Part shown: positions 1 to 64,000 of the stretch, piece by piece | Numbering within the stretch: position 1 is the stretch's first letter | Layout of the letters: each line of letters opens with the position of its first letter | Origin: an uncultured Massilia sp. | GTDB taxonomy: Bacteria > Pseudomonadota > Gammaproteobacteria > Burkholderiales > Burkholderiaceae_D | Assembly (NCBI GenBank): GCA_963529995.1 | Contig: CAUSCY010000008.1 | Coordinates: 26,933-90,932 of the forward strand | Length of the DNA stretch: 64,000 nucleotides | Reading direction: 5' to 3' | Translations under genes and position numbers: made by a program | Notes under the pieces: generated by a model | Databases searched by the model: none | The model's input: only the letters and a program-made list of their open reading frames with translations | What the model was told of the DNA's origin: nothing

Positions 1-59
1 AGGCCGACCAGCTCGACGCCCACTACGACCACGCCGTGAAGCACGACCTGTACGGCTGA
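1..59 (+). CDS. 3' end of an unidentified gene (partial; ...ADQLDAHYDHAVKHDLYG*)
   Basis: The frame ending at TGA 57-59 has G/C at every third codon position, matching the bias of confident genes. Too short to name. Confidence 0.35.
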   Translation, partial: ADQLDAHYDHAVKHDLYG

Positions 60-194
60 TCTCATTGGGAGATGTTATGCGCGGCCAAGCCTGGTCAGAT
101 GTTTTTCGAATAACGATGTAACTTCGTCGTCGTTGGTGTGCGTGCCGGAGGATCGTATAGTGGAGGCTCCCTTATTACGCATGGAGCCAGGCCG

Positions 195-1130
195 ATGGCC
201 GATTTCGATATCCACGGCATCGTGAACGCGCTGCACGACGTACGGCGCCAGTGGCGCGCGGCCCACCGCCCGCCCGGCGAACCGAACGGCATCGCCTTCC
301 CCTCGCTCGACGCCGTCGCCACCATCGTCGGCCAGCTCAAGGGCGTGCTGTTCCCGATGCGCCTGGGGCCGCCTTGCCTGCGCCAGGACAGCGAGAATTT
401 CCACGTCGCCCATGCGCTCGACTCGGCGCTGCACGCGCTGCTGGTCCAGGTGCGCATCGAGCTGCGCTACAGCGCGGCGCTGCGCCAGCTGGGCAGCACC
501 GACATCGACGGCCAGGCCCTGGCTGCCGTGCGCGACTTCGGCGCGGCGCTGCCGGGCATCCGCCAATTGCTCGACAGCGACGTGCTGGCCGCCTACCACG
601 GCGACCCGGCCGCGCGCAGCGTCGACGAAGTGCTGCTGTGCTATCCGGGCATCCTGGCGATGATCCACCATCGGCTCGCGCACCGCCTGTACGCGCTGGG
701 CCTGCCGCTGCTGGCGCGCATCGTCGCCGAGCTGGCGCATGGCGAAACGGGCATCGACATCCACCCGGGCGCGCAGATCGGCGCCGGCTTCTTCATCGAC
801 CACGGCACCGGCGTCGTGATCGGCGAGACGGCCGTCATCGGCGAACGCGTGCGCCTGTACCAGGCCGTCACGCTGGGCGCCAAGCGCTTCCCCGCCAACG
901 CCGACGGCACGCTGCAGAAAGGCCTGCCGCGCCATCCGGTGCTGGAAGACGACGTCGTCATCTATGCGGGCGCCACGCTGCTGGGCCGCATCACCGTGGG
1001 CAAGGGCGCCGTCATCGGCGGCAACGTCTGGCTGACGCACGATGTGCCGCCGGGTGCGCGCGTGGCCCAGGCGGCGTCGCGCGAGGACAATACGGCCGCG
1101 CCGGGCGGCGGCGGGCTGGAAGTACGCTAA
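195..1130 (+). CDS. cysE: serine O-acetyltransferase (long, EpsC-like form)
   Basis: ATG 195 is preceded by GGAG. Hexapeptide beta-helix run DIHPGAQIGAGFFIDHGTGVVIGETAVIGERVRLYQAVTLG. The track ORF starts at GTG 138, but the MADFDIHG start fits better. Confidence 0.85.
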   Translation: MADFDIHGIVNALHDVRRQWRAAHRPPGEPNGIAFPSLDAVATIVGQLKGVLFPMRLGPPCLRQDSENFHVAHALDSALHALLVQVRIELRYSAALRQLGSTDIDGQALAAVRDFGAALPGIRQLLDSDVLAAYHGDPAARSVDEVLLCYPGILAMIHHRLAHRLYALGLPLLARIVAELAHGETGIDIHPGAQIGAGFFIDHGTGVVIGETAVIGERVRLYQAVTLGAKRFPANADGTLQKGLPRHPVLEDDVVIYAGATLLGRITVGKGAVIGGNVWLTHDVPPGARVAQAASREDNTAAPGGGGLEVR

Positions 1131-1134
1131 CCCT

Positions 1135-1221
1135 CGTCGCCCCTGCGCAGGCAGGGGCCCAAGTTGCACGCGTTGCGGTGGCGCTCGCGACATTGGGTCC
1201 CGGCCTTCGCCGGGACGACGG
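1135..1221. repeat. MITE-like inverted-pair palindromic element, family B (CGTCG + 7-bp stem + GNAG loop)
   Basis: Left arm CGTCGCCCCTGCGCAGGCAGGGGCCCAAGTT. Right arm is its inverted counterpart ...ATTGGGTCCCGGCCTTCGCCGGGACGACGG. Starts 4 nt after the cysE stop. Confidence 0.8.
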
Positions 1222-1258
1222 TTTCACGGCCAACGGGTGTCGTTCAATGCGCCGAGGC

Positions 1259-2293
1259 CTAATTCGGGCTCTCGACTGCGTACCCCTTGGCCTGCAGCGC
1301 AGCCAGGTAGCCTTTGGGGCCGACGATATCGCGCATCTCCAGCACGGCAAACGTCGATGCGTTGGCGGCCAGCGATTTCTCCGCCGTCCTGAGCCACGAC
1401 ACGCGCAGGCGTTCGCGCATCTGGCGCAGGCCGGCCGCATCCTTCACGAAGGAACTGCCCAGCACGGCATCGAGGCAGGTGTCCTGGCGGTCGGCGAAAT
1501 CCAGGCTGCGGATCTCGGAAATATTGCCGTTGGCCCAGGCATTCGCGCGCAGGCGCATCGTGTCGAGGTCGACGTCCAGCGTGTCGAGCGTGCTGGCCAG
1601 GCAGGCGACGTCGTCGACCTGCGAGGTCTTGAAGTCCTGGACCAGCTTGCGCGGATCGTCGAGCATCACGTCGTAGCCGGAATCGCTCACGCGCACCTTG
1701 TTCTTCTTCGCGATCTTCTCGATCTTGCCGAACACTTCGGTGCCGAAGCTCAGGCCGTTCTTCTTGACGCCCGCCAGCATCAATTCTTCGCCGGCGAACA
1801 GCGGGCGATAGTGTTCGACGCCGCTGTCGTCGCCGATGTATTTTTCCTTGAGCACCGTCCAGTGCGTGTAGAGCTCGGGCGACAGCACGTCGCGCAGCAC
1901 GGCGTCGTCCGGGTTCTTCTTGATGCCGATCAGTTCCGGCAAGGCCGTCAGGCCGCTGAAGAAACCGATATGGGCTTTCGCGATCGGCGGCTTCAGCACT
2001 TCCTGCGAACGGCCCACGAGGCGCTCGATGCGCGAGGTATCCCATTCCATCTTCGCCGGCAGCGGCGAATAGGTGCCGAACACCCATAGCACGTGCCCGC
2101 CCCGGTTCGTCACCTTCCAGACGCCGGGACCAGGACGGCGGCCGGACACGACCACGGTGGCCGGTGCGCTCGCCTCCACGGCGGCCGCGGGCGGCGCACT
2201 CGCATCCGCCGTCTGCGCCTGCGCGGCCGACGCGCCGAGGTACAGGACGAACGCCAAGTGCTTTGTATTCAGATAATGTTTCATCACCATCAT
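1259..2293 (-). CDS. TraB/GumN family protein, secreted
   Basis: Signal peptide (...LYLGASAAQAQT). Core GGHVLWVFGTYSPLPAKMEWD... resembles the GumN/TraB family. Tandem paralogue lies next door. Confidence 0.7.
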   Translation of the reverse strand: MMVMKHYLNTKHLAFVLYLGASAAQAQTADASAPPAAAVEASAPATVVVSGRRPGPGVWKVTNRGGHVLWVFGTYSPLPAKMEWDTSRIERLVGRSQEVLKPPIAKAHIGFFSGLTALPELIGIKKNPDDAVLRDVLSPELYTHWTVLKEKYIGDDSGVEHYRPLFAGEELMLAGVKKNGLSFGTEVFGKIEKIAKKNKVRVSDSGYDVMLDDPRKLVQDFKTSQVDDVACLASTLDTLDVDLDTMRLRANAWANGNISEIRSLDFADRQDTCLDAVLGSSFVKDAAGLRQMRERLRVSWLRTAEKSLAANASTFAVLEMRDIVGPKGYLAALQAKGYAVESPN

Positions 2294-2314
2294 CTTACAG
2301 AAGGATGCGCTCGC

Positions 2315-3364
2315 CTACCGGGGACTCTCGACCGTATAGCCCTTCGCCGCCAGGTCCGCCAGATAGCCGCGCTCGCCGAGGATGTCCTTCATCTGCAGGA
2401 TGGCGAAGGTCGAGGTATTGCCGGCCAGGGATTTCTCCGCGCTCTGCAGCCAGGCAGCGCGCAGGCGCCCCGGCATGTCCTGGAATTGCGTGTTGTTGCG
2501 GGCGACGGAGCTGTTCAGGATGGCGCTGTTGCAGGCGTCTTCCCGCTCGGTGAAGTTGACGCTGCGGATCTCGGCGATATTGCCGTTGGCCCAGGCATTG
2601 GCACGCGCACGCATGGCGTCGAGGTCGCCATCGATGCTGTCGATGGTCTTCGTGAAGCAGGCGACGTCGTCCATCTGCTGCTTCTTGAATTCCTGGATCA
2701 TCTTGCGCGGCTCTTCCACGTCGAACTCGAAGCCCGTCTTGCTGACCTTGACCTTGTTCTTCCTGGCGATGTCCTCGACGGCCTTGACCACTTGCACGCT
2801 CGTGGCCAGGCCGTTCTTCTTCATGCCGGCCTGGCGCAGTTCCTGGCCGGCGAAGATCGGGCGGTAGCGCTCGACGCCGTCGTCCTCGCCAAGATATTTT
2901 TCCTTGAGGCCCGTCCAGCGCGCATACACGTCGGCCGGCACCACGTCGCGCAACTGGGCGCCGTCCGGGTTCTTCTTCAGGCCGACCAGGCTGGGCAGCA
3001 GAGTAATGCTGCGGAAGAAGCCGACGTGGCCGTTGGCGTTTGGCGGCATCAGCACTTCCTGGGAACTGGCGACGAGGCGTTCGACGCGCGATGCATCCCA
3101 CTCCAGCTTCGCCGGCAGCGGCGAATAGGTACCGAACACCCACATCACGTGCTCGCCCTTGGACACCTTCCACACGCCGGGGCCGGGACGGCGGCCCGAG
3201 ACGACGATCTGCGTCGGCGCTTCGCTCAGTTCGGATGTGGGTTCGGCGGCTGCCTGGTGCGCCTCCTGGCCAGGCTCGGCGGAGGACGCGGGTGCGCCCG
3301 TCTGCGCCAGCGCCGGCAGGGCAAGGACAGCGAAGTACAGCGCGCATGCGGTTCGTTTGCTCAT
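2315..3364 (-). CDS. TraB/GumN family protein, secreted (paralogue)
   Basis: Start taken at ATG 3364 (MSKRTACALYFAVLALPALAQT signal peptide); the track ORF begins at TTG 3406. Collinear similarity to 1259..2293 throughout. Confidence 0.7.
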   Translation of the reverse strand: MSKRTACALYFAVLALPALAQTGAPASSAEPGQEAHQAAAEPTSELSEAPTQIVVSGRRPGPGVWKVSKGEHVMWVFGTYSPLPAKLEWDASRVERLVASSQEVLMPPNANGHVGFFRSITLLPSLVGLKKNPDGAQLRDVVPADVYARWTGLKEKYLGEDDGVERYRPIFAGQELRQAGMKKNGLATSVQVVKAVEDIARKNKVKVSKTGFEFDVEEPRKMIQEFKKQQMDDVACFTKTIDSIDGDLDAMRARANAWANGNIAEIRSVNFTEREDACNSAILNSSVARNNTQFQDMPGRLRAAWLQSAEKSLAGNTSTFAILQMKDILGERGYLADLAAKGYTVESPR

Positions 3365-3460
3365 CGTGCATCCCTTTGTTGTTGTGTCGCGAAAGATTAG
3401 CGACAAGGACGAGCTTAGCCCATCTCAACAACAAAGTGTTACGATTTTGACATGCATATA

Positions 3461-4183
3461 TCAGAGGCCGAGGTCGCCCTGCTCGCCTTCCTCGGGCGGC
3501 CGCTCCAGGAGTTCGTGCGCCAGTTTCAGGCTGTCCACCATGACCTTGAACGCTTCGCGCTTGGCCTCCTCGCTCGGCACGCGCAGCACGTACGAGGGGT
3601 GGTAGGTGGTGACGACCCAGCGGCCTTCGTGCAGCATGGGCTTGCCGAGGGAATTCTTCAGCGTGACGTTGGCGGTGCGCAGCACGGACTTCAATGCCGT
3701 GGCGCCCAGGGCCACGATGACGGTCGGCTGGACGCTGGCGAGTTCCTTGTCGAGCCAGTAGTGGCAGGCCTCGATCTCGCGCTGCACGGGCGTCTTGTGC
3801 AGGCGGCGCTTGCCGCGCGGCTCCCACTTGAAATGCTTGACGGCGTTGGTGACGTAGATCGTGTCGCGGTCCACGCCGGCCTTCTCGCACACGCTGTCGA
3901 GCAACTTGCCGGCCGGGCCGACGAAGGGCTGGCCGGCCAGGTCTTCCTGGTCGCCCGGCTGCTCGCCGACGAACATGATCCGCGCCTTCTTGGGCCCCTC
4001 TCCCGGCACGGCCTGGGTGGCGAATTCCCACAGCTCGCAGCGGCGGCACTCGTCCAGCCTGGACGGCTGCTGGCGTTCGGGCTGGGCATCGGCGGGGGCG
4101 ATGGGAATCGTCGTGCCCTTGCGCTGGCCGACGGCTTCGTACTGACCGACCTTGCGCGCGCCGCGCGCTGCGTCGCCGATCAT
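3461..4183 (-). CDS. UdgX-like family-4 uracil-DNA glycosylase domain protein
   Basis: CRRCELW cysteine pair, motif A GEQPG, motif B HPSYVLR and a KRRLH loop (compare UdgX KRRIH). Same reading frame as the upstream DUF4130 ORF. Confidence 0.85.
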   Translation of the reverse strand: MIGDAARGARKVGQYEAVGQRKGTTIPIAPADAQPERQQPSRLDECRRCELWEFATQAVPGEGPKKARIMFVGEQPGDQEDLAGQPFVGPAGKLLDSVCEKAGVDRDTIYVTNAVKHFKWEPRGKRRLHKTPVQREIEACHYWLDKELASVQPTVIVALGATALKSVLRTANVTLKNSLGKPMLHEGRWVVTTYHPSYVLRVPSEEAKREAFKVMVDSLKLAHELLERPPEEGEQGDLGL

Positions 4184-4216
4184 CTGGGGGACGATCTTCG
4201 CTTCCGGCAGGTTCTT

Positions 4217-4219
4217 TCA
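4217..4219 (-). other. in-frame TGA separating the DUF4130 and UdgX ORFs
   Basis: ...HIASDR-TGA-KNLPEAKIVPQ-M(4183)... The stop codon begins at 4219 and the ATG at 4183, 36 nt (12 codons) apart, so there is no frame change. Confidence 0.9.
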
Positions 4220-4990
4220 GCGGTCCGAGGCGATGTGCTGGTGCATGATGTCCGCGTTCAGGCGCGCCGGGTTGAACACGCTGCGGTAATAGGTCAGCCA
4301 CAGCGCCTCGCCGCTGTCGTCGAGCTCTTCCGGCCCTTTGACGATCGGGCCGGCGTCGTGCAGCGTCTGGCCGTCCCACAGCACGCTCGCCTCGGGCGTG
4401 GCGATCATCCAGCTGACCTTGCCCATGCGCGCGACGAAGTGCCGGGCCACCTGGGGCAGCACGTCGTGGCGCGGCTCGTACCAGGCGACGAAGCGCGGCG
4501 GGCCCGCCTGTTCGGGACGTTCGCGGAATCGGATATAGGCATGCATGTCGTGCTCCTCGCGTCGCACCGCCTTGACCATCGCATTCAGGCGCGCGCCGTC
4601 TTCGTCGGCCGGCGACTGCACGTCGTGCTCGCCCTGCTGCCAGCGCCAGATGACGCGGTACAGGAAGGCCCAGCGGTCCGGCACGCGGCAGCAGGCGGCG
4701 CTCTGCAGCATCTCCATCAACGAACGGGGGATGTGCGGGGCCGGACGGAGCGGCGACTGCGACCGCTCCTGCGCGGACGGCGGTGTGCCTGCATTATCCC
4801 CAGCCGCGTCCGGCGGCGGCGCACTCGTGAGCAGGTCGCCGCCCGTCAGCGGCGAACCCCAGGTGACGTCCTGCGGCGCCACGTCGTGGGCCAGCAGTTC
4901 GCGGGCGGCGTCGCGCCACGCGGCGAAGCCGTCGACCAGCAGCGGCCGGCCGGCGCGCACCTGGTCGATGGCGCCCAGGCCCGTGCTCAT
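4217..4990 (-). CDS. TIGR03915/DUF4130-family putative DNA metabolism protein
   Basis: ATG 4990 overlaps the radical SAM stop as ATGA. Motifs AYIRFRE..., WLTYYRSVFNPARLN are recalled from this family. Confidence 0.75.
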   Translation of the reverse strand: MSTGLGAIDQVRAGRPLLVDGFAAWRDAARELLAHDVAPQDVTWGSPLTGGDLLTSAPPPDAAGDNAGTPPSAQERSQSPLRPAPHIPRSLMEMLQSAACCRVPDRWAFLYRVIWRWQQGEHDVQSPADEDGARLNAMVKAVRREEHDMHAYIRFRERPEQAGPPRFVAWYEPRHDVLPQVARHFVARMGKVSWMIATPEASVLWDGQTLHDAGPIVKGPEELDDSGEALWLTYYRSVFNPARLNADIMHQHIASDR

Positions 4991-6216
4991 GCGGCCTGCA
5001 GTTCCGGCCATAGGTTCATCTGCTCGGGAGCATCGGCCATGCTGCGCCGGAGCAGTTCGGACGAGGCGGCGCCCTGCACCGGCTTGTAGTCCGCGGTGAC
5101 GACGAAGGGCGCCAGCTTCTTCATGCTGCAGCGCAGGCGCGACAGGTCTTCCCAGCGGATGCGGCGCAAGCGGCGCAGGTCGATCAGGCGCTTGGCCGAG
5201 CGCAAGCCGATGCCCGGCACGCGCGCGATCATCATCTCGTCGGCGCGGTTCAAATCGAGCGGAAAGTGTTCGCGGTTGGTCAGCGCCCAGGCCAGCTTGG
5301 GGTCGATGTCGAGCGGCAGGTTGCCCGCCTGCGGGATCAGTTCTCCCGCCGTGAAGCCGTAGCCGCGCAGCAGGAAGTCGGCCTGGTACAGGCGGTGTTC
5401 GCGCAGCAGCGGCGGCGGTGCCGAGGGCACGCTGGACGGGCTCTGCGGGATCGGGCTGAAGGCCGAGTAGTACACGCGCTTGAGCTTGTAGCTACCATAC
5501 AGCGTCTGCGCCGTATTCAGGATGGTGCGGTCGTCGCTGGCGTCGGCGCCGACGATCATCTGCGTGCTCTGCCCCGCCGGCGCAAAGGCCGGCGCCTTCG
5601 GGTGGTCGTCCTTCTCGTCGAGCCTGGTGCGGATGGAACCCATCGCCAGCTTGATCGTGTGGACGTTCTTTTCCGGCGCCAGGCGCGTCACGCTGTCCTG
5701 GGTCGGCAGTTCGATGTTGACGGACAGGCGGTCCGCGTACTTGCCGGCCAGCTCGATCAGGCGCGGGTCGGCATCGGGAATCGTCTTGAGGTGGATGTAG
5801 CCGCGGAACTTGTGCACTTCGCGCAGCCGGCGTGCTACCTCGACCAGCTGCTCCATCGTGTAGTCGCTGGACTGGATGATGCCGGAACTCAGGAACAGCC
5901 CGTCGATGTAGTTGCGCAGGTAGAAGTCCTGCGTCAGCTTGACGACTTCGTCGACCGAGAAACGGGCGCGCGGCACGTTCGAGGTGCGCCGGTTCACGCA
6001 GTACTGGCAATCGTAGATGCAGAAGTTGGTCAGCAGGATCTTCAGCAGCGAGACGCATCTTCCGTCCGGCGTATAGCTGTGGCAGATGCCCATGCCCGTG
6101 GACGCACCCAGGCCGTCCTTGTCCAGCGAGTCGCGCTTGGGCGCGCCGCTGCTGGCACAGGAGGCGTCGTATTTGGCGGCGTCGGCCAGGATCTCCAGCT
6201 TGTCCTTGAGTTCCAT
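4987..6216 (-). CDS. putative DNA modification/repair radical SAM protein (TIGR03916-like)
   Basis: CIYDCQYC (CxxxCxxC) cluster motif. C-terminal HhH-like ARVPGIGLRSAKRLIDLR. ATG 6216 (MELKDKLEIL) has AGGAG 7 nt upstream. Confidence 0.85.
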   Translation of the reverse strand: MELKDKLEILADAAKYDASCASSGAPKRDSLDKDGLGASTGMGICHSYTPDGRCVSLLKILLTNFCIYDCQYCVNRRTSNVPRARFSVDEVVKLTQDFYLRNYIDGLFLSSGIIQSSDYTMEQLVEVARRLREVHKFRGYIHLKTIPDADPRLIELAGKYADRLSVNIELPTQDSVTRLAPEKNVHTIKLAMGSIRTRLDEKDDHPKAPAFAPAGQSTQMIVGADASDDRTILNTAQTLYGSYKLKRVYYSAFSPIPQSPSSVPSAPPPLLREHRLYQADFLLRGYGFTAGELIPQAGNLPLDIDPKLAWALTNREHFPLDLNRADEMMIARVPGIGLRSAKRLIDLRRLRRIRWEDLSRLRCSMKKLAPFVVTADYKPVQGAASSELLRRSMADAPEQMNLWPELQAA

Positions 6217-6229
6217 CCACGGACTCCTG

Positions 6230-6249
6230 TACTGTATGGAAATACAGTA
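6230..6249. promoter_or_regulatory. LexA SOS box (CTGT-N8-ACAG class)
   Basis: TACTGTATGGAAATACAGTA has perfect 8-bp palindromic arms. It lies 14-33 nt upstream of the radical SAM start and abuts its Shine-Dalgarno. Confidence 0.75.
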
Positions 6250-6406
6250 TAACCCGGTGCCGTTGCGCCGACCGTACGCACGCGCACGTCGGCGGGTCAA
6301 ACCCTGGACAGTGTCGGAAAAATGCATATTTTCCGATGCACTGCGGGTCTAAGGAAAAGAGAATGCTACACTTCAAAAGTTGTCCTCAAGACACCTTTGA
6401 AATCCT

Positions 6407-7210
6407 ATGTCCGTACAGTATCGCAACAATGTGCACATCGCCGGAAACGGGCCGGTCACCATGGTGTTTGCCCATGGCTTCGGCTGCGACCAGAGCATGT
6501 GGCGCTTCCTCGCCCCGACCTACGAAGACCGCTTCCGCACCATCCTGTTCGACCTGGTCGGCAGCGGCCGGTCCGACCTGGCGGCCTACGACCGCAGGAA
6601 GTACGGCAGCCTGCACGGCTATGCCGACGACCTGCTGGAGATCATCGATGCCTGCGCATCCGGCCCCGTGGTCTTCGTCGGGCACTCGGTCAGCGCGATG
6701 ATCGGCCTGCTGGCGTCGATCAAGGCGCCCGAGCGCTTCGCGGCCCAGGTCATGGTCGGCCCGTCGCCCAGCTTCATCAACGACGGCGACTACGTCGGCG
6801 GCTTCAACCGCGAGGACATCGGCATCCTGCTCGAGACCATGGAAGACAACTTCGCGGCCTGGTCGGAAAAAGTGGCGCCGATGATCATGGGCGCGCCCAA
6901 CCAGCCGGAGCTGGGCACGGAACTGATCGAAAGCTTCTGTCGCAACGATCCATCGATCGCCAAGCATTTCGCGCGCGTGACCTTTCTCGCCGACCACCGG
7001 GCCGACCTGCCCAAATCGACCGTGCCGGCCCTGATCCTGGAATGCAGCGACGACCTGATCGTGCCGCGCGAAGTGGGCGCCTACATGCAGCGCCATCTGC
7101 CGAACAGCACGCTGGCCGTGATCGACAACGTCGGCCACTGCCCGCACCTGAGCGCGCCGACGGCGAGCTCGCGCGTGATCGACGCATTCCTGGCGCAGAC
7201 GCTGGGCTGA
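6407..7210 (+). CDS. RsbQ/KAI2/D14-type alpha/beta hydrolase
   Basis: VFAHGFGCDQSMWRF, nucleophile elbow GHSVSA, acid residue in ECSDDLIVP, histidine in VGHCPHLSAP. Collinear with B. subtilis RsbQ as I recall it. Confidence 0.85.
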   Translation: MSVQYRNNVHIAGNGPVTMVFAHGFGCDQSMWRFLAPTYEDRFRTILFDLVGSGRSDLAAYDRRKYGSLHGYADDLLEIIDACASGPVVFVGHSVSAMIGLLASIKAPERFAAQVMVGPSPSFINDGDYVGGFNREDIGILLETMEDNFAAWSEKVAPMIMGAPNQPELGTELIESFCRNDPSIAKHFARVTFLADHRADLPKSTVPALILECSDDLIVPREVGAYMQRHLPNSTLAVIDNVGHCPHLSAPTASSRVIDAFLAQTLG

Positions 7211-7214
7211 GCGC

Positions 7215-7694
7215 TCAGGCGTCGAACAGGGACCTGAGCAGGCGGCGGTGGACGTTCAGCATCACGTACGGTCCGCTGACCAGCAGCGCATCGCCGCCCA
7301 TCGCCATCTTCACGTCCTGCTCCTTCCAGCGCATCCAGCGCGGGCCCTTGCGCCGGTAGCGGTGCACCCCCGCGTCGAGACCGGCATACGCGAAGCCGCG
7401 CGCCAGCATCCGGTCCTCGAGGACGCTGAAGGCCTGCGCCCGTCCTGGTCCGCGCACCCGCATGTGCGAGGGGCGCGCCAGCCAGACCGACGGCAGGCTG
7501 CCGGCCAGCGCGCCGACGAGGGGCAGCTCGGCGAGCGCGCCGGCGCCGTTATGCCACCAGATCAGCAGGGCGCCTGCGGCGCACACGAGCGCCACGCAGC
7601 ACGCCCAGCTGAGGAACTGGGAGCGCGAGTTGAACAGCAACCACCGGCGCCATCCCGTGGCGGTCGCCTGGATCTCGCCCAGCTCGATCCTCAC
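7215..7694 (-). CDS. hypothetical small membrane protein (2 predicted TM helices)
   Basis: GTG 7694 overlaps the Sel1 gene stop as GTGA. Hydrophobic segments FLSWACCVALVCAAGALLIWW and LAELPLVGALAGSLPSVWL. Good GC3. No family recognised. Confidence 0.5.
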   Translation of the reverse strand: MRIELGEIQATATGWRRWLLFNSRSQFLSWACCVALVCAAGALLIWWHNGAGALAELPLVGALAGSLPSVWLARPSHMRVRGPGRAQAFSVLEDRMLARGFAYAGLDAGVHRYRRKGPRWMRWKEQDVKMAMGGDALLVSGPYVMLNVHRRLLRSLFDA

Positions 7695-9274
7695 GCCGCG
7701 CCCACGTAGCCGTTGGCCTGCGCCAGCAGCGCCGGCTCCATGCGCGCCGCGACGCGCTGCAGGTAGCTCGATGCGCCCGCCACGCCGCCCGCGGCGGCGC
7801 GGTGCAGCCAGGCATACGCCTCGACGGGATCGGCCTGCACGCCCTGCCCGGCCGCGTACATCACCCCGAGGTTGAACTGGGCCCGTGCATGGCCCTGGCG
7901 CGCCGCGCACAGGTACCAGAAATGCGCGGCCTCGACATCGTGTTCGGCACCGTTGCCGCTGTCGTGGCGCAGGCCCAGCGCGAACTGGGCCAGCGCATGG
8001 CCCCGGTCGGCCGCCTTGCGGTACCAGCCCGTCGCCTGGCGCGGATCGACGGTGCCGCCGTCGTCGCGGTCCAGCAGCCGGCCCAGCGCGTACTGGGCCG
8101 GCGCGTAGTCCTGCTCGGCCGCCTTGCGGTACCAGTACAGCGCTTCTCCCTCGTCGCGCGCCGTGCCGGCGCTGCCGTGCTCGTAGCGCAGCGCCAGGTC
8201 GAACTGGGCGCGCAGGTGGCCCTGCTCGGCCGCGCGGCGGTACCAGTCCAGCGCCTCGCTTGCTTGATTCTGTGCCCCGTCATGGCCGGCGTCGAGCAAT
8301 TGGGCGAGGTGGTACTGGGCGCCGGCAAAGCCCTGTTCGGCCGCCTGGCGGTACCAGTGCGCGGCTTGCGCGTAGTCCTGGCCGACGCCCTGCCCATGCT
8401 CGTAGGCGAGGCCGAGGTTGTCCTGGGCGCCCGCGTGGCCCTGGGCGGCGGCGCGGCGGTACCATGCCAGCGCCAGCGCCGGATCGCGCACCGTGCCGTG
8501 GCCGCCGTCGTGCACGAGGGCCAGGTTGAACTGCGAACTCGCATGGCCCTGCTCGGCCGCGCGGCCGTACCACAGGATCGCCTTGGCGCTGTCCTGCGGC
8601 AGGTCGAGGCCCTTGTCGTAGCGCAGGCCGAGGTTGAACTGGGCCGGCGCATAGCCCTGCTCCGCCGCCTTGCGCAGCCAGCCGACGGCCTGGGCCGGAT
8701 CGCGCTCCACGCCCTGGCCGCTGTCGTGGCGCAGCGCCAGGTTGAACTGGGCGCGCGCGTAGTTCTGCTCGGCGGCCTTGCGGTACCAGGCCACGGCCTG
8801 CGCCACGTCCTGGGGCACGCCCTTGCCGCCCTCGTACATCATCGCGAGATTGTGCTGGGCGCCCGGGTCGCCCTGTTCGGCGGCGCGGCTGAACCAGTGC
8901 AGCGCCTGGCGCACGTCGGCCTGCACGCCCTGGCCCTTCGCGTAGAGCCACCCCAGGTTGTACTGGGCCTGGGCATAGCCCTGCTCGGCCGCCTGGCGGT
9001 ACCAGTACACGGCCTGGGCCAGGTCCTGCGGCACGCCCTGTCCCTTCTGGTACATCACGCCCAGGTTGTACTGCGCCTGTTCCAGGCCGGCGCTGGCGGC
9101 CATGCGGTACCAGGCCACGGCCAGCTCGTCGCTCTGCGCCACGCCCTGGCCGTGCGCGTACATGAAGCCCAGGCTGTGCTGGGCATGGGCGACGCCGCGC
9201 TCGGCCAGCGCCTTCACGCGCAGGAATTCGGCCGTGTGGCGGCTGTCGGCGGTCGTGGCGGCGGCAACGGACAT
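7691..9274 (-). CDS. Sel1-repeat (TPR-like) protein, about 13 repeats
   Basis: Iterated 36-aa units of the form AxxWYRKAAEQGxAxAQxNLGxxYxxGxGV. No signal peptide seen. Confidence 0.85.
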   Translation of the reverse strand: MSVAAATTADSRHTAEFLRVKALAERGVAHAQHSLGFMYAHGQGVAQSDELAVAWYRMAASAGLEQAQYNLGVMYQKGQGVPQDLAQAVYWYRQAAEQGYAQAQYNLGWLYAKGQGVQADVRQALHWFSRAAEQGDPGAQHNLAMMYEGGKGVPQDVAQAVAWYRKAAEQNYARAQFNLALRHDSGQGVERDPAQAVGWLRKAAEQGYAPAQFNLGLRYDKGLDLPQDSAKAILWYGRAAEQGHASSQFNLALVHDGGHGTVRDPALALAWYRRAAAQGHAGAQDNLGLAYEHGQGVGQDYAQAAHWYRQAAEQGFAGAQYHLAQLLDAGHDGAQNQASEALDWYRRAAEQGHLRAQFDLALRYEHGSAGTARDEGEALYWYRKAAEQDYAPAQYALGRLLDRDDGGTVDPRQATGWYRKAADRGHALAQFALGLRHDSGNGAEHDVEAAHFWYLCAARQGHARAQFNLGVMYAAGQGVQADPVEAYAWLHRAAAGGVAGASSYLQRVAARMEPALLAQANGYVGAA

Positions 9275-9290
9275 GGCGCGCGGGACGATC

Positions 9291-11519
9291 TCAGGCGTGG
9301 TAAGCCAGCGCGGCGCTCTGCGCGCGCAGCACGTCGACGAAGCGGCCGAGCGGCATCGGGCGGTGGTACAGGTAGCCCTGCATCGTCAGGCAGCCGTTGG
9401 CGCGCAGGTAGCGCGCCTGCGCCTCGGTCTCCACGCCCTCGGCGATCAGGCCCAGGCCCAGGCCGCGCGCGATCGAGATGATCGCCAGGATCACCGGATA
9501 GTGCCCGTGCTCGTCGTGGATCTCCTTGACGAAGGACTGGTCGATCTTGACGGTATGGACCGGGAAGCGGTGCAGGTAGGCCAGCGACGAGTAGCCGGTG
9601 CCGAAGTCGTCGATCGCCACCGACACGCCCAGCTGCCCCAGCTTGTTGAGCTGCTCGATCGCGTGCTGCGGGTTGCGGATGCAGATGTTCTCGGTGATCT
9701 CGACCTCGATCTGGCTCGGCGCGATCCCGTGGCGCACGAGCGCGCCGCGCATCTTCTCGAAGAAGTCGCCGCGGTCCAGGTATTGCGGCGACAGGTTCAG
9801 CGACAGCCGCACATTGCCCTCGCCGATGCCCTGCCATTGCAGCATGTCGCGGCACAGTGCGCCGATCATCCAGTCCGAGATGGGGATCATCAGGCCGTTC
9901 TCTTCCGCGAACGGCAGGAATTCGCCGGGCGAGACGACGCCGCGGGTCGGGTGGTTCCAGCGCATCAGCGCCTCGGCGCCGACGATGCGCCCGCCGATCG
10001 CGTCGATCTGCGGCTGGTAGTACATCTCCAGTTCGCCGTTCTCGAGCGCGCGGCGCAGGCTCTGCTCGAGCGCGATCTTCTGGTGCGACACTTCCTGCAT
10101 CGACGGGTCGTAGAACGCATGGCCGTTCTTGCCCTGCCCCTTGACCTGGTACATGGCGATGTCGGCATGGCGCAGCAGCTCGTCGATCGACTCGCCGTGG
10201 CTCGGGTAGATGGCGATGCCGATCGAGGCCGAGATGTGGACTTCGTGGCCGTCCAGGTCGAACGGCAGGTGCAGGCATTCGAGGAACTTGTCCGCCACGG
10301 CGCGGGCGTCGTCGCGGTCGTGCAGCTCGGGCAGCACGATGGTGAATTCGTCGCCGCCCTGGCGCGCCAGCGTGTCGCCCTTGCGCAGGCACTCCTTCAG
10401 GCGCGCCGCCACCTGCTGCAGCAGCTCGTCGCCCTTGACGTGGCCGAGCGTGTCGTTGACCAGCTTGAAGCGGTCCAGGTCGATGAACATCACGGCGAGC
10501 TCGGTCTGCTTGCGCTTGGCCTGGATGACGGCCAGGCCCAGGCGATCCTTGAACAGGATGCGGTTCGGCAGGTCGGTCAGGATGTCGTGGTAGGCCTGGT
10601 AGGAGATGACTTCCTCGGCGCGCTTCCTGTCGGTGATGTCGCGCGCCACGCCGTAGGTGCCAAAGAATTCCAGCTTCTTGACCTCCTGGTCGGGCACGTG
10701 CATGCCGATCGCGTTCAGCGAGATCGTCATCAGGGTGTTGTTGAAGGTGCGCTCCTGGTTGCTGCCGCTGCCTCCCATGCTGCACTTCAGGCGCAGCTCG
10801 ACGTTGCGCGAGGCGCGCTCGTCGACGCGGCGCTCGTTGAACACGTAGCGTGCGCGCTCCAGGTCCTCGTCGTGCACGAGGATCGAGTAGTGCTGGCCGA
10901 TCAGTTCGTCGCGCTTGTAGCCGAGCAGCTGGTAGGCGCGGTCGTTGATGAAGGTGAACTTGCCTTCGTGGTTCAGCGTATAGATGATGTCCGGCGACGA
11001 GTCCACCAGGTAGCGGTACATCTTCTCCGAGTTCTCGAGCTGGTTGGCGATGCGCGTGTTCGCTTCCTGCAGGCGCCGCTGCTTGAGCGCGTTGGCCACG
11101 GTCTTGAGCAGCTCTTCGCGGCTGTAGGGCTTGCGCAGGTAGTCGTAGGCGCCGCGCTTCAGGGCCCCGATCGCGGCGTCGATGCCGACTTCGCCGCTCA
11201 TCACGATGACGTCGGCGCCGACGCCGCGATCGTTGATGAAGTCCATGATCTCGTGGCCGCCGATGTCCGGCAGGCGCAGGTCGAGCAGGACCAGGTCGAA
11301 CTGCAGCCGGGACAGGTGGGCGATGGCTTCGCTGCCCGTCGATGCGGTGGTCAGCTGGAAGCCGCGTCCCTGCAGCAGTTCGTACAGCGAGGACAGCAGG
11401 CGCGGCTCGTCGTCGACCAGCAGGAGTCTGGGCTGGTACTCGGTGCCGGCGTCAGCGAGGGCCGGTGTATTCGCGTCGCGCGGGGGGTTGGGCGGGACGC
11501 TGGTGGAGAACGGGTTCAT
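9291..11519 (-). CDS. response regulator receiver-PAS-GGDEF-EAL protein
   Basis: Start at ATG 11519 (MNPFS). REC domain LLLVDDEP...DLVLLDLRLPD. Intact GGDEF (RQGGDEFTIV) and EAL (GAEALMRW). Confidence 0.9.
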   Translation of the reverse strand: MNPFSTSVPPNPPRDANTPALADAGTEYQPRLLLVDDEPRLLSSLYELLQGRGFQLTTASTGSEAIAHLSRLQFDLVLLDLRLPDIGGHEIMDFINDRGVGADVIVMSGEVGIDAAIGALKRGAYDYLRKPYSREELLKTVANALKQRRLQEANTRIANQLENSEKMYRYLVDSSPDIIYTLNHEGKFTFINDRAYQLLGYKRDELIGQHYSILVHDEDLERARYVFNERRVDERASRNVELRLKCSMGGSGSNQERTFNNTLMTISLNAIGMHVPDQEVKKLEFFGTYGVARDITDRKRAEEVISYQAYHDILTDLPNRILFKDRLGLAVIQAKRKQTELAVMFIDLDRFKLVNDTLGHVKGDELLQQVAARLKECLRKGDTLARQGGDEFTIVLPELHDRDDARAVADKFLECLHLPFDLDGHEVHISASIGIAIYPSHGESIDELLRHADIAMYQVKGQGKNGHAFYDPSMQEVSHQKIALEQSLRRALENGELEMYYQPQIDAIGGRIVGAEALMRWNHPTRGVVSPGEFLPFAEENGLMIPISDWMIGALCRDMLQWQGIGEGNVRLSLNLSPQYLDRGDFFEKMRGALVRHGIAPSQIEVEITENICIRNPQHAIEQLNKLGQLGVSVAIDDFGTGYSSLAYLHRFPVHTVKIDQSFVKEIHDEHGHYPVILAIISIARGLGLGLIAEGVETEAQARYLRANGCLTMQGYLYHRPMPLGRFVDVLRAQSAALAYHA

Positions 11520-11526
11520 TGTTACC

Positions 11527-13764
11527 TTATACGGATCCGAGCGCGCGCACCGGCAATGGGGCCGGCACGCCCGCGCCGGCATGCGCCGGCAGCAAGATTT
11601 CAAAACTGGTTCCGGTGGAACCGCTGCGACAATCGATATGGCCGTCCAGCTTCTTGACCAGGCCATGCACGATCGACAGGCCGAGGCCATGGTGCGGGCC
11701 TTCCTTGGCGCTCTTCACTGCCGAGAACAGATTGGCCAGCACCTCGCGCGACAGGCCCGGGCCGGTGTCGGACACCACCAGTCCCAGGTACAGCCGGCGC
11801 TCGCGCGCGACGTGGCCGCGGCTGGCGATGCCGATGCGCCCGCCGCGGGCGGCCAGCGCCTCGATCGCGTTCTTGACCAGGTTGACCAGGATCTGCTTGA
11901 GGATGTCCGGGTCGCCCTCGATGCGTCCGCCCTCTTCCAGGTCGACCGCGATCTCGACGTTGGCCGGGATGAAGTTCGTCGTGCGGAACAGGCGCAGCAC
12001 GTCGTCGACCACGCGGGCCACGTCCGCCGTCAGTACAGCGCCGCGGCCCTCGTACGCGGCGTTCGCGTCCGGCTGGATCTCGGCCAGGCTGCCGACCAGC
12101 TGGCTGACGCGGTCGATCTCCTCGTTCAGGATCGACAGCTCGCCGCCCACCGGTTCCTGGCGTTCCAGCTTGCCGTCCAGGACCGACAGGTAGTTCTTGA
12201 TGATCGACAGCGGATTGTTCACCTCGTGCACGACGCGGCGCGACGCCTCGCGGTATTCCTCGGCCATGCTGTCGAGCTGGCGGCGCGCGCGGCTGCGCTC
12301 GGACAGCGCCGTCTCCAGCGCCGTCGCGGCCTGGGTCGCGAACGACTGCAGGAAGCGTTCGCGCTTCCTGCAGGCCGGAAGCTGCCAATCCTTGACGCCG
12401 CCCACCAGCACGCCCAGGCAGCGGGCGCCGGCGAGCAGCGGCACGCACACCAGCGCCTCGGAACCGAGCAAACGCAGCAACTGCTCTTCCGGCAGGGCGA
12501 GCGGACGGCCGCCGGCGCCCTCGCGGCGCACGAAGCCCAGGCGCCGCTCCAGCGCCGCCTGGGCCACCGCGCCGCCGCGCGCGAGCGGGATCGCGAATTC
12601 GGCGATGCGCTGCGGGACGGCGCCGGGCGTGCCGACCAGCGCCTGGCCGGCCGGGTTTTCCAGCAGCACGACGGCGCTCTCGAAGTCGAACAGGATGCGC
12701 GCGGAACGCGTCATCGATTCCAGCAGGCCGTGTTCGCCGCCGCTGCCCTGCTGGCGCGCGAACACCTGGCCGACCTCCGACACCAGCACCAGGTTGCGCA
12801 TCTCCTCGGACAGGCGCTGCTGCACCAGGTCGACGGGCGGCAGCGGCGCATGGGGCGCCGGCACGGGAATCTCGCCGGCGCCGGCCAGGTCGATGCCCAG
12901 CTGGATCGCGGTCCGCTCGACCTGGCGCGCGGCCTGCTGCTGCAGTTCGCGCGGCTCGTCCGGCCCCAGGCCGCACAGCATGCGCGTGTCCTCGACCAGG
13001 GCCGCGTCGTCGCCGTGGATGGCCAGCACGTGGGCCACGCGCACGATGCGGATCAAGGGGTGGGCCGCTTCCAGGCGCGTGCTGGGCTCGTGGTGGTACA
13101 GCACGGAATCGGCCAGGAAGGAGTCGAGCTGCCAGCGCTCGACCAGCCAGGCGCCCGCTTCGGTATGGGTGATCTGCAGGGTGCGCTGCTCGACGGCGCA
13201 CAGGTCCTCGTCGTCGCGCGCGCCGAAGTTGAAGGCGTATTCCCTGGGCGCCGCCGCCAGCAGGGCCAGGCGTCCGACATTGTGCAGCAGGCCGGCCAGG
13301 TAGGCTTCCTCGGGCTGGGCGTAGTCGAGGCGGCGCGCCAGTTCGCGCGCGAGCACGGCGGCCGTCAGCGAATGCTTCCAGAACAGGCGCAGGTCGGTGG
13401 CGCCGGAATTCGGGAAACTGTTAAAGGTCTGGAACACGGAATCGCTGATGACCAGCGTCTTGATCATGTCCGTGCCCAGCGCCACCATCGATTGCTCGAG
13501 GCTGACCTGGCGCGCGTTGCGGTGGTAGGCCGAGCTGTTGGCGACCGTGAGGATCTTGCCGGTCATGCCGGCATCCTGGGCGACCAGCGCGGCCAGTTCC
13601 GGCATCCCGAGGTCGTCCGCCTGCAGGTGGGCGAGCAGCTTGATGAGGATCTGCGGCATCGCCGGCAAGCGGGCGATCAGCAGGCGATGTCGGATGTCCG
13701 GGTCAGGTTGATGGTGAGTTTCAAGCACGGCCGCCACTAGTCTTCTTGGTTGGGTGGCGGCCAT
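11527..13764 (-). CDS. HDOD-GAF sensor histidine kinase
   Basis: HDOD N-terminus (MPQILIKLLAHLQ...TVANSSAYH), H-box VHEVNNPLSII, ATPase motifs NLVKNAIEA and GLGLSIVHGLV. Start uncertain (ATG 13764 or GTG 13770). Confidence 0.85.
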   Translation of the reverse strand: MAATQPRRLVAAVLETHHQPDPDIRHRLLIARLPAMPQILIKLLAHLQADDLGMPELAALVAQDAGMTGKILTVANSSAYHRNARQVSLEQSMVALGTDMIKTLVISDSVFQTFNSFPNSGATDLRLFWKHSLTAAVLARELARRLDYAQPEEAYLAGLLHNVGRLALLAAAPREYAFNFGARDDEDLCAVEQRTLQITHTEAGAWLVERWQLDSFLADSVLYHHEPSTRLEAAHPLIRIVRVAHVLAIHGDDAALVEDTRMLCGLGPDEPRELQQQAARQVERTAIQLGIDLAGAGEIPVPAPHAPLPPVDLVQQRLSEEMRNLVLVSEVGQVFARQQGSGGEHGLLESMTRSARILFDFESAVVLLENPAGQALVGTPGAVPQRIAEFAIPLARGGAVAQAALERRLGFVRREGAGGRPLALPEEQLLRLLGSEALVCVPLLAGARCLGVLVGGVKDWQLPACRKRERFLQSFATQAATALETALSERSRARRQLDSMAEEYREASRRVVHEVNNPLSIIKNYLSVLDGKLERQEPVGGELSILNEEIDRVSQLVGSLAEIQPDANAAYEGRGAVLTADVARVVDDVLRLFRTTNFIPANVEIAVDLEEGGRIEGDPDILKQILVNLVKNAIEALAARGGRIGIASRGHVARERRLYLGLVVSDTGPGLSREVLANLFSAVKSAKEGPHHGLGLSIVHGLVKKLDGHIDCRSGSTGTSFEILLPAHAGAGVPAPLPVRALGSV

Positions 13765-13928
13765 CCCCACCGGGCGCTGCCATGATGCGTCTTCTTGTGC
13801 TCGCCGAAACAGAGCGGTGTTTCAGGCACTATTCCAAGCGTAAAAAACTTATCTTAGCATATATACATTTCTGATCGGGAACAATACTTTCCCCACAAAT
13901 TGCTGTTTTTTAGAGCAAATTGTCGACC

Positions 13929-13980
13929 AGGATTTGTTGAAATCACACAAAAATGCTTTTGAGCAATATCAACAAATCCT
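13929..13980. terminator. 12-bp perfect inverted repeat directly after the MFS gene stop
   Basis: AGGATTTGTTGA-N28-TCAACAAATCCT. No clear U-tract, so it may be a terminator, a processing site or an operator. Confidence 0.35.
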
Positions 13981-15252
13981 TCAAGGCAAGGCCTTCAGCC
14001 GCGTGTAACGACGCGACATGCCCCACAAGGCCAGCGACGCGAGCGCGAACCCCGCCTGGCCGAGCGCCATCGCCAGCACCGAATGGTCCAGTGCCGGCAC
14101 CACCAGGCCCGCCACGATCGCGCCCATCAGCGTGGTCATGAAGGATTGGCAGGACGCGACGGTGCCGCGGATATGCGGGAACAGGTCGAGCGCCAGCAGC
14201 GTCGCGCTGGGGTTGATGACGGAGCTGCCGAAGTTATAGAAGAACATCGGCAGCACGGTCCACGGCAAGGCCGGCGGCAGGAACGCGTGGTACGTCACGC
14301 TGAACGTGACGGCGCCCAGCATGAAGGCGTAGCCCATGCCGATCTGGCGCGCGTAATGCATCTTGCCGGCCAGGCGGTTCGCGGCCAGCGCGCCCAGGAA
14401 GATGCCGGCCACGGCCGGGATGAACAGCCAGGCGAATTCCGACGGCCCGAGGTGCAGGTGCACGGGCAGCAGCACGGGCGACGCGGCGATGAACAGGAAC
14501 ATGCCGCCGAAGTTCAGGGCGACGATGCCCGACTTCATCTGGAACATGAAGGAGCTGAAGATCGTCCAGTAGCTCTCGGCCAGGAAGCGCGGGTTGAACG
14601 GCTGGCGTTTTTCGCGCGGCATGGTCTCGGGCAGGTGCTGCCAGCAGATCCACCACAGCACGACGCTGAACAGCATCAGCGCCAGGAAGATCGCGCGCCA
14701 GTCGAGCAGCGTGACGATCCAGCCGCCCAGCACCGGCGCCACGGCCGGGGCGATCGAGAAGATCATCGTCACCATCGACAGCAGGCGCGCGGCCGGCGCA
14801 TCCGAATACAGGTCGCGGATGATCGCCCGCCCCACCACCACGCCGGCCCCGGCCGAGACGCCCTGCAGGATGCGGAAGATCCACAGGTAATGCACCGAGT
14901 GCGAGGCGGCGCAGCCGAGCGTGCCGACGGCGAACACGATCAGGCCGACCAGCACCACGTTGCGGCGGCCGAAGGCATCGGCCAGCGCGCCGTGCCACAG
15001 CGACATGATGGCGAAGGCCAGCATGTAGGCGGTGAGGGTCTGCTGCACTTCGACCGGGGTCGCGTGCAGCGTTTCCTGGATGCGCGGGAAGGCCGGCAGG
15101 TAGGCGTCGACGGAGAACGGTCCCAGCATCGACAGCGCGGCCAGCAGCGAGGCCAGGCCGCCGGCCGACAGCATCGTGACCTTGTGCGGGGTCGGCAGCG
15201 GAACCGGGGTGACGGGGTCTTTCGGCAGGTTCGAGGGTTCGGGGGGCAGCAT
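13981..15252 (-). CDS. MFS multidrug efflux transporter (Bcr/CflA-like)
   Basis: About 12 TM segments. MFS motif A-like LADAFGRRNVVLVG. Confidence 0.85.
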   Translation of the reverse strand: MLPPEPSNLPKDPVTPVPLPTPHKVTMLSAGGLASLLAALSMLGPFSVDAYLPAFPRIQETLHATPVEVQQTLTAYMLAFAIMSLWHGALADAFGRRNVVLVGLIVFAVGTLGCAASHSVHYLWIFRILQGVSAGAGVVVGRAIIRDLYSDAPAARLLSMVTMIFSIAPAVAPVLGGWIVTLLDWRAIFLALMLFSVVLWWICWQHLPETMPREKRQPFNPRFLAESYWTIFSSFMFQMKSGIVALNFGGMFLFIAASPVLLPVHLHLGPSEFAWLFIPAVAGIFLGALAANRLAGKMHYARQIGMGYAFMLGAVTFSVTYHAFLPPALPWTVLPMFFYNFGSSVINPSATLLALDLFPHIRGTVASCQSFMTTLMGAIVAGLVVPALDHSVLAMALGQAGFALASLALWGMSRRYTRLKALP

Positions 15253-15256
15253 GTTC

Positions 15257-16474
15257 TTATTCGGGCTTGGCTTGATCGGGTTTAGCGGCGTCGCGGCGGT
15301 TGAAGCCGGCCACCATGTCGAAGCGGAACAGGCGGCATTCGAGGGCGCCGTTGAAGAACGGGGTCTTGCGCGATTCCTTCAGGCGCAGCATCTTGGGCAC
15401 GCCCAGGTCGGCCGTGAACAGGTACACGGTCCAGCCGGCGAAGCGCTGCTTGAGCGTGCTGCTGAGCTGCTGGTAGAAGCCCACGGCCATCTCGTCCTGC
15501 GGAATGGTCGAGTCGCCGCGCACGCCGATGCGTTCGCCGTACGGCGGATTCGTCACCAGCATGCCCGGCGTGCTCGTGGGCGCCTGCACCTGCTGGGCCT
15601 CGATCTGCTTCAGGGGCACGTCGAACAGGATGCCGGCCGCGCGCAGGTTATGGCGCGTCATGGCGACCATGTCGCCGGAGATGTCGGAACCGAAGATCGT
15701 CGGCTCCGCCGGCAGCGGGTTCGGCTTGACGGCCGACTTGATCTCCTGCCAGGCCTTGGCGTCGAAGTTGCGGAACTTCTCGAAGCCGAAACGGCGGCGC
15801 GCGCCCGGCGGAATGCCCTGCACCATCTGGGCCGCCTCGATCAGGATCGTGCCGGAACCGCACATCGGGTCGAACAGGGGCACGCCCGGCTTCCAGCCGG
15901 CCACGCGCAGGATGCCGGCCGCCAGGTTCTCGCGCAGCGGCGCGTCGCCCGTCTCTTCGCGCCAGCCGCGCTTGAACAGCGCCTCGCCGGACGTGTCGAG
16001 GTAGATCGTGAAGTTGCGCTGGTCGAGGAAGCCGAAGATGCGCATGTCCGGCTCGCGCGTATCGACCGAGGGACGCTTGCCGAACTTGTCGCGGAAGCGG
16101 TCGCAGACGGCGTCCTTGATCTTGAGCGTCGTGAATTCCAGGCTCGTGAGCGGCGACTTGATCGCCGTGATGTCGACGCGGATCGTCTCGTCCAGCGTGA
16201 ACCAGTTTTCCCAGGGCTGCTCGAGCACCAGGTCGTAGATGTCGTTCTCGTTGGCGTAGGTGCGGTTGGCGATGCGCATCAGCACGCGCGAAGCGATGCG
16301 CGAATGCAGGTTGATGCGATAGGCGTCGAGCATCGCACCCGAGCAGTGCACGCCGCCCGGCACCTGGTTGTGCACCTTCAGCGTGGTGCTGCCGGTGGTG
16401 TGGGCGATCTCGGCCAGCTCGTCGGCCAGCGCTTGTTCCATGCCGCGCGGGCAGGGGCAGAAGTAGGAAGTCAT
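15257..16474 (-). CDS. THUMP-domain class I SAM-dependent RNA methyltransferase
   Basis: DPMCGSGTILIEA SAM-binding motif and LVTNPPYGERIG catalytic motif. THUMP-like N-terminus. Confidence 0.85.
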   Translation of the reverse strand: MTSYFCPCPRGMEQALADELAEIAHTTGSTTLKVHNQVPGGVHCSGAMLDAYRINLHSRIASRVLMRIANRTYANENDIYDLVLEQPWENWFTLDETIRVDITAIKSPLTSLEFTTLKIKDAVCDRFRDKFGKRPSVDTREPDMRIFGFLDQRNFTIYLDTSGEALFKRGWREETGDAPLRENLAAGILRVAGWKPGVPLFDPMCGSGTILIEAAQMVQGIPPGARRRFGFEKFRNFDAKAWQEIKSAVKPNPLPAEPTIFGSDISGDMVAMTRHNLRAAGILFDVPLKQIEAQQVQAPTSTPGMLVTNPPYGERIGVRGDSTIPQDEMAVGFYQQLSSTLKQRFAGWTVYLFTADLGVPKMLRLKESRKTPFFNGALECRLFRFDMVAGFNRRDAAKPDQAKPE

Positions 16475-16498
16475 CGGGGGTACCTTTTATCCGTAGGT

Positions 16499-16531
16499 CA
16501 AAACAAAACGGCCGGGCCCCATGCCCGGCCG
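16499..16531 (-). terminator. rho-independent terminator
   Basis: On the minus strand, GGCCGGGC-ATGGG-GCCCGGCC is followed by GTTTTGTTTTG. It lies downstream of the isomerase gene. Confidence 0.6.
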
Positions 16532-16550
16532 CGAATCATGCGGGAAACCG

Positions 16551-17153
16551 TCAAGTTTGAAGCAAACGTTCCACAAAGTCGAGGCGATCCTGGCCCCAGA
16601 AGCCCTGTCCGTCCACGATATACCACGGCGAACCGAAGATGCCGGCATCGATGGCCTCCTGGTTGAAGCCATCGTATTGACGCCGCGTCTCGACGGTGCG
16701 CGACGCCTCCAGCAGCGCCGCGCCGTCCAGGCCGCAATCGTCCGCCAGCGCCTGCAGCGTGGCCGCGTCGGCGATGTCGCGCTGTTCGGCCCACACGGCG
16801 CGCAGCAGCGCGCCGGCCAGTTCCAGCGCCTGGTCCGCGCCGTTTTGCGCGCGCGCCGCCACCAGCAGCAGCGAGGCCGCGGTCTGGTCGACGGGGAAGA
16901 ACGTCGGGTGCAGGTTCAGGGGCAGGCCCAGGAAATCCGCCCAGCGTTCCAGCTCGACGAGGCGGTAGGCCTGGCGCTGCGGCGCGCGCTTGGCGATGGG
17001 CTGGCCGCCCGATTCGCTGAAGATGGCCGCCAGGTCGAACGGTTTCGGTTCCACTATCGCGCCGTACTGCGCCGCGAGCTTCAGCAGGCGCGCATGTCCG
17101 AAGTAGGCATACGGCGACTGCGGCGCGAAATAATAGTGGATGACCTTGCTCAT
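16551..17153 (-). CDS. 2-hydroxychromene-2-carboxylate isomerase / DsbA-like family protein
   Basis: Start ATG 17153 (MSKVIHYYFAPQSPYAYFG) overlaps the hemJ stop as ATGA. DsbA-like fold family recognised by its N-terminal pattern. Confidence 0.75.
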   Translation of the reverse strand: MSKVIHYYFAPQSPYAYFGHARLLKLAAQYGAIVEPKPFDLAAIFSESGGQPIAKRAPQRQAYRLVELERWADFLGLPLNLHPTFFPVDQTAASLLLVAARAQNGADQALELAGALLRAVWAEQRDIADAATLQALADDCGLDGAALLEASRTVETRRQYDGFNQEAIDAGIFGSPWYIVDGQGFWGQDRLDFVERLLQT

Positions 17154-17563
17154 CAGAAGGGTTTGACCGTCACGAGAATCACGATGGCGACCAGCAGCAA
17201 TACCGGCACCTCGTTGAACACGCGGAACCACTTCGAGCTGCGCGTGTTCGCGCCGCGTTCGAATTTCTTCAGCAGCGAGCCGCAGGCGTGATGGTAGCCG
17301 ATCACCAGCACCACCAGCGCCAGCTTGGCGTGCAGCCAGCCGCCCTTCATGCCCAGCATCATCAGCCACAGGCCCAGCAGCAGCGCGGGCACGGCCAGCA
17401 TCGTCGTGAAGCGGAACAGGCGCCGCGCCATGCCCAGCAGGCGCTCGGTGGCGGCCGGGTTGCTTTCCTCGGCCAGGTTCACGAAGATGCGCGGCAGGTA
17501 GAACAGGCCGGCGAACCAGGAGGCGATGAAGACGATGTGGAAGGCTTTGATCCAGAGGTACAT
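17153..17563 (-). CDS. hemJ: protoporphyrinogen oxidase HemJ (UPF0093 membrane protein)
   Basis: MYLWIKAFHIVFIASWFAGLFYLPRIFV hallmark N-terminus. Four TM segments. Confidence 0.85.
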   Translation of the reverse strand: MYLWIKAFHIVFIASWFAGLFYLPRIFVNLAEESNPAATERLLGMARRLFRFTTMLAVPALLLGLWLMMLGMKGGWLHAKLALVVLVIGYHHACGSLLKKFERGANTRSSKWFRVFNEVPVLLLVAIVILVTVKPF

Positions 17564-17581
17564 TGAAAGTCCTAGGTTAAG

Positions 17582-17664
17582 CGTCGTTCCTGCGAAGGCA
17601 GGGACCTAATTTTGTCCGCGTGGATGCGAAAAAAATTGGGCCCCTGCCTTCGCAGGGGTGACGG
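17582..17664. repeat. MITE-like inverted-pair element, family B
   Basis: Arms CGTCGTTCCTGCGAAGGCAGGGACCTAATTTT ... AAAAATTGGGCCCCTGCCTTCGCAGGGGTGACGG. Confidence 0.8.
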
Positions 17665-17665
17665 G

Positions 17666-18931
17666 TCAGTTGCGAATTTCTCCGTGGCCGAACACCACGT
17701 ATTTCAGGGACGTGAGTCCTTCCAGTCCGACGGGTCCGCGCGCATGCAGCTTGTCGTTCGAGATGCCGATCTCGGCGCCCAGGCCGTATTCGAAGCCGTC
17801 GGCGAAGCGCGTCGACGCGTTCACCATCACCGAGGCCGAGTCGACCTCGCGCAGGAAGCGCATGGCGTCCGTGTAGTTTTCGGTGACGATGGCGTCCGTG
17901 TGCTTCGACGAATACGTGTTGATGTGGTCGATCGCCTCGTCGATGCCGGCGACGATCTTCACGGCCAGGATCGGCGCCAGGTATTCCGTGCTCCAGTCCT
18001 CGTCGCTGGCCGCGGCCAGGTAGGGGTAGTCCTGCAGGATCGCCTGCGCTTCCGTGTCGGCGCGCAGCTCGACTTCCTTGTCCGCGTACAGCACGGCCAG
18101 GCGCGGCAGCACGCTGGGGGCGATTTCGCGCGCCACCAGCAGCGTCTCCATCGTGTTGCAGGTGCCGTAGCGGTGGGTCTTGGCGTTCAGGGCGATCGGC
18201 AGCGCCTTCTCGATGTCGGCCTTGTCGTCGATATAGACGTGGCAGATGCCGTCCAGGTGCTTGATCATCGGGACCGTCGCTTCCTGCATCAGGCGCGCGA
18301 TCAGGCCCTTGCCGCCGCGCGGCACGATCACGTCGACGTATTCCGGCATCGTGATCAGGGCGCCGACGGCGGCGCGGTCGGTCGTGTCGACCACCTGCAC
18401 GCCGTGTTCCGGCAGGCCGGCGCCGGCCAGGCCCTCGGCCACCAGCAGCGCCAGCGCGCGGTTGCAGTGGATCGCTTCCGAACCGCCGCGCAGGATCGCC
18501 GCGTTGCCGCTCTTGATGCACAGGCCGGCCGCGTCGACCGTCACGTTGGGGCGGGCTTCGTAGATGATGCCGATGACGCCCAGCGGCACGCGCATCTGGC
18601 CGACCTGGATGCCGCTCGGGCGGAACTTCATGCCGGAGATCTCGCCGATCGGGTCCGGCAGCGCGACGATCTGACGCAGGCCGTCGACCATCGTGGCGAT
18701 CGCCTTGTCGGACAATGCCAGTCGGTCCAGCAGCGCCGGCGCCAGGCCGCCCGCGCGGGCGGCCTCGAGGTCGCGTTCGTTGGCGGCGCGCAGCAGGGCC
18801 GCGTCGCGTTCGATCGCGTCGGCGATCAGCAGCAGCGCCTTGTTGCGGGTGGCGCCGTCGGCGCGCGCCATCGCGCGCGAGGCGGCGCGCGCCTGGCGGC
18901 CGGTGTGGTGCATGTAGTCGGTGATATCCAT
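17666..18931 (-). CDS. proA: glutamate-5-semialdehyde dehydrogenase
   Basis: Full-length collinear ProA pattern ([24 protein letters not shown]). Confidence 0.95.
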
Positions 18932-18957
18932 GTGCCTCGTCCGTTCAATGTACGCAC

Positions 18958-19055
18958 GGTGGGCACGTGGTGCCCACCCTACGGGTCGGTCGCACGGCGG
19001 GCAGCATGCCCGCCAGCGCCCCAGGATGTCGCAGGGCGGGCATCACATGCCCACC
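18958..19055. repeat. REP cluster, family A (GGTGGGCA...TGCCCACC hairpins, 3 units)
   Basis: Units GGTGGGCACGTGGTGCCCACC, GGCGGGCAGCATGCCCGCC and GGGCGGGCATCACATGCCCACC. Confidence 0.8.
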
Positions 19056-19072
19056 GCGTTGTGCCACGCCTG

Positions 19073-20086
19073 TTACGACGCCACGCGCAGCGCCAGCTGC
19101 AGCATCGCATCCCACGCGTCGCCCGCGAACTGCTTCGCGCGCAGGCCCTTGACCATCTTGTCGACCTGGGCCGCCTGCTGCAGCGCCGCTTCCAGCGTCG
19201 GCAGCGAGATCCTGCGCAGCGCCGGTTCCATCATGCGCTCGCGCGGGCCCCAGATCCGGTATTCCTTCAGCAGCGCGCCCAGCGGACGGCCCTGGGCCAT
19301 GCCGGCCTTCAGTTTCAGCAGCGTGCGGATTTCCTCGGACACGGCCCACAGCACCAGCGGCAGTGCCTCGCCCTCGCCCTTCAGGCCTTCCAGCATGCGC
19401 ACGAGGCGCGCCGGGTCGCCGGCCAGCATCGCTTCGGACAGCTTGAACACGTCGTAGCGCGCCACGTTGAGCACGGCGTCCATCACCTGTTCGTAGGTCA
19501 GCTTGCCCGGCTCGTACAACAGGCCCAGCTTCTGGATTTCCTGGTGCGCCGCCAGCAGGTTGCCCTCCACGCGGTCGGCGATGAAATCCAGGCTCTGGCG
19601 GTCCGCGCTCTGCTGCTGGTTCGACAGGCGCATGCCGATCCAGCCCGGCAGCTGGGCACGTTCGACATTGGGGATCTCGACGTACACGGCGGCCTGCTGC
19701 AGCGCCCCCACCCACGACGATTTCGCCGTCTGCCAGTCCAGCTTGGGCAGCGTGATCATCGTCAGGTTGTCGGGGTTCAGGTCCTTGGCATAGCTTTGCA
19801 GGGCCGCGCTGCCATCCTTGCCCGGCTTGCCGCCGGGGATGCGCAGCTCGATCAGCTTCTTGTCGCCGAACAGGGACATTTCCTGGTTGGCGGCGAGCAG
19901 CTCGCCCCACTTGAAGTTGCGCTCGACCGTGAGCACGTCGCGCTCGGAAAAGCCCTGCGCGCGCGCCTTGCTGCGGATCTTGTCCGCCGCCTCCAGCGCC
20001 AGCAGGTGTTCGTCGCTGGTGATCACGTACAGGGACGCGAGCCCCTTGGCGAGGTGCCCGTCGAGCGCCTCCAACCGCAACTGCAT
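19073..20086 (-). CDS. holA: DNA polymerase III subunit delta
   Basis: Position in lptE-holA synteny, size, and N-terminal LYVITSDEHLL pattern. Confidence 0.88.
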   Translation of the reverse strand: MQLRLEALDGHLAKGLASLYVITSDEHLLALEAADKIRSKARAQGFSERDVLTVERNFKWGELLAANQEMSLFGDKKLIELRIPGGKPGKDGSAALQSYAKDLNPDNLTMITLPKLDWQTAKSSWVGALQQAAVYVEIPNVERAQLPGWIGMRLSNQQQSADRQSLDFIADRVEGNLLAAHQEIQKLGLLYEPGKLTYEQVMDAVLNVARYDVFKLSEAMLAGDPARLVRMLEGLKGEGEALPLVLWAVSEEIRTLLKLKAGMAQGRPLGALLKEYRIWGPRERMMEPALRRISLPTLEAALQQAAQVDKMVKGLRAKQFAGDAWDAMLQLALRVAS

Positions 20087-20099
20087 GGCGATCCTTTCC

Positions 20100-20633
20100 T
20101 TATCCTGCCGTCTTGGCGGCGGCCAGGCGACGGATGATCTGCTGCACCAGGTCGGCCTGCATGTCGCGGTACAGCAGCGCTTCCTCGGCTTCCTTGGCCA
20201 GCACCTGGGTCTCGTCGAACGCCATGTTGCGGCGCAGGGAGATCTCGGTCGCCGGGATCAGCTCGACGCCCTTCGGATCGCGCACCGTGTACGACAGCGT
20301 ATAGGTCAGCAGGTATTCGCGCGCGCGGCCCAGGCTGTTCAGCGACAGGATCGACTTGCCGCGGTTCTCGCCCAGCACGACGAACTGCGCTTCCGCGTTC
20401 TCCGGCTTGTCGGCGATGACCACCTGGTCCGTCGCGCGCAGGTTGCGCTTCAGTTCCGTGCCCAGCTGCGAGTTGTCCGGGAAGCCGATGTACATGCTGT
20501 GGAACGGGATCGTGTAGCTGCCGTTCGAACCGCGCAGCTGGAAGCCGCAGCCCGCCAGCGTACTTGCCACCAGCAGGGCCGCGCTTGCACGCACCAGCGC
20601 GCGCACCATGATGTTCTTGTTCATGGCGCGCAT
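20100..20633 (-). CDS. lptE: LPS-assembly lipoprotein LptE
   Basis: Lipobox LAGC followed by GFQLRG. Directly downstream of leuS. Start is ATG 20633 or 20624. Confidence 0.85.
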   Translation of the reverse strand: MRAMNKNIMVRALVRASAALLVASTLAGCGFQLRGSNGSYTIPFHSMYIGFPDNSQLGTELKRNLRATDQVVIADKPENAEAQFVVLGENRGKSILSLNSLGRAREYLLTYTLSYTVRDPKGVELIPATEISLRRNMAFDETQVLAKEAEEALLYRDMQADLVQQIIRRLAAAKTAG

Positions 20634-20635
20634 CC

Positions 20636-23326
<2,691 letters not shown>

Positions 23327-23381
23327 TCATTCGTCCAGCGGCGTTGGCTGACGGGCAAGGAAATGAGCCCGTGGAATGGCT

Positions 23382-23462
23382 GGTGGGCACGTGGTGCCCA
23401 CCCTGCGGGTCGCATGCATCACGACGTCCGGGCGTCGTAGGGTAGGCACCCCCGTGCCCACC
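23382..23462. repeat. REP cluster, family A (2 units)
   Basis: Units GGTGGGCACGTGGTGCCCACC and GGGTAGGCACCCCCGTGCCCACC. Confidence 0.8.
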
Positions 23463-23479
23463 ATGGCGTCGACGCGACG

Positions 23480-23806
23480 TCAGCGCAATTCGAGTTCGAG
23501 CGCCGGCTTCTCGCCGTAGTCCTCGTAGCGCTCGTTGATGCCGATGATGCAGAACGCCATTTCTTCCAGCACGTCCTCGGCGCGCTCGCGCAGGGCGTCG
23601 GAGTGGGTGACGACGATGTGCAGGGTCTCGTCCGGGCCCAGGCGGATGCTGCTCATGCCGTCCTCGTCGCGCAGGTAGCTCAGGCAGTCGACCCAGGAAT
23701 CCATCGTGTGCGGATACGAGTCGGGAAAGCCGAAGGCGCGCGCGCTCTCGGCGTGGAAGCTTTCGGCGTCGACGATTGCGGCGCCGTTCAGTTCGACGGT
23801 GGCCAT
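23480..23806 (-). CDS. barstar-family ribonuclease inhibitor
   Basis: LNGAAIVDAESFHAESARAFGFPDSYPHTMDSWVDCLSYL parallels barstar [49 protein letters not shown] lies before the ATG. Confidence 0.75.
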   Translation of the reverse strand: MATVELNGAAIVDAESFHAESARAFGFPDSYPHTMDSWVDCLSYLRDEDGMSSIRLGPDETLHIVVTHSDALRERAEDVLEEMAFCIIGINERYEDYGEKPALELELR

Positions 23807-23824
23807 GGGGCTCCTCCTTCATCC

Positions 23825-23906
23825 CGTCGTTCCCGCGGAGGCGGGAACCCATGCTGAGCCGACCGAGATCACTTCAGTATGGATTCCCGCCTACGCGGGA
23901 ATGACG
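23825..23906. repeat. MITE-like inverted-pair element, family C (TTCCCGCG-GAGG-CGGGAA arms)
   Basis: Arms CGTCGTTCCCGCGGAGGCGGGAACCCATGCTGAG ... CTTCAGTATGGATTCCCGCCTACGCGGGAATGACG. Confidence 0.8.
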
Positions 23907-24024
23907 TTGTTTTAGTGCGTAGTGACGTTTACTGTGCGGAAATGAAAACGCCCGCCTCCCGGTCAGTATGCCAGCAGTTCGCCGGCAAAGCCGTCCAGTT
24001 CGGCGGGCGCGATGGTGCGCGGTC

Positions 24025-24834
24025 TTACCTGTTCAGGCCGAGCACGTCCTGCATGTCGTACAGCCCGGTCGGCTTGTCGGCCAGGAAGCGCGCGGCGCGC
24101 AGCGAGCCCTGGGCGTAGCTGACGCGGCTGCTCGACTTGTGGCTGATCTCGATGCGCTCGCCGGTGCCGGCGAACAGCACGGTGTGGTCGCCCACGATGT
24201 CGCCGCCGCGCACGGTGGCGAAGCCGATCGTCGACGGGTCGCGCTCGCCGGTCACGCCTTCGCGGCCGTAGACGGCGCATTCCTTCAGGTCGCGGCCCAG
24301 CGCGTCGGCGATGACCTCGCCCATCTTCAGCGCGGTGCCGGACGGGGCGTCGACCTTGTGGCGGTGGTGGGCTTCGATGATCTCGATGTCGTAACCTTCC
24401 GAGAAATTCTGCGCCGCCATCTGGAGCAATTTCAGCGTGACGTTCACGCCGATGCTCATGTTCGGGGCGAACACGACCGAGGTCTTTTGGGCCGCGGCCT
24501 GGATCGCCGCCTTGCCGGCCTCGTCGAAGCCGGTGGTGCCGACGATGACCTTGATGCCGTGCGCGGCGCAGTATTCCAGGTAGCGCAGCGTGCCTTCCGG
24601 ACGGGTGAAGTCGATCAGGTAGTCGGCGCCGGCCAGGCCCTTGTCGAGGTCGGACTGGATCACGACGCCCGTCAGCTGGCCGGAAAACGCGCCGGCGTCG
24701 GAACCGATGAAGGGCGAACCTTCGCGGTCCAGGGCGCCGGACAGGACGGCGTCCGGGGCCGCGGCGATCGCCTCGATCAGCATGCGGCCCATGCGGCCGC
24801 TGGCGCCGGCCACGGCGATGTTCAGCTGTGCCAT
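24025..24834 (-). CDS. dapB: 4-hydroxy-tetrahydrodipicolinate reductase
   Basis: [16 protein letters not shown] and [18 protein letters not shown] 24834 is preferred over GTG 24840. Confidence 0.95.
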
Positions 24835-24836
24835 GC

Positions 24837-25448
24837 TCACTCCCCCTTCGCCGACTTCTCGCGCGAGCGCTTCAGGTCGGACAGCGACTCGTCCTCGGAC
24901 TTGGTCTCGTACTTCGAGATGCCGATCAGGCGGTTGATGTAGTCGCGTTCGCTCGGCAGGTTGCCGCCGTCGATGCGGGCGACCTGGTTGTCCTTGAAGA
25001 AGACGGTGACGCGGCTGGTGGTCAGCTCGCCGTTGCCGCGTGCGAGGTAGAACGGGTAATCCCAGCGGTCGGCGTGGAAGGCGTCGGTCAGCAGCGGGGT
25101 GCCGAGGATGAACTTGACCTGGTCGCGGGTCTGGCCGACCTTCAGCTGGTTCAGCATTTCCTGCGAAACGAAGTTACCTTGCTGGATGTCCGGACGGTAG
25201 GGAGAAAACACCCACAGGAATTTCTGCAGCTTGGTGACGGTGGTGGTTTGCGCGCCGGAGTTGGCGATTGCCGCGGACTTGTCGGCATCGGCGGCGGCCG
25301 CGGCAGGCGCGGTGCTCACCGGGGCTGCCGGCTTGGTCTGGTTGCGCCAGGATGCGCAGCCCGAGACCAGCAGCGCCGTGCAGGCGAGGCCGGCCACGAG
25401 CGCGGCCCGCGCGTGGGAACGATGGAGAACGGCTTTCTTGGTGCGCAT
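24837..25448 (-). CDS. bamE: outer membrane protein assembly factor BamE
   Basis: Lipobox VSGC. SmpA/OmlA core [33 protein letters not shown]. Confidence 0.8.
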
Positions 25449-25652
25449 AGACTGACCTTAAAATCGATGGAGAACCGCGTAATGCTTGCTGCACGCCGCC
25501 CGGCTGGGAGAAAATACGCGCTGTACATCCGTACAGTCGAATTTGTTGTAAAAACGACCAGCGGTCACGACGTTTTTCGCAGCCTCCGTATGAGCGGGAG
25601 CTCCGAAAACGCTATATCATAAAGCACTCCGCCCATATACGAGTAACAAAAC

Positions 25653-26084
25653 ATGAGCAACAACCCAACCGACCTGAAGGCCAGCGGCCTCAAAGCGACG
25701 CTGCCGCGCCTGAAAATCCTGGAGATATTCCAGAACAGTCCGGTACGGCACCTGACGGCGGAAGACGTCTACAAGACCCTGCTGAGCGATAACATGGACG
25801 TGGGCCTGGCCACCGTCTACCGCGTGCTGACCCAGTTCGAACAGGCTGGCCTGCTGAACCGCAACCACTTCGAAACCGGCAAGGCGATCTACGAACTGAA
25901 CGCCGGCTCGCACCACGACCACCTGGTCTGCCTCGATTGCGGCCACGTGGAAGAGTTCTACGACGAGGAAATCGAAAGCCGCCAGACCAAGATCGCGGCC
26001 GAGCGCGGCTTCAAGATCGCCGAACACGCGCTGGCCATCTACGGCAACTGCGTCAAGACGGACTGCCCGCGCCGCAATAACTGA
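25653..26084 (+). CDS. fur: ferric uptake regulator
   Basis: LKILEIF...HLTAEDVYK winged helix. HHDHLVCLDCGHVEEF metal site. Confidence 0.95.
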   Translation: MSNNPTDLKASGLKATLPRLKILEIFQNSPVRHLTAEDVYKTLLSDNMDVGLATVYRVLTQFEQAGLLNRNHFETGKAIYELNAGSHHDHLVCLDCGHVEEFYDEEIESRQTKIAAERGFKIAEHALAIYGNCVKTDCPRRNN

Positions 26085-26096
26085 GCGCAGGCACAC

Positions 26097-26135
26097 AAAA
26101 AAAATGCCGCCGGGGCGACCTGGCGGCATTTTTTT
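26097..26135. terminator. bidirectional rho-independent terminator
   Basis: A8-ATGCCGCC-loop10-GGCGGCAT-T7, downstream of fur. Confidence 0.75.
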
Positions 26136-26156
26136 CGTCTGTCGCGTGCGTATCTC

Positions 26157-26244
26157 CGTCGCCCCTGCGAAGGCAGGGGTCCAATTTTGCATGCGCAGTC
26201 GACCTGCGTGCGAAATCAGGCCCCTGCCTGCGCAGGGGCGACGG
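26157..26244. repeat. MITE-like inverted-pair element, family B
   Basis: Arms CGTCGCCCCTGCGAAGGCAGGGGTCCAATTTT ... AATCAGGCCCCTGCCTGCGCAGGGGCGACGG. Confidence 0.8.
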
Positions 26245-26248
26245 GTGT

Positions 26249-27262
26249 TCAGGAATGGCTGAGCGCGTTCGACAACAGCTTGGCCGTGATGTCGACGATC
26301 GGGATCACGCGTTCGTAGGCCATGCGGGTGGGGCCGATCACGCCCAGCGTACCGACGATCTTGCCGTTGACCTCGTAGGGGGCGGTGACGACGCTCATCT
26401 CGTCCATCGGCACCAGCTTCGATTCGCCGCCGATGAAGATCTGTACGCCGCCGGCCTTGCTGGAGACGTCCAGCAGCTGCATCAGGCCCGTCTTCTGCTC
26501 GAACATCTCGAACAACTGGCGCAGCGAGCTCATGTTCGACGACAGGTCGGAAACGGACAGCAGGTTGCGCTCGCCGGCGATGACCATGTCGTCGGTCTCG
26601 GCCAGCGCCTCGCTGCCCGCCTCCACCGCGGCCTGCATCAGGCGCCCCATGTCGTCGCGCAGCTGGCGCAGCTCGCCCGTCAGGCGGCCGCGCACCTCGT
26701 CGAAGGTCAGGCCGGCGAAATGCTGGTTCAGGTAATTGGCCGACTGCGTCAGCTGGGCCGGCGAATAATCGACATCGGTCAGCAGCAAGCGGTTCTGGAC
26801 GTCGCCGCGCGGGTCGACGATGACGAGCAGGATGCGTTTTTCCGACAAACGCAGGAATTCGATCTGCTGGAACGTCGATTCGCGCCGCGGGCTCTGCACC
26901 ACGCCGGCGAACTGCGACAGCGAGGACAGCATCTGGGCCGCGTTGGCCAGCACCTTCTGCGGCTGGTGCGCAGGCAGGCGCATGCCGGCCTGGACCGCAT
27001 TCTCGTCGATCGAGCCCACCGTCAGCAGCGTATCGACGAAGATGCGGTAGCCGCGCGGCGTCGGGATCCTGCCGGCCGAGGTGTGGGGGCTGGCGACGTA
27101 GCCCATCTCCTCGAGGTCGGCCATGATGTTGCGGATGGTCGCGGGCGACAGGTCGAGCCCGGAAATCTTCGACAGCGCGCGCGAACCGACCGGCTGGCCG
27201 TCGGCGATATAGCGCTCGACCAGGGCCTTCAGCAGGGTTTGTGCACGGTGATCGAGTTGCAT
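26249..27262 (-). CDS. hrcA: heat-inducible transcriptional repressor HrcA
   Basis: Start ATG 27262 ([31 protein letters not shown]). Full-length HrcA pattern. Confidence 0.9.
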
Positions 27263-27356
27263 GGCGTTGGAACGGGCGGACGGAACCGCTCGGTGTGATT
27301 CAATCTGGGTGGTGTAATGATTGCCATTATGCCTGTTCGCCGGCCGGGACGGACGG

Positions 27357-28163
27357 TCATCCGCGCGCGTCCTTGCGCTTTTCGCCATCGTCGCGGTTTT
27401 CCTCGCGTTGTTCCGCGCGCAGTTCTGCACGCAGCTCTCCATGTTCGCGCTGCAGCCAGTCGAGCAGTTCGTCGAAATCGCGCACGATCGCATCCGGCAC
27501 CACCTCGTGCTCGAGATGCCTGGTGGAGCCCGTCCGGTTCATCCACACGGCGCGCAGGCCGGCCTTCTGGGCGCCCTGCACGTCGAGCAGGACGTCGTCG
27601 CCGACGTAGACGGCATCCTCCGGCGCCACGCCCAGTTCGCGGCAGGCGGCCAGGAAGATCGCCGCATCCGGCTTGGCCACGCCCAACTGGTGCGCCGCCA
27701 CCGATACCTTGAAATGGTGCGACAGGCCGATGGTCTGCAGGTCGGCATTGCCGTTGGAGATGGAGCCGACCAGCAGCATGTCCTGCAGGCGCGCCAGGCC
27801 CGGCAAGACGTCGTCGTAGGGCACCACGGCGTTGCGGGCCGCGAAGTAGCGCGCCATCGCCCCTTCGATGCGGGCCCCATCCTCGCCCGCGTCCTCGCCG
27901 GCCGCCTCGAACGCGGCCGCCAGGCCGGCGCGGCGCAGCTTGCCCAGGTCGAGGTGGTATTCCGGCTGGCGCGCCAGCAGGTCCAGGCGCGCCTGGCGCA
28001 GGGTCTCGATAGTGAAGCGCTCGGCCACGCGCGGCGCATGGTCGCGCAGCCAGGCGTAGACGGACTCCTCGGCTTGCAGGATCGCGGGAGCGATCGGCCA
28101 CAGGGTGTCGTCGAGATCGAACAGGATGGCCTTCGGCCAGGGGCGGGAGCTGGTGGGGGTCAT
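27357..28163 (-). CDS. HAD-superfamily hydrolase
   Basis: Start ATG 28163. Motif [11 protein letters not shown]. Motif IV-like [11 protein letters not shown]. Confidence 0.8.
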
Positions 28164-28384
28164 GCTGGGAGGAATGGTAGGAAGCGGTCCAAGCATAGCG
28201 AGGCGCGTCGTGAAAATCAATGGCGCGAGTCCGCAGCCGCGTTGCATAAAGCCCATCGTTACACCGCGATACAAAGGCAAAATGGATAGCTTCCTGGCAA
28301 ATGGACTAAAATGACGAGCATTTTTCTATTCAGCGGTACCGGCGCCGGGTTTGTGCGCTTCGTCCGTCCAAACTGGAGATTCAC

Positions 28385-28990
28385 ATGAAGAGTTCGATCC
28401 TGCGTGCCGGCGTTGCGCTGGCATGCGCGCTGGGCCTTGCCGCATGCGGCGGCGGGGACGGCGATCTGTACCTGCAAGGCTCGGTCACCGGCGTCAACAA
28501 GGATGGCCTGGTGCTGGAGAATGGTGGCGAAACCGTGGCGGTGACGTCGGCGACCAACTACGCGTCCTTCACCTTCCCGAACCGCGTGTCGACCGACGAC
28601 CGGTTCAATATCACGGTCAAGACCTCCCCGTCGAATAACAAGAACTGCCGGGTCATCAACGGTTCGGCGCGCGCCAACTACTACACCATCTACCAGATCA
28701 GCGTGACCTGCGACATCGTGACGCACCCGTTCGCCGTCGCCGTGAACGGCTTGACGGGCACGGGCCTGACCATCGTCAACGGCACCGACCGCCGTGACGT
28801 GGCGGCCGGCGCCACCCGCGTGGAAATGAGCGAAGTCTACGAAGACTACGCCTATGGCGTCACCATCCTGAACCAGCCGGCGGGCCAGACCTGCACCGTC
28901 AGCGGCGGCGACAACGGCACCGGTTCCGGCAAGATGGGTTCGACCGCCCTGGACGGCAAGGTCGTCGTCACCTGCGTCGCAAAGAGCTAA
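28385..28990 (+). CDS. lipoprotein with two roughly 85-aa Cys-bracketed repeat domains
   Basis: Lipobox LAAC. Internal duplication; the second domain ends in GVTILNQPAGQTCTVSGGDNGTGSG...VVVTC. Confidence 0.7.
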   Translation: MKSSILRAGVALACALGLAACGGGDGDLYLQGSVTGVNKDGLVLENGGETVAVTSATNYASFTFPNRVSTDDRFNITVKTSPSNNKNCRVINGSARANYYTIYQISVTCDIVTHPFAVAVNGLTGTGLTIVNGTDRRDVAAGATRVEMSEVYEDYAYGVTILNQPAGQTCTVSGGDNGTGSGKMGSTALDGKVVVTCVAKS

Positions 28991-29685
28991 TGGAGATGAA
29001 GCAGATGAAGTTTTCCCTCGTGCCCAAGGCACTTGCCCTGGCGGCAGCGGTCACGCTGGCCTCGTGCGGCGGCGGCGGCAAGGCCACCTTCCCAATCAAT
29101 GTCACCGTCAGCGGCCTCGTGTATCCGAACCTGGTGATGACGACCAACGGCCAGAGCTACAAGGTCAATCCGCCGGCCAGGAATGCCGACGGTACCATTC
29201 CTCAAGTTAAGTTCGTGTTCCCGAACGAAATCGAGTACGGCACCGTCTACAACGTCGTTCCGAACCCGAACCCGGCGCACCAGAGCTGCGTGAACAGCCC
29301 GTTCCCCGTGACCGGCACGGCCGGCCAGCTGGCCGTGATCGATATCCAATACGTCTGCTCGATCCTTGCCTACCCCCTGTCGGGTACCGTCAAGGGCTTG
29401 ACCGGAACGGGCCTGGTGATCGCCAACGGCAGCACCGGAGGCACGATCGGCGTGGCGCCGGTGCTCGACGCCAACAACAAGCCTACCGGCGCTGACACGG
29501 TGTTTGCACTGCCGATCAGTATCCCGTTCGCAAGCACCTACGGCGTGACCATCCTGACGCAACCGGCTGGCCAGACCTGCACGCTGACCGGCGGTGCCAA
29601 TGGCACGGGTGCCGGCACCATCGACGAAGCGATCGAAACGGCAGGCGGCGTCAAGAACTTCGTCGTCACCTGCACCAACACCTGA
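28990..29685 (+). CDS. lipoprotein paralogue (same two-domain architecture)
   Basis: TAATG overlap with the previous gene. Lipobox LASC. C-terminal YGVTILTQPAGQTCTLTGGANGTGAG...FVVTC. Start could be 28990, 28996 or 29005. Confidence 0.7.
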   Translation: MEMKQMKFSLVPKALALAAAVTLASCGGGGKATFPINVTVSGLVYPNLVMTTNGQSYKVNPPARNADGTIPQVKFVFPNEIEYGTVYNVVPNPNPAHQSCVNSPFPVTGTAGQLAVIDIQYVCSILAYPLSGTVKGLTGTGLVIANGSTGGTIGVAPVLDANNKPTGADTVFALPISIPFASTYGVTILTQPAGQTCTLTGGANGTGAGTIDEAIETAGGVKNFVVTCTNT

Positions 29686-29812
29686 GTGATCGGGCGAGGA
29701 GACATACAGGAAACGCATATCATGTATTCCAAACAAAAATTGGACTGATATGTTGTGGTGCACCATAATTGCACCTGTCTCCTCCAACTCTCCTCAAAAA
29801 GAATTGGATTTA

Positions 29813-29839
29813 AGCCCGCCTCACCGCGGGCTTTTTTTT
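29813..29839 (+). terminator. rho-independent terminator
   Basis: GCCCGC-CTCACC-GCGGGC followed by T8. Confidence 0.8.
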
Positions 29840-30077
29840 GTCCATTTTTTCGGCCGGGGGTAGCGGATCGCCCGGCGGGGCGGACGGGACGCTTCGCTTG
29901 CGTGCCGTCGTCGATATGGTAGAGGGGCTTCGCCGTCTGTACGGCTGGCGGTCCCTGTGCACGAGGACGACCATCGTTTCTTCTCTTCTTCGCCGGTGCC
30001 CGCTTCAAGCGGTGGCGCGGCGGACCTGCTTTCTGCTTCTTTCCTGCTTCTTTACTGCTTCTGCCTGCCTGCGACGA

Positions 30078-30272
30078 TTACAGCGCGGCCTTCTCGGCGG
30101 CGGTCAGGCGCTTGGCCACGACTTTCACGACGGCGGTCTGCTGGCCTTCGATCGCCACCTGGGCGTCGTAGCGCACCTGCTTCACTTCTCCTGCGGCGTT
30201 CGCGTAGCTGGTGCCGGCAACGATGACGGCGGCGGCGAGGAAGATCGCTTCCATGTGCTTGAGGACGTTCAT
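30078..30272 (-). CDS. small secreted protein (64 aa, signal peptide plus 38-aa mature part), copy 1
   Basis: AAGGAG SD. MNVLKHMEAIFLAAAVIVAGTSYANA signal. The paralogue comparison shows 16 synonymous versus 6 non-synonymous codon differences. Confidence 0.65.
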   Translation of the reverse strand: MNVLKHMEAIFLAAAVIVAGTSYANAAGEVKQVRYDAQVAIEGQQTAVVKVVAKRLTAAEKAAL

Positions 30273-30304
30273 GTCGTTTCTCCTTGAGGTTCGATTGATG
30301 TCGA

Positions 30305-30499
30305 TCAGATAGCGGCTTTTTCTTCAGCGCTCAGGCGTTTCGCGCTGACCTTGACGACGGCCGTCTGCTGGCCTTCGATCGACACCTGGGCGTCGTAGCG
30401 CACCTGCTTCACTGCGCCGGCGGCATTTGCGTAGCTGGTGCCGGCGACGATCACGGCGGCGGCGAGGAAGATGGCTTCCATGTGCTTGAGGACGTTCAT
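30305..30499 (-). CDS. small secreted protein, copy 2
   Basis: AAGGAG SD. 58 of 64 residues identical to copy 1. Confidence 0.65.
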   Translation of the reverse strand: MNVLKHMEAIFLAAAVIVAGTSYANAAGAVKQVRYDAQVSIEGQQTAVVKVSAKRLSAEEKAAI

Positions 30500-30750
30500 T
30501 TTGCTTCTCCTTCGGTGGTTGGTTGGGGTTCAAATCGTGTTTCGATGGTGTCACTGTAGGCGTTCCGCCCTTCTCCTTCCATCGAACTGCGACGAACTGC
30601 AAAAAACGCGGGATGGAAGCGCGAAAAGCCGGAATATGCGTTGCCATGGCCGCGTTCGCGGCGCCGGACGGCCTTGCGCACGCATGAGCACGCTCAAGGG
30701 CGGCCCCTGGCGTGCTGGCGATACTCGCCCTTGGCATGCACGGAGGCGCG

Positions 30751-31533
30751 ATGAGACGGCGGGAATACTTGGAAACAGGGGCGGCTGGAGCGGTGGCGGC
30801 ACGCGCGCCGACGGACGCGGACGCGACCGCGGTGGCGGGCTGGAACGCGGCGGCACTGGCGGCGCTCCGCGCGGAGCGCCTGGACGCGGCGCAGGCCGCT
30901 CGCACGCTGGCCGCCCTGCACACCAGCATGTACAACGCATGGGCCGCCTACGACGACGATGCGCGCCAGACCGTGCACGGCATCGGGGTACGCCTGCCGC
31001 GCGCCGCGCGCGACGCCGCCAGCCAGGCCGCCGCCATGCACCATGCGGCATGGGTACTGCTGACCGCGCGCCTGCCGGCCCGGCGCGCGCTGTTCGATGC
31101 GCACATGGCCACCTGCGGCAGCGGCGTCGACGGTGATGACTCACCGTTCAGCCCGGCCGGCATCGGTCGGACGCAGGCCTTATCGATGCTCGATGCGAAC
31201 CCGGCAACCCCGTTCGCCGCCCTGCCCGGCGGCATCGCGGCGGCGCCGGGCCTGCCCGACGACGCCACGCTGGCGCGCTGCTGGGCGCAAGCGGTCCGGG
31301 CGTCGGCGTCCGGCCGCAGCGGAGACAGCCAGGACGTGCTGCTGTACATGGTGCTGGCGCATGCGCTGGCGGATGCGGGTGGTGCCGGCGCGAGCGCGGC
31401 GGCCGAGGTATTGCGGCGGTTCGGGGTGGCGCGGCGCGACGGGCTCCTGCAGGGGCAGGCGGACGCGCTGGGAAGGGAGATCGGCGCGCGCGTGTTCGAC
31501 AAGGCGCGCTGGTATCGGCTAGGGAAGCTGTGA
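30751..31533 (+). CDS. Tat-signal protein resembling a shortened, catalytically degenerate PAP2/vanadium-haloperoxidase-like protein
   Basis: MRRREYLETGAAGAVAA twin-arginine signal. WNAAALAALR...ARTLAALHTSMYNAWAAYDD matches the N-terminal helical region of that family as I recall it. High GC3 in this frame. Confidence 0.55.
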   Translation: MRRREYLETGAAGAVAARAPTDADATAVAGWNAAALAALRAERLDAAQAARTLAALHTSMYNAWAAYDDDARQTVHGIGVRLPRAARDAASQAAAMHHAAWVLLTARLPARRALFDAHMATCGSGVDGDDSPFSPAGIGRTQALSMLDANPATPFAALPGGIAAAPGLPDDATLARCWAQAVRASASGRSGDSQDVLLYMVLAHALADAGGAGASAAAEVLRRFGVARRDGLLQGQADALGREIGARVFDKARWYRLGKL

Positions 31534-31546
31534 CGGCTCCACTGGA

Positions 31547-31579
31547 AGAAATTGGGTCCCTGCCTGCGCAGGGACGACG
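31547..31579. repeat. solo arm of the family B element
   Basis: GAAATTGGGTCCCTGCCTGCGCAGGGACGACG with no partner arm nearby. Confidence 0.6.
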
Positions 31580-31589
31580 CGCCAATTAT

Positions 31590-32372
31590 TTACTTCTGCA
31601 CGGGTTTCAGCATATTGGCCAGCGCGACGTACTGCTCCAGCCCCACCGCCTCGGGACGCGCGCCCGGATCGATGCCGGCATCGACCAGCTGCTGCTCGGT
31701 GAACATGCCGGCCACGCAATTGCGGATCACCTTGCGGCGCTGCGAGAAGGCCTTGGCGACGACGGCTTCCAGCGTGGCGGCGTCGGCCGGCAGCTGGCGG
31801 CGCGTCGGCACCATGCGCACGATCGCCGAATCGACCTGCGGCGGCGGATCGAAGGCGGTGGGCGGCACCACGAACAGCATCGCCATGTCGTAACGCCACT
31901 GCAGCATCACGGACAGGCGGCTGTAGGCCTTGGTGCCCGGCTCGGCCACCATGCGCTCCACCACTTCCTTCTGCAGCATGAAGTGCTGGTCCTCGACCAG
32001 GTGGGCAAAGTCCGCCAGGTGGAACAGCAGCGGGCTCGAGATGTTGTACGGCAGGTTGCCGACCACGCGCAGCTTCTTCCCTTCCGGGACGGGAATGCTG
32101 CCGAAGTCGAATTTCAAGGCATCGCCCGAGTGGATGGTCAGGCGTTCGCGCGGATAGGCTTTTTCCAGGCGCGCCACCAGGTCGCGGTCCAGCTCGACCA
32201 CGTGCATGTGGTCGAGCTCCTTGAGCAGCAGCGCGGTCATCGCGGCCAGGCCGGGTCCGATCTCGACCATGGTGTCGCCGCGGCGCGGGCCGATGCCGTC
32301 GATGATGTCGCTCAGGACGTGGGCATCGGTCAGGAAGTTCTGGCCGAAGCGTTTGCGGGCTACGTGTTTCAT
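31590..32372 (-). CDS. rsmA: 16S rRNA (adenine1518/1519-N6)-dimethyltransferase
   Basis: [31 protein letters not shown]. Confidence 0.95.
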
Positions 32373-32411
32373 GATTGATCTGATAAGTGGGAGCCCCGTC
32401 CGGGGCCCGGG

Positions 32412-33452
32412 TCAGGCCGCGGCGCGTTGCGCCAGGACCATCGAGACGGCGACGCGGATCGCCTCTTCCATGCTGCCGGCATCGGCCAGGCCCAGTCCCT
32501 GCGCGGCCAGGTCGAGCGCCGTGCCGTGGTCGACCGAGGTGCGGATCAGCGGCAGGCCGAGGGTGATGTTGACGCCGCGTCCGAACGTGGCGTGCTTGAG
32601 CACGGGCAGGCCCTGGTCGTGGTACATGGCCAGCACGGCGTCGGCGTCCTGCAGGTATTTTTGCTGGAACAGCGTGTCGGCCGGATACGGGCCGCGTGCG
32701 TCGATGCCACGCGCGCGCGCGTCTTCCAGCACCGGCGCGATGACATCGATTTCCTCGCGCCCCAGGTAGCCGTTCTCCCCCGCATGCGGGTTCAGGCCCG
32801 TCACCAGGATGCGCGGCGACGCGATGCCGCACTTGGTCTTCAGGTCGGCGTACAGGATGTCCAGCACCCGCGCGAGACCGTCCTTCGTGATCGCGGCCGG
32901 CACGTCCTTCAGCGCCAGGTGGGTGGTGGCCAGCGCCACCCGCAAGTACGGTTGTCCGTCGCCCGGCGCACCGGCCAGCATCATGACGACCTTGTCGGTG
33001 CCCGTCTTGTCGGCCAGGTATTCGGTGTGGCCGGAAAACGCGATGCCGGCATCGTTGATGGTGCTCTTCTGCAGCGGCGCCGTGACGATGGCGTCGAACC
33101 AGCCGGCGCCCACGCCCTCGACGGCCAGGTCCAGCGTGGCCAGCACGGCGCGGCCGTTGGCGGCATCGAGCCGGCCCGGCACCACGTGGGCGTCGAGCGG
33201 GACGTCGACGACGGCAATCGTGTCCGGCCCGAAGTGCGGCAGGCCGCTGTGGCGCAGCGCCAGCCGCGAGATGCCGGACAGGCGGATGGCCGGGTCGATC
33301 AGGCTGGCCGTCAGCGCCAGGAAGGCGGCGTCGCCGACCAGCACGCAGCGGGCCGACCCGCGCAGCGCCCAGGCGGCGCGGATCGCGATGTCCGGGCCGA
33401 TGCCGGCCGGTTCGCCGACCGTGACGGCCAGCACGGGACGCGCATCGGCCAT
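32412..33452 (-). CDS. pdxA: 4-hydroxythreonine-4-phosphate dehydrogenase
   Basis: [30 protein letters not shown]. Confidence 0.95.
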
Positions 33453-33456
33453 GATC

Positions 33457-34959
33457 TTATTGCTCCTCGCGGAACTCGACGTAGGCGCGGTCGCGGATCT
33501 GGCGGCTCCAGTCTTCCAGCGCTTCGTTGCGCTTGCGGTCGGTCAGGACCTGGCGCGCCATCGAACGCTCGCGGTCCTTCGACGTGTCTTCGCTCTTGCG
33601 TTCCAGGACCTGGATCAGGTGGAAGCCGAACGGGGTCTGGATCACGTCGGAGACGTCGCCGATCTTCAGCGCGTTCATCGGATTCTCGAACTCGGGCAGC
33701 GCGTCGCCCGGTGCCAGCCAGCCCAGGTCGCCGCCCTTCGATGCCGAGCCGTCGGCCGAGAACTGGCGCGCCGCGTCTTCGAAAGTGATCTGCTTGCTGT
33801 CGATCCTGGCCTTGAGGTCGGCCAGCTTCTTCTTGGCCTCGTCCGCCGTCAGCGTCGGGGTGACCTTCAACAGGATGTGGCGCGCGTGGGTCTGCTGGAC
33901 CACGGCCTCGCCCTGCGGCTGCTGCGGCGCCTGCTTGCGCACGTCGGCCATCTTGAGGATGTGGAAGCCGACGTTGGTGCGCAGCACCGGCGTCACCTGG
34001 CCGGGCTTCAGCTTGTGCAGCTCGGTGGCGAACAGCGGCGGCAGGCGGTCCGGGTCGCGCCAGCCGATCTCGCCGCCCTTCAGGGCGTCCGGCGCATCGG
34101 AATAGGTAGCGGCCATCTTGGCGAAGTCGGCGCCCGTGCGCAGCTGGCGCGCCACCTCGTCGGCGCGCGCCTTGCGGGCGGCGATCTGTTCGGGCGAGGC
34201 GTTTTCCGGGATGCGCACGAGGATCTGCGAGATGTTCATCTCGACGCGATCGGCGGCGGCGGCCTTCTCGGCGGCCAGGTAGGTGTCGATCTCGGCTTCC
34301 GACACCTGCAGCTTGCTGTCGACCTCGTGGTCGACCAGGCGCTGCATCATGATCTCGTTGCGGATCTGTTCGCGGAACGCGGGGAAGGTCATGCCCTCCT
34401 TTTCCATCGCGTTGCGCATGTCCTGCACGCTCATCTTCTGGTTCTCGGCGATGCGGCCGATGGCGCGATCGAGTTCGGTATCGCCCACGCGCACGCCCAT
34501 TTCCTTGGCCAGCTGCAGCTGGGCGCGTTCGGTGATCATCGCTTCCACGACCTGGCGGCGCAGGTCGTCCGCAGCCGGCAGCTGGGCCTGCTGGGCCTGC
34601 AGGCGCTGGGTGATCTCGCCCACGCGCTGGTCGACTTCGCGCTTGGTGATGACTTCGTCGTTGACGATCACGTAGACCGAGTCGATGACCTTGGCGCTGC
34701 TCGATGCCGGCGGCAGGAATCCCGTGTTCGGCTTGGCTGCCGCGGCCGCAGGGGCCTGGGCCGGCGCTGCCGCGGGTGCCTGGGCCGGAGCCGCCGCAGG
34801 TGCTTGGGCCGGAGCCGCCGCTCCGGGAGCGGCGGGCGCCGCAGCCTGGGCCAGGGCGTTGCCGGTCGCGAGGGCGCACAGCAGCACCGCTGCCAGTTTG
34901 GTTTGGCGCAGGCGTGCTGCTTGAATACTGGTGGAACGCATAGTCAGGGAAGCACTCAT
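33457..34959 (-). CDS. surA: periplasmic chaperone / peptidyl-prolyl isomerase SurA
   Basis: Signal peptide, SurA N-domain, two parvulin domains (...GFHILK..., ...GFHLIQVLE). Conserved lptD-surA-pdxA-rsmA order. Confidence 0.9.
34745..34816. repeat. 3 x 24-nt tandem repeat inside surA (encodes AQAPAAAP units)
   Basis: GCCGCAGGGGCCTGGGCCGGCGCT / GCCGCGGGTGCCTGGGCCGGAGCC / GCCGCAGGTGCTTGGGCCGGAGCC. Confidence 0.8.
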
Positions 34960-34986
34960 TTCAGGTTTCTAGTTAGCCAATCCGCC

Positions 34987-37410
34987 TCAGGGGCGGCCGA
35001 CATTGGTGTTCAGCCGGGTATAGCCGGCGACGCTCTTGTTGAAGGTTTCCAGCGGGTTGCCGAAGCCCAGGCGCGACAGGCCGTTCAGCTCGATCTGGAA
35101 GAAGATCGGCGTCGACACGGACTGCGATGCCGTCACGAAGCGCTGCGCGCCCATCCGGAACACCCAGCAATCGGCCTTGTACTCCAGGCCCAGCAGGCCT
35201 TCGAGCAGCTGGCGGTCGCGCACCGAGTAGCTGACCCGGCTCACGCCGTACCAGCGCCGGCCCAGCGGCCACTGTGCGGAAACGTCGACGTTGCGGAAAC
35301 CGTTGACGAGGCCCGACGTATCGCGCTGGAAGCGGTACTCCAGGTTCAGCACCTTCATCGGCGCCGGCGCGAACTGCACGCCGAAGTTCGAGCTGTACAG
35401 GCTGCGCTGCTGCGCATCGTATTGTACGCCGCTGTCGAAGCTCCAGGTCTCGGAAATGCGGCCGGAGGCGGCCAGCAGCGCATCCGAACGCTTCTGGTTG
35501 CGCGCTTCGCTGGCGTCCAGGCGTACTTCCGGATCGCTGAAATAGTAGCGGCTGCCGACGGCCATGCGCAGGCGCTCGATGCCGTTGCTCTCGATGAAGC
35601 GCGAGACGATCGCGGCGGTCAGCTGGTTCGCGTCGGACACCTTGTCGGCGCCGACGAAGCGGTTCTCGGTGAACAGCTGGGCGTAGTTGAAGCCGGCCAC
35701 GCCGGTATCGAAGTTCGGGATGTCGCTCTGGTCGCGGTACGGCGTGCGCACGTAGAACAGGCGCGGTTCCAGCGTCTGGGTGGCTTCGCGTCCGAAGAAC
35801 GAGGCTTCGCGCTCGAAGATCAGGCCCGAGTCCAGCGACACCGTCGGCAACGTGCGGTTGATCTGGCGCACGGCGTCGGGGGCGTTCGGATTGCGGTCCA
35901 GGTCGTAGCGCGTGGCATGCATCATGACCTTGGGCGTGAAGAACCAGCCCGGGCGCACGATCGGATAGCTGATCTGGCCCACCAGGTTGGCGCGGTTGCC
36001 CTGCACCTGCGTCGGATCGGGGTGCGAGAAACGCACCAGCTCGGAATCGATCGACCAGTCGAAGCCGCCCAGCACGTCGTAGCGGCCGGCGTGCAGGTTA
36101 ATCTGCGGCAGGCGGTCGTAGGGGCGCGGCACCGTCAGCGCCGGATTCTCGGCCGCGCCCGGATCCTGCAGCACCTGGTAGCTCTGCACGCGCGCGGTCA
36201 CGCTCCAGTATTCGTTGCCGTAATCGGTGCGCAGTTCGCGCAGCAGCTGGCGCTCGGCGCTGGCGGCCACCGTGCGCGAGAAGTCGGACGGGTATTCGTT
36301 GTCGGACGCCGCGTGCGCGTTCCAGCCGAAGGTCCAGCCCGGCGCCAGCGCCTGGCTGTGCATCGTGTCGATCCACCAGCGGTTGCGGTGCACGAAGCGT
36401 TCGCCCGGCGGTTCGCCCTCGACGGTGGACGGCACTTCCTCGCGGTAGGCCTGGCCGTCATGCGGCAGCACCTCGATGTGGGTCTCGCCCTTGTACGCGC
36501 CGCGCTCGGTCTCGCCGATATAGCGGCCCGTCGCGCCCAGCTGCAGGCCGCGGTTGAAGATCACGCGCGGGTACACGGTCAGGTCGCGGTTCGGCGCGAT
36601 GTTGAAGTAGTACGGCACCATCACCTCGCCCGAACCCTTCGAGCCCGAGCCGATGGTCGGCGGCAGCCAGCCGGAACGGCGCGCGCCCGACAGCGAGAAC
36701 GACAGCGCAGGCGTGCCCAGGATCGGCACGTCCTTGAAGTAGATCATGGTCTTGCCGGCGGTACCGATGTCGCGGCCCTGGTCCAGGCGCAGGGTGCTCG
36801 ACTTCAGGTACCAGTCCGGGTCCGGGCCTTCGCAGGTCGAATAGGTGCCGTCCTGCACCAGCGCCTGGTCCTCGCCGAGGAAGTCGATGCGCCGGGCCGT
36901 GCCCTGGCCGTTGTTCATCGCCAGGTGGTAGGACGGGTTCGTGACCCAGCCCTTGCCCGTTTCCAGGTTCAGTTGCAGCGCATCGCCCTTGTAGCGGTCG
37001 CCGAAGCGCCACATATTGATATTGCCCTCGGCCGTGACCTCGTCCTCGACGCGCCGGTAACAGGCGGTGTCGGCCGTGATGCCGGTGGCGCCGCGCGTGA
37101 TCTCCACGTTGCGGTACAGGTTCAGTTCGCGGTCGGGGCGGCCGGTCAGCTCCTCGGCACGCATGGTGACGGGAAGCTCCTGCTCGTCGGCGCGCGTGGT
37201 CGCCCCGGCCGGCGCGGCGGCGGGTGTGGCAGACCCGGCAGCAGTATCGGCAGGCGCGACAGTGGACGAGACCGCGCCGGCCGGCGCAGCGGATGCGGCC
37301 GGCTCAGGCGGCGTCGTCTGTGCGTACAGCGGCCCCGAGGCCACGGCGACGAAGGCGGACAAGGCGGCAGCTCGCCGCGACGGGAATGGTAGGGCCGTTT
37401 TCCAGCTCAT
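34987..37410 (-). CDS. lptD: LPS-assembly protein LptD
   Basis: Signal peptide, OstA-like N-domain, large beta-barrel. Synteny with surA. Confidence 0.9.
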   Translation of the reverse strand: MSWKTALPFPSRRAAALSAFVAVASGPLYAQTTPPEPAASAAPAGAVSSTVAPADTAAGSATPAAAPAGATTRADEQELPVTMRAEELTGRPDRELNLYRNVEITRGATGITADTACYRRVEDEVTAEGNINMWRFGDRYKGDALQLNLETGKGWVTNPSYHLAMNNGQGTARRIDFLGEDQALVQDGTYSTCEGPDPDWYLKSSTLRLDQGRDIGTAGKTMIYFKDVPILGTPALSFSLSGARRSGWLPPTIGSGSKGSGEVMVPYYFNIAPNRDLTVYPRVIFNRGLQLGATGRYIGETERGAYKGETHIEVLPHDGQAYREEVPSTVEGEPPGERFVHRNRWWIDTMHSQALAPGWTFGWNAHAASDNEYPSDFSRTVAASAERQLLRELRTDYGNEYWSVTARVQSYQVLQDPGAAENPALTVPRPYDRLPQINLHAGRYDVLGGFDWSIDSELVRFSHPDPTQVQGNRANLVGQISYPIVRPGWFFTPKVMMHATRYDLDRNPNAPDAVRQINRTLPTVSLDSGLIFEREASFFGREATQTLEPRLFYVRTPYRDQSDIPNFDTGVAGFNYAQLFTENRFVGADKVSDANQLTAAIVSRFIESNGIERLRMAVGSRYYFSDPEVRLDASEARNQKRSDALLAASGRISETWSFDSGVQYDAQQRSLYSSNFGVQFAPAPMKVLNLEYRFQRDTSGLVNGFRNVDVSAQWPLGRRWYGVSRVSYSVRDRQLLEGLLGLEYKADCWVFRMGAQRFVTASQSVSTPIFFQIELNGLSRLGFGNPLETFNKSVAGYTRLNTNVGRP

Positions 37411-37504
37411 GGAAGATCGCGTTGCACCATAGAGGGCGATTTTTTGGATTTAATCCCTTATTATATGGGAATAATTTCACCAACTGGATTCCTCAGGACG
37501 CTTC

Positions 37505-38563
37505 ATGTCTTCTCCGTCTCAACACCTTCCCACCACGATCGACAAGGATGCCCGCCTGGCCCGCCTGACCGCATGGCTCGGCACCCTGGACCTCGTCGAC
37601 GTGGGAAGCCTGCGCCCTGCGTCGTCCGATGCCAGCTTCCGCCGTTACTTCCGCCTCGATGTTGTGCCGGCGCTACGCGCCAAGCTGGGCGACACCCTCA
37701 TTGCCATGGATGCCCCGCCCGAGCGCGAGAACGTGCCGGCCTTCATCCATGTCGACGGCCTGCTGTTCGATGCCGGCGTCACCGTGCCCGCCATCGCCGC
37801 GCGCGACGTCGACAACGGCTTCCTGCTGCTGTCCGACCTCGGCACCACCACCTATCTGCAGCGCCTCGACGCCGACAACGCGAACTTCATGTACTCGGAC
37901 GCCGTCGATGCCTTGATCAAGTTCCAGCTCGCCAGCCAGCCCGGCGTGCTGCCCGAGTTCGACCGCGCCTTCGTGCTGCGCGAACTGAACATCTTCCCCG
38001 AATGGTTCGTCGAACGCCACCTGGGCGTGACCATGGACGATACCCAGCGCGCGCAACTGGATAAAGTATTCGAGGCCATCGCGGCCAACGTGCTGGCGCA
38101 GCAGCAGGTGTTCATGCACCGCGATTTCCATTCCCGCAACCTGATGTTCCTCGACCAGGGCAACCCGGGCGTGCTGGATTTCCAGGATGCCGTCTACGGC
38201 CCCGTCACCTACGACCTGGCGTCGCTGCTGCGCGATGCCTACATCCAGTGGGACGAGGAATTCGTGCTCGACTGGGTGGTACGCTATTGGCAAAGTGCCA
38301 AGCAGGTCGGCCTGCCCGTGGATCCGGACATCGACGCCTTCTACCGCGACTTCGAATACATGGCCCTGCAGCGCCACCTGAAGATCCTCGGCATCTTCTG
38401 CCGCCTGAACTACCGCGACGGCAAGCCGATCTACATGGGCGACCTGCCGACCGTGATCGACTACGTGCGCAAGACGGCCAACCGCTATACCGACCTGAAA
38501 CCGCTCGCGCGCCTGCTCGATTCCTTCGAGGACAAGGCGCCCGCGGTCGGCTACACCTTCTGA
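37505..38563 (+). CDS. amgK: anomeric MurNAc/GlcNAc kinase (aminoglycoside phosphotransferase fold)
   Basis: FMHRDFHSRNLMF catalytic loop. Divergent from lptD and followed by murU, as in Pseudomonas. Confidence 0.75.
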   Translation: MSSPSQHLPTTIDKDARLARLTAWLGTLDLVDVGSLRPASSDASFRRYFRLDVVPALRAKLGDTLIAMDAPPERENVPAFIHVDGLLFDAGVTVPAIAARDVDNGFLLLSDLGTTTYLQRLDADNANFMYSDAVDALIKFQLASQPGVLPEFDRAFVLRELNIFPEWFVERHLGVTMDDTQRAQLDKVFEAIAANVLAQQQVFMHRDFHSRNLMFLDQGNPGVLDFQDAVYGPVTYDLASLLRDAYIQWDEEFVLDWVVRYWQSAKQVGLPVDPDIDAFYRDFEYMALQRHLKILGIFCRLNYRDGKPIYMGDLPTVIDYVRKTANRYTDLKPLARLLDSFEDKAPAVGYTF

Positions 38564-38582
38564 CGATCGCAGGAACGCCTCC

Positions 38583-39298
38583 ATGAAAGCCATGATCTTC
38601 GCCGCCGGCCGCGGCGAGCGGATGCGTCCGCTGACCGATACCTGTCCGAAACCCCTGCTGAAGGTGCGCGGCCGCCCGCTCATCGTCTGGCACGTCATCA
38701 ACCTGGTACGCGCCGGCATCAAGGACATCGTCATCAACCACTCCCACCTCGGCCACATGATCGAGGAGGAACTGGGCGACGGCAGCCGCTGGGGCGCGCG
38801 CATCGTCTATTCGCACGAGCCGACGCCGCTGGAAACGGCCGGCGGCATCGCCAACGCCCTGCACCTGCTGGGCGACGCACCCTTCCTGGCCGTCTCCGGG
38901 GACATCTACGCGCCCTACTTCGACTTCGAACAGGCACTCGATGCGCTCAAGGACACCGATGCGGTGGGCCAGCCCATCCCCCTCGAGAAGCGCGACATCG
39001 CCTGGCTGTACCTGACGCCGAACCCGTGGCACAACCCGGACGGCGACTTCGGCATGACGATGTACACCCTGAGCAACGACGGCGACCCGAAATGGAATTT
39101 CGCCGGCATCGGCGTGTATCGCCCGGAGATGTTCGATGGGATCAAGGCCGGCGAGTTCCTGAAATTCGGCCCGCTCATGCGCAAGTTCATCGACCAGGGC
39201 CGCGTCGGCGGAGAAATCTACGACGGCCAATGGGTCAACGTGGGCACCGTGCAGCAGCTCGAAGAACTGAACGCGCCGCCCAAGCCGGCGCAGAAAGC

Positions 39299-39302
<4 letters not shown>
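38583..39302 (+). CDS. murU: N-acetylmuramate alpha-1-phosphate uridylyltransferase
   Basis: MIFAAGRGERMRPLTDTCPKPLL nucleotidyltransferase N-terminus. Synteny with amgK. Confidence 0.75.
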
Positions 39303-40642
<1,340 letters not shown>

Positions 40643-40649
40643 GAATCGA

Positions 40650-41831
40650 ATGAGCGGAATGAACGATAAAGAAACCGTGCAGGCCGACGTGGCGATCTGC
40701 GGCGCCGGCCCCGTGGGCATGGCGCTGGCGGCGCTGATGGCGCGGCGCGGCGTCGACGGCAAGCGCATCGTGCTGGTCGACGCCAAGGCGCTGGGCCAGG
40801 CGATCTCGGACCCGCGCTCGATCGCGCTGGCCTGGGGCAGCCGCATGCTGCTGGACGACGTCGGCGCCTGGCCGGCCGTGGCGGGATCGGCCACCAGCAT
40901 CCACCAGATCCACGTCTCGCGCCGCGGCCACCTGGGCCGCAGCCTGATGGACCGCGCCGAGCACGGCCTCGACGCCCTCGGCTATGTGGCGCGCTACGGC
41001 GACGTGGTCGATGCGCTGGCGCGCTCCTGCGAGACTGCCGGCGTGCAGGTACTGCGCCCCGCGCGCGTGACGGCGCTCGACGAAGCGCCGGACCACGTGC
41101 TGCTGCAGCTGGACGACGGCCGCCGGGTCCGCGCGCAGGTGGCGGTGCAGGCCGAAGGCGGCGTGTTCGGCGACCAGCTCGAACGCGCGCAGCGGCGCGA
41201 CTACGACCAGACCGCGATCATCGCGCGCGTCTCCGCCAGCGACGCGATCCCGCACCGCGCCTTCGAACGCTTCACCGACGAAGGCCCGCTCGCGCTGCTG
41301 CCGCAGGACGGTGCCGACGGCCACCAGTACGCGCTCGTGTGGTGCGTGCATCCGGACCGCGCCCAGCGCCTGCTGGACCTGGGCGCGGACGACTTCCTGC
41401 GCGCGCTGGGCGACGCCTTCGGCGAGCGCCTGGGTACCTTCACGCGCGTCTCCGAACGCGTCGCCTTCCCGCTCGGCCTGAATGCCGACGCCCGCTTCAC
41501 GCAGCGCACGGTGGCGATCGGGAATGCGGCGCAGACGCTGCATCCGGTGGCCGGCCAGGGCCTGAACCTGGGCCTGCGCGATGCGGCGGTGCTGGCACGC
41601 CTGCTGGCGCGCTCATTGGATCACGATGCCGGTCCGGACGCGATCGCGCAGTTTGCGGCGGAACGCGAACGGGACCGCGGCGCCGTCATCCGCATCACCG
41701 ATACGATGGCGCGCGTGTTCGCGAACAAGGGGCCGTTGCAGCCGCTGTTCGGGCTTGGACTGGCGGCGCTGGATACCTTCAAGCCCGCGCGCATGCTGCT
41801 GGCCGAGTTGATGATGTTCGGGCGGCGGTGA
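40650..41831 (+). CDS. ubiH: UbiH/UbiF/VisC-family FAD-dependent monooxygenase
   Basis: ICGAGPVGMALA dinucleotide fold. GNAAQTLHPVAGQGLNLGLRD. pepP-ubiH synteny. Start uncertain (40635 TTG, 40650 or 40659). Confidence 0.8.
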   Translation: MSGMNDKETVQADVAICGAGPVGMALAALMARRGVDGKRIVLVDAKALGQAISDPRSIALAWGSRMLLDDVGAWPAVAGSATSIHQIHVSRRGHLGRSLMDRAEHGLDALGYVARYGDVVDALARSCETAGVQVLRPARVTALDEAPDHVLLQLDDGRRVRAQVAVQAEGGVFGDQLERAQRRDYDQTAIIARVSASDAIPHRAFERFTDEGPLALLPQDGADGHQYALVWCVHPDRAQRLLDLGADDFLRALGDAFGERLGTFTRVSERVAFPLGLNADARFTQRTVAIGNAAQTLHPVAGQGLNLGLRDAAVLARLLARSLDHDAGPDAIAQFAAERERDRGAVIRITDTMARVFANKGPLQPLFGLGLAALDTFKPARMLLAELMMFGRR

Positions 41832-41838
41832 CGCGCAT

Positions 41839-41914
41839 GGTGGGCACGGGGTGCCCACTCTACGAGATCGACAATCTTCGCGATGCAACCGTAGGGTGGG
41901 CATCACATGCCCAC
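41839..41914. repeat. REP cluster, family A (2 units)
   Basis: Units GGTGGGCACGGGGTGCCCAC and GGGTGGGCATCACATGCCCACC. Confidence 0.8.
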
Positions 41915-41926
41915 CAAAACGCCGGA

Positions 41927-43384
41927 TTACTCGACGGCCTTCACCATCGTCTCGATCACCTTCTTCGCATCGCCGAACACCATCATCGTGTTCGGCTGGT
42001 AGAACAGGTCGTTGTCCAGCCCCGCATACCCGGACGCCATCGACCGCTTGTTGACGATGATGCTCTTGGCTTTATAGGCTTCCAGGATCGGCATCCCCGC
42101 GATGGGCGACTTCGGGTCCTTGGCCGCCGGGTTGACGACGTCGTTCGCGCCCAGCACCAGCACCACGTCGGTCTGGCCGAACTCGCCGTTGATGTCCTCC
42201 ATCTCCACCACCTGGTCGTAGGGCACCTCGGCCTCGGCCAGCAGCACGTTCATGTGGCCCGGCATCCTTCCGGCCACCGGGTGGATCGCATAGCGCACCT
42301 GCACGCCGTGGTGCGTCAGCTTTTCCGCCAGTTCCTTCACCGAGTGCTGGGCGCGCGCGACGGCCAGGCCGTAGCCGGGGACGATGATGACGGATTCCGC
42401 GTTCTGCAGGATGAAGGCGGCATCCTCGGGCGAGCCGGATTTCACGGGACGCTGCTCCTTGGCGCCGCCGTCGTCCCCGCCCGCCGCCTCGCCGCCGAAG
42501 CCGCCCAGGATCACGTTGAAGAACGAGCGGTTCATCGCCTTGCACATGATGTACGAGAGGATCGCGCCGGACGAACCCACCAGCGAGCCCGCGATGATCA
42601 GCATCGAATTGTTCAGCGAGAAGCCGATGCCTGCCGCCGCCCAGCCCGAGTAGGAGTTCAGCATCGACACCACCACCGGCATGTCGGCGCCGCCGATGGG
42701 GATGATGATCAGGACGCCCAGCGCGAAGGCGAGGACCGCCATGACGATGAACGGCGTCCAGGCCGGCGCCGTGCCGTCGGAAAAGCAGAACACGAGGCCC
42801 AGCACGACGATCGCGATCGCCACGATCAGGTTGATCAGGTGCTGGCCCGGATAGCGCACGGGCGCGCCCTGGAACAGGCGGAATTTGTACTTGCCGGCCA
42901 GCTTGCCGAAGGCGATCACGGAACCGGAGAACGTGACGGCGCCGACGAAGGTGCCGATGAACAGTTCCAGCCGGTTGCCGAAGGGGAGCGCCTCGTCGCG
43001 CGCGGCGATGTTGAAGGCCCACGGTTCGGACACGGCGGCAATCGCGATGCACACGGCGGCCAGGCCGATCAGCGAGTGCATTGCCGCCACCAGCTCCGGC
43101 ATCTTGGTCATCTCGACGCGGCGCGCGGCAATCGTTCCGATGGCGCCGCCGACGAGCACCCCGAGCAGCACCAAGCCGAATCCCAGCGAGCCGGTCTGCA
43201 TCTGCTCCTTCAACTTGACCATCAGGGCGATGGTGGTGACGACCGCGATGCCCATGCCGGCCATGCCGAAGGCATTGCCCAGGCGCGCCGAGCTGGGCGA
43301 GGACAAGCCCTTCAGCGCCTGGATGAAGCACACGGACGCCACCAGGTACAGGAGCGTCACGACGTTCATGCTGACGAAGTTCAT
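41927..43384 (-). CDS. pntB: NAD(P) transhydrogenase subunit beta
   Basis: Multi-TM N-terminus plus dIII domain ([30 protein letters not shown]). Confidence 0.95.
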
Positions 43385-43734
43385 GCGGCCTCCTTCGTCG
43401 CGGCATCGGAGACGACGGCGGCTTGCGCGGCGGCGGCCGTCTTCTTCGGCTCCTTCTTCTTGAACATCTCGAGCATGCGCTGGGTGACGAGGAAGCCGCC
43501 GAACACGTTGACGGCGGCCAGCGCCACCGCGACGGTGCCGGCCACCTGCCCCGCCAGGCCTTCGGTCAGCCCCGCCGCCAGCATGGCGCCGACGATGATG
43601 ATGGCCGAGACGGCATTAGTCACCGCCATCAGCGGCGTGTGCAGCGCGGGCGTGACGTTCCACACCACGTGGTAGCCGACGTAGATCGCCAGCACGAAGA
43701 TGATCAGGTTGATGATCGTGTGACTGATTTCCAT
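43381..43734 (-). CDS. pntA: NAD(P) transhydrogenase subunit alpha part 2
   Basis: Start ATG 43734 ([25 protein letters not shown]). ATGA overlap with pntB. Confidence 0.9.
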
Positions 43735-43768
43735 TTGCGCTCTCCTGTCTCCGTTATTGAGGTTCGCG

Positions 43769-44884
43769 TCATGCCGCTCGCAGCACGTCGCCGCCCTGGG
43801 CCACCAGCACGGCGCGCACGATCTCGTCCTCGCGGTCGATGACCAGCCTGCCGTCCTTGTCGATGACGAGCTTGAGGAAGTCCAGCACGTTGCGGGCATA
43901 CAGGGCCGACGCGTCGGCCGCCACCAGCGCCGCCAGGTTCGGCTCGCCGATGATGGTCACGCCGTGCTTGACGACCGTCTTGCCGTATTCCGTCAGCGGG
44001 CAGTTGCCGCCCTGAGCGATCGCCATGTCGACGATCACCGAGCCGGGCTTCATGGCCTGCACGGTCTCCGCGCCGATCAGGGTCGGCGCCTTGCGCCCCG
44101 GGATCAGCGCCGTGGTGACGATGATGTCGGCCAGCCTGGCCCGCTCATGTACCAGTTCGGCCTGGCGCCGCATCCAGTCGGCCGGCATCGGGCGCGCATA
44201 GCCGCCCGTGCCCTGGGCGATCTCGCGCTCCTCGTCGGTGAGAAAGGGAACGTCGATGAACTTGGCGCCCAGCGATTCGACCTGTTCCTTGACGGGCGGG
44301 CGCACGTCGGACGCCTCGATCACGGCGCCCAGGCGTTTCGCGGTGGCGATCGCCTGCAGGCCGGCCACGCCCACGCCCATGACGAGCACGCGCGCCGCCT
44401 TGACGGTACCGGCCGCCGTCATCAGCATGGGCATGAAGCGCTGGTAGGCATTTGCCGCCAGAATGACGGCCTTGTAGCCGGCGATGTTCGCCTGCGACGA
44501 CAGCACGTCCATCGATTGCGCGCGCGTGATGCGCGGGGCCGCCTCCAGGGCGAAGGCGGACAGGCCATGGCGGGCCAGCGCCCCCATGCCCTCGGCATCG
44601 AAGGGATCGAGCATGCCGACCAGGGCGGCGCCGGGCTGCATGAGCGCCAGTTCCTCGGGATCGGGGGCGCGCACCTTCAGCACCAGCTCGGCGCCGAGGG
44701 CCTCGGCCGCGCTGCCGATGCGCGCGCCGGCGGCGACATAGGCGTCGTCGGTGACGGAAGCGGCCAGGCCGGCGCCGGACTGCACGACGACGTCGTGCGC
44801 GGAGGCCAGTTTCTTGACGGTTTCAGGTGTGGCTGCAACGCGGGTTTCGCCTGGCCTCGTTTCTGCCGGCACGCCTATCTTCAT
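43769..44884 (-). CDS. pntA: NAD(P) transhydrogenase subunit alpha part 1
   Basis: Alanine-dehydrogenase-like dI domain ([22 protein letters not shown]). Confidence 0.95.
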
Positions 44885-45159
44885 GATGTCTCCCTATCAT
44901 TGATAAACTGTCTAGAATCTAGCATGTCGGGAATCCACGCATGGACCGGGCGTCAAACCTTACCCGTGTCACATGGTTTCAGTGGTTTTTCGTAAACAAA
45001 GACCGATTCTGCAATTTTGCCCGCTACAGCTCGCAACAACCCCTTATCCTCTTGTCATAGATCAATATTCGCCGAAATCCAACGTGTTGCGTCGCAGCGT
45101 GCGCGTAAGCAATGTGCGTTCCATCAAGGTAGAATGTCGGCTCATTTTCAAGGACGCGC

Positions 45160-45642
45160 ATGACCCATACCTTCAGACCGTCTGTCACCGTCGCTGCGAT
45201 CATCGAACGCGACGGCCGTTTCCTGCTGATCGAAGAGGAGACCAGCGATGGCATCCGCCTGAACCAGCCCGCCGGCCACCTCGACCCGCTCGAATCGCTC
45301 GAGCAGGCCGTGATCCGCGAGGCGCTGGAAGAAACGGCGCACGAGTTCATCCCGGAAGCGCTGGTGGGCATGTACATGTCGCGCTACCACTCGAAGTCGC
45401 GCGGGACCGACGTGACCTATCTGCGCTTCACCTTCTGCGGCAAGGCCGGCAAGTCGTTCGACCAGCCGCTCGACGAAGGGATCCTGCGCACGCTGTGGAT
45501 GACGCGCGACGAGATCGCCGCCTCCCAGGACCGCCACCGCAGCCCCATCGTGCTGAAATGCGTGGACGACTACCTGGCCGGCAAGCGCACGCCCTTGAAC
45601 CTGCTGTACACCGACCACTCGGTCTTCGAGGGCGGAATCTAA
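45160..45642 (+). CDS. NUDIX hydrolase
   Basis: Nudix box GHLDPLESLEQAVIREALEETA. Confidence 0.85.
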   Translation: MTHTFRPSVTVAAIIERDGRFLLIEEETSDGIRLNQPAGHLDPLESLEQAVIREALEETAHEFIPEALVGMYMSRYHSKSRGTDVTYLRFTFCGKAGKSFDQPLDEGILRTLWMTRDEIAASQDRHRSPIVLKCVDDYLAGKRTPLNLLYTDHSVFEGGI

Positions 45643-45658
45643 ATAGCGAAGAATTGAC

Positions 45659-46768
45659 ATGAGCAAGAAAAAAGTCGTGATCGGGATGTCGGGCGGAGTC
45701 GACTCCTCGGTCGCGGCGTGGATGCTGAAGGAACAGGGCTACGAGGTCGTCGGCCTGTTCATGAAGAACTGGGAAGACGACGACGATTCCGAATACTGCT
45801 CCACGCGCCAGGACTGGATCGACGCGGCCAGCGTGGCCGACGTGGTCGGCGTGGACATCGAGGCCGTGAACTTCGCCGCCGAGTACAAGGACCGCGTGTT
45901 CGCCGAATTCCTGCGCGAATACCAGGCCGGCCGCACCCCGAACCCGGACGTGCTGTGCAACGCCGAGATCAAGTTCAAGGCCTTCCTCGACCACGCCATG
46001 AAGCTGGGCGCCGACCTGATCGCGACCGGCCACTATGCGCGCGTGCGCCACAACGGCGCGACCGACCGCTTCGAGCTGCTGAAGGCCTTCGACGCCACCA
46101 AGGACCAGAGCTACTTCCTGCACCGCCTGAACCAGGCGCAGTTGTCGAAGGCGCTGTTCCCGCTGGGCGAAATCCCGAAGACCGAGGTGCGCAAGATCGC
46201 CGAGAAGCTGCAATTGCCCAACGCGGCCAAGAAGGACTCGACCGGCATCTGCTTCATCGGCGAGCGCCCGTTCCGCGAATTCCTGGGCCGCTACCTGCAG
46301 CACAAGCCGGGTCCGATCAAGCTGGACAACGGCCAGACGGTGGGCGAACACGTCGGCCTGTCGTTCTATACGCTGGGCCAGAGGAAGGGCATCGGCATCG
46401 GCGGCCTGAAGTCGCACAAGAACGCCGACGGCACCAGCGAGCCGTGGTTCGTGGCGCGCAAGGACATCGCCACCAATACCCTGTACATCGTGCAGGGCCA
46501 CGACCACCCGTGGCTGCTGTCGAAGGAACTGGGCGCGGACCAGGCCAGCTGGATCGCCGGCGCGGCCCCCGAGCCGCGCGCGCTCTCGGCCAAGACCCGC
46601 TACCGCCAGGCCGACGTGGCCTGCAGCGTCGCGCCCCAGGGCCTGGAGCGCTTCACGCTGGACTTCACCGACCCGCAATGGGCGGTGACCCCGGGCCAGT
46701 CGGCCGTGCTGTACGACGGCGACGTGTGCCTGGGCGGCGGCATCATCGACGCGGCCTCGGCTGTCTAA
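45659..46768 (+). CDS. mnmA: tRNA 2-thiouridine(34) synthase
   Basis: PP-loop [12 protein letters not shown]. Full-length MnmA pattern. Confidence 0.95.
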
Positions 46769-46777
46769 GCCACACCC

Positions 46778-46912
46778 CGTCGCCCCGGCGCAGGCCGGGG
46801 CCCAAGTTCCTGTGCACCCTGCAAATTAGGGTGAAGAATGCCGGGAGCATTCTTCACGCCTGCGCCGGGGGTCGGCGCCGGCAATGCCGGGGCCGACACG
46901 GGAAGTGTTGCA
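46778..46912. repeat. composite or degenerate family B-like element with extra hairpins
   Basis: Left arm CGTCGCCCCGGCGCAGGCCGGGGCCCAAGTT, then GTGAAGAATGC-CGGGA-GCATTCTTCAC, then GTCGGC...GCCGAC. Confidence 0.55.
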
Positions 46913-47031
46913 TCCTTCCTGCAAATTGTGTCGTTTCCCGCGTCAATTATCATTTCTCCATCGCAACTGCAACGAAAATATCGTAATCTTCGGTTATATT
47001 GCCGTACGGAAAAATCCAAACAAGGAAAATC

Positions 47032-47511
47032 ATGGCCGAAGACATCGACAACATCGCTAACGAAGTGCTCTCGTTCCGCCTGGGCGGTGAAGAGTACGCC
47101 ATCAGCATCCTCAAGGTGCAGGAAATCCGCGGCTACGATGCCGTGACCCGCATCGCCAACGCCCCCGAGTACCTGAAGGGCGTCGTCAACCTGCGTGGCA
47201 TCATCGTGCCGATCGTCGACATGCGCATCAAGTTCAACGTCGGCGCCCCGACGTACGACGCGTTCACCGTCGTGATCGTCCTGAACATCAACGGCCACAC
47301 GATCGGCATGGTGGTCGACAGCGTGTCCGACGTGGTGACGCTGACCCCGGACCAGATCAAGCCGGCGCCGGACATGGGCGCCAGCGTGTCGACCGAGTTC
47401 CTGCGCGGCCTGGGTACCGTGGGCGAGCGCATGCTGATCCTGCTGGACATCGACAAGCTGCTCGGCTCCGAGGAAATGGGCCTGCTGGCCGCCGCCCGCG
47501 CCGCCGCCTGA
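47032..47511 (+). CDS. cheW: chemotaxis coupling protein CheW
   Basis: Start ATG 47032 after [29 protein letters not shown]...[15 protein letters not shown]. Confidence 0.9.
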
Positions 47512-47634
47512 CCCACGCAACACGTAGTACCTGCAGTACCGCAGCACCACCCGCAACACCGCAGTAGCAGCAAACCCTCTCCCGGCCGCGGCATGCCGCC
47601 GTGGCCGTCTTCGCTTCACCTTCCGACAATTGAT

Positions 47635-49329
47635 ATGAAACTGGGAAACCTGAAACTTCGCACGCGTCTCGTGCTCGGCTTCGGCGTCATCTGCGCCATG
47701 CTCGTCGTCGCCCTCGCCCTGGGCATCGGCATGCTCCGCCACCTCAACCAGGGCACCAAGGACATCGTCCAGACCCGCCTGCCGAAGATCGACGCGGCGA
47801 CCAGGTTCCTCGACCAGGTCAACAATATCTCGATCGCGCAGCGCAACCTGATCCTCAACGAGGACCCGGCCGACCGCCAGACGCAGATGGCCGTCGTCAT
47901 GAAGAGCCGCGCCGCGATCGACGAGCTGCTCACCGCCGACGACGCCGATCCCGACGTCAGGATCATGCGCGAGCTGAACGCGCGCTTCCTGAAGGTTCAG
48001 CAGGAACTGCTGGCGCGCATCGACAAGAACGACCTCGAAGGCGCCAAGAACTACCTCGTCACCGACTTCCGTCCGCTGATGCAGGACCTCAAGAAGGCGA
48101 TGAATGCACAGATCACGACGGCGCGCGACCAGATCCAGCACGCCAGCAGCGACGCCGAAGCAACCTACCAGCGCGCGCTGACGTTGATGTCGGTGCTGGG
48201 GCTGGCGATTCTGGCCGCGGCCGGCGCGGTGGCATGGCGCCTGTCGCTGTCGATCACGCGGCCGCTGGCGCAGGCGCTGGACGTGGCCAATACCGTGGCC
48301 GCCGGCGACCTGACCAGCCGCATCGACACCAGCTCGAACGACGAGGTCGGCCAGCTGCTGCAAGCCCTGAAGCGCATGAACGAGAACCTGGCGCGGACCG
48401 TGTCGACCGTGCGCGGCGGCACCCGCACCATCGCCACCGCCTCGAGCGAAGTGGCGGCCGGCAGCATGGACCTGTCCAGCCGCACCGAGCAGCAGGCCAG
48501 CGCGCTGGAAGAAACGGCGTCGTCGATGGAAGAGCTGACCTCGACGGTCAAGCAGAACGCGGACAATGCGCGCCAGGCCAACGTGCTGGCGGCCGGCGCC
48601 TCCAGCGTGGCCGAACGCGGCGGCGCCGTGATCGAACAGGTGGTCGGCACCATGAACGAGATCGACGCCGCGTCCGGCAAGATCTCCGACATCATCGGCG
48701 TCATCGACGGCATCGCCTTCCAGACCAATATCCTGGCGCTGAATGCGGCCGTCGAAGCGGCAAGGGCGGGCGAACAGGGCCGCGGCTTCGCGGTCGTCGC
48801 CGGCGAAGTGCGCAACCTGGCCCAGCGCTCGGCCGCCGCGGCCAGGGAAATCAAGGAACTGATCGAGGATTCGAGCGACAAGGTGGCGAACGGCAGCAAG
48901 CTGGTGGCCGATGCGGGCGCCACGATGACGGAAATCGTCGACAGCGTGCGCCGCGTGACGGGCATCATGGCCGATATCGCGAACGCGAGCCAGGAACAGA
49001 CCGCGGGGATCGAGCAGATCAACGCCGCGATCGTGCAGATGGACCAGGCGACCCAGCAGAATGCGGCGCTGGTCGAGCAGACCTCGGCGGCGTCGGCCGC
49101 GATGCAGGAGCAGGCCGACAAGCTTTCGCAGGCCGTGGGCCTGTTCCGCCTCGACCACGAGGAAGCGCCGGCGGCTGCGGTGCCGGTGGTGCGTGCGCAA
49201 CCGGTGGTCAAGAAGGCGATCGTCGCGGCCAAGCCGGCAGCCGCCGCACGCAAGCCCGCCGCGAAGGCCGAACCGGCGCGGCGCAAGCAGCCTGCGGTGA
49301 CGACCGAGAGCGATTGGGAAGAGTTCTAA
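47635..49329 (+). CDS. methyl-accepting chemotaxis protein (4HB-type sensor, HAMP, MA domain)
   Basis: Start ATG 47635 ([12 protein letters not shown]). Signalling hairpin [28 protein letters not shown]...[29 protein letters not shown]. Confidence 0.9.
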
Positions 49330-49391
49330 GAAAGTACCTCGTCCCTGCGCAGGTGCACTGCTGTCCGGAATATTATTCGCGAAAAAAGCAT

Positions 49392-49518
49392 CGTCATTCC
49401 CGCGAAGGCGGGAATCCATACTGAGCAACCGAATTCCGTATGTTGAAGACGACGGGGTCTTATTAACGGAACGACTTCGGGACCTCAGCATGGGTTCCCG
49501 CCTTCGCGGGAACGACGG
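49392..49518. repeat. MITE-like inverted-pair element, family C (longer core)
   Basis: Arms CGTCATTCCCGCGAAGGCGGGAATCCATACTGAG ... CCTCAGCATGGGTTCCCGCCTTCGCGGGAACGACGG. Confidence 0.8.
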
Positions 49519-49596
49519 GTTTATCTATGACGCGTCTTATTGCAGAGCGTAGCGATTATCCCGGACAGCAGTGCGCCTTCGCAGAAAAGACGTATT

Positions 49597-51408
49597 TCAG
49601 GCCAGCGCCAGACTTTCCTGGCGCTCCGCCACCCACGCCTCGAACGCCTCCGCCTCCAGCGGCCGCGCATACAGATAGCCCTGCGCCTCGTCGCAGCCGG
49701 CTGCCGCCAGGATCGCCGCCACCTCGTCCGTCTCGACGCCCTCGGCCACCACGCGGTGCCCCAGGTCGTGCGACAGCTTGATCATGGCCGCGACCAGCGC
49801 GCGCCGGCGCGTATTGCGCTCGATGCCGTGCTCGATGTCGCGCACGAACGAGCGGTCGATCTTGACCACCTGCGCGGGCAGGCTTTGCAGATAGGCCAGG
49901 CTGCTGTAGCCGGTGCCGAAATCGTCGATGGCCAGGTGCACTCCGGCCGTGTGCAATGCGTGCAGTGCGGCCAGCGCGCGGCGCGGGTCCTGCATCAGCG
50001 CGCTCTCGGTGATTTCCAGCGCCAGGCTCGCCGGCGGCAGGCCGTGGCGGCGCAGGCCGTCGACCACGCGCACGCAGAAATCCGGCTCCAGCAGGTTCAC
50101 GGCCGAGACGTTGACCGACAGCTGCAGGTGCAGGCCTTCGGTGTGCCAGTCGGCCAACTTGCGCATGGCCGTCTCCAGCACCCAGTTGGTGGCCGGGCGG
50201 ATCATCGATGTGCATTCGACCACGGGGATGAATTCGGCCGGCGAGACGTCGCCCGCTTCCGGATGGGTCCAGCGCAGCAGCGCCTCGGCGCCGATGCAGC
50301 GGCCGCTCGCCAGGTCGACCTTGGGCTGGAACACGAGGCGCAGCTGGCCCTTGCGGCCGGCCGCAGCGCCGTCCAGCGCGGCGCCGAATTGCTCGATCAG
50401 CCAGAACCGGCGGCGGTAGACGGCATCGCGCTCGGGCGAGAACATGGCCACGCCATAGCCTTCGTCGAACGCCTGCTGCACGGCCGAATGCAGGTTGCGC
50501 AGCAGCTCGCCCGCCAGCGTGACGCGGCCCCGGAACGGCGCCACGCCGATGCGCGCCGTGGTGACGAAGCGCGCGGTGGTGGACGCCGCGCGGCGGCGCA
50601 GCCAGTTTTCCAGTTCGGCGCAGAAGGCGATCGCGTCGATCCCATCCGGCGCGATGAAGGCGAAGCCGGTCGGAGAGACGTGGTAGACCGTGCCCGACGC
50701 ACCGAACGTGCCTTGCAACAGGCGCACGGCCTCGTCGATGATCTCGTCGAAGAAGGTGGCACCGAGCGCACGCACGGCGCCGCCGATCTGTTCCGGATTG
50801 GCGAGGTTGATCAGGGCGGCAAAGCGCTGCTGCCCGCGCGGACAGTCGAGACTCAGGTCCTGGAAGTCTTCGATGAATTGCAGGCGATTCGACAAACCGC
50901 TGATCGGATCCAGTCGCCCCAGCGCATGGCGCAACTCGATCTGCGCCATCGCCATCTCGGCCAGGTCGCGCAGGGCGGCACGTTCGCCGTCGCTGGCCTG
51001 GCGCGGGTCGGGGCCGAGCACGCACAGCGACCCGAGACAAAAGCCGTCCTTGGTCATGAGCGGCGCGCCCGCATAGAAGCGCGCGCCGGACGCGGCGACC
51101 GGACTGTCGCGGTAGCGCTCGTCTTGCGCCAGGTCGGCGATGACGAGCAGCTCCGAGGTTTCGGTGACCTGTGCGCAGGGGGCGCCAAGCCGCGGCATCG
51201 ACGTTTGCGTGACGCCGACGCGGGACTTGAACCACTGGCGGTCGCTGTCGGTCAGCGAAATCGCCGCGCAAGGCAGCTTGAACAGCTCGGCGGCCATCTG
51301 GGTGATACGGTCCAGGGAATCGGTGGGGGGCGTATCGAGCAGGTTCAGCCTGCGCAACGCCTCCAGGCGCGCAGCTTCGTCCGATCGGCGCGGGCGGAAT
51401 GGGTCCAT
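49597..51408 (-). CDS. GAF - degenerate GGDEF - EAL signalling protein
   Basis: GAF domain (ARLEALRRLNLLDT...DRQWFKSRVGV). GGDEF site reads SPTGF. EAL intact (GAEALLRW). Start is ATG 51408, or 51465 with an SNSSNK-repeat extension. Confidence 0.85.
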   Translation of the reverse strand: MDPFRPRRSDEAARLEALRRLNLLDTPPTDSLDRITQMAAELFKLPCAAISLTDSDRQWFKSRVGVTQTSMPRLGAPCAQVTETSELLVIADLAQDERYRDSPVAASGARFYAGAPLMTKDGFCLGSLCVLGPDPRQASDGERAALRDLAEMAMAQIELRHALGRLDPISGLSNRLQFIEDFQDLSLDCPRGQQRFAALINLANPEQIGGAVRALGATFFDEIIDEAVRLLQGTFGASGTVYHVSPTGFAFIAPDGIDAIAFCAELENWLRRRAASTTARFVTTARIGVAPFRGRVTLAGELLRNLHSAVQQAFDEGYGVAMFSPERDAVYRRRFWLIEQFGAALDGAAAGRKGQLRLVFQPKVDLASGRCIGAEALLRWTHPEAGDVSPAEFIPVVECTSMIRPATNWVLETAMRKLADWHTEGLHLQLSVNVSAVNLLEPDFCVRVVDGLRRHGLPPASLALEITESALMQDPRRALAALHALHTAGVHLAIDDFGTGYSSLAYLQSLPAQVVKIDRSFVRDIEHGIERNTRRRALVAAMIKLSHDLGHRVVAEGVETDEVAAILAAAGCDEAQGYLYARPLEAEAFEAWVAERQESLALA

Positions 51409-51646
51409 GATGAAACGGCTTGCCTTATTTGATGAATTTGACTTATTCGACGAGTTTGACGACATAATTGCCGAAGGTCAACCCTTACTTTCAGTTGGTT
51501 ACTGTTTGTTTTTAAATGATTATGAACGCAATCAACTGGATCGCGTCACCTTGGGTTCATGGAAAAACGAAATCAAATCCATCAAATTCGTTGATGTATC
51601 GAAACTCCCACAGTAAAATAGATCAATCGTCCTATTCAGATCAGCC

Positions 51647-52396
51647 ATGCCTCTCCCTACCCAGGTCGACACCCAAGACCCCGTGTTGACGACTGCTGCG
51701 GCCGCACGCCTGCTGGGCGTGGCCGTCAGTACCGCCCAGCTCTGGCTGGAAAGCGGTGCCCTTCCCTCCTGGAAAACGCCGGGTGGCCATCGCCGCGTCC
51801 GGCTCAGTGCCGTGACCCGGCTGCTCGAAGAAAAAGCCGGACGCAGCCAGGGGGCCGCACCGCCCCCCGTCCTCGCTCACGATCCCGAATTCCTGCCTGC
51901 GGCCGTGCCGCGCTATCCCGTGCCTGCCGACGAGCGGGCGCGCCTGGCGGCGCTGCACGCCAGCGGCCTGGTCGACAGCGCGCCGGAAGACGTGTTCGAC
52001 CGCCTGACCTGGCTCGCGACCCAGGTCACCGATTGCCCGATCGCGCTGATCACGCTGCTGACCTCCAAGCGCCAGTGGTTCAAGTCGCGCGTCGGCCTGG
52101 AAGTACCGGAAACCGCGCGCGACATCGCGTTCTGCAGCCATACGATCATGCAGCGCGAACCCTTCACCGTGGAGGATGCGGCACGCGATCCGCGCTTCGC
52201 CGACAATCCGCTGGTGACGGAAGCGCCGCATATCCGTTTCTACAGCGGGGTGCCGCTGCTCGATGCCGCCGGCCATGCCTTCGGCACGCTGTGCGTGATC
52301 GACCGCGAGCCGCGCCGCCTGCGCGACCGCGAAATGAAGGCGCTCGCCGAACTGGCGACGATCGCCTCGGAAGAATTGCAGCGCCGTACCGGCTAG
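51647..52396 (+). CDS. HTH (excisionase/MerR-like) - GAF domain regulator
   Basis: LTTAAAARLLGVAVSTAQLWLESGALPSWKTPGGHRRV HTH. The GAF domain is a paralogue of the divergent neighbour's (RARLAALHASGLVDS...KRQWFKSRVGL). Confidence 0.75.
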   Translation: MPLPTQVDTQDPVLTTAAAARLLGVAVSTAQLWLESGALPSWKTPGGHRRVRLSAVTRLLEEKAGRSQGAAPPPVLAHDPEFLPAAVPRYPVPADERARLAALHASGLVDSAPEDVFDRLTWLATQVTDCPIALITLLTSKRQWFKSRVGLEVPETARDIAFCSHTIMQREPFTVEDAARDPRFADNPLVTEAPHIRFYSGVPLLDAAGHAFGTLCVIDREPRRLRDREMKALAELATIASEELQRRTG

Positions 52397-52797
52397 GCCG
52401 GCTGGGCGGGATCAGTCCCGGCGCGGTGCTTCTTGACGATGGCCATGACGGTGGTGCGGATGGTACGCAGCACCGTGTCGGCCTTGAACGGCTTGACGAT
52501 GAAACCGTGTATGCCGCGCGCCACCGCCGCCTGCACGGTGGGCGCATCGAGCGTGCCCGACACCATGAAGATCAGGGTCTTGGGCAGCTCGGCGCGCAGG
52601 CGCTCGACGATGTCGCTGCCGTCCTCGACCTGTTCGCGCGCGATGCAGGCGATGTGCGGATGGTACTTGATCGCCAGCGCATAGGCGGCGACACCGGTAT
52701 GGGCCTGGCCGGCCACTTCGTAGCCGCCCTCGGTGAGGACGGTGTTGAGCAGGCCGCGCGAGATCGCGTTCGAGTCGACAATGATCGCCTTGAGCAT
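52393..52797 (-). CDS. single-domain CheY-like receiver lacking the phospho-acceptor Asp
   Basis: Start ATG 52797 (MLKAIIVDSN...). Conserved S/T (FMVSG) and Lys (IVKPF), but HIACIAREQVEDG replaces DxxxxDxxMPxxDG. Confidence 0.7.
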   Translation of the reverse strand: MLKAIIVDSNAISRGLLNTVLTEGGYEVAGQAHTGVAAYALAIKYHPHIACIAREQVEDGSDIVERLRAELPKTLIFMVSGTLDAPTVQAAVARGIHGFIVKPFKADTVLRTIRTTVMAIVKKHRAGTDPAQPA

Positions 52798-52822
52798 CGT
52801 TGGATTCCTTGTTTCGTTCCGT

Positions 52823-53596
52823 TCAGGCCTCGTAGGCCAGCATGTTCCAGGTGACGCCGAGGCGCACGTCCAGCTTGAGCTGGACCAGTTTGCGCGAGAC
52901 CTCGAGGACCTCGCGTTCGGCGCGCAGGCGTTCGCCCAGCGGCGTCTTGAGGATGCCGGCGCCGGCGATGACGGCATCCAGGTCGCCATAGGCATTGAGC
53001 AGGCGCGCCGCCGTCTTCATGCCGATCTTCGACACGCCCGGCACGCCGTCGGTGGGGTCGCCCATCAGCGCCAGCAGGTCGTGCAGGCGTTCGGGCGCGA
53101 CGCCGAAGCGATTGCGCACCCAGGCATCGTCGTGCCACTCGCCCTTGAAATGATCCCACACCAGGGCGCCATGCGCGACCAGGATGTGCAGGTCCTTGTC
53201 GGTGGTGGCCACCACCGCCTCGCCGCGCCCTTCCGACAGCCAGCGCATGACGCCGGTGGCGATGACGTCGTCGGCTTCCACCTCCGGCAGCGCCAGCACG
53301 TGCAGTCCGGCCGCGCGCAGGCGCTCGTGGAATTCCGGCAGCGCCGCGCGCAGCACCTCCGGCATCGGCGTGCGGCCCTCGCGGTAGCGCGGGTACAGCG
53401 CATGGCGCCAGTTCGGACCGCCGTAGTCGAAGGCGGCCAGCACGTGGGTCGGCGCATGCGCCTCGAGCAGGTTGCGGAACGACGAGAATGCATGGCGCAG
53501 CGCGATGCTCGCCTTCAGGTCCGAGTCCGGTTCGGGACTCGCCTCGTACACGCGGCGCACGATATTCAGTCCGTCGATGGCCAGCAGCTTCGCCAT
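52823..53596 (-). CDS. xni: flap endonuclease Xni (5'-3' exonuclease family)
   Basis: Start ATG 53596 (MAKLLAIDGLNIVRR). EADDVIAT, ATTDKDL, H3TH GDPTDGVPGVSKIGMKTAARLL. Confidence 0.85.
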   Translation of the reverse strand: MAKLLAIDGLNIVRRVYEASPEPDSDLKASIALRHAFSSFRNLLEAHAPTHVLAAFDYGGPNWRHALYPRYREGRTPMPEVLRAALPEFHERLRAAGLHVLALPEVEADDVIATGVMRWLSEGRGEAVVATTDKDLHILVAHGALVWDHFKGEWHDDAWVRNRFGVAPERLHDLLALMGDPTDGVPGVSKIGMKTAARLLNAYGDLDAVIAGAGILKTPLGERLRAEREVLEVSRKLVQLKLDVRLGVTWNMLAYEA

Positions 53597-53618
53597 GTCC
53601 TTCCGCCCCGCCCTTTCC

Positions 53619-54302
53619 TTACTTGACGAAATCGTACTTGCCGCCCCGTGCCAGCGCGCGCTGGTAGGCCGGGCGCGCACGGATGCGCTCGAGGAAGGCC
53701 ACCAGGTTCGGATACTGCCCGTCCAGCCCGCCGCGCGCGGCCGCCGCTTCCAGCGGGAAGCTCATCTGGATGTCGGCCGCCGAGAACGCGCTGCCGGCGA
53801 ACCAGGTGCGCTTGCCCAGCTCTCCTTCGAGGAAGGCCAGGTGCTGGCGGATCTGCGGCATCACGAACGTGTCCTTGACCTTGGCGGCGATGCCTTTCGC
53901 GATCGGGCGCACGAAGAACGGCGCCGGGCCGCTCTCGACGCGGTCGAACACCAGCTTCAGCAGCAGCGGCGGCATCATCGACCCTTCCGCATAGTGCAGG
54001 AAATAGGTGTAGTGCAGGCGCTCGGGCGTGCCGACGGCAGGCGCCAGCGGCCCCTCGGCGCGGCCATCGCCATGGCGCCCGACCAGGTATTCGAGGATGG
54101 CGCCGGATTCCGCCACCGTGACGTCGCCGTCCGTGATCACGGGCGCCTTGCCGAGCGGGTGCACGGCGCGCAGCTCGGGCGGCGCCAGCATCGTCTTCGG
54201 GTCGCGCTGGTATTTTTTGATCTCGTATTCCAGGCCGAGTTCCTCCAGCAGCCACAAGATGCGCTGGGAGCGGGAATTGTTCAGGTGATGGACGACGATC
54301 AT
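53619..54302 (-). CDS. glutathione S-transferase
   Basis: Start ATG 54302 (MIVVHHLNNSRSQRILWLLEELGLEYE). HPLGKAPVI...ESGAILEYL. Confidence 0.85.
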   Translation of the reverse strand: MIVVHHLNNSRSQRILWLLEELGLEYEIKKYQRDPKTMLAPPELRAVHPLGKAPVITDGDVTVAESGAILEYLVGRHGDGRAEGPLAPAVGTPERLHYTYFLHYAEGSMMPPLLLKLVFDRVESGPAPFFVRPIAKGIAAKVKDTFVMPQIRQHLAFLEGELGKRTWFAGSAFSAADIQMSFPLEAAAARGGLDGQYPNLVAFLERIRARPAYQRALARGGKYDFVK

Positions 54303-54467
54303 GGGATTCCGTACGGTAATGATGGTCACCAGCATAACACTGTTGCCGGCAGGGCCAAAACTGACGGAAGCACATCACTCCGGAACGTAGCCTCTGAGCA
54401 ACTTTCACCCGGCGACGGAATGGCGCGCGTCCGGGAACTAAACAACGGAGCTGGCAGGCACGCACGA

Positions 54468-54496
54468 TTGCATGCAGCAACACCCTTGGGTACTAT
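54468..54496 (+). promoter_or_regulatory. candidate sigma70 promoter (TTGCAT-N17-TACTAT)
   Basis: Hexamers at 54468-54473 and 54491-54496, about 65 nt upstream of the hydrolase start. Pattern match only. Confidence 0.4.
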
Positions 54497-54559
54497 GCTT
54501 TGATGCAACTTTTGACAACGTTGCTCTTTCAGACCCCAACCAGTATCCGTGGAGTGTTC

Positions 54560-56485
54560 ATGTCGCGCCTGCCGTCCCTGTCCGTCCTTCCCCTCCTCCT
54601 GCTGTCGGCCCTGCATGGCGCCGCGCTGGCCCAGACCGCGCCGATGGCGCCCGACATTCCCGCCACGCCGTTCGCCGCCACGGTGCCGAACGCCGACTAC
54701 GTCAAGCAGGAATTCATGATCCCGATGCGCGACGGCGTGAAGCTGTACACCGTGGTCGTGATCCCGAAGGCGGCCATGCAGGGCAAGGCGCCGATCATGC
54801 TGACGCGCACCCCGTACAACGCGGCCGGCCGCGCCGGCCGCATGAAGAGCCCGCACATCACCTCGATCCTCGGCGACGGCGACGACGCCTTCATCGAGAA
54901 CGGCTACATCCGCGTGTTCCAGGACGTGCGCGGCAAGTACGGCTCGGAAGGCGACTACGTGATGACGCGCCCGGTGCGCGGCCCGCTCAACACGACCCAG
55001 GTCGACCACAGCACCGATGCCTTTGACACCATCGATTGGCTGGTCAAGAACATCCCGCAATCGAACGGCAAGGTGGGCATGGTTGGCTCCTCGTACGAAG
55101 GCTTCACCGTCCTGATGGCCCTGGCGGAGCCGCACCCGGCGCTGAAGGCGGCCGTGCCGATGAGTCCCATGGTCGACGGCTGGCGCGGCGACGACTGGTT
55201 CCACAACGGCGCGTTCCGCAACCAGGCCGTGCCCTATATTGCCAGCCAGAACACGGCGCGCGGCCGCGGCGAGCAGCTCGTCACGGGCGTCTACGACGAC
55301 TACGAGGCCTACCTGCGTGCCGGCTCGACCGCCGACTTCGCCCATGCCTACGGCGTCGACCAGCTGAACTTCGTGAAGAAGCTGTTCGAGCATCCTGCCT
55401 ACGACAGCTTCTGGCAGGAGCAGGCGCTGGACCGCATCCTGGCCAAGCGCCCGCTCACCGTGCCGACCATGACCGTCGTCGGCCGCTGGGACCAGGAAGA
55501 CATCTACGGCGCCTACGCCACCTATGCCGCCGTCGAGCCGCAGGACAAGACGAACAAACTGAACTCCCTGGTCGTGGGCCCGTGGCGCCACAGCGGCGTG
55601 AACTACGATGGTTCGACGCTGGGCGCGCTGAAATTCACCGGCGACACCGCCCAGCAATTCCGCCGCGACGTCATGCTGCCCTTCTTCAACCAGTACCTGA
55701 AGGATGGCGCGCCGGCCTTCGACACGCCGCCCGTGTGGTCCTACCAGACCGGCGTGAACCGCTGGCGCCGCCTCGACCAGTGGCCGCTGGCGCAGGCAGT
55801 CAAGCCGCTGTACCTGAAGCCCGGTTTCGGCCTCGGCTTCGACAAGATGGAAGGCAAGGTCGACAAGGCCTCGTCCTTCGACGAATACGTGTCCGATCCG
55901 GCCAAGCCCGTGCCCTTCGTGCCGCGCCCCGTGCGCATGGGCGACGCCAACGTCTGGAAGCCGTGGCTGGTGAGCGACCAGCGTTCCTACTCGGACCGCA
56001 CCGACGTCGTCACCTACGTCACCGGACCGCTGTCCGCGCCGCTGCAGCTGGCCGGCCAGCCGATGGTCAACCTGTTCGCCTCGACCTCGGGCACGGACAG
56101 CGACTGGGTCGTGAAGCTGATCGACGTGTACCCGGACGAGAGCGCGGCCCAGCCGGAGATGGGCGGCTACCAGCTGCCGATCGCGATGGACATCTTCCGC
56201 GGCCGCTACCGCCAGGGCCTGGACAAGCCGGTCGCGGCGACGCCCAACAAGGCCGAGCGCTACCGCTTCGCCCTGCCCAACGTCGACCACGTGTTCCTGC
56301 CAGGCCACCGCATCATGGTGCAAATCCAGTCGAGCTGGTTCCCGCTGTACGACCGCAATCCCCAGACGTTCGTGCCGAACATCTTCCATGCCAAGCCGGG
56401 CGACTACCGCAAGGCCACCCAGCGCATTTATCACGCGCCGGGGCTGGAAAGCGCGATCGAACTGCCGGTCGTCGATGCTGAATAG
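54560..56485 (+). CDS. CocE/NonD-family (X-Pro dipeptidyl-peptidase S15-like) hydrolase, secreted
   Basis: Start ATG 54560 after GGAG. Signal peptide ...LHGAALAQ. Nucleophile elbow GSSYEGF. C-terminal beta-sandwich (HRIMVQIQSSWFPLYDRNPQTF). Confidence 0.85.
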   Translation: MSRLPSLSVLPLLLLSALHGAALAQTAPMAPDIPATPFAATVPNADYVKQEFMIPMRDGVKLYTVVVIPKAAMQGKAPIMLTRTPYNAAGRAGRMKSPHITSILGDGDDAFIENGYIRVFQDVRGKYGSEGDYVMTRPVRGPLNTTQVDHSTDAFDTIDWLVKNIPQSNGKVGMVGSSYEGFTVLMALAEPHPALKAAVPMSPMVDGWRGDDWFHNGAFRNQAVPYIASQNTARGRGEQLVTGVYDDYEAYLRAGSTADFAHAYGVDQLNFVKKLFEHPAYDSFWQEQALDRILAKRPLTVPTMTVVGRWDQEDIYGAYATYAAVEPQDKTNKLNSLVVGPWRHSGVNYDGSTLGALKFTGDTAQQFRRDVMLPFFNQYLKDGAPAFDTPPVWSYQTGVNRWRRLDQWPLAQAVKPLYLKPGFGLGFDKMEGKVDKASSFDEYVSDPAKPVPFVPRPVRMGDANVWKPWLVSDQRSYSDRTDVVTYVTGPLSAPLQLAGQPMVNLFASTSGTDSDWVVKLIDVYPDESAAQPEMGGYQLPIAMDIFRGRYRQGLDKPVAATPNKAERYRFALPNVDHVFLPGHRIMVQIQSSWFPLYDRNPQTFVPNIFHAKPGDYRKATQRIYHAPGLESAIELPVVDAE

Positions 56486-56525
56486 GGGTCAGAGTCCGGT
56501 GTTGGGGTCAAGGGACTCTGACCCC
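56485..56525. repeat. REP hairpin, family D (GGGGTCAGAG...CTCTGACCCC)
   Basis: GGGGTCAGAGTCC-N15-GGACTCTGACCCC, beginning at the last base of the hydrolase stop codon. Confidence 0.8.
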
Positions 56526-56706
56526 GGTGCTCAGCCGCAATCCTCATTCCTCTACGCAACACATTGATTTCATTGGAGAAATTTAGAAGGAAAAATGTCG
56601 CAAGCCGGCGACACGGATACTGAACAGCCAGGACTTTCATCGAAGACAAGAGTACGCTTGGCGTGTTGTTCCCCACAGCACGCCAAGTTTCCATCGAGGT
56701 CCAAAC

Positions 56707-57273
56707 ATGAAGCATCTGATATCCACCTGCGCCCTGCTCGCCTGCAGTGCCCTTGCCCAAGCCCAAACCACCCACTGGACCTTCAGCTACACCGGATTTT
56801 ACGACCGTGAAGCCGCCACTTTCCTGTCCGACATGCACATCGACGGCTCGTTCACGGGCGTCGACGCCAACCTGGACGGCGTACTCGAGCGCAGCGAACT
56901 GACCTCGCTGCTGATCGGCACGCGCGACTACGCCACCTGTGCCGGCGGCGCCCCGGGCAGCTACTGCGGCGCGGACCGGTTCCGTTTTTCGGCCAACGAG
57001 GGACTGTCGTTCAGCCTCGGCGAATACGGCGGCGATCCGGAAGGCTGGTCCGGCGGCGGCTACCTGGTCGAATCGGGCAAGATGAGCTACGAGTACAACT
57101 ACAATCCGGGCGGCAGCTACGAGCACCACCTGGACTGGACCGACGCCACCACGCTCAGCATGACCTCGGTGTCTCCGAGCATCATCACCTCGGTGCCGGA
57201 ACCGGGCGAATGGGCGATGCTGGCCGCAGGCCTGGCCGGCATGTGCGCCTGGTCGCGCCGCCGCCGTTCCTGA
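56707..57273 (+). CDS. PEP-CTERM sorting-domain protein
   Basis: Signal peptide ...ACSALAQAQT. C-terminal VPEPGEWAMLAAGLAGMCAWSRRRRS. Confidence 0.8.
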   Translation: MKHLISTCALLACSALAQAQTTHWTFSYTGFYDREAATFLSDMHIDGSFTGVDANLDGVLERSELTSLLIGTRDYATCAGGAPGSYCGADRFRFSANEGLSFSLGEYGGDPEGWSGGGYLVESGKMSYEYNYNPGGSYEHHLDWTDATTLSMTSVSPSIITSVPEPGEWAMLAAGLAGMCAWSRRRRS

Positions 57274-57288
57274 TCGTTCGACATCGCA

Positions 57289-57329
57289 GGGGTCAGAGCC
57301 CGGTTTTGCTTTCCAGGGGCTCTGACCCC
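57289..57329. repeat. REP hairpin, family D
   Basis: GGGGTCAGAGCCC-N15-GGGCTCTGACCCC, 15 nt after the PEP-CTERM gene stop. Confidence 0.8.
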
Positions 57330-57403
57330 GGTGTTCCACCCGCGGCATAAAACAGTACGACACCGCACCGAACCAGAACGCTCACGTCCGTAGACTACGG
57401 CAC

Positions 57404-58291
57404 ATGGGCACAATCCACATCGGCATTTCCGGCTGGCGCTATCCGGCCTGGCGCGGCGTGTTCTACCCTCCCGGGCTGGTCCAGGCGCGCGAACTCGACT
57501 ACGCGGCACGGCAACTGCCCACCATCGAGCTGAACGGCTCCTTCTATTCGCTGCAACGCCCGAACAGTTACGCGGCCTGGTACGACGCAACGCCGCCCGG
57601 CTTCGTGTTCGCCGTGAAGGGCAACCGCTTCCTGACTCACATGCTGAAGCTGCGCGGCGTCGAGACGCCGCTGGCCAACGTGCTGGCGTCCGGCATGTTT
57701 GCGCTGCGCGACAAGCTCGGCCCCATGCTGTGGCAATTCCCGCCGCAGCTGCACTTCGAGCCCGAGCGCATCGACGCCTTTCTCTCGCTGCTGCCGCACG
57801 ACACGGGCCAGGCGCTGGCGCGCGCGCGCGGCCACGACGACAAGCTGGACGGCCGCGCCCTGCTCGAGATCGACGCCGTGCGGCCGTTGCGCCACGCGGT
57901 GGAGGTACGCCACGAGAGTTTCCGCTGCCCGGAATTCATCGCCCTGCTGCGCAAGCACAATGTGGCATTGGTCGTGGCCGACACGGCCGGCAAATGGCCA
58001 GACTTCGAGGACGTGACGGCCGATTTCGTCTATATCCGCCTGCACGGCGAACACGAACTGTATGCGAGCGGCTACGAGGACGATTCGCTGCAGCGCTGGG
58101 CGGACCGGATCCGCGCCTGGAGCACGGGCGGGCAGCGGCAAGACGCGCGCCTGGCTTCGGACAAGGCGCCGGCGCGCAGGAAGAGACGGGACGTGTACTG
58201 CTACTTCGACAACGACATCAAGGTCAGGGCGCCGCAGGATGCGTTGCGGCTGATGGCGTTGCTGGATCTGGAATGGCGGCCGATACATTGA
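57404..58291 (+). CDS. DUF72 (UPF0759) family protein
   Basis: IHIGISGWRYPAWRGVFYP...IELNGSFYSLQ characteristic N-terminus. Confidence 0.85.
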   Translation: MGTIHIGISGWRYPAWRGVFYPPGLVQARELDYAARQLPTIELNGSFYSLQRPNSYAAWYDATPPGFVFAVKGNRFLTHMLKLRGVETPLANVLASGMFALRDKLGPMLWQFPPQLHFEPERIDAFLSLLPHDTGQALARARGHDDKLDGRALLEIDAVRPLRHAVEVRHESFRCPEFIALLRKHNVALVVADTAGKWPDFEDVTADFVYIRLHGEHELYASGYEDDSLQRWADRIRAWSTGGQRQDARLASDKAPARRKRRDVYCYFDNDIKVRAPQDALRLMALLDLEWRPIH

Positions 58292-58293
58292 AA

Positions 58294-58379
58294 CGTCGTC
58301 CCCGCGCAGGCGGGGACCCAATGTTGCTTGCGTTGTCGCGACGCTTCGAACTTGGGTCCCCGCCTTCGCGGGGACGACG
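58294..58379. repeat. MITE-like inverted-pair element, family B
   Basis: Arms CGTCGTCCCCGCGCAGGCGGGGACCCAATGTT ... GAACTTGGGTCCCCGCCTTCGCGGGGACGACG. Confidence 0.8.
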
Positions 58380-58390
58380 TCGTTACTGAA

Positions 58391-58663
58391 TTACCGCTGC
58401 ACGTGCAGCTTGATGACCTTGCGCCCCTGCGCATCGCGCTGCGGCAGCGGCGCCGCCGGTTCGCAGCTGTTGCAGCCGCCGCTGTCGCAACCGCCGCCGC
58501 AGCTCGAACCGGTGTCCAGCCATGCGACCAGCCGGCCCTTGCCGCTGCCGTTCGACAGCTTGTAGACCAGGCGCTGGCGCCAGGCCTCGGGCAGGTATCT
58601 GGCGCCGGCGTACAACGCTGCCAGCAGGACGACGAATGCGACGATCAGGTATTGGACGAACAT
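58391..58663 (-). CDS. FeoB-associated Cys-rich membrane protein (FeoC-position gene)
   Basis: Starts 1 nt after the feoB stop. N-terminal TM helix plus SSCGGGCDSGGCNSCE cluster. Confidence 0.6.
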   Translation of the reverse strand: MFVQYLIVAFVVLLAALYAGARYLPEAWRQRLVYKLSNGSGKGRLVAWLDTGSSCGGGCDSGGCNSCEPAAPLPQRDAQGRKVIKLHVQR

Positions 58664-58664
58664 C

Positions 58665-60554
58665 TCAGCCTCCCATTGCGAGCGCCACGCGGTAGGTGAT
58701 GAACGACGCCACGTAGGCCAGTGCGAACATGTAGCCGGCCATCAGCAGCGCGTAGCGGGTGCGGCCGGTTTCGCGGCGCACCACCGACAGCGTCGACAGG
58801 CACTGCGGCGCGAACACGTACCAGGCCAGCAGCGACAGCGCGGTGGCCATGCTCCACGACGATGCGATGATCGGGGTCAGCGCGGTGGCGACGTCGTCGC
58901 CGGCGGACGACAGCGCATACACGGTGCCGAGGGCGCCCACGGCCACTTCGCGCGCCGCCATGCCCGGCACCAGCGCGATGCAGATCTGCCAGCCGAAGCC
59001 GATCGGCGCGAAGATGAATTCCAGCGCGCGGCCCAGCATGCCGGCCACGCTGTAGTAGATCGGCGGCTGCGTCGCGCCTTCCGGGGCGCCCGGGAAGCTG
59101 GACAGGAACCACACCAGAATCATCAGCGTCAGGATCGTGGTGCCGACGCGGGTCAGGAAGATGCGCGCGCGCTCCCACAGGCCCAGCGCCAGGTTGTGCA
59201 GGTGCGGCCAGTGGTAGGCCGGCAGTTCCAGCATCAGCGGCTGCTGGCCCTTGGCGCCCATGCTGCGCTTCATGAACCAGGCCACGCCCATGGCGCTGAC
59301 GATGCCGATCGCGTACAGCAGGAACAGCACCAGGCCCTGCAGGTTGAAGCCCCAGCCGACCTGGCGGTCCGGGATGAAGGCGGCGATCACCAGCGCGTAC
59401 ACGGGCAGGCGCGCGGAGCACGTCATCAGGGGCGCGATCATGATCGTGACCAGGCGGTCGCGCGGATTCTGGATGGTGCGCGCCGCCATCACGCCGGGGA
59501 TCGCGCAGGCGAACGAGGACAGCAGCGGGATGAAGGCGCGGCCGGACAGGCCCACGCCGCCCATCATGCGGTCGAGCAGGAAGGCCGCGCGCGGCAGGTA
59601 GCCGCAGTCTTCCAGGATCAGGATGAAGAAGAACAGGATCAGGATCTGCGGCAGGAACACCAGCACGCTGCCGACGCCGCCGAAGATGCCGTCGACGATC
59701 AGGCTGTGCAGCGGCCCCGGGGCGATGCCGGCGCTGACCCATTCGCCCAGTGCGCCCACGCCGTCCTTGATGGCGTCCATCACGGGAGCGGCCCAGCTGA
59801 ACACGGCCTGGAAGATCAGGAACATCAGCGCCGCGAGGAGGATGGGACCGGCCACCGGGTGCAGCACCACGCGGTCGATCTGTTCGCTCAGGTTGCCCGT
59901 GTCCTTGTCGTAGCTGACGGTGGCGTCGATGATGCGGCGCACCTCGCGCTGGGTGTCCTCGACCGGCACGGCGTCGATCGCCGACAGCGGCTGCGGCTTG
60001 AGGCCGCCGGCCAGCGGCATCGCGTCGAGCGCGGCCAGCAGGGTCTTCTCGCCGCCGGCCTGGACCGCCACGGTCTCGACCACCGGCATCCCCAGTTCCT
60101 GCGACAGGCGCGCCGTGTCGATCTCGATGCCGCGCTTCCTGGCGACGTCGACCATGTTCAGGGCCAGCACCATCGGCAGGCCCAGGCGCTTGATTTCGAG
60201 GACCAGACGCAGGTTCAGGCGCAGGTTGGTGGCATTGACGACGCAGACGATGGCATCCGGGCTCTGTTCGCCGGCGCGCAGGCCGGCGACCACGTCGCGC
60301 GTGATCGCTTCGTCGGGGGTATGGGCCGTGAGGCTGTAGGCGCCGGGGAGGTCGAGCACGCGCAGGGAGCGTCCGCCGGGCAGCGTGAAGCTGCCTTCCT
60401 TGCGTTCGATGGTGACGCCGGCGTAGTTGGCGACTTTCTGGCGCGCGCCGGTGAGGCGGTTGAACAGTGCGGTCTTGCCGCAGTTCGGATTACCCAGCAG
60501 GGCGATGAGCGGCGTCTTCGTGGCCGCATGGACCTGCTGTTCTACAACTCCCAT
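58665..60554 (-). CDS. feoB: ferrous iron transporter FeoB
   Basis: G-domain LLGNPNCGKT, DLPGAYS. Polytopic C-terminus. Confidence 0.95.
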   Translation of the reverse strand: MGVVEQQVHAATKTPLIALLGNPNCGKTALFNRLTGARQKVANYAGVTIERKEGSFTLPGGRSLRVLDLPGAYSLTAHTPDEAITRDVVAGLRAGEQSPDAIVCVVNATNLRLNLRLVLEIKRLGLPMVLALNMVDVARKRGIEIDTARLSQELGMPVVETVAVQAGGEKTLLAALDAMPLAGGLKPQPLSAIDAVPVEDTQREVRRIIDATVSYDKDTGNLSEQIDRVVLHPVAGPILLAALMFLIFQAVFSWAAPVMDAIKDGVGALGEWVSAGIAPGPLHSLIVDGIFGGVGSVLVFLPQILILFFFILILEDCGYLPRAAFLLDRMMGGVGLSGRAFIPLLSSFACAIPGVMAARTIQNPRDRLVTIMIAPLMTCSARLPVYALVIAAFIPDRQVGWGFNLQGLVLFLLYAIGIVSAMGVAWFMKRSMGAKGQQPLMLELPAYHWPHLHNLALGLWERARIFLTRVGTTILTLMILVWFLSSFPGAPEGATQPPIYYSVAGMLGRALEFIFAPIGFGWQICIALVPGMAAREVAVGALGTVYALSSAGDDVATALTPIIASSWSMATALSLLAWYVFAPQCLSTLSVVRRETGRTRYALLMAGYMFALAYVASFITYRVALAMGG

Positions 60555-60567
60555 TGCATGTTTCCGT

Positions 60568-60837
60568 TCATTCCGGCTGGATCGAGATCAGCGCAGCCTC
60601 GAAGCGGCGCAGGGCAAAGGTGGACTGGCCGACTTTCACGGCCAGCGGGCCGCCCGTCAGGCTGCGCTTGAGCATGCGGATGCGTTCGCCCGGAACGAAA
60701 CCCAGCTCCATCAGGCGGCGCGACACGTCGATACCGCCGTCGCGCTCGCTCGTCGCGCTCGGCTGCAGCGTGATCACGGTGGCGCTCTGGCCGGCCTTGA
60801 GGGCGTCGAGCGTGGTCAGGGTGGGGGCAAGAGTCAT
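60568..60837 (-). CDS. feoA: ferrous iron transport protein FeoA
   Basis: Start ATG 60837 (MTLAPTLTTLDALKAGQSATV). SH3-like FeoA pattern RLMELGFVPGERI. Confidence 0.85.
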   Translation of the reverse strand: MTLAPTLTTLDALKAGQSATVITLQPSATSERDGGIDVSRRLMELGFVPGERIRMLKRSLTGGPLAVKVGQSTFALRRFEAALISIQPE

Positions 60838-60895
60838 GGTGTCGCTTCCGTAAAGATGGTGTAGCGCTGCGGTCACAGATGTGTGCATCATAAAC

Positions 60896-60918
60896 CTAAA
60901 TGCGAATTATTTCTATTT
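60896..60918. promoter_or_regulatory. weak candidate Fur box upstream of feoA
   Basis: CTAAATGCGAATTATTTCT matches about 10 of 19 positions of GATAATGATAATCATTATC. Confidence 0.35.
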
Positions 60919-61014
60919 GCGGTTTGTCTACTTCTTTTTGCAGCGCTGTATTTTTGCGCGCACGGCTGAAGAAAAACGCTTGCGTTCGCGTTGCCGGTCC
61001 AGCAGAATACGAAA

Positions 61015-61038
61015 CTGAATGAGAATGATTCGCATTAT
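61015..61038. promoter_or_regulatory. candidate Fur box upstream of bfd
   Basis: AATGAGAATGATTCGC matches 12 of 16 positions of the AATGATAATCATTATC core. Lies 50-70 nt upstream of the bfd ATG. Confidence 0.6.
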
Positions 61039-61087
61039 AGGTCAAGCAACATTGACCAGTGTGCATCCCTACTATCGGAATCGCCCC

Positions 61088-61306
61088 ATGATCGTCTGTG
61101 TCTGCAACAACATCTCCGACCGCGAAATCCGCCAGGCGGTCGACCTCGGCCTCACTTCGATGGCCGACCTGTACAAGGAACTCGGTGTCGGCACCTGCTG
61201 CGGCAAATGCGTCAGCTATGCCCGCGAGGTCATGCACGAACACCTGGAAAGCAAGACGACGGTCACCGAGCTGCGCCGCACCCCGGCCGCCGGCCTGACT
61301 GCCTGA
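61088..61306 (+). CDS. bfd: bacterioferritin-associated ferredoxin
   Basis: MIVCVCNNISDREI...GTCCGKC [2Fe-2S] cysteines. Confidence 0.85.
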   Translation: MIVCVCNNISDREIRQAVDLGLTSMADLYKELGVGTCCGKCVSYAREVMHEHLESKTTVTELRRTPAAGLTA

Positions 61307-61526
61307 CATCAGCCAACCCGTCTGATTCCCGCCACGGGCGCGGCATTTGCCTGCGCCCGCTCCCCATCGCCCCGCGCCGCCGGCGCCGCCCTCCTTCCAA
61401 CGGCATGCGCTCGCGCGCCGTTGCCGCCTGACGCCGGATATTGCTCCGCACAATCGCCGCGTGTTCCCGGCCGTGGTTTCCCCGCTTTGGTAGTATGTGG
61501 ACTCCGACGCATCCAGGTCCTGTCCC

Positions 61527-62207
61527 ATGCCAGTGATCCCGTTCCGTTCGCCAAGGGCTCCCTTCCGGGTCGAGCCGCCGCCCGCGCCGTCGCGGACTGC
61601 CGTCGCCATCCATTGGCTGCGCAGGATGCACGTGTGGATCGGCCTCTGGGGCGCCCTGCTCGGCCTGCTGTTCGGCAGCACCGGCATCCTGCTCAACCAC
61701 CGCGACGTGCTCCCCATCCCGGCCGCCCAGGTCCAGGAAACCACGGTGCAAGTGCCGCTGCCGGCGCCCGCGCCGCGCACGCCGCAGGCGCTGGCCGACT
61801 GGCTCAGGCGCTCGCTCAGGCTGGGCCCGGATCCCGTGCGCGTACAGGCCGAGGCCGCGCGGCCGGTGGCCTGGGGCGACCGCTCCCTGGTCCAGCCGGC
61901 GCGCTGGCGCGCCAGCTTCGCGGCGCCGTCCGGCAGCGTGCAGGCCGAGTACTGGGTCGGCAACAACTACGTGACCGTCACGCGCAGCGACAACAATTTT
62001 TTCGCCACGCTGTCCAACCTGCACAAGGGCACCGGCATGGGGATCGCATGGGTGCTGCTGGTCGATACGCTGGCCGGTTCGATCATCCTGCTGTCGCTGT
62101 CCGGCGTGCTGCTGTGGGCGCTCACGGCGCGCGTGCGCACCGTCGGGCTGGCGATCGGCGCGGCCTCGCTGGTAGCGGCGGGCACGCTGGCGCTGGCCGC
62201 CTGGTAG
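61527..62207 (+). CDS. PepSY-associated TM-helix protein
   Basis: IHWLRRMHVWIGLWGALLGLLFGSTGILLNHR and C-terminal LHKGTGMGIAWVLLVDTLAGSIILLSLSGVLLW. Start is 61527 or 61497. Confidence 0.65.
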   Translation: MPVIPFRSPRAPFRVEPPPAPSRTAVAIHWLRRMHVWIGLWGALLGLLFGSTGILLNHRDVLPIPAAQVQETTVQVPLPAPAPRTPQALADWLRRSLRLGPDPVRVQAEAARPVAWGDRSLVQPARWRASFAAPSGSVQAEYWVGNNYVTVTRSDNNFFATLSNLHKGTGMGIAWVLLVDTLAGSIILLSLSGVLLWALTARVRTVGLAIGAASLVAAGTLALAAW

Positions 62208-62315
62208 ACGGCGCTGCCGCATGGCATGGCAAAAAGGAAGGTCCGGAGATGTCCGGCAGGCCCAGGGGTTTGCTATGATGCCGGGGTCACATCCACACGC
62301 AAATAAAGGCATTCC

Positions 62316-62786
62316 ATGAAGGGCGACCCGAATATCATCCGTCTGCTGAACGCACAGCTGACCAACGAACTGACCGCAGTCAACCAGTACTTCCTGCATG
62401 CGCGCATGTACAAGCACTGGGGCTTCGACAAGCTCGGCAAGAAGGAATACGAGGAATCGATCGGCGAGATGAAGCATGCCGACAAGCTGATCGACCGCAT
62501 CCTGATGCTGGACGGCCTGCCGAACCTGCAGGCGCTGCACAAGCTGCTGATCGGCGAATCGGCCCAGGAAATGCTGGAATGCGACCTGAAGCTGGAACGC
62601 GCGGCCCAGGTCACCGTCAAGGAAGGCATCGCCGCTTCCGAGATCGCCCACGACTACGTGTCGCGCGACCTGTTCCTGATGATCCTGGAAGATACCGAGG
62701 AACACATCGAGTGGCTGGAGACGCAGCTGGACCTGATCGTCAAGGTCGGGATCCAGAACTACCTGCAATCGCAGATCGGCGAGTAA
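62316..62786 (+). CDS. bfr: bacterioferritin
   Basis: MKGDPNIIRLLNAQLTNELTAVNQYFLHARM...EESIGEMKHAD...EEHIEWLE. Confidence 0.95.
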   Translation: MKGDPNIIRLLNAQLTNELTAVNQYFLHARMYKHWGFDKLGKKEYEESIGEMKHADKLIDRILMLDGLPNLQALHKLLIGESAQEMLECDLKLERAAQVTVKEGIAASEIAHDYVSRDLFLMILEDTEEHIEWLETQLDLIVKVGIQNYLQSQIGE

Positions 62787-62812
62787 GCGTCGAAAAACAC
62801 TTAACGCATTTT

Positions 62813-62894
62813 CGTCGCCCCTGCGCAGGCAGGGGCCCAATTTCGCGTTCCGACAGTGCTGAAAAATTGGGTCCCTGCCTTCGCAGGGACGACG
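62813..62894. repeat. MITE-like inverted-pair element, family B
   Basis: Arms CGTCGCCCCTGCGCAGGCAGGGGCCCAATTT ... AAAAATTGGGTCCCTGCCTTCGCAGGGACGACG. Confidence 0.8.
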
Positions 62895-62910
62895 CTTCAT
62901 ACGGCGTAGG

Positions 62911-63849
62911 TTACCGCCAGCGCGCCACCCACTTGTCGTAGAACCCCAGGTCGCGCGGCACCGCGCCCGGCACGGCGCAGATGGCGCCGGCGAATTCGTT
63001 GGCGCGCGCCAGCGTCGTCTCCAGCGGCCAGTCGCGTTCCCGTCCCAGCAGCATGATCGCCGCGAAGGCGTCGCCCGCCCCGGCCGTGTCGATCACGAAC
63101 GGCGGCACCGGGTTGTCGCGGTGCGCCAGCAGGCTGCCGTCGGCGCAGAAGGTCACGGAGCCGCGGTGGCCCAGCGTCACGACGAGCGTTTCCAGTGCGA
63201 AGCGGTCCATCAGCGCGCGGCAGGCCGCGTGCACTTCCTCGGTGGCCAGCGGCGGATCGTCCGGGCCGATCTGGAAATACCACTGGAACAGCGCCTGCAA
63301 TTCCTCTTCGTTGACCTTGACGACGTCGGCCGTCGTGAGCGCGCGCGTGACGAGGGATTCGTCCGCCTGGCCCGGACGCAGGTTCAGGTCGAGGAAGCGG
63401 CTGGCCGGCGTCGCCTCCAGCACGGCGTGCAGCGCCAGGCGCGAACGCTCCTCGCGCTGGGCCAGGGTACCGTAGTAGACGCTGCGCGCATCGAGCGCAC
63501 GGGCGGCGCCGATGCTGTCGCGGGCCGCCTGCGGGTCGATGAAGTCGTAGGCCTGGCCGGGCAGCAGCGTCAGGCGCTGGCCGCCGCCGCTACCATTAGC
63601 GCTGCGCTCGACCAGCATGCGGCCCGTTTCTTCCATGGGGTCGACCTGCACGCCCGTCTCCGGCATCACGAAGCGCTCGAACTCGGCGCGCACGGCCAGG
63701 CCGTTGCGGTCGTCGCCGATGCGCGTGATCATCAGGGGCGGCAGCATGAAGGCGGCGAGGTGGCGCGCCACGTTGAACGGCGCGCCGCCGATGCTTTGCT
63801 CCGACGGCAGTTCCTCGACCAGCGCTTCGCCGAATACGATGGTGGTCAT
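62911..63849 (-). CDS. PfkB-family carbohydrate kinase
   Basis: GGAPFNVARHLA N-terminal motif and VIDTAGAGDAF ATP/anion-hole motif. Confidence 0.85.
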   Translation of the reverse strand: MTTIVFGEALVEELPSEQSIGGAPFNVARHLAAFMLPPLMITRIGDDRNGLAVRAEFERFVMPETGVQVDPMEETGRMLVERSANGSGGGQRLTLLPGQAYDFIDPQAARDSIGAARALDARSVYYGTLAQREERSRLALHAVLEATPASRFLDLNLRPGQADESLVTRALTTADVVKVNEEELQALFQWYFQIGPDDPPLATEEVHAACRALMDRFALETLVVTLGHRGSVTFCADGSLLAHRDNPVPPFVIDTAGAGDAFAAIMLLGRERDWPLETTLARANEFAGAICAVPGAVPRDLGFYDKWVARWR

Positions 63850-63866
63850 GCGCTCGCTCCCGGCAT

Positions 63867-64000
63867 TCAGGCGGCCGGGGGCGCGGTGTCCTTGAACGAC
63901 GGACGTTCGGACAGCTTGTCGAACAGGCGCGCCAGGTTCGGGTAGTCGCCGCGCCAGTCGATGTCCGGGAAGCGGAACGCGAGCCAGCCCAGCGTGCAGC
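63867..64000 (-). CDS. glutathione S-transferase-like protein, C-terminal fragment (runs off the window)
   Basis: Hand translation gives ...GWLAFRFPDIDWRGDYPNLARLFDKLSERPSFKDTAPPAA*. YPNLxxxxxxLxxRPSF is a GST C-terminal pattern. Confidence 0.5.
   Translation of the reverse strand, partial: CTLGWLAFRFPDIDWRGDYPNLARLFDKLSERPSFKDTAPPAA

Follow-up and report, generated by a model that had tools for sequence, protein, structure and literature searches.

The window analysed here is a stretch of 64,000 nucleotides from a contig of an uncultured Massilia sp. On its minus strand, a reading frame that opens with the ATG at 4990 runs for 1530 nt, i.e. exactly 510 codons, to a terminal stop at 3463–3461. 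The frame is interrupted at codon 258 by an in-frame TGA (4219–4217). Before this stop the translation ends in ...NADIMHQHIASDR, and after it the same frame continues as KNLPEAKIVPQ-M(4183)IGDAARG. The stop thus separates two ORFs. The first is a truncated DUF4130/TIGR03915 frame of 257 aa plus the TGA (4217–4990, minus strand), which lacks the C-terminal W-K-N-L-P-E segment. The second is an ORF of 240 aa (3461–4183, minus strand) that starts from an internal Met codon and holds a UdgX-type family-4 UDG domain (TIGR03914). From the TGA at 4219 to the ATG at 4183 there are 36 nt or 12 codons in the same frame, with eleven sense codons, KNLPEAKIVPQ (4184–4216, minus strand), in between. A preliminary description of this region, made from the DNA letters, had given the frame, the stop, the ATG at 4183 and the 36-nt spacing, all of which hold on recheck. 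When Trp is put in place of the stop, a 509-aa protein results, and, as had also been described, a single A-to-G change is enough to restore this DUF4130-UdgX fusion. Both profiles and relatives indicate that 3461–4990 (minus strand) was ancestrally a single DUF4130-UdgX gene of 509 codons and a stop, now interrupted at codon 258.

The identity of the two halves was examined with NCBIfam and Pfam profiles, all scores being taken on the Trp-restored sequence. The N-terminal half matches TIGR03915, a DUF4130-type putative DNA repair protein (181.7 bits, cut-off 112.25, residues 20–264), and Pfam DUF4130 (114.2 bits, cut-off 27, residues 104–263). The C-terminal half matches TIGR03914, the UdgX family uracil-DNA binding protein (262.3 bits, cut-off 189.95, residues 294–490), and Pfam UDG (123.8 bits, cut-off 24.3, residues 329–485). 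Both DUF4130 profiles are aligned to their final position (243 of 243 for TIGR03915 and 146 of 146 for Pfam DUF4130) and both span residue 258, i.e. homology runs through the junction. With the stop in place a complete DUF4130 domain is not found in either translated product, as residues 258–264 fall after it.

In the 240-aa ORF the UdgX-homologous core starts at residue 42. Its alignment to the structures of Mycolicibacterium smegmatis UdgX (PDB 6AIL, 6AJO, 6IO9 and others; E=1e-51) takes in the entire UdgX fold, with GEQPGD (motif A), HPS (motif B) and KRR(L)H in register, KRRLH being aligned to KRRIH. By profile and by motifs, the downstream half can be placed in the UdgX branch of the family-4 UDGs. 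The His of the KRRIH loop is the residue that forms the UdgX covalent link. However, the M. smegmatis protein stands alone, with about 209 aa and a start that belongs to it, while the UdgX domain of the window makes up the C-terminal half of a DUF4130 fusion and lacks separate translation signals. For the DUF4130 half, no solved homologue was found in a PDB sequence search. An AlphaFold2 model of a fused homologue (P0001, 93% identical), meant to place the Trp segment in either a folded domain or a linker, was too poor for use (mean pLDDT 59.6, residues 217–328 below 50).

The interrupted gene is preceded by a radical-SAM gene (4987–6216, minus strand), the first of the operon, which scores 536 bits against TIGR03916 (cut-off 343.5) and whose CX3CX2C motif reads CIYDCQYC in translation. 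Its stop overlaps the DUF4130 start as ATGA at 4990–4987, the coupling to the radical-SAM gene that the preliminary description had noticed. A LexA (SOS) box, CTGTATGGAAATACAG, lies at 6232–6247 within the minus-strand sequence TACTGTATTTCCATACAGTA and is an exact match to CTGT-N8-ACAG. It precedes the radical-SAM start by 15 nt and is followed by an AGGAG Shine-Dalgarno, and 134 of 136 relatives carry the motif at the corresponding site of their promoter. LexA would be expected to bind at 6232–6247, and from the perfect LexA-type operator and its presence in the relatives we infer that the cassette is an SOS-induced operon. Published work agrees with this: within SOS neighbourhoods, DUF4130 has been tied to uracil-DNA glycosylases and to radical-SAM enzymes of the SplB type (PMC3765255), and stand-alone DUF4130 has been modelled as a tight radical-SAM partner that probably guides nucleic-acid binding (bioRxiv 10.64898/2026.08.19.745780). 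The stand-alone TIGR03915/DUF4130 proteins, e.g. in the Lachnospiraceae pair modelled in that preprint, share with the window both the domain and the adjacency to a TIGR03916 radical-SAM gene.

The codon under the TGA was followed in 160 related loci, 80 of them Massilia/Telluria loci from a scan with one genome per species and 80 from metagenomes. The aligned codon is TGG in 160 of 160 and a stop in none. The ORF, of about 500 aa, continues unbroken through the junction to its own stop in every one of them, and the upstream part is incomplete only in four loci, at contig ends. The preliminary description had expected a Trp codon at this position and had proposed such an ortholog alignment. 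It had named a stop shared by the relatives, or a break in homology at the junction, as evidence against its reading, and neither is seen. The W(K/R)NLPE motif that it named is also real. In the 160 relatives W258, L261, P262 and E263 are conserved at 1.00, K259 at 0.99, N at 0.93, V267 at 0.99 and P at 0.91, and the codons at 4184–4216 encode the stretch of the junction with the strongest conservation. In a broader sample of representatives that share at most 50% identity with one another, Trp is present in about 116 of the 127 proteins that cover the region, and no homologue ending at the Trp codon was found among the 270 retrieved.

At the protein level, fused DUF4130 and UDG proteins do exist elsewhere, as had been described: both Pfam domains are present in all 120 best protein matches (70–93% identity), nearly all of which are 460–575 aa long. 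Three of these 120 have only 402–414 aa and about 80% query coverage and appear to be incomplete. Among the relatives, Massilia sp. YIM B02763 and Massilia sp. TN1-12 come closest to the window, with 92% nucleotide identity and collinearity over 7.2 kb. Their fused UdgX proteins have 92–93% amino acid identity to the window over all 509 residues, and they share its upstream radical-SAM gene, its promoter LexA box and its flanking genes. Inside the motif only the third base of codon 258 differs, by a G-to-A change (C-to-T when read on the plus strand): these two and the other 158 relatives have TGG and the window has TGA. The metagenome scan gave nothing closer than about 88% for a partial match and 82–84% for full-length matches, which leaves the two Massilia strains, both from the genome scan, as the closest. 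On these alignments all the relatives examined have the gene as a single ORF, and the TGA at codon 258 is a derived state, private to this sequence.

The stop is also the only window-unique state at any column of at least 90% conservation in the 509 residues (controls gave 0–1), which argues that the change is recent. The dN/dS of the half after the stop is 0.10–0.12 versus the two nearest relatives. About 13 nonsynonymous changes fall on the window branch versus about 3 and about 3 on the other two, an excess that is not significant (p=0.06). The ten window-unique residues after the stop are all at variable columns, with several of them common elsewhere in the genus, and several of the nonsynonymous changes on the window branch are probably ancestral states. 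Relaxed selection past the stop was rejected, as the excess has p=0.06 and the changes are confined to variable columns. Judged by these patterns, the downstream half has not decayed, and the stop, if it is real at all, is very young.

The quality of the surrounding assembly can be estimated from the other genes. Ten ORFs of the window and the radical-SAM gene are matched by their family profiles over practically the whole length, two TraB-family genes span their Pfam profile and a Sel1 protein has a complete array with 13 repeats. Among the window genes checked, none was found to be frameshifted or otherwise broken. From the end-to-end Pfam coverage of ten other window genes it can be concluded that the assembly is not error-ridden. 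An exact look-up of five window proteins (the UdgX ORF, the DUF4130 ORF, the radical-SAM protein, a hydrolase and a TraB-family protein), aimed at a second assembly of the same genome, returned no exact-sequence record.

Three explanations had been offered in the preliminary description. The nonsense change and the base-call error are favoured by the present analysis, while the readings in which the gene is split into two or gives a selected readthrough product are disfavoured. Our preferred explanation, which we hold with somewhat better than even confidence, is a real and recent nonsense allele of the DUF4130-UdgX gene, either a leaky hypomorph or a nascent pseudogene. We suggest that a recent, lineage-specific G-to-A transition turned the invariant TGG of Trp-258 into TGA in a single DUF4130-UdgX gene, the second cistron of a LexA-box SOS operon whose first gene encodes the TIGR03916 radical-SAM enzyme; the host would be a Massilia-like betaproteobacterium. 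Most ribosomes would then stop at codon 258 and release a 257-aa DUF4130 fragment without W-K-N-L-P-E, and little UdgX domain would be made, since no usable Shine-Dalgarno precedes ATG 4183. A few ribosomes, of the order of 1% if E. coli is a guide, may misread the UGA-A with the normal tRNA-Trp. Because this tRNA carries the ancestral residue, the readthrough product would be the exact wild-type protein of 509 aa. Mostly termination together with a little exact wild-type protein would make the allele a leaky loss of function, a pseudogene in the making of a dispensable accessory repair gene, and the stop would not be an evolved recoding or gene-splitting device. In the annotation sense the locus has the internal stop of a pseudogene, and the two ORFs are best merged in the annotation into a single DUF4130-UdgX gene that carries an internal stop (a pseudogene, or a sequence to be verified), rather than listed as a gene pair or as recoding. 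The stop itself adds nothing new on translation and is an ordinary kind of event.

The rival that survives best, which we consider unlikely but well worth weighing, is a sequencing or assembly error. The true codon would then be TGG and the A a consensus miscall, for example a homopolymer-boundary error between GGAAG and GAAAG in long reads. Miscalls of this type occur in nanopore data, and GGAAG to GAAAG changes two adjoining short homopolymers while the total length stays the same. The change concerns a single base and is unique among 161 sequences, and the rest of the gene is perfectly conserved with no second lesion; the lack of decay fits an artefact equally well. However, a consensus sequence rarely contains substitution errors, the checked genes of the window are intact, and the 7.2 kb shared with the two nearest relatives is collinear. 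Moreover, G:C-to-A:T transitions are the commonest class of real mutations in GC-rich bacteria.

A rather improbable alternative is that the stop is maintained for a dual product, in which readthrough of UGA-A adds a minor 509-aa fusion to the 257-aa DUF4130 protein, the partner of the radical-SAM enzyme, like the coat and A1 proteins of Q-beta. UGA is the most misread stop in E. coli, by tRNA-Trp and above all with A as the next base, in the passage of PMC5289835 that cites Engelberg-Kulka 1981. The window shares with this leaky E. coli context the stop codon, the +4 A and the near-cognate tRNA, and in both readthrough would insert Trp, here the exact ancestral residue. Stand-alone and fused DUF4130 architectures are both natural (43 and 57 of the representatives, respectively), and over the length of the branch purifying selection still acts on the downstream half, although a very young stop would also give a low dN/dS. 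The evidence around the stop itself speaks against a dual product. The stop is found in none of the 160 relatives, the 91 nt that surround and follow it fold no better than shuffled sequences (z=-0.09), and there is no Rfam match at E<=1 in 3300–6500, so that neither a stimulatory RNA structure nor a known element is in evidence, and a programmed readthrough element was rejected. Further, the +4 A is just where the codon of the conserved Lys-259 begins, so that the UGA-A context is inherited rather than selected. With nothing conserved or structured around the stop, readthrough would only be the passive, unselected leakiness of UGA-A. The 257-aa product also misses a segment kept by every natural stand-alone DUF4130. 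In Q-beta, the coat/A1 readthrough is leaky UGA termination with a conserved stop and a functional extension, while the window stop is present in one sequence only and the "extension" is the remainder of the ancestral gene.

A related version is that the TGA is real and tolerated through tRNA-Trp misreading, which would give mostly the short fragment and a small, SOS-scaled amount of the wild-type fusion. To read the allele in this way, either as a snapshot of architecture interconversion or as a dosage-tuning allele under selection, appears to us a long shot. If true, it would give a glimpse of how fused and split DUF4130/UdgX forms interconvert, or of dosage tuning under selection.

It is slightly harder still to see the locus as a viable gene fission, with termination at 4217, re-initiation at ATG 4183 and separate DUF4130 and UdgX proteins, and we regard this as quite improbable. 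ATG 4183 is the sole in-frame start ahead of the UdgX core, the 240-aa ORF would hold the complete domain of a stand-alone UdgX, and the two domains are often separate genes in the family. Post-termination ribosomes can scan a short way, and Adhin and van Duin are said to have found in 1990 that they reach a nearby start in this manner. Re-initiation 36 nt past the termination site is conceivable, but nothing supports it. The anti-Shine-Dalgarno pairing of the 20 nt upstream of ATG 4183 is -1.5 kcal/mol, weaker than that of 80% of the 1745 ATGs in the window, compared with -6.9 for the radical-SAM start, which agrees with the earlier remark that no obvious Shine-Dalgarno precedes this ATG. The Met codon is a pre-existing internal codon, with Met in 118 and Leu in 42 of the 160 relatives, and no internal promoter or terminator was found between the genes.

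The position of the boundary is also difficult to reconcile with fission. With a stop at 4217 and a restart at 4183, the Trp codon and the next 11 codons (WKNLPEAKIVPQ), including the invariant W..LPE residues, would fall in neither product. The stand-alone DUF4130 proteins always keep W-x-x-[LM]-P-E and have 11–68 aa more past the Trp, and none that ends at or before the Trp was found among the representatives and the 270 homologues. The 257-aa product of the window, on the other hand, ends one residue before this motif. The locus does not have the natural two-gene architecture, as the boundary lies inside a conserved motif and the Shine-Dalgarno pairing of the downstream ORF is so weak. By its position, the stop is not a clean domain split.

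Specialised decoding, i.e. selenocysteine, a UGA-to-Trp code or a suppressor tRNA, has a negligible probability, even though UGA is the codon used by both Sec insertion and Trp reassignment and variants of bacterial tRNA-Trp able to read UGA are on record (PMC13092985). Selenocysteine was rejected, as the relatives have Trp and not Cys or Sec and neither a downstream hairpin or SECIS-like fold nor an Rfam match was found. A UGA-to-Trp code is effectively refuted by the use of TGA as the commonest ordinary stop, which ends 28 of the 53 gene-like ORFs in the window, among them the radical-SAM and UdgX frames. A suppressor tRNA nearby was rejected as well, as the window contains no tRNA gene.

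The stop is of consequence chiefly for annotation. The intact cassette, a LexA-controlled radical-SAM gene followed by DUF4130-UdgX, is biologically interesting and uncharacterised. The natural nonsense allele together with an isogenic TGG revertant could be a ready-made mutant for the role of the cassette after DNA damage. Should the UGA be read, the junction peptide across Trp-258 would be ASDRWKNLPEAK, which in a complete tryptic digest, cut after Arg-257, would appear as WK or WKNLPEAK.

The DUF4130-UdgX gene (3461-4990) and the radical-SAM gene that precedes it on the minus strand (4987-6216) are predicted to be under the control of a LexA/SOS operator. The putative operator, TACTGTATTTCCATACAGTA (6232-6247), is a perfect match to CTGT-N8-ACAG, and the start of the radical-SAM gene lies 15 nt downstream of it. 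Of 136 Massilia/Telluria relatives, 134 carry the same motif at the equivalent place in the promoter. Given this conservation, the rSAM-DUF4130-UdgX cassette, itself uncharacterised, seems to belong to the SOS regulon throughout this genus as a conserved member.

A second exact match to CTGT-N8-ACAG, CTGTACATCCGTACAG, is located at 25521-25536, in the intergenic region from which fur (25647-26084, plus strand) and a BamE-like gene (24837-25457, minus strand) diverge. The window contains two exact matches versus 0.42 expected; the one near fur may be a LexA site or a chance occurrence.

In the part of the gene that follows the in-frame stop (3461-4216), about 13 nonsynonymous differences fall on the lineage of the window, versus about three on each of the lineages of its nearest relatives, Massilia sp. 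YIM B02763 (L001) and Massilia sp. TN1-12 (L002), while the synonymous counts are similar across all three. This excess hints at a relaxed constraint on the post-stop half in the window lineage, but it falls short of significance (p=0.06), and the changes are confined to variable columns.

Seven database homologues of 230-314 aa (P0122, P0145, P0124, P0248, P0169, P0200 and P0201) resemble, on first view, short stand-alone DUF4130 proteins. In all of them the similarity breaks off abruptly in the immediate neighbourhood of the Trp motif (W-x-x-[LM]-P-E, at the C-terminal end of the DUF4130 domain), shortly ahead of it, at it or shortly past it. Beyond the break they run on in sequence rich in Arg, Pro and Ser, as would be expected of frameshifted copies of the gene, whether of the fused form or, for the shortest, possibly of a stand-alone one. 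The window is therefore not the only place where this gene is sporadically disrupted or affected by sequencing errors.

Upstream of the operon, past an alpha/beta hydrolase gene divergent from it (6407-7210), a gene about 1.5 kb away (7691-9274, minus strand) encodes a 527-aa protein consisting almost wholly of 13 Sel1 repeats, without evident link to the interrupted DUF4130-UdgX gene. On the other side, the AT-richer intergenic stretch that separates the UdgX stop from the following gene holds a perfect inverted repeat with 11-nt arms, CTTTGTTGTTG (3374-3384) and CAACAACAAAG (3426-3436), a 41-nt spacer and no terminator-like T-tract. Directly downstream of the UdgX gene lies a tandem pair of TraB/PrgY/GumN-family paralogues (1259-2293, 344 aa, and 2315-3364, 349 aa; both minus strand), with about 76% DNA identity over part of their length; both proteins have signal-peptide-like N-termini and share a GRRPGPGVWKV motif.

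Follow-up and report, generated by a model that had tools for sequence, protein, structure and literature searches.

On the minus strand of the window (the whole 64,000-nt stretch of DNA that was analysed) lie a radical SAM gene, a DUF4130 frame and a UdgX-family domain, preceded by a palindrome of the LexA-box type (Table 1). The radical SAM protein scored 536 bits against the NCBIfam model TIGR03916 (cut-off 343.5). Its CxxxCxxC motif (C66/C70/C73) is nearly invariant in one alignment and invariant in another, and its C-terminal helix-hairpin-helix (HhH) contains PGIG at residues 334–337, of which P334-G335-x-G337 is invariant in both; relatives carry PF14520. All homologues are 409 aa long and begin with MELKDK, which places the true start at 6216 and not at the ATG 6327 given in the list of open reading frames. 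The start of the DUF4130 frame overlaps the radical SAM stop in the sequence ATGA (4990–4987), and the frame matches TIGR03915 with 172 bits (cut-off 112) up to model position 232 of 243. The UdgX frame scored 263.8 bits against TIGR03914 (NCBIfam cut-off 189.95), and H398 is invariant in protein alignment A1.

Table 1. Features of the locus, with coordinates in the window.
Feature	Coordinates	Strand	Basis
Radical SAM protein, TIGR03916 / COG4277, 409 aa	4987..6216	-	NCBIfam, Pfam Radical_SAM
DUF4130 / TIGR03915 frame, 257 codons	4217..4990	-	Starts at ATG 4990, ends at premature TGA; profile match
UdgX-family uracil-DNA-binding domain (TIGR03914), 251 in-frame codons after the TGA	3461..4216	-	Profile, PDB match
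In-frame TGA in place of a conserved Trp codon (..SDRWKNLPE..)	4217..4219	-	Protein alignment A1, DNA alignment A2
Shine-Dalgarno sequence AGGAG	6224..6228	-	7 nt 5′ of the ATG; read from sequence
Putative LexA (SOS) box TACTGTATGGAAATACAGTA	6230..6249	.	Palindromic 8-bp arms; PWM score, orthologue conservation
Candidate -10 hexamer TATACT	6246..6251	-	Overlaps left arm of the box; inferred from sequence
Alpha/beta-hydrolase gene, divergent neighbour	6407-7210	+	

An AF2 model of the radical SAM protein reached a pLDDT of 87.9. The best 50 Foldseek matches to this model were HydE, PFL-AE, BioB, LipA, viperin and similar proteins, and the likeness to HydE, PFL-AE and BioB was confined to the common core (TMq ~0.4). 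Searching PDB sequences with the protein gave no match at E <= 0.01; this result, together with the absence of SPL from the best 50 Foldseek matches, led us to reject an SPL-like identity. A role in anti-phage defence was likewise rejected, as none of the three products matched a family among the PADLOC anti-phage models at E <= 0.001.

A LexA-type palindrome immediately upstream of the operon

The 20-mer at 6230–6249 is built from two perfect 8-bp arms (TACTGTAT and ATACAGTA) around a 4-nt centre and matches CTGT-N8-ACAG exactly, as the original prediction had stated. It agrees with the E. coli-type consensus TACTGTATATATATACAGTA at 17 of 20 positions, which was equalled in 0/100 shuffles. 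Scored with a position weight matrix (PWM) derived from 23 orthologous beta/gamma sites, whose own scores span 19.5–37.0 bits, the palindrome reached 32.6 bits, compared with 16.3 bits for the top of 20 shuffles. It is separated by 13 nt (CAGGAGTCCGTGG) from the radical SAM ATG (6216–6214, minus strand).

The candidate -10 hexamer recurs as nATACT at the matching position in Oxalobacteraceae loci. No convincing -35 element is present for the operon, and a sigma-70 and terminator consensus scan of 3300–6500 detected neither a promoter on the minus strand nor a terminator, such that we infer the position of the promoter.

The window contains a second intergenic CTGT-N8-ACAG match, CTGTACATCCGTACAG at 25521–25536, which the original prediction had overlooked in asserting that there was no other. 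It is located in the 204-nt spacer that separates the minus-strand bamE (start 25448) from the plus-strand fur (start 25653) and is weaker, scoring 18.3 bits against a maximum of 16.3 bits for 20 shuffles and 19.5 bits for the lowest training site. Six relatives recovered via an identical Fur protein are 95% identical over the whole bamE-fur spacer and are therefore uninformative on the conservation of this site. A search of the open reading frames across the window for lexA, recA and other SOS genes found none; the identifiable genes have housekeeping or signalling functions, and several frames have no family match. Because the lexA gene lies outside the window, the DNA-binding specificity of the host LexA is taken from class-level knowledge.

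Taxon-matched LexA motifs precede orthologous radical SAM genes

Eighty genomes were surveyed for the LexA motif of their own taxon within 100 nt upstream of the orthologous radical SAM gene. In Betaproteobacteria a CTGT-N8-ACAG-type box was detected at 19/20 loci, and at the twentieth, from a betaproteobacterial MAG without a proximal box, the gene directly follows lexA, which has a box of its own. Non-xanthomonad Gammaproteobacteria carry a LexA-type box at 6/7 loci, while in Alphaproteobacteria GAAC-N7-GAAC was observed at 40/43, mostly at -26. Taken together, 65 of the 70 alpha, beta and gamma loci have the taxon-matched motif, usually 10–15 nt from the start codon, and cross-controls using the wrong-taxon motif produced 0 matches in either group (background at most 0.006 per 110 bp). 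Although their flanks are unrelated, 13 Oxalobacteraceae and other beta loci keep the box at a distance of 7–23 nt from the start codon, and it is conserved amid unrelated flanks at L001, L002 and L004–L013.

These data bear on whether the palindrome could be a functionless chance occurrence. A shuffled window should contain the bare CTGT-N8-ACAG pattern 0.42 times on average, and 8/100 shuffles contained at least two matches; however, the full 20-mer was absent from all shuffles, its PWM score is far above the shuffle maximum (see above), its place is conserved in divergent genomes and the motifs are taxon-matched with no cross-matches, so that this reading is effectively refuted. It is also very improbable that the palindrome is the operator of a regulator other than LexA, such as a dedicated operon repressor, and merely resembles an SOS box. 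The operon can indeed be wired to other regulators, since Xanthomonadales loci have another conserved palindrome, (G/T)TCTC-N7-GAGAC at -38, and in Acinetobacter the operon answers to the WYL activator DdaA, not to LexA; LexA control of the radical SAM/UdgX operon is thus not universal. Against a different regulator at this locus, the motif shifts between taxa in exactly the way that the LexA motif does (from CTGT-N8-ACAG in beta/gamma to GAAC-N7-GAAC in alpha), the palindrome closely fits the E. coli-type consensus and lexA itself is immediately upstream at one beta locus.

Alternatively, a LexA site at this position might serve the divergent alpha/beta-hydrolase gene instead of, or besides, the radical SAM operon. 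The hydrolase gene and the operon diverge from an intergenic region of 190 nt, within which the box is 157 nt away from the hydrolase ATG, and the consensus scan returned a promoter-like match on the plus strand at 6305–6332. Control of the hydrolase is nonetheless highly unlikely, because at L002 the divergent neighbour is a different gene and yet the distance from the box to the radical SAM start is kept, and because at ~65 loci the motif stays at a near-constant distance from the radical SAM start codon. The strong phylogenetic footprint, with which the literature agrees (see below), supports the original proposal that the palindrome is a LexA operator and, by extension, that the operon is damage-induced.

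A nonsense codon splits the DUF4130-UdgX gene

The DUF4130 and UDG open reading frames share one frame and are divided by a single TGA (4219–4217). This codon costs the TIGR03915 domain its last 7 residues and detaches the UdgX domain; when it is read through as Trp, the TIGR03915 match lengthens from 232/243 to 243/243. DUF4130 and UdgX form one fused protein in 66/67 loci (19/19 in beta), and the close relative L002 encodes a fusion of 506 aa, the start of its gene sharing 4 nt with the radical SAM stop. The Trp codon is TGG in all seven close relatives, which comprise two loci and the contigs of five sequencing runs that are 95–99% alike: L001 (radical SAM protein 98% identical) and L002 (95%) in DNA alignment A2, and contigs from runs X1–X4 and X6, which have C at plus-strand 4217. 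Judged from these alignments, the TGG-to-TGA change is private to this genome. The only ATG from which the UdgX frame could restart is at 4183 (240 aa) and lacks a clear Shine-Dalgarno sequence.

The locus had been described as a trio of translationally coupled or co-framed genes. The ATGA overlap and the shared frame bear out the coupling, but the second and third open reading frames are one nonsense-split gene, and the fusion in 66/67 loci together with TGG in seven relatives indicates a two-gene operon.

Among the indexed sequencing runs searched, none matches this strain (best word share 0.39). Run X6, labelled 'RNA?', behaves like a genome assembly and so carries no expression information.

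It is a serious possibility, if one that we place short of even, that the TGA is a sequencing or assembly error and that the genome really encodes the usual 509-aa fusion. All relatives examined have TGG at this codon, from which the genome differs by one base, and GC3 downstream of the stop is still 0.92, giving no sign of decay. However, a very recent real mutation would look identical, and operons lacking UdgX occur naturally in Pseudomonas, Spongiibacter and Verrucomicrobia, indicating that loss of UdgX can be tolerated.

A model for the regulation and function of the operon

We consider it about 85% probable that a Massilia-like betaproteobacterium here carries, on its chromosome, an SOS operon that is repressed by LexA and induced by DNA damage and whose second gene is nonsense-split. 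According to this model, a LexA dimer would occupy the 20-bp operator at 6230–6249, overlapping the -10-like TATACT and positioned just before the start codon, and would thereby block transcription of the translationally coupled operon. Because the palindrome appears to be a LexA operator, the operon should be damage-induced: DNA damage would promote RecA-stimulated self-cleavage of LexA and free the promoter.

In this model the operon usually has two products: a TIGR03916-family radical SAM enzyme that binds DNA (HhH), and a DUF4130-UdgX fusion. Docking on the radical SAM enzyme is predicted for the DUF4130 part of the fusion, and covalent binding to uracil or abasic sites in DNA for its UdgX part. 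Here, at the end of the DUF4130 domain, a single G-to-A change converts the conserved Trp codon to TGA. Translation of the fusion would therefore stop at a truncated DUF4130 protein, and UdgX would be produced only through rare read-through, restoring Trp, or through reinitiation at ATG 4183. Our best guess for the enzymatic role, which is conjecture, is that a radical-based reaction processes a damaged pyrimidine in DNA while UdgX acts on uracil or abasic sites at the same lesions.

More tentatively, the radical SAM/DUF4130 pair could be a widespread SOS-wired repair enzyme of undescribed chemistry to which UdgX is an optional addition, the genomes that lack UdgX showing that the core is self-sufficient; we regard this as doubtful. 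The reaction might then start from a radical, need no light and process a damaged pyrimidine in single-stranded or gapped DNA, while the optional UdgX might covalently cap the abasic site derived from uracil at this lesion, in a manner akin to SRAP/HMCES shielding. If so, the UdgX-less state here, in Pseudomonas and in Acinetobacter would mean that the radical SAM/DUF4130 core works alone. The nonsense-split allele and close Massilia with an intact fusion provide a natural comparison for the contribution of UdgX after DNA damage.

Comparison with known systems

The regulatory link had already been published for other phyla, which the original prediction missed. As cited in PMC8565304, COG1573-COG4277 is reported to be under SOS regulation in Verrucomicrobia and in Caulobacter/Alphaproteobacteria and is predicted to be so in Bacteroidetes. 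The operons cited there share with the present one two gene families in a single operon and a LexA operator immediately upstream, and differ in that the motif here is the beta/gamma CTGT-N8-ACAG and the second gene is nonsense-split. Since the link is published elsewhere, the main contribution of this instance is to widen it to Oxalobacteraceae and, beyond them, to Beta- and Gammaproteobacteria that have the CTGT-N8-ACAG motif. More broadly, the conservation is both wide and precise (65/70 loci), which ranks the operon among the more consistently LexA-linked SOS genes of Proteobacteria.

CTGT-N8-ACAG is the betaproteobacterial SOS box, and such boxes have been noted 5′ of radical SAM genes in Acidovorax citrulli (PMC6595937). 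This passing mention, given as 'not shown', is the only prior betaproteobacterial report that we found. In Acinetobacter, which has no LexA, radical SAM and TIGR03915 genes are among the DNA-damage-response genes that depend on DdaA (PMC12392091). They share with the present operon the radical SAM/DUF4130 core module wired to the DNA damage response, but the regulator is an activator (DdaA, WYL) as opposed to the LexA repressor proposed here. That paper names only the TIGR03915-family partner, like the DUF4130-only operons of Pseudomonas and Spongiibacter. A complex of DUF4130 with the radical SAM protein has been predicted by AF3 (bioRxiv 10.64898/2026.08.19.745780).

The UdgX domain resembles M. 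smegmatis UdgX (PDB 6AJO, 6AIL), matching 6AJO with E 1.3e-51 over 183 residues. The loop of the crosslinking His is conserved (GKRRLHKTP here, GKRRIHKTP in 6AJO; KRRIH-type), as is the N-terminal CxxC, and crosslinking is accordingly a prediction for this domain. Unlike M. smegmatis UdgX, the domain is normally the C-terminal part of the DUF4130 fusion in a radical SAM operon, and here it is detached by the stop. In this genome the domain may go unexpressed owing to the upstream TGA.

Among radical SAM enzymes of DNA repair, only the spore photoproduct lyase SplB (COG1533) has, to our knowledge, a chemistry that is known. LexA regulation has also been predicted for SplB homologues of alpha- and Betaproteobacteria (PMC3323433), and the DUF4130-linked radical SAM enzyme was termed 'SplB-like' by Aravind's group (PMC3765255). 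SplB and the enzyme described here are alike in being radical SAM proteins with a link to the SOS response; however, the latter belongs to a different family, has an additional HhH domain at its C terminus and is paired obligatorily with DUF4130.

Results

In the window, a palindrome claimed by the original prediction, TACTGTATGGAAATACAGTA with perfect 8-bp arms, was confirmed at 6230–6249. The box is separated by a 13-nt spacer (CAGGAGTCCGTGG, with AGGAG at 6228–6224) from the radical SAM ATG at 6216, which was preferred to the upstream ATG of the ORF list (6327) because all homologues, each 409 aa long, begin at the same MELKDK. By itself CTGT-N8-ACAG is weak evidence against chance: the window holds two matches where 0.42 would be expected, and at least two turned up in 8 of 100 shuffles. 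Over its full length, the 20-mer shares 17 of 20 positions with the E. coli-type consensus, a match given by none of the shuffles. A position weight matrix was trained on 23 sites that precede the orthologous genes of other beta- and gammaproteobacteria, leaving out three near-identical relatives; here the site scored 32.6 bits (training range 19.5–37.0; top of 20 shuffled windows 16.3). A −10-like TATACT (6251–6246) overlaps the operator and is the putative promoter element; no good −35 accompanies it, and a promoter consensus scan found nothing on the minus strand.

The claim that no other intergenic CTGT-N8-ACAG occurs in the window is contradicted by a second palindrome in the spacer of two divergent genes, bamE (minus strand, start 25448) and fur (plus strand, start 25653). 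It scored 18.3 bits on the same matrix, slightly above the shuffle maximum and below all training sites, and its invariance in six close relatives is uninformative because the whole spacer is 95% identical there. It is possibly a weak LexA site.

Positions and properties of the sequence features
Feature	Position	Strand	Description
Radical SAM gene	4987–6216	minus	TIGR03916 / COG4277; 536 bits, cut-off 343.5
Second frame, 257 codons	4217–4990	minus	TIGR03915 / DUF4130; 172 bits, cut-off 112
Third frame, 251 codons	3461–4216	minus	TIGR03914, UdgX family; 264 bits, cut-off 190
LexA-type box TACTGTATGGAAATACAGTA	6230–6249		upstream of minus-strand operon; perfect 8-bp arms
CTGT-N8-ACAG palindrome CGCTGTACATCCGTACAGTC	25521–25536 (20-mer span 25519–25538)		intergenic, divergent spacer
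Low-complexity insert	4720–4860	minus	Pro/Ala-rich, variable; DUF4130 residues about 45–90
Branched hairpin	3364–3470	minus	MFE −33.5 kcal/mol, z −3.2
RF02278 match	29776–29839	plus	full length; 58.7 bits, gathering score 50
lexA-linked variant	L045, 2720–4697
DUF4130 without any UDG domain	L014, L016, L017, L024, L034, L038, L039, L046, L081

The 100 nt upstream of each start were scanned in 80 loci with orthologues from GTDB species genomes. The class's own LexA motif was found in 19 of 20 betaproteobacterial and 6 of 7 non-xanthomonad gammaproteobacterial loci (CTGT-N8-[A/C/T]CAG), and in 40/43 alphaproteobacterial loci (GAAC-N7-GAAC, mostly at −26). The beta/gamma motif occurred in none of the alpha loci and the alpha motif in none of the beta/gamma loci, and the background elsewhere in the same loci was at most 0.006 per 110 bp. 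This taxon-matched conservation supports the predicted LexA operator, and a regulator other than LexA is hard to reconcile with a motif that switches with class LexA specificity. The box goes with the radical SAM gene rather than with the divergent hydrolase gene, as the close relative L002 has another neighbour and yet retains the box. Among Oxalobacteraceae and other beta loci the box lies 7–23 nt from the start despite unrelated flanks, and in Comamonadaceae it adjoins the start codon.

At L061, L072, L076 and L018 (Variovorax, Pseudacidovorax and a Steroidobacteraceae MAG) the box touches the predicted start codon or overlaps it, by 0–3 nt. A Shine–Dalgarno sequence has no space there, which points to an mRNA with little or no leader, or to a wrongly placed start.

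Only one beta locus lacks a proximal box: L045, from a betaproteobacterial MAG. There lexA (56.9% identity to the E. coli protein by tblastn), itself preceded by a box, CACTGTATACATTGACAGTA, runs in the same direction as the radical SAM gene and lies directly before it at a distance of 97 nt, so that the locus is probably a lexA–radical SAM–DUF4130–UdgX operon. The CTGT box was also missing from 5/5 Xanthomonadales loci and one gammaproteobacterial MAG (L020, L024, L025, L031, L034, L035). These carry a palindrome, (G/T)TCTC-N7-GAGAC (e.g. GTCTCATAGGCTGAGAC), fixed at −38/−39 from the radical SAM start, which is not known as the Xanthomonas/Xylella LexA motif.

In the operon, which is read from the minus strand, the radical SAM stop (4989–4987) and the next ATG (4990–4988) overlap as ATGA; the second frame ends at TGA 4219–4217 and continues in frame to a stop at 3463–3461. 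The proposed gene trio holds as three reading frames, but not as three genes: there are two genes, the second of them interrupted by a nonsense codon. Nearly all relatives of the third ORF have both DUF4130 and UDG domains, and among 83 fetched loci (the 80 genomes plus three close relatives) a single ORF encodes them in 66 of the 67 having both, including 19/19 beta loci. In the protein alignment the stop coincides with an invariant Trp (..SDRWKNLPE..), encoded by TGG in the close relatives L001 (radical SAM 98% identical) and L002 (95%) versus TGA in the window; in L002, DUF4130 and UDG form one 506-aa protein, and its start overlaps the stop of the radical SAM gene. The TIGR03915 match ends at model position 232 in the window but reaches 243 of 243 once the stop is read as Trp; the TGA therefore cuts the last seven conserved domain residues and detaches UdgX.

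Plus-strand 4217 is C in contigs of all five public runs compared (95–99% alike), and none of the public runs searched for the window strain holds it (best share of words 0.39). A base-calling error is the less likely reading of the TGA, though a serious one, and a real private mutation somewhat the more probable. If the mutation is real, UdgX could be produced by UGA read-through or by reinitiation at the ATG at 4183, one without a clear Shine–Dalgarno sequence. Read-through by tRNA-Trp would bring back the ancestral Trp. DUF4130 operons naturally without a UDG domain occur in Pseudomonas, Spongiibacter, Verrucomicrobia, some Xanthomonadales (among them one Pseudoxanthomonas) and one gammaproteobacterial MAG; radical SAM/DUF4130 is thus the conserved core and UdgX an optional accessory.

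The low-complexity insert separates a conserved N-terminal segment from the DUF4130 core, and gene calls in some Massilia relatives begin past it, at the equivalent of M93 (e.g. Massilia sp. Se16.2.3, 417 aa). Past the UdgX stop and before the gene that follows (in L002 one of the TraB/GumN family) lies a branched hairpin, with an 11-bp outer stem (CUUUGUUGUUG/CAACAACAAAG) around two small hairpins, no T-tract and no Rfam match.

In the radical SAM protein, C66/C70/C73 form the CxxxCxxC motif, and an HhH motif (PGIG) is found in the C-terminal part. No PDB relatives were found by sequence; by fold, its AF2 model (pLDDT 87.9) resembles HydE, PFL-AE, BioB and LipA only in the core that radical SAM enzymes have in common (TMq about 0.4), and the 50 best structural matches do not include spore photoproduct lyase. 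The UdgX domain matches M. smegmatis UdgX structures (E 1.3e-51), with the KRRIH loop retained as GKRRLHKTP. PADLOC defence models did not match any of the three products.

Massilia species give the best named matches, with 94% identity of the radical SAM protein to those of Massilia sp. 2TAF26 and LXY-6; this marks the organism as Massilia-like and as belonging to the Oxalobacteraceae. Outside the operon, the window consists of ordinary chromosome (including leuS, holA, proA, dapB, bamE, fur, hrcA, rsmA, pdxA, surA, lptD, amgK, murU, xni, feoB and signalling proteins); several ORFs had no family match, and neither lexA nor recA was found among those identifiable. The RF02278 match belongs to the Rfam Betaproteobacteria toxic small RNA family.

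Discussion

We estimate a probability of about 0.85 that LexA regulates this operon through the operator at 6230–6249, with derepression upon damage. According to this model, LexA would occupy the operator overlapping TATACT, with transcription expected to start inside or right after the box; damage would then trigger RecA-stimulated LexA cleavage, thereby derepressing the coupled operon. A much more doubtful conjecture concerns the enzymology: DUF4130 might be the nucleotide- or ssDNA-holding partner of the HhH radical SAM enzyme, the two acting on a damaged pyrimidine in DNA, while UdgX would cut out uracil and then stay bound, covalently, to the abasic site so formed.

We found no literature mentioning UdgX together with radical SAM. 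Aravind and colleagues connected DUF4130, in SOS neighbourhoods, with UDGs and SplB-like radical SAM enzymes (PMC3765255), and a 2026 preprint describes a confident predicted DUF4130–radical SAM complex, concluding that modification and substrate cannot yet be named (bioRxiv 10.64898/2026.08.19.745780). SOS control of the COG1573–COG4277 operon (UDG and radical SAM) was reported earlier in Verrucomicrobia and Alphaproteobacteria and predicted in Bacteroidetes (Sanchez-Osuna et al, 2021; PMC8565304). CTGT-N8-ACAG boxes in front of "radical SAM proteins" are noted (data not shown) in a genome paper on Acidovorax citrulli, where this motif is cited as the consensus of most Betaproteobacteria (PMC6595937). 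In LexA-less Acinetobacter, radical SAM and TIGR03915 genes are among the DNA-damage-response genes, and loss of the WYL activator DdaA lowers the basal transcription of these two genes more than two-fold (PMC12392091). Thus, the regulatory link of this operon type was already known; the analysis adds a fusion gene split by a nonsense codon, a taxon-matched footprint that is quantified over 70 loci of Proteobacteria, a variant linked to lexA and the alternative Xanthomonadales palindrome.
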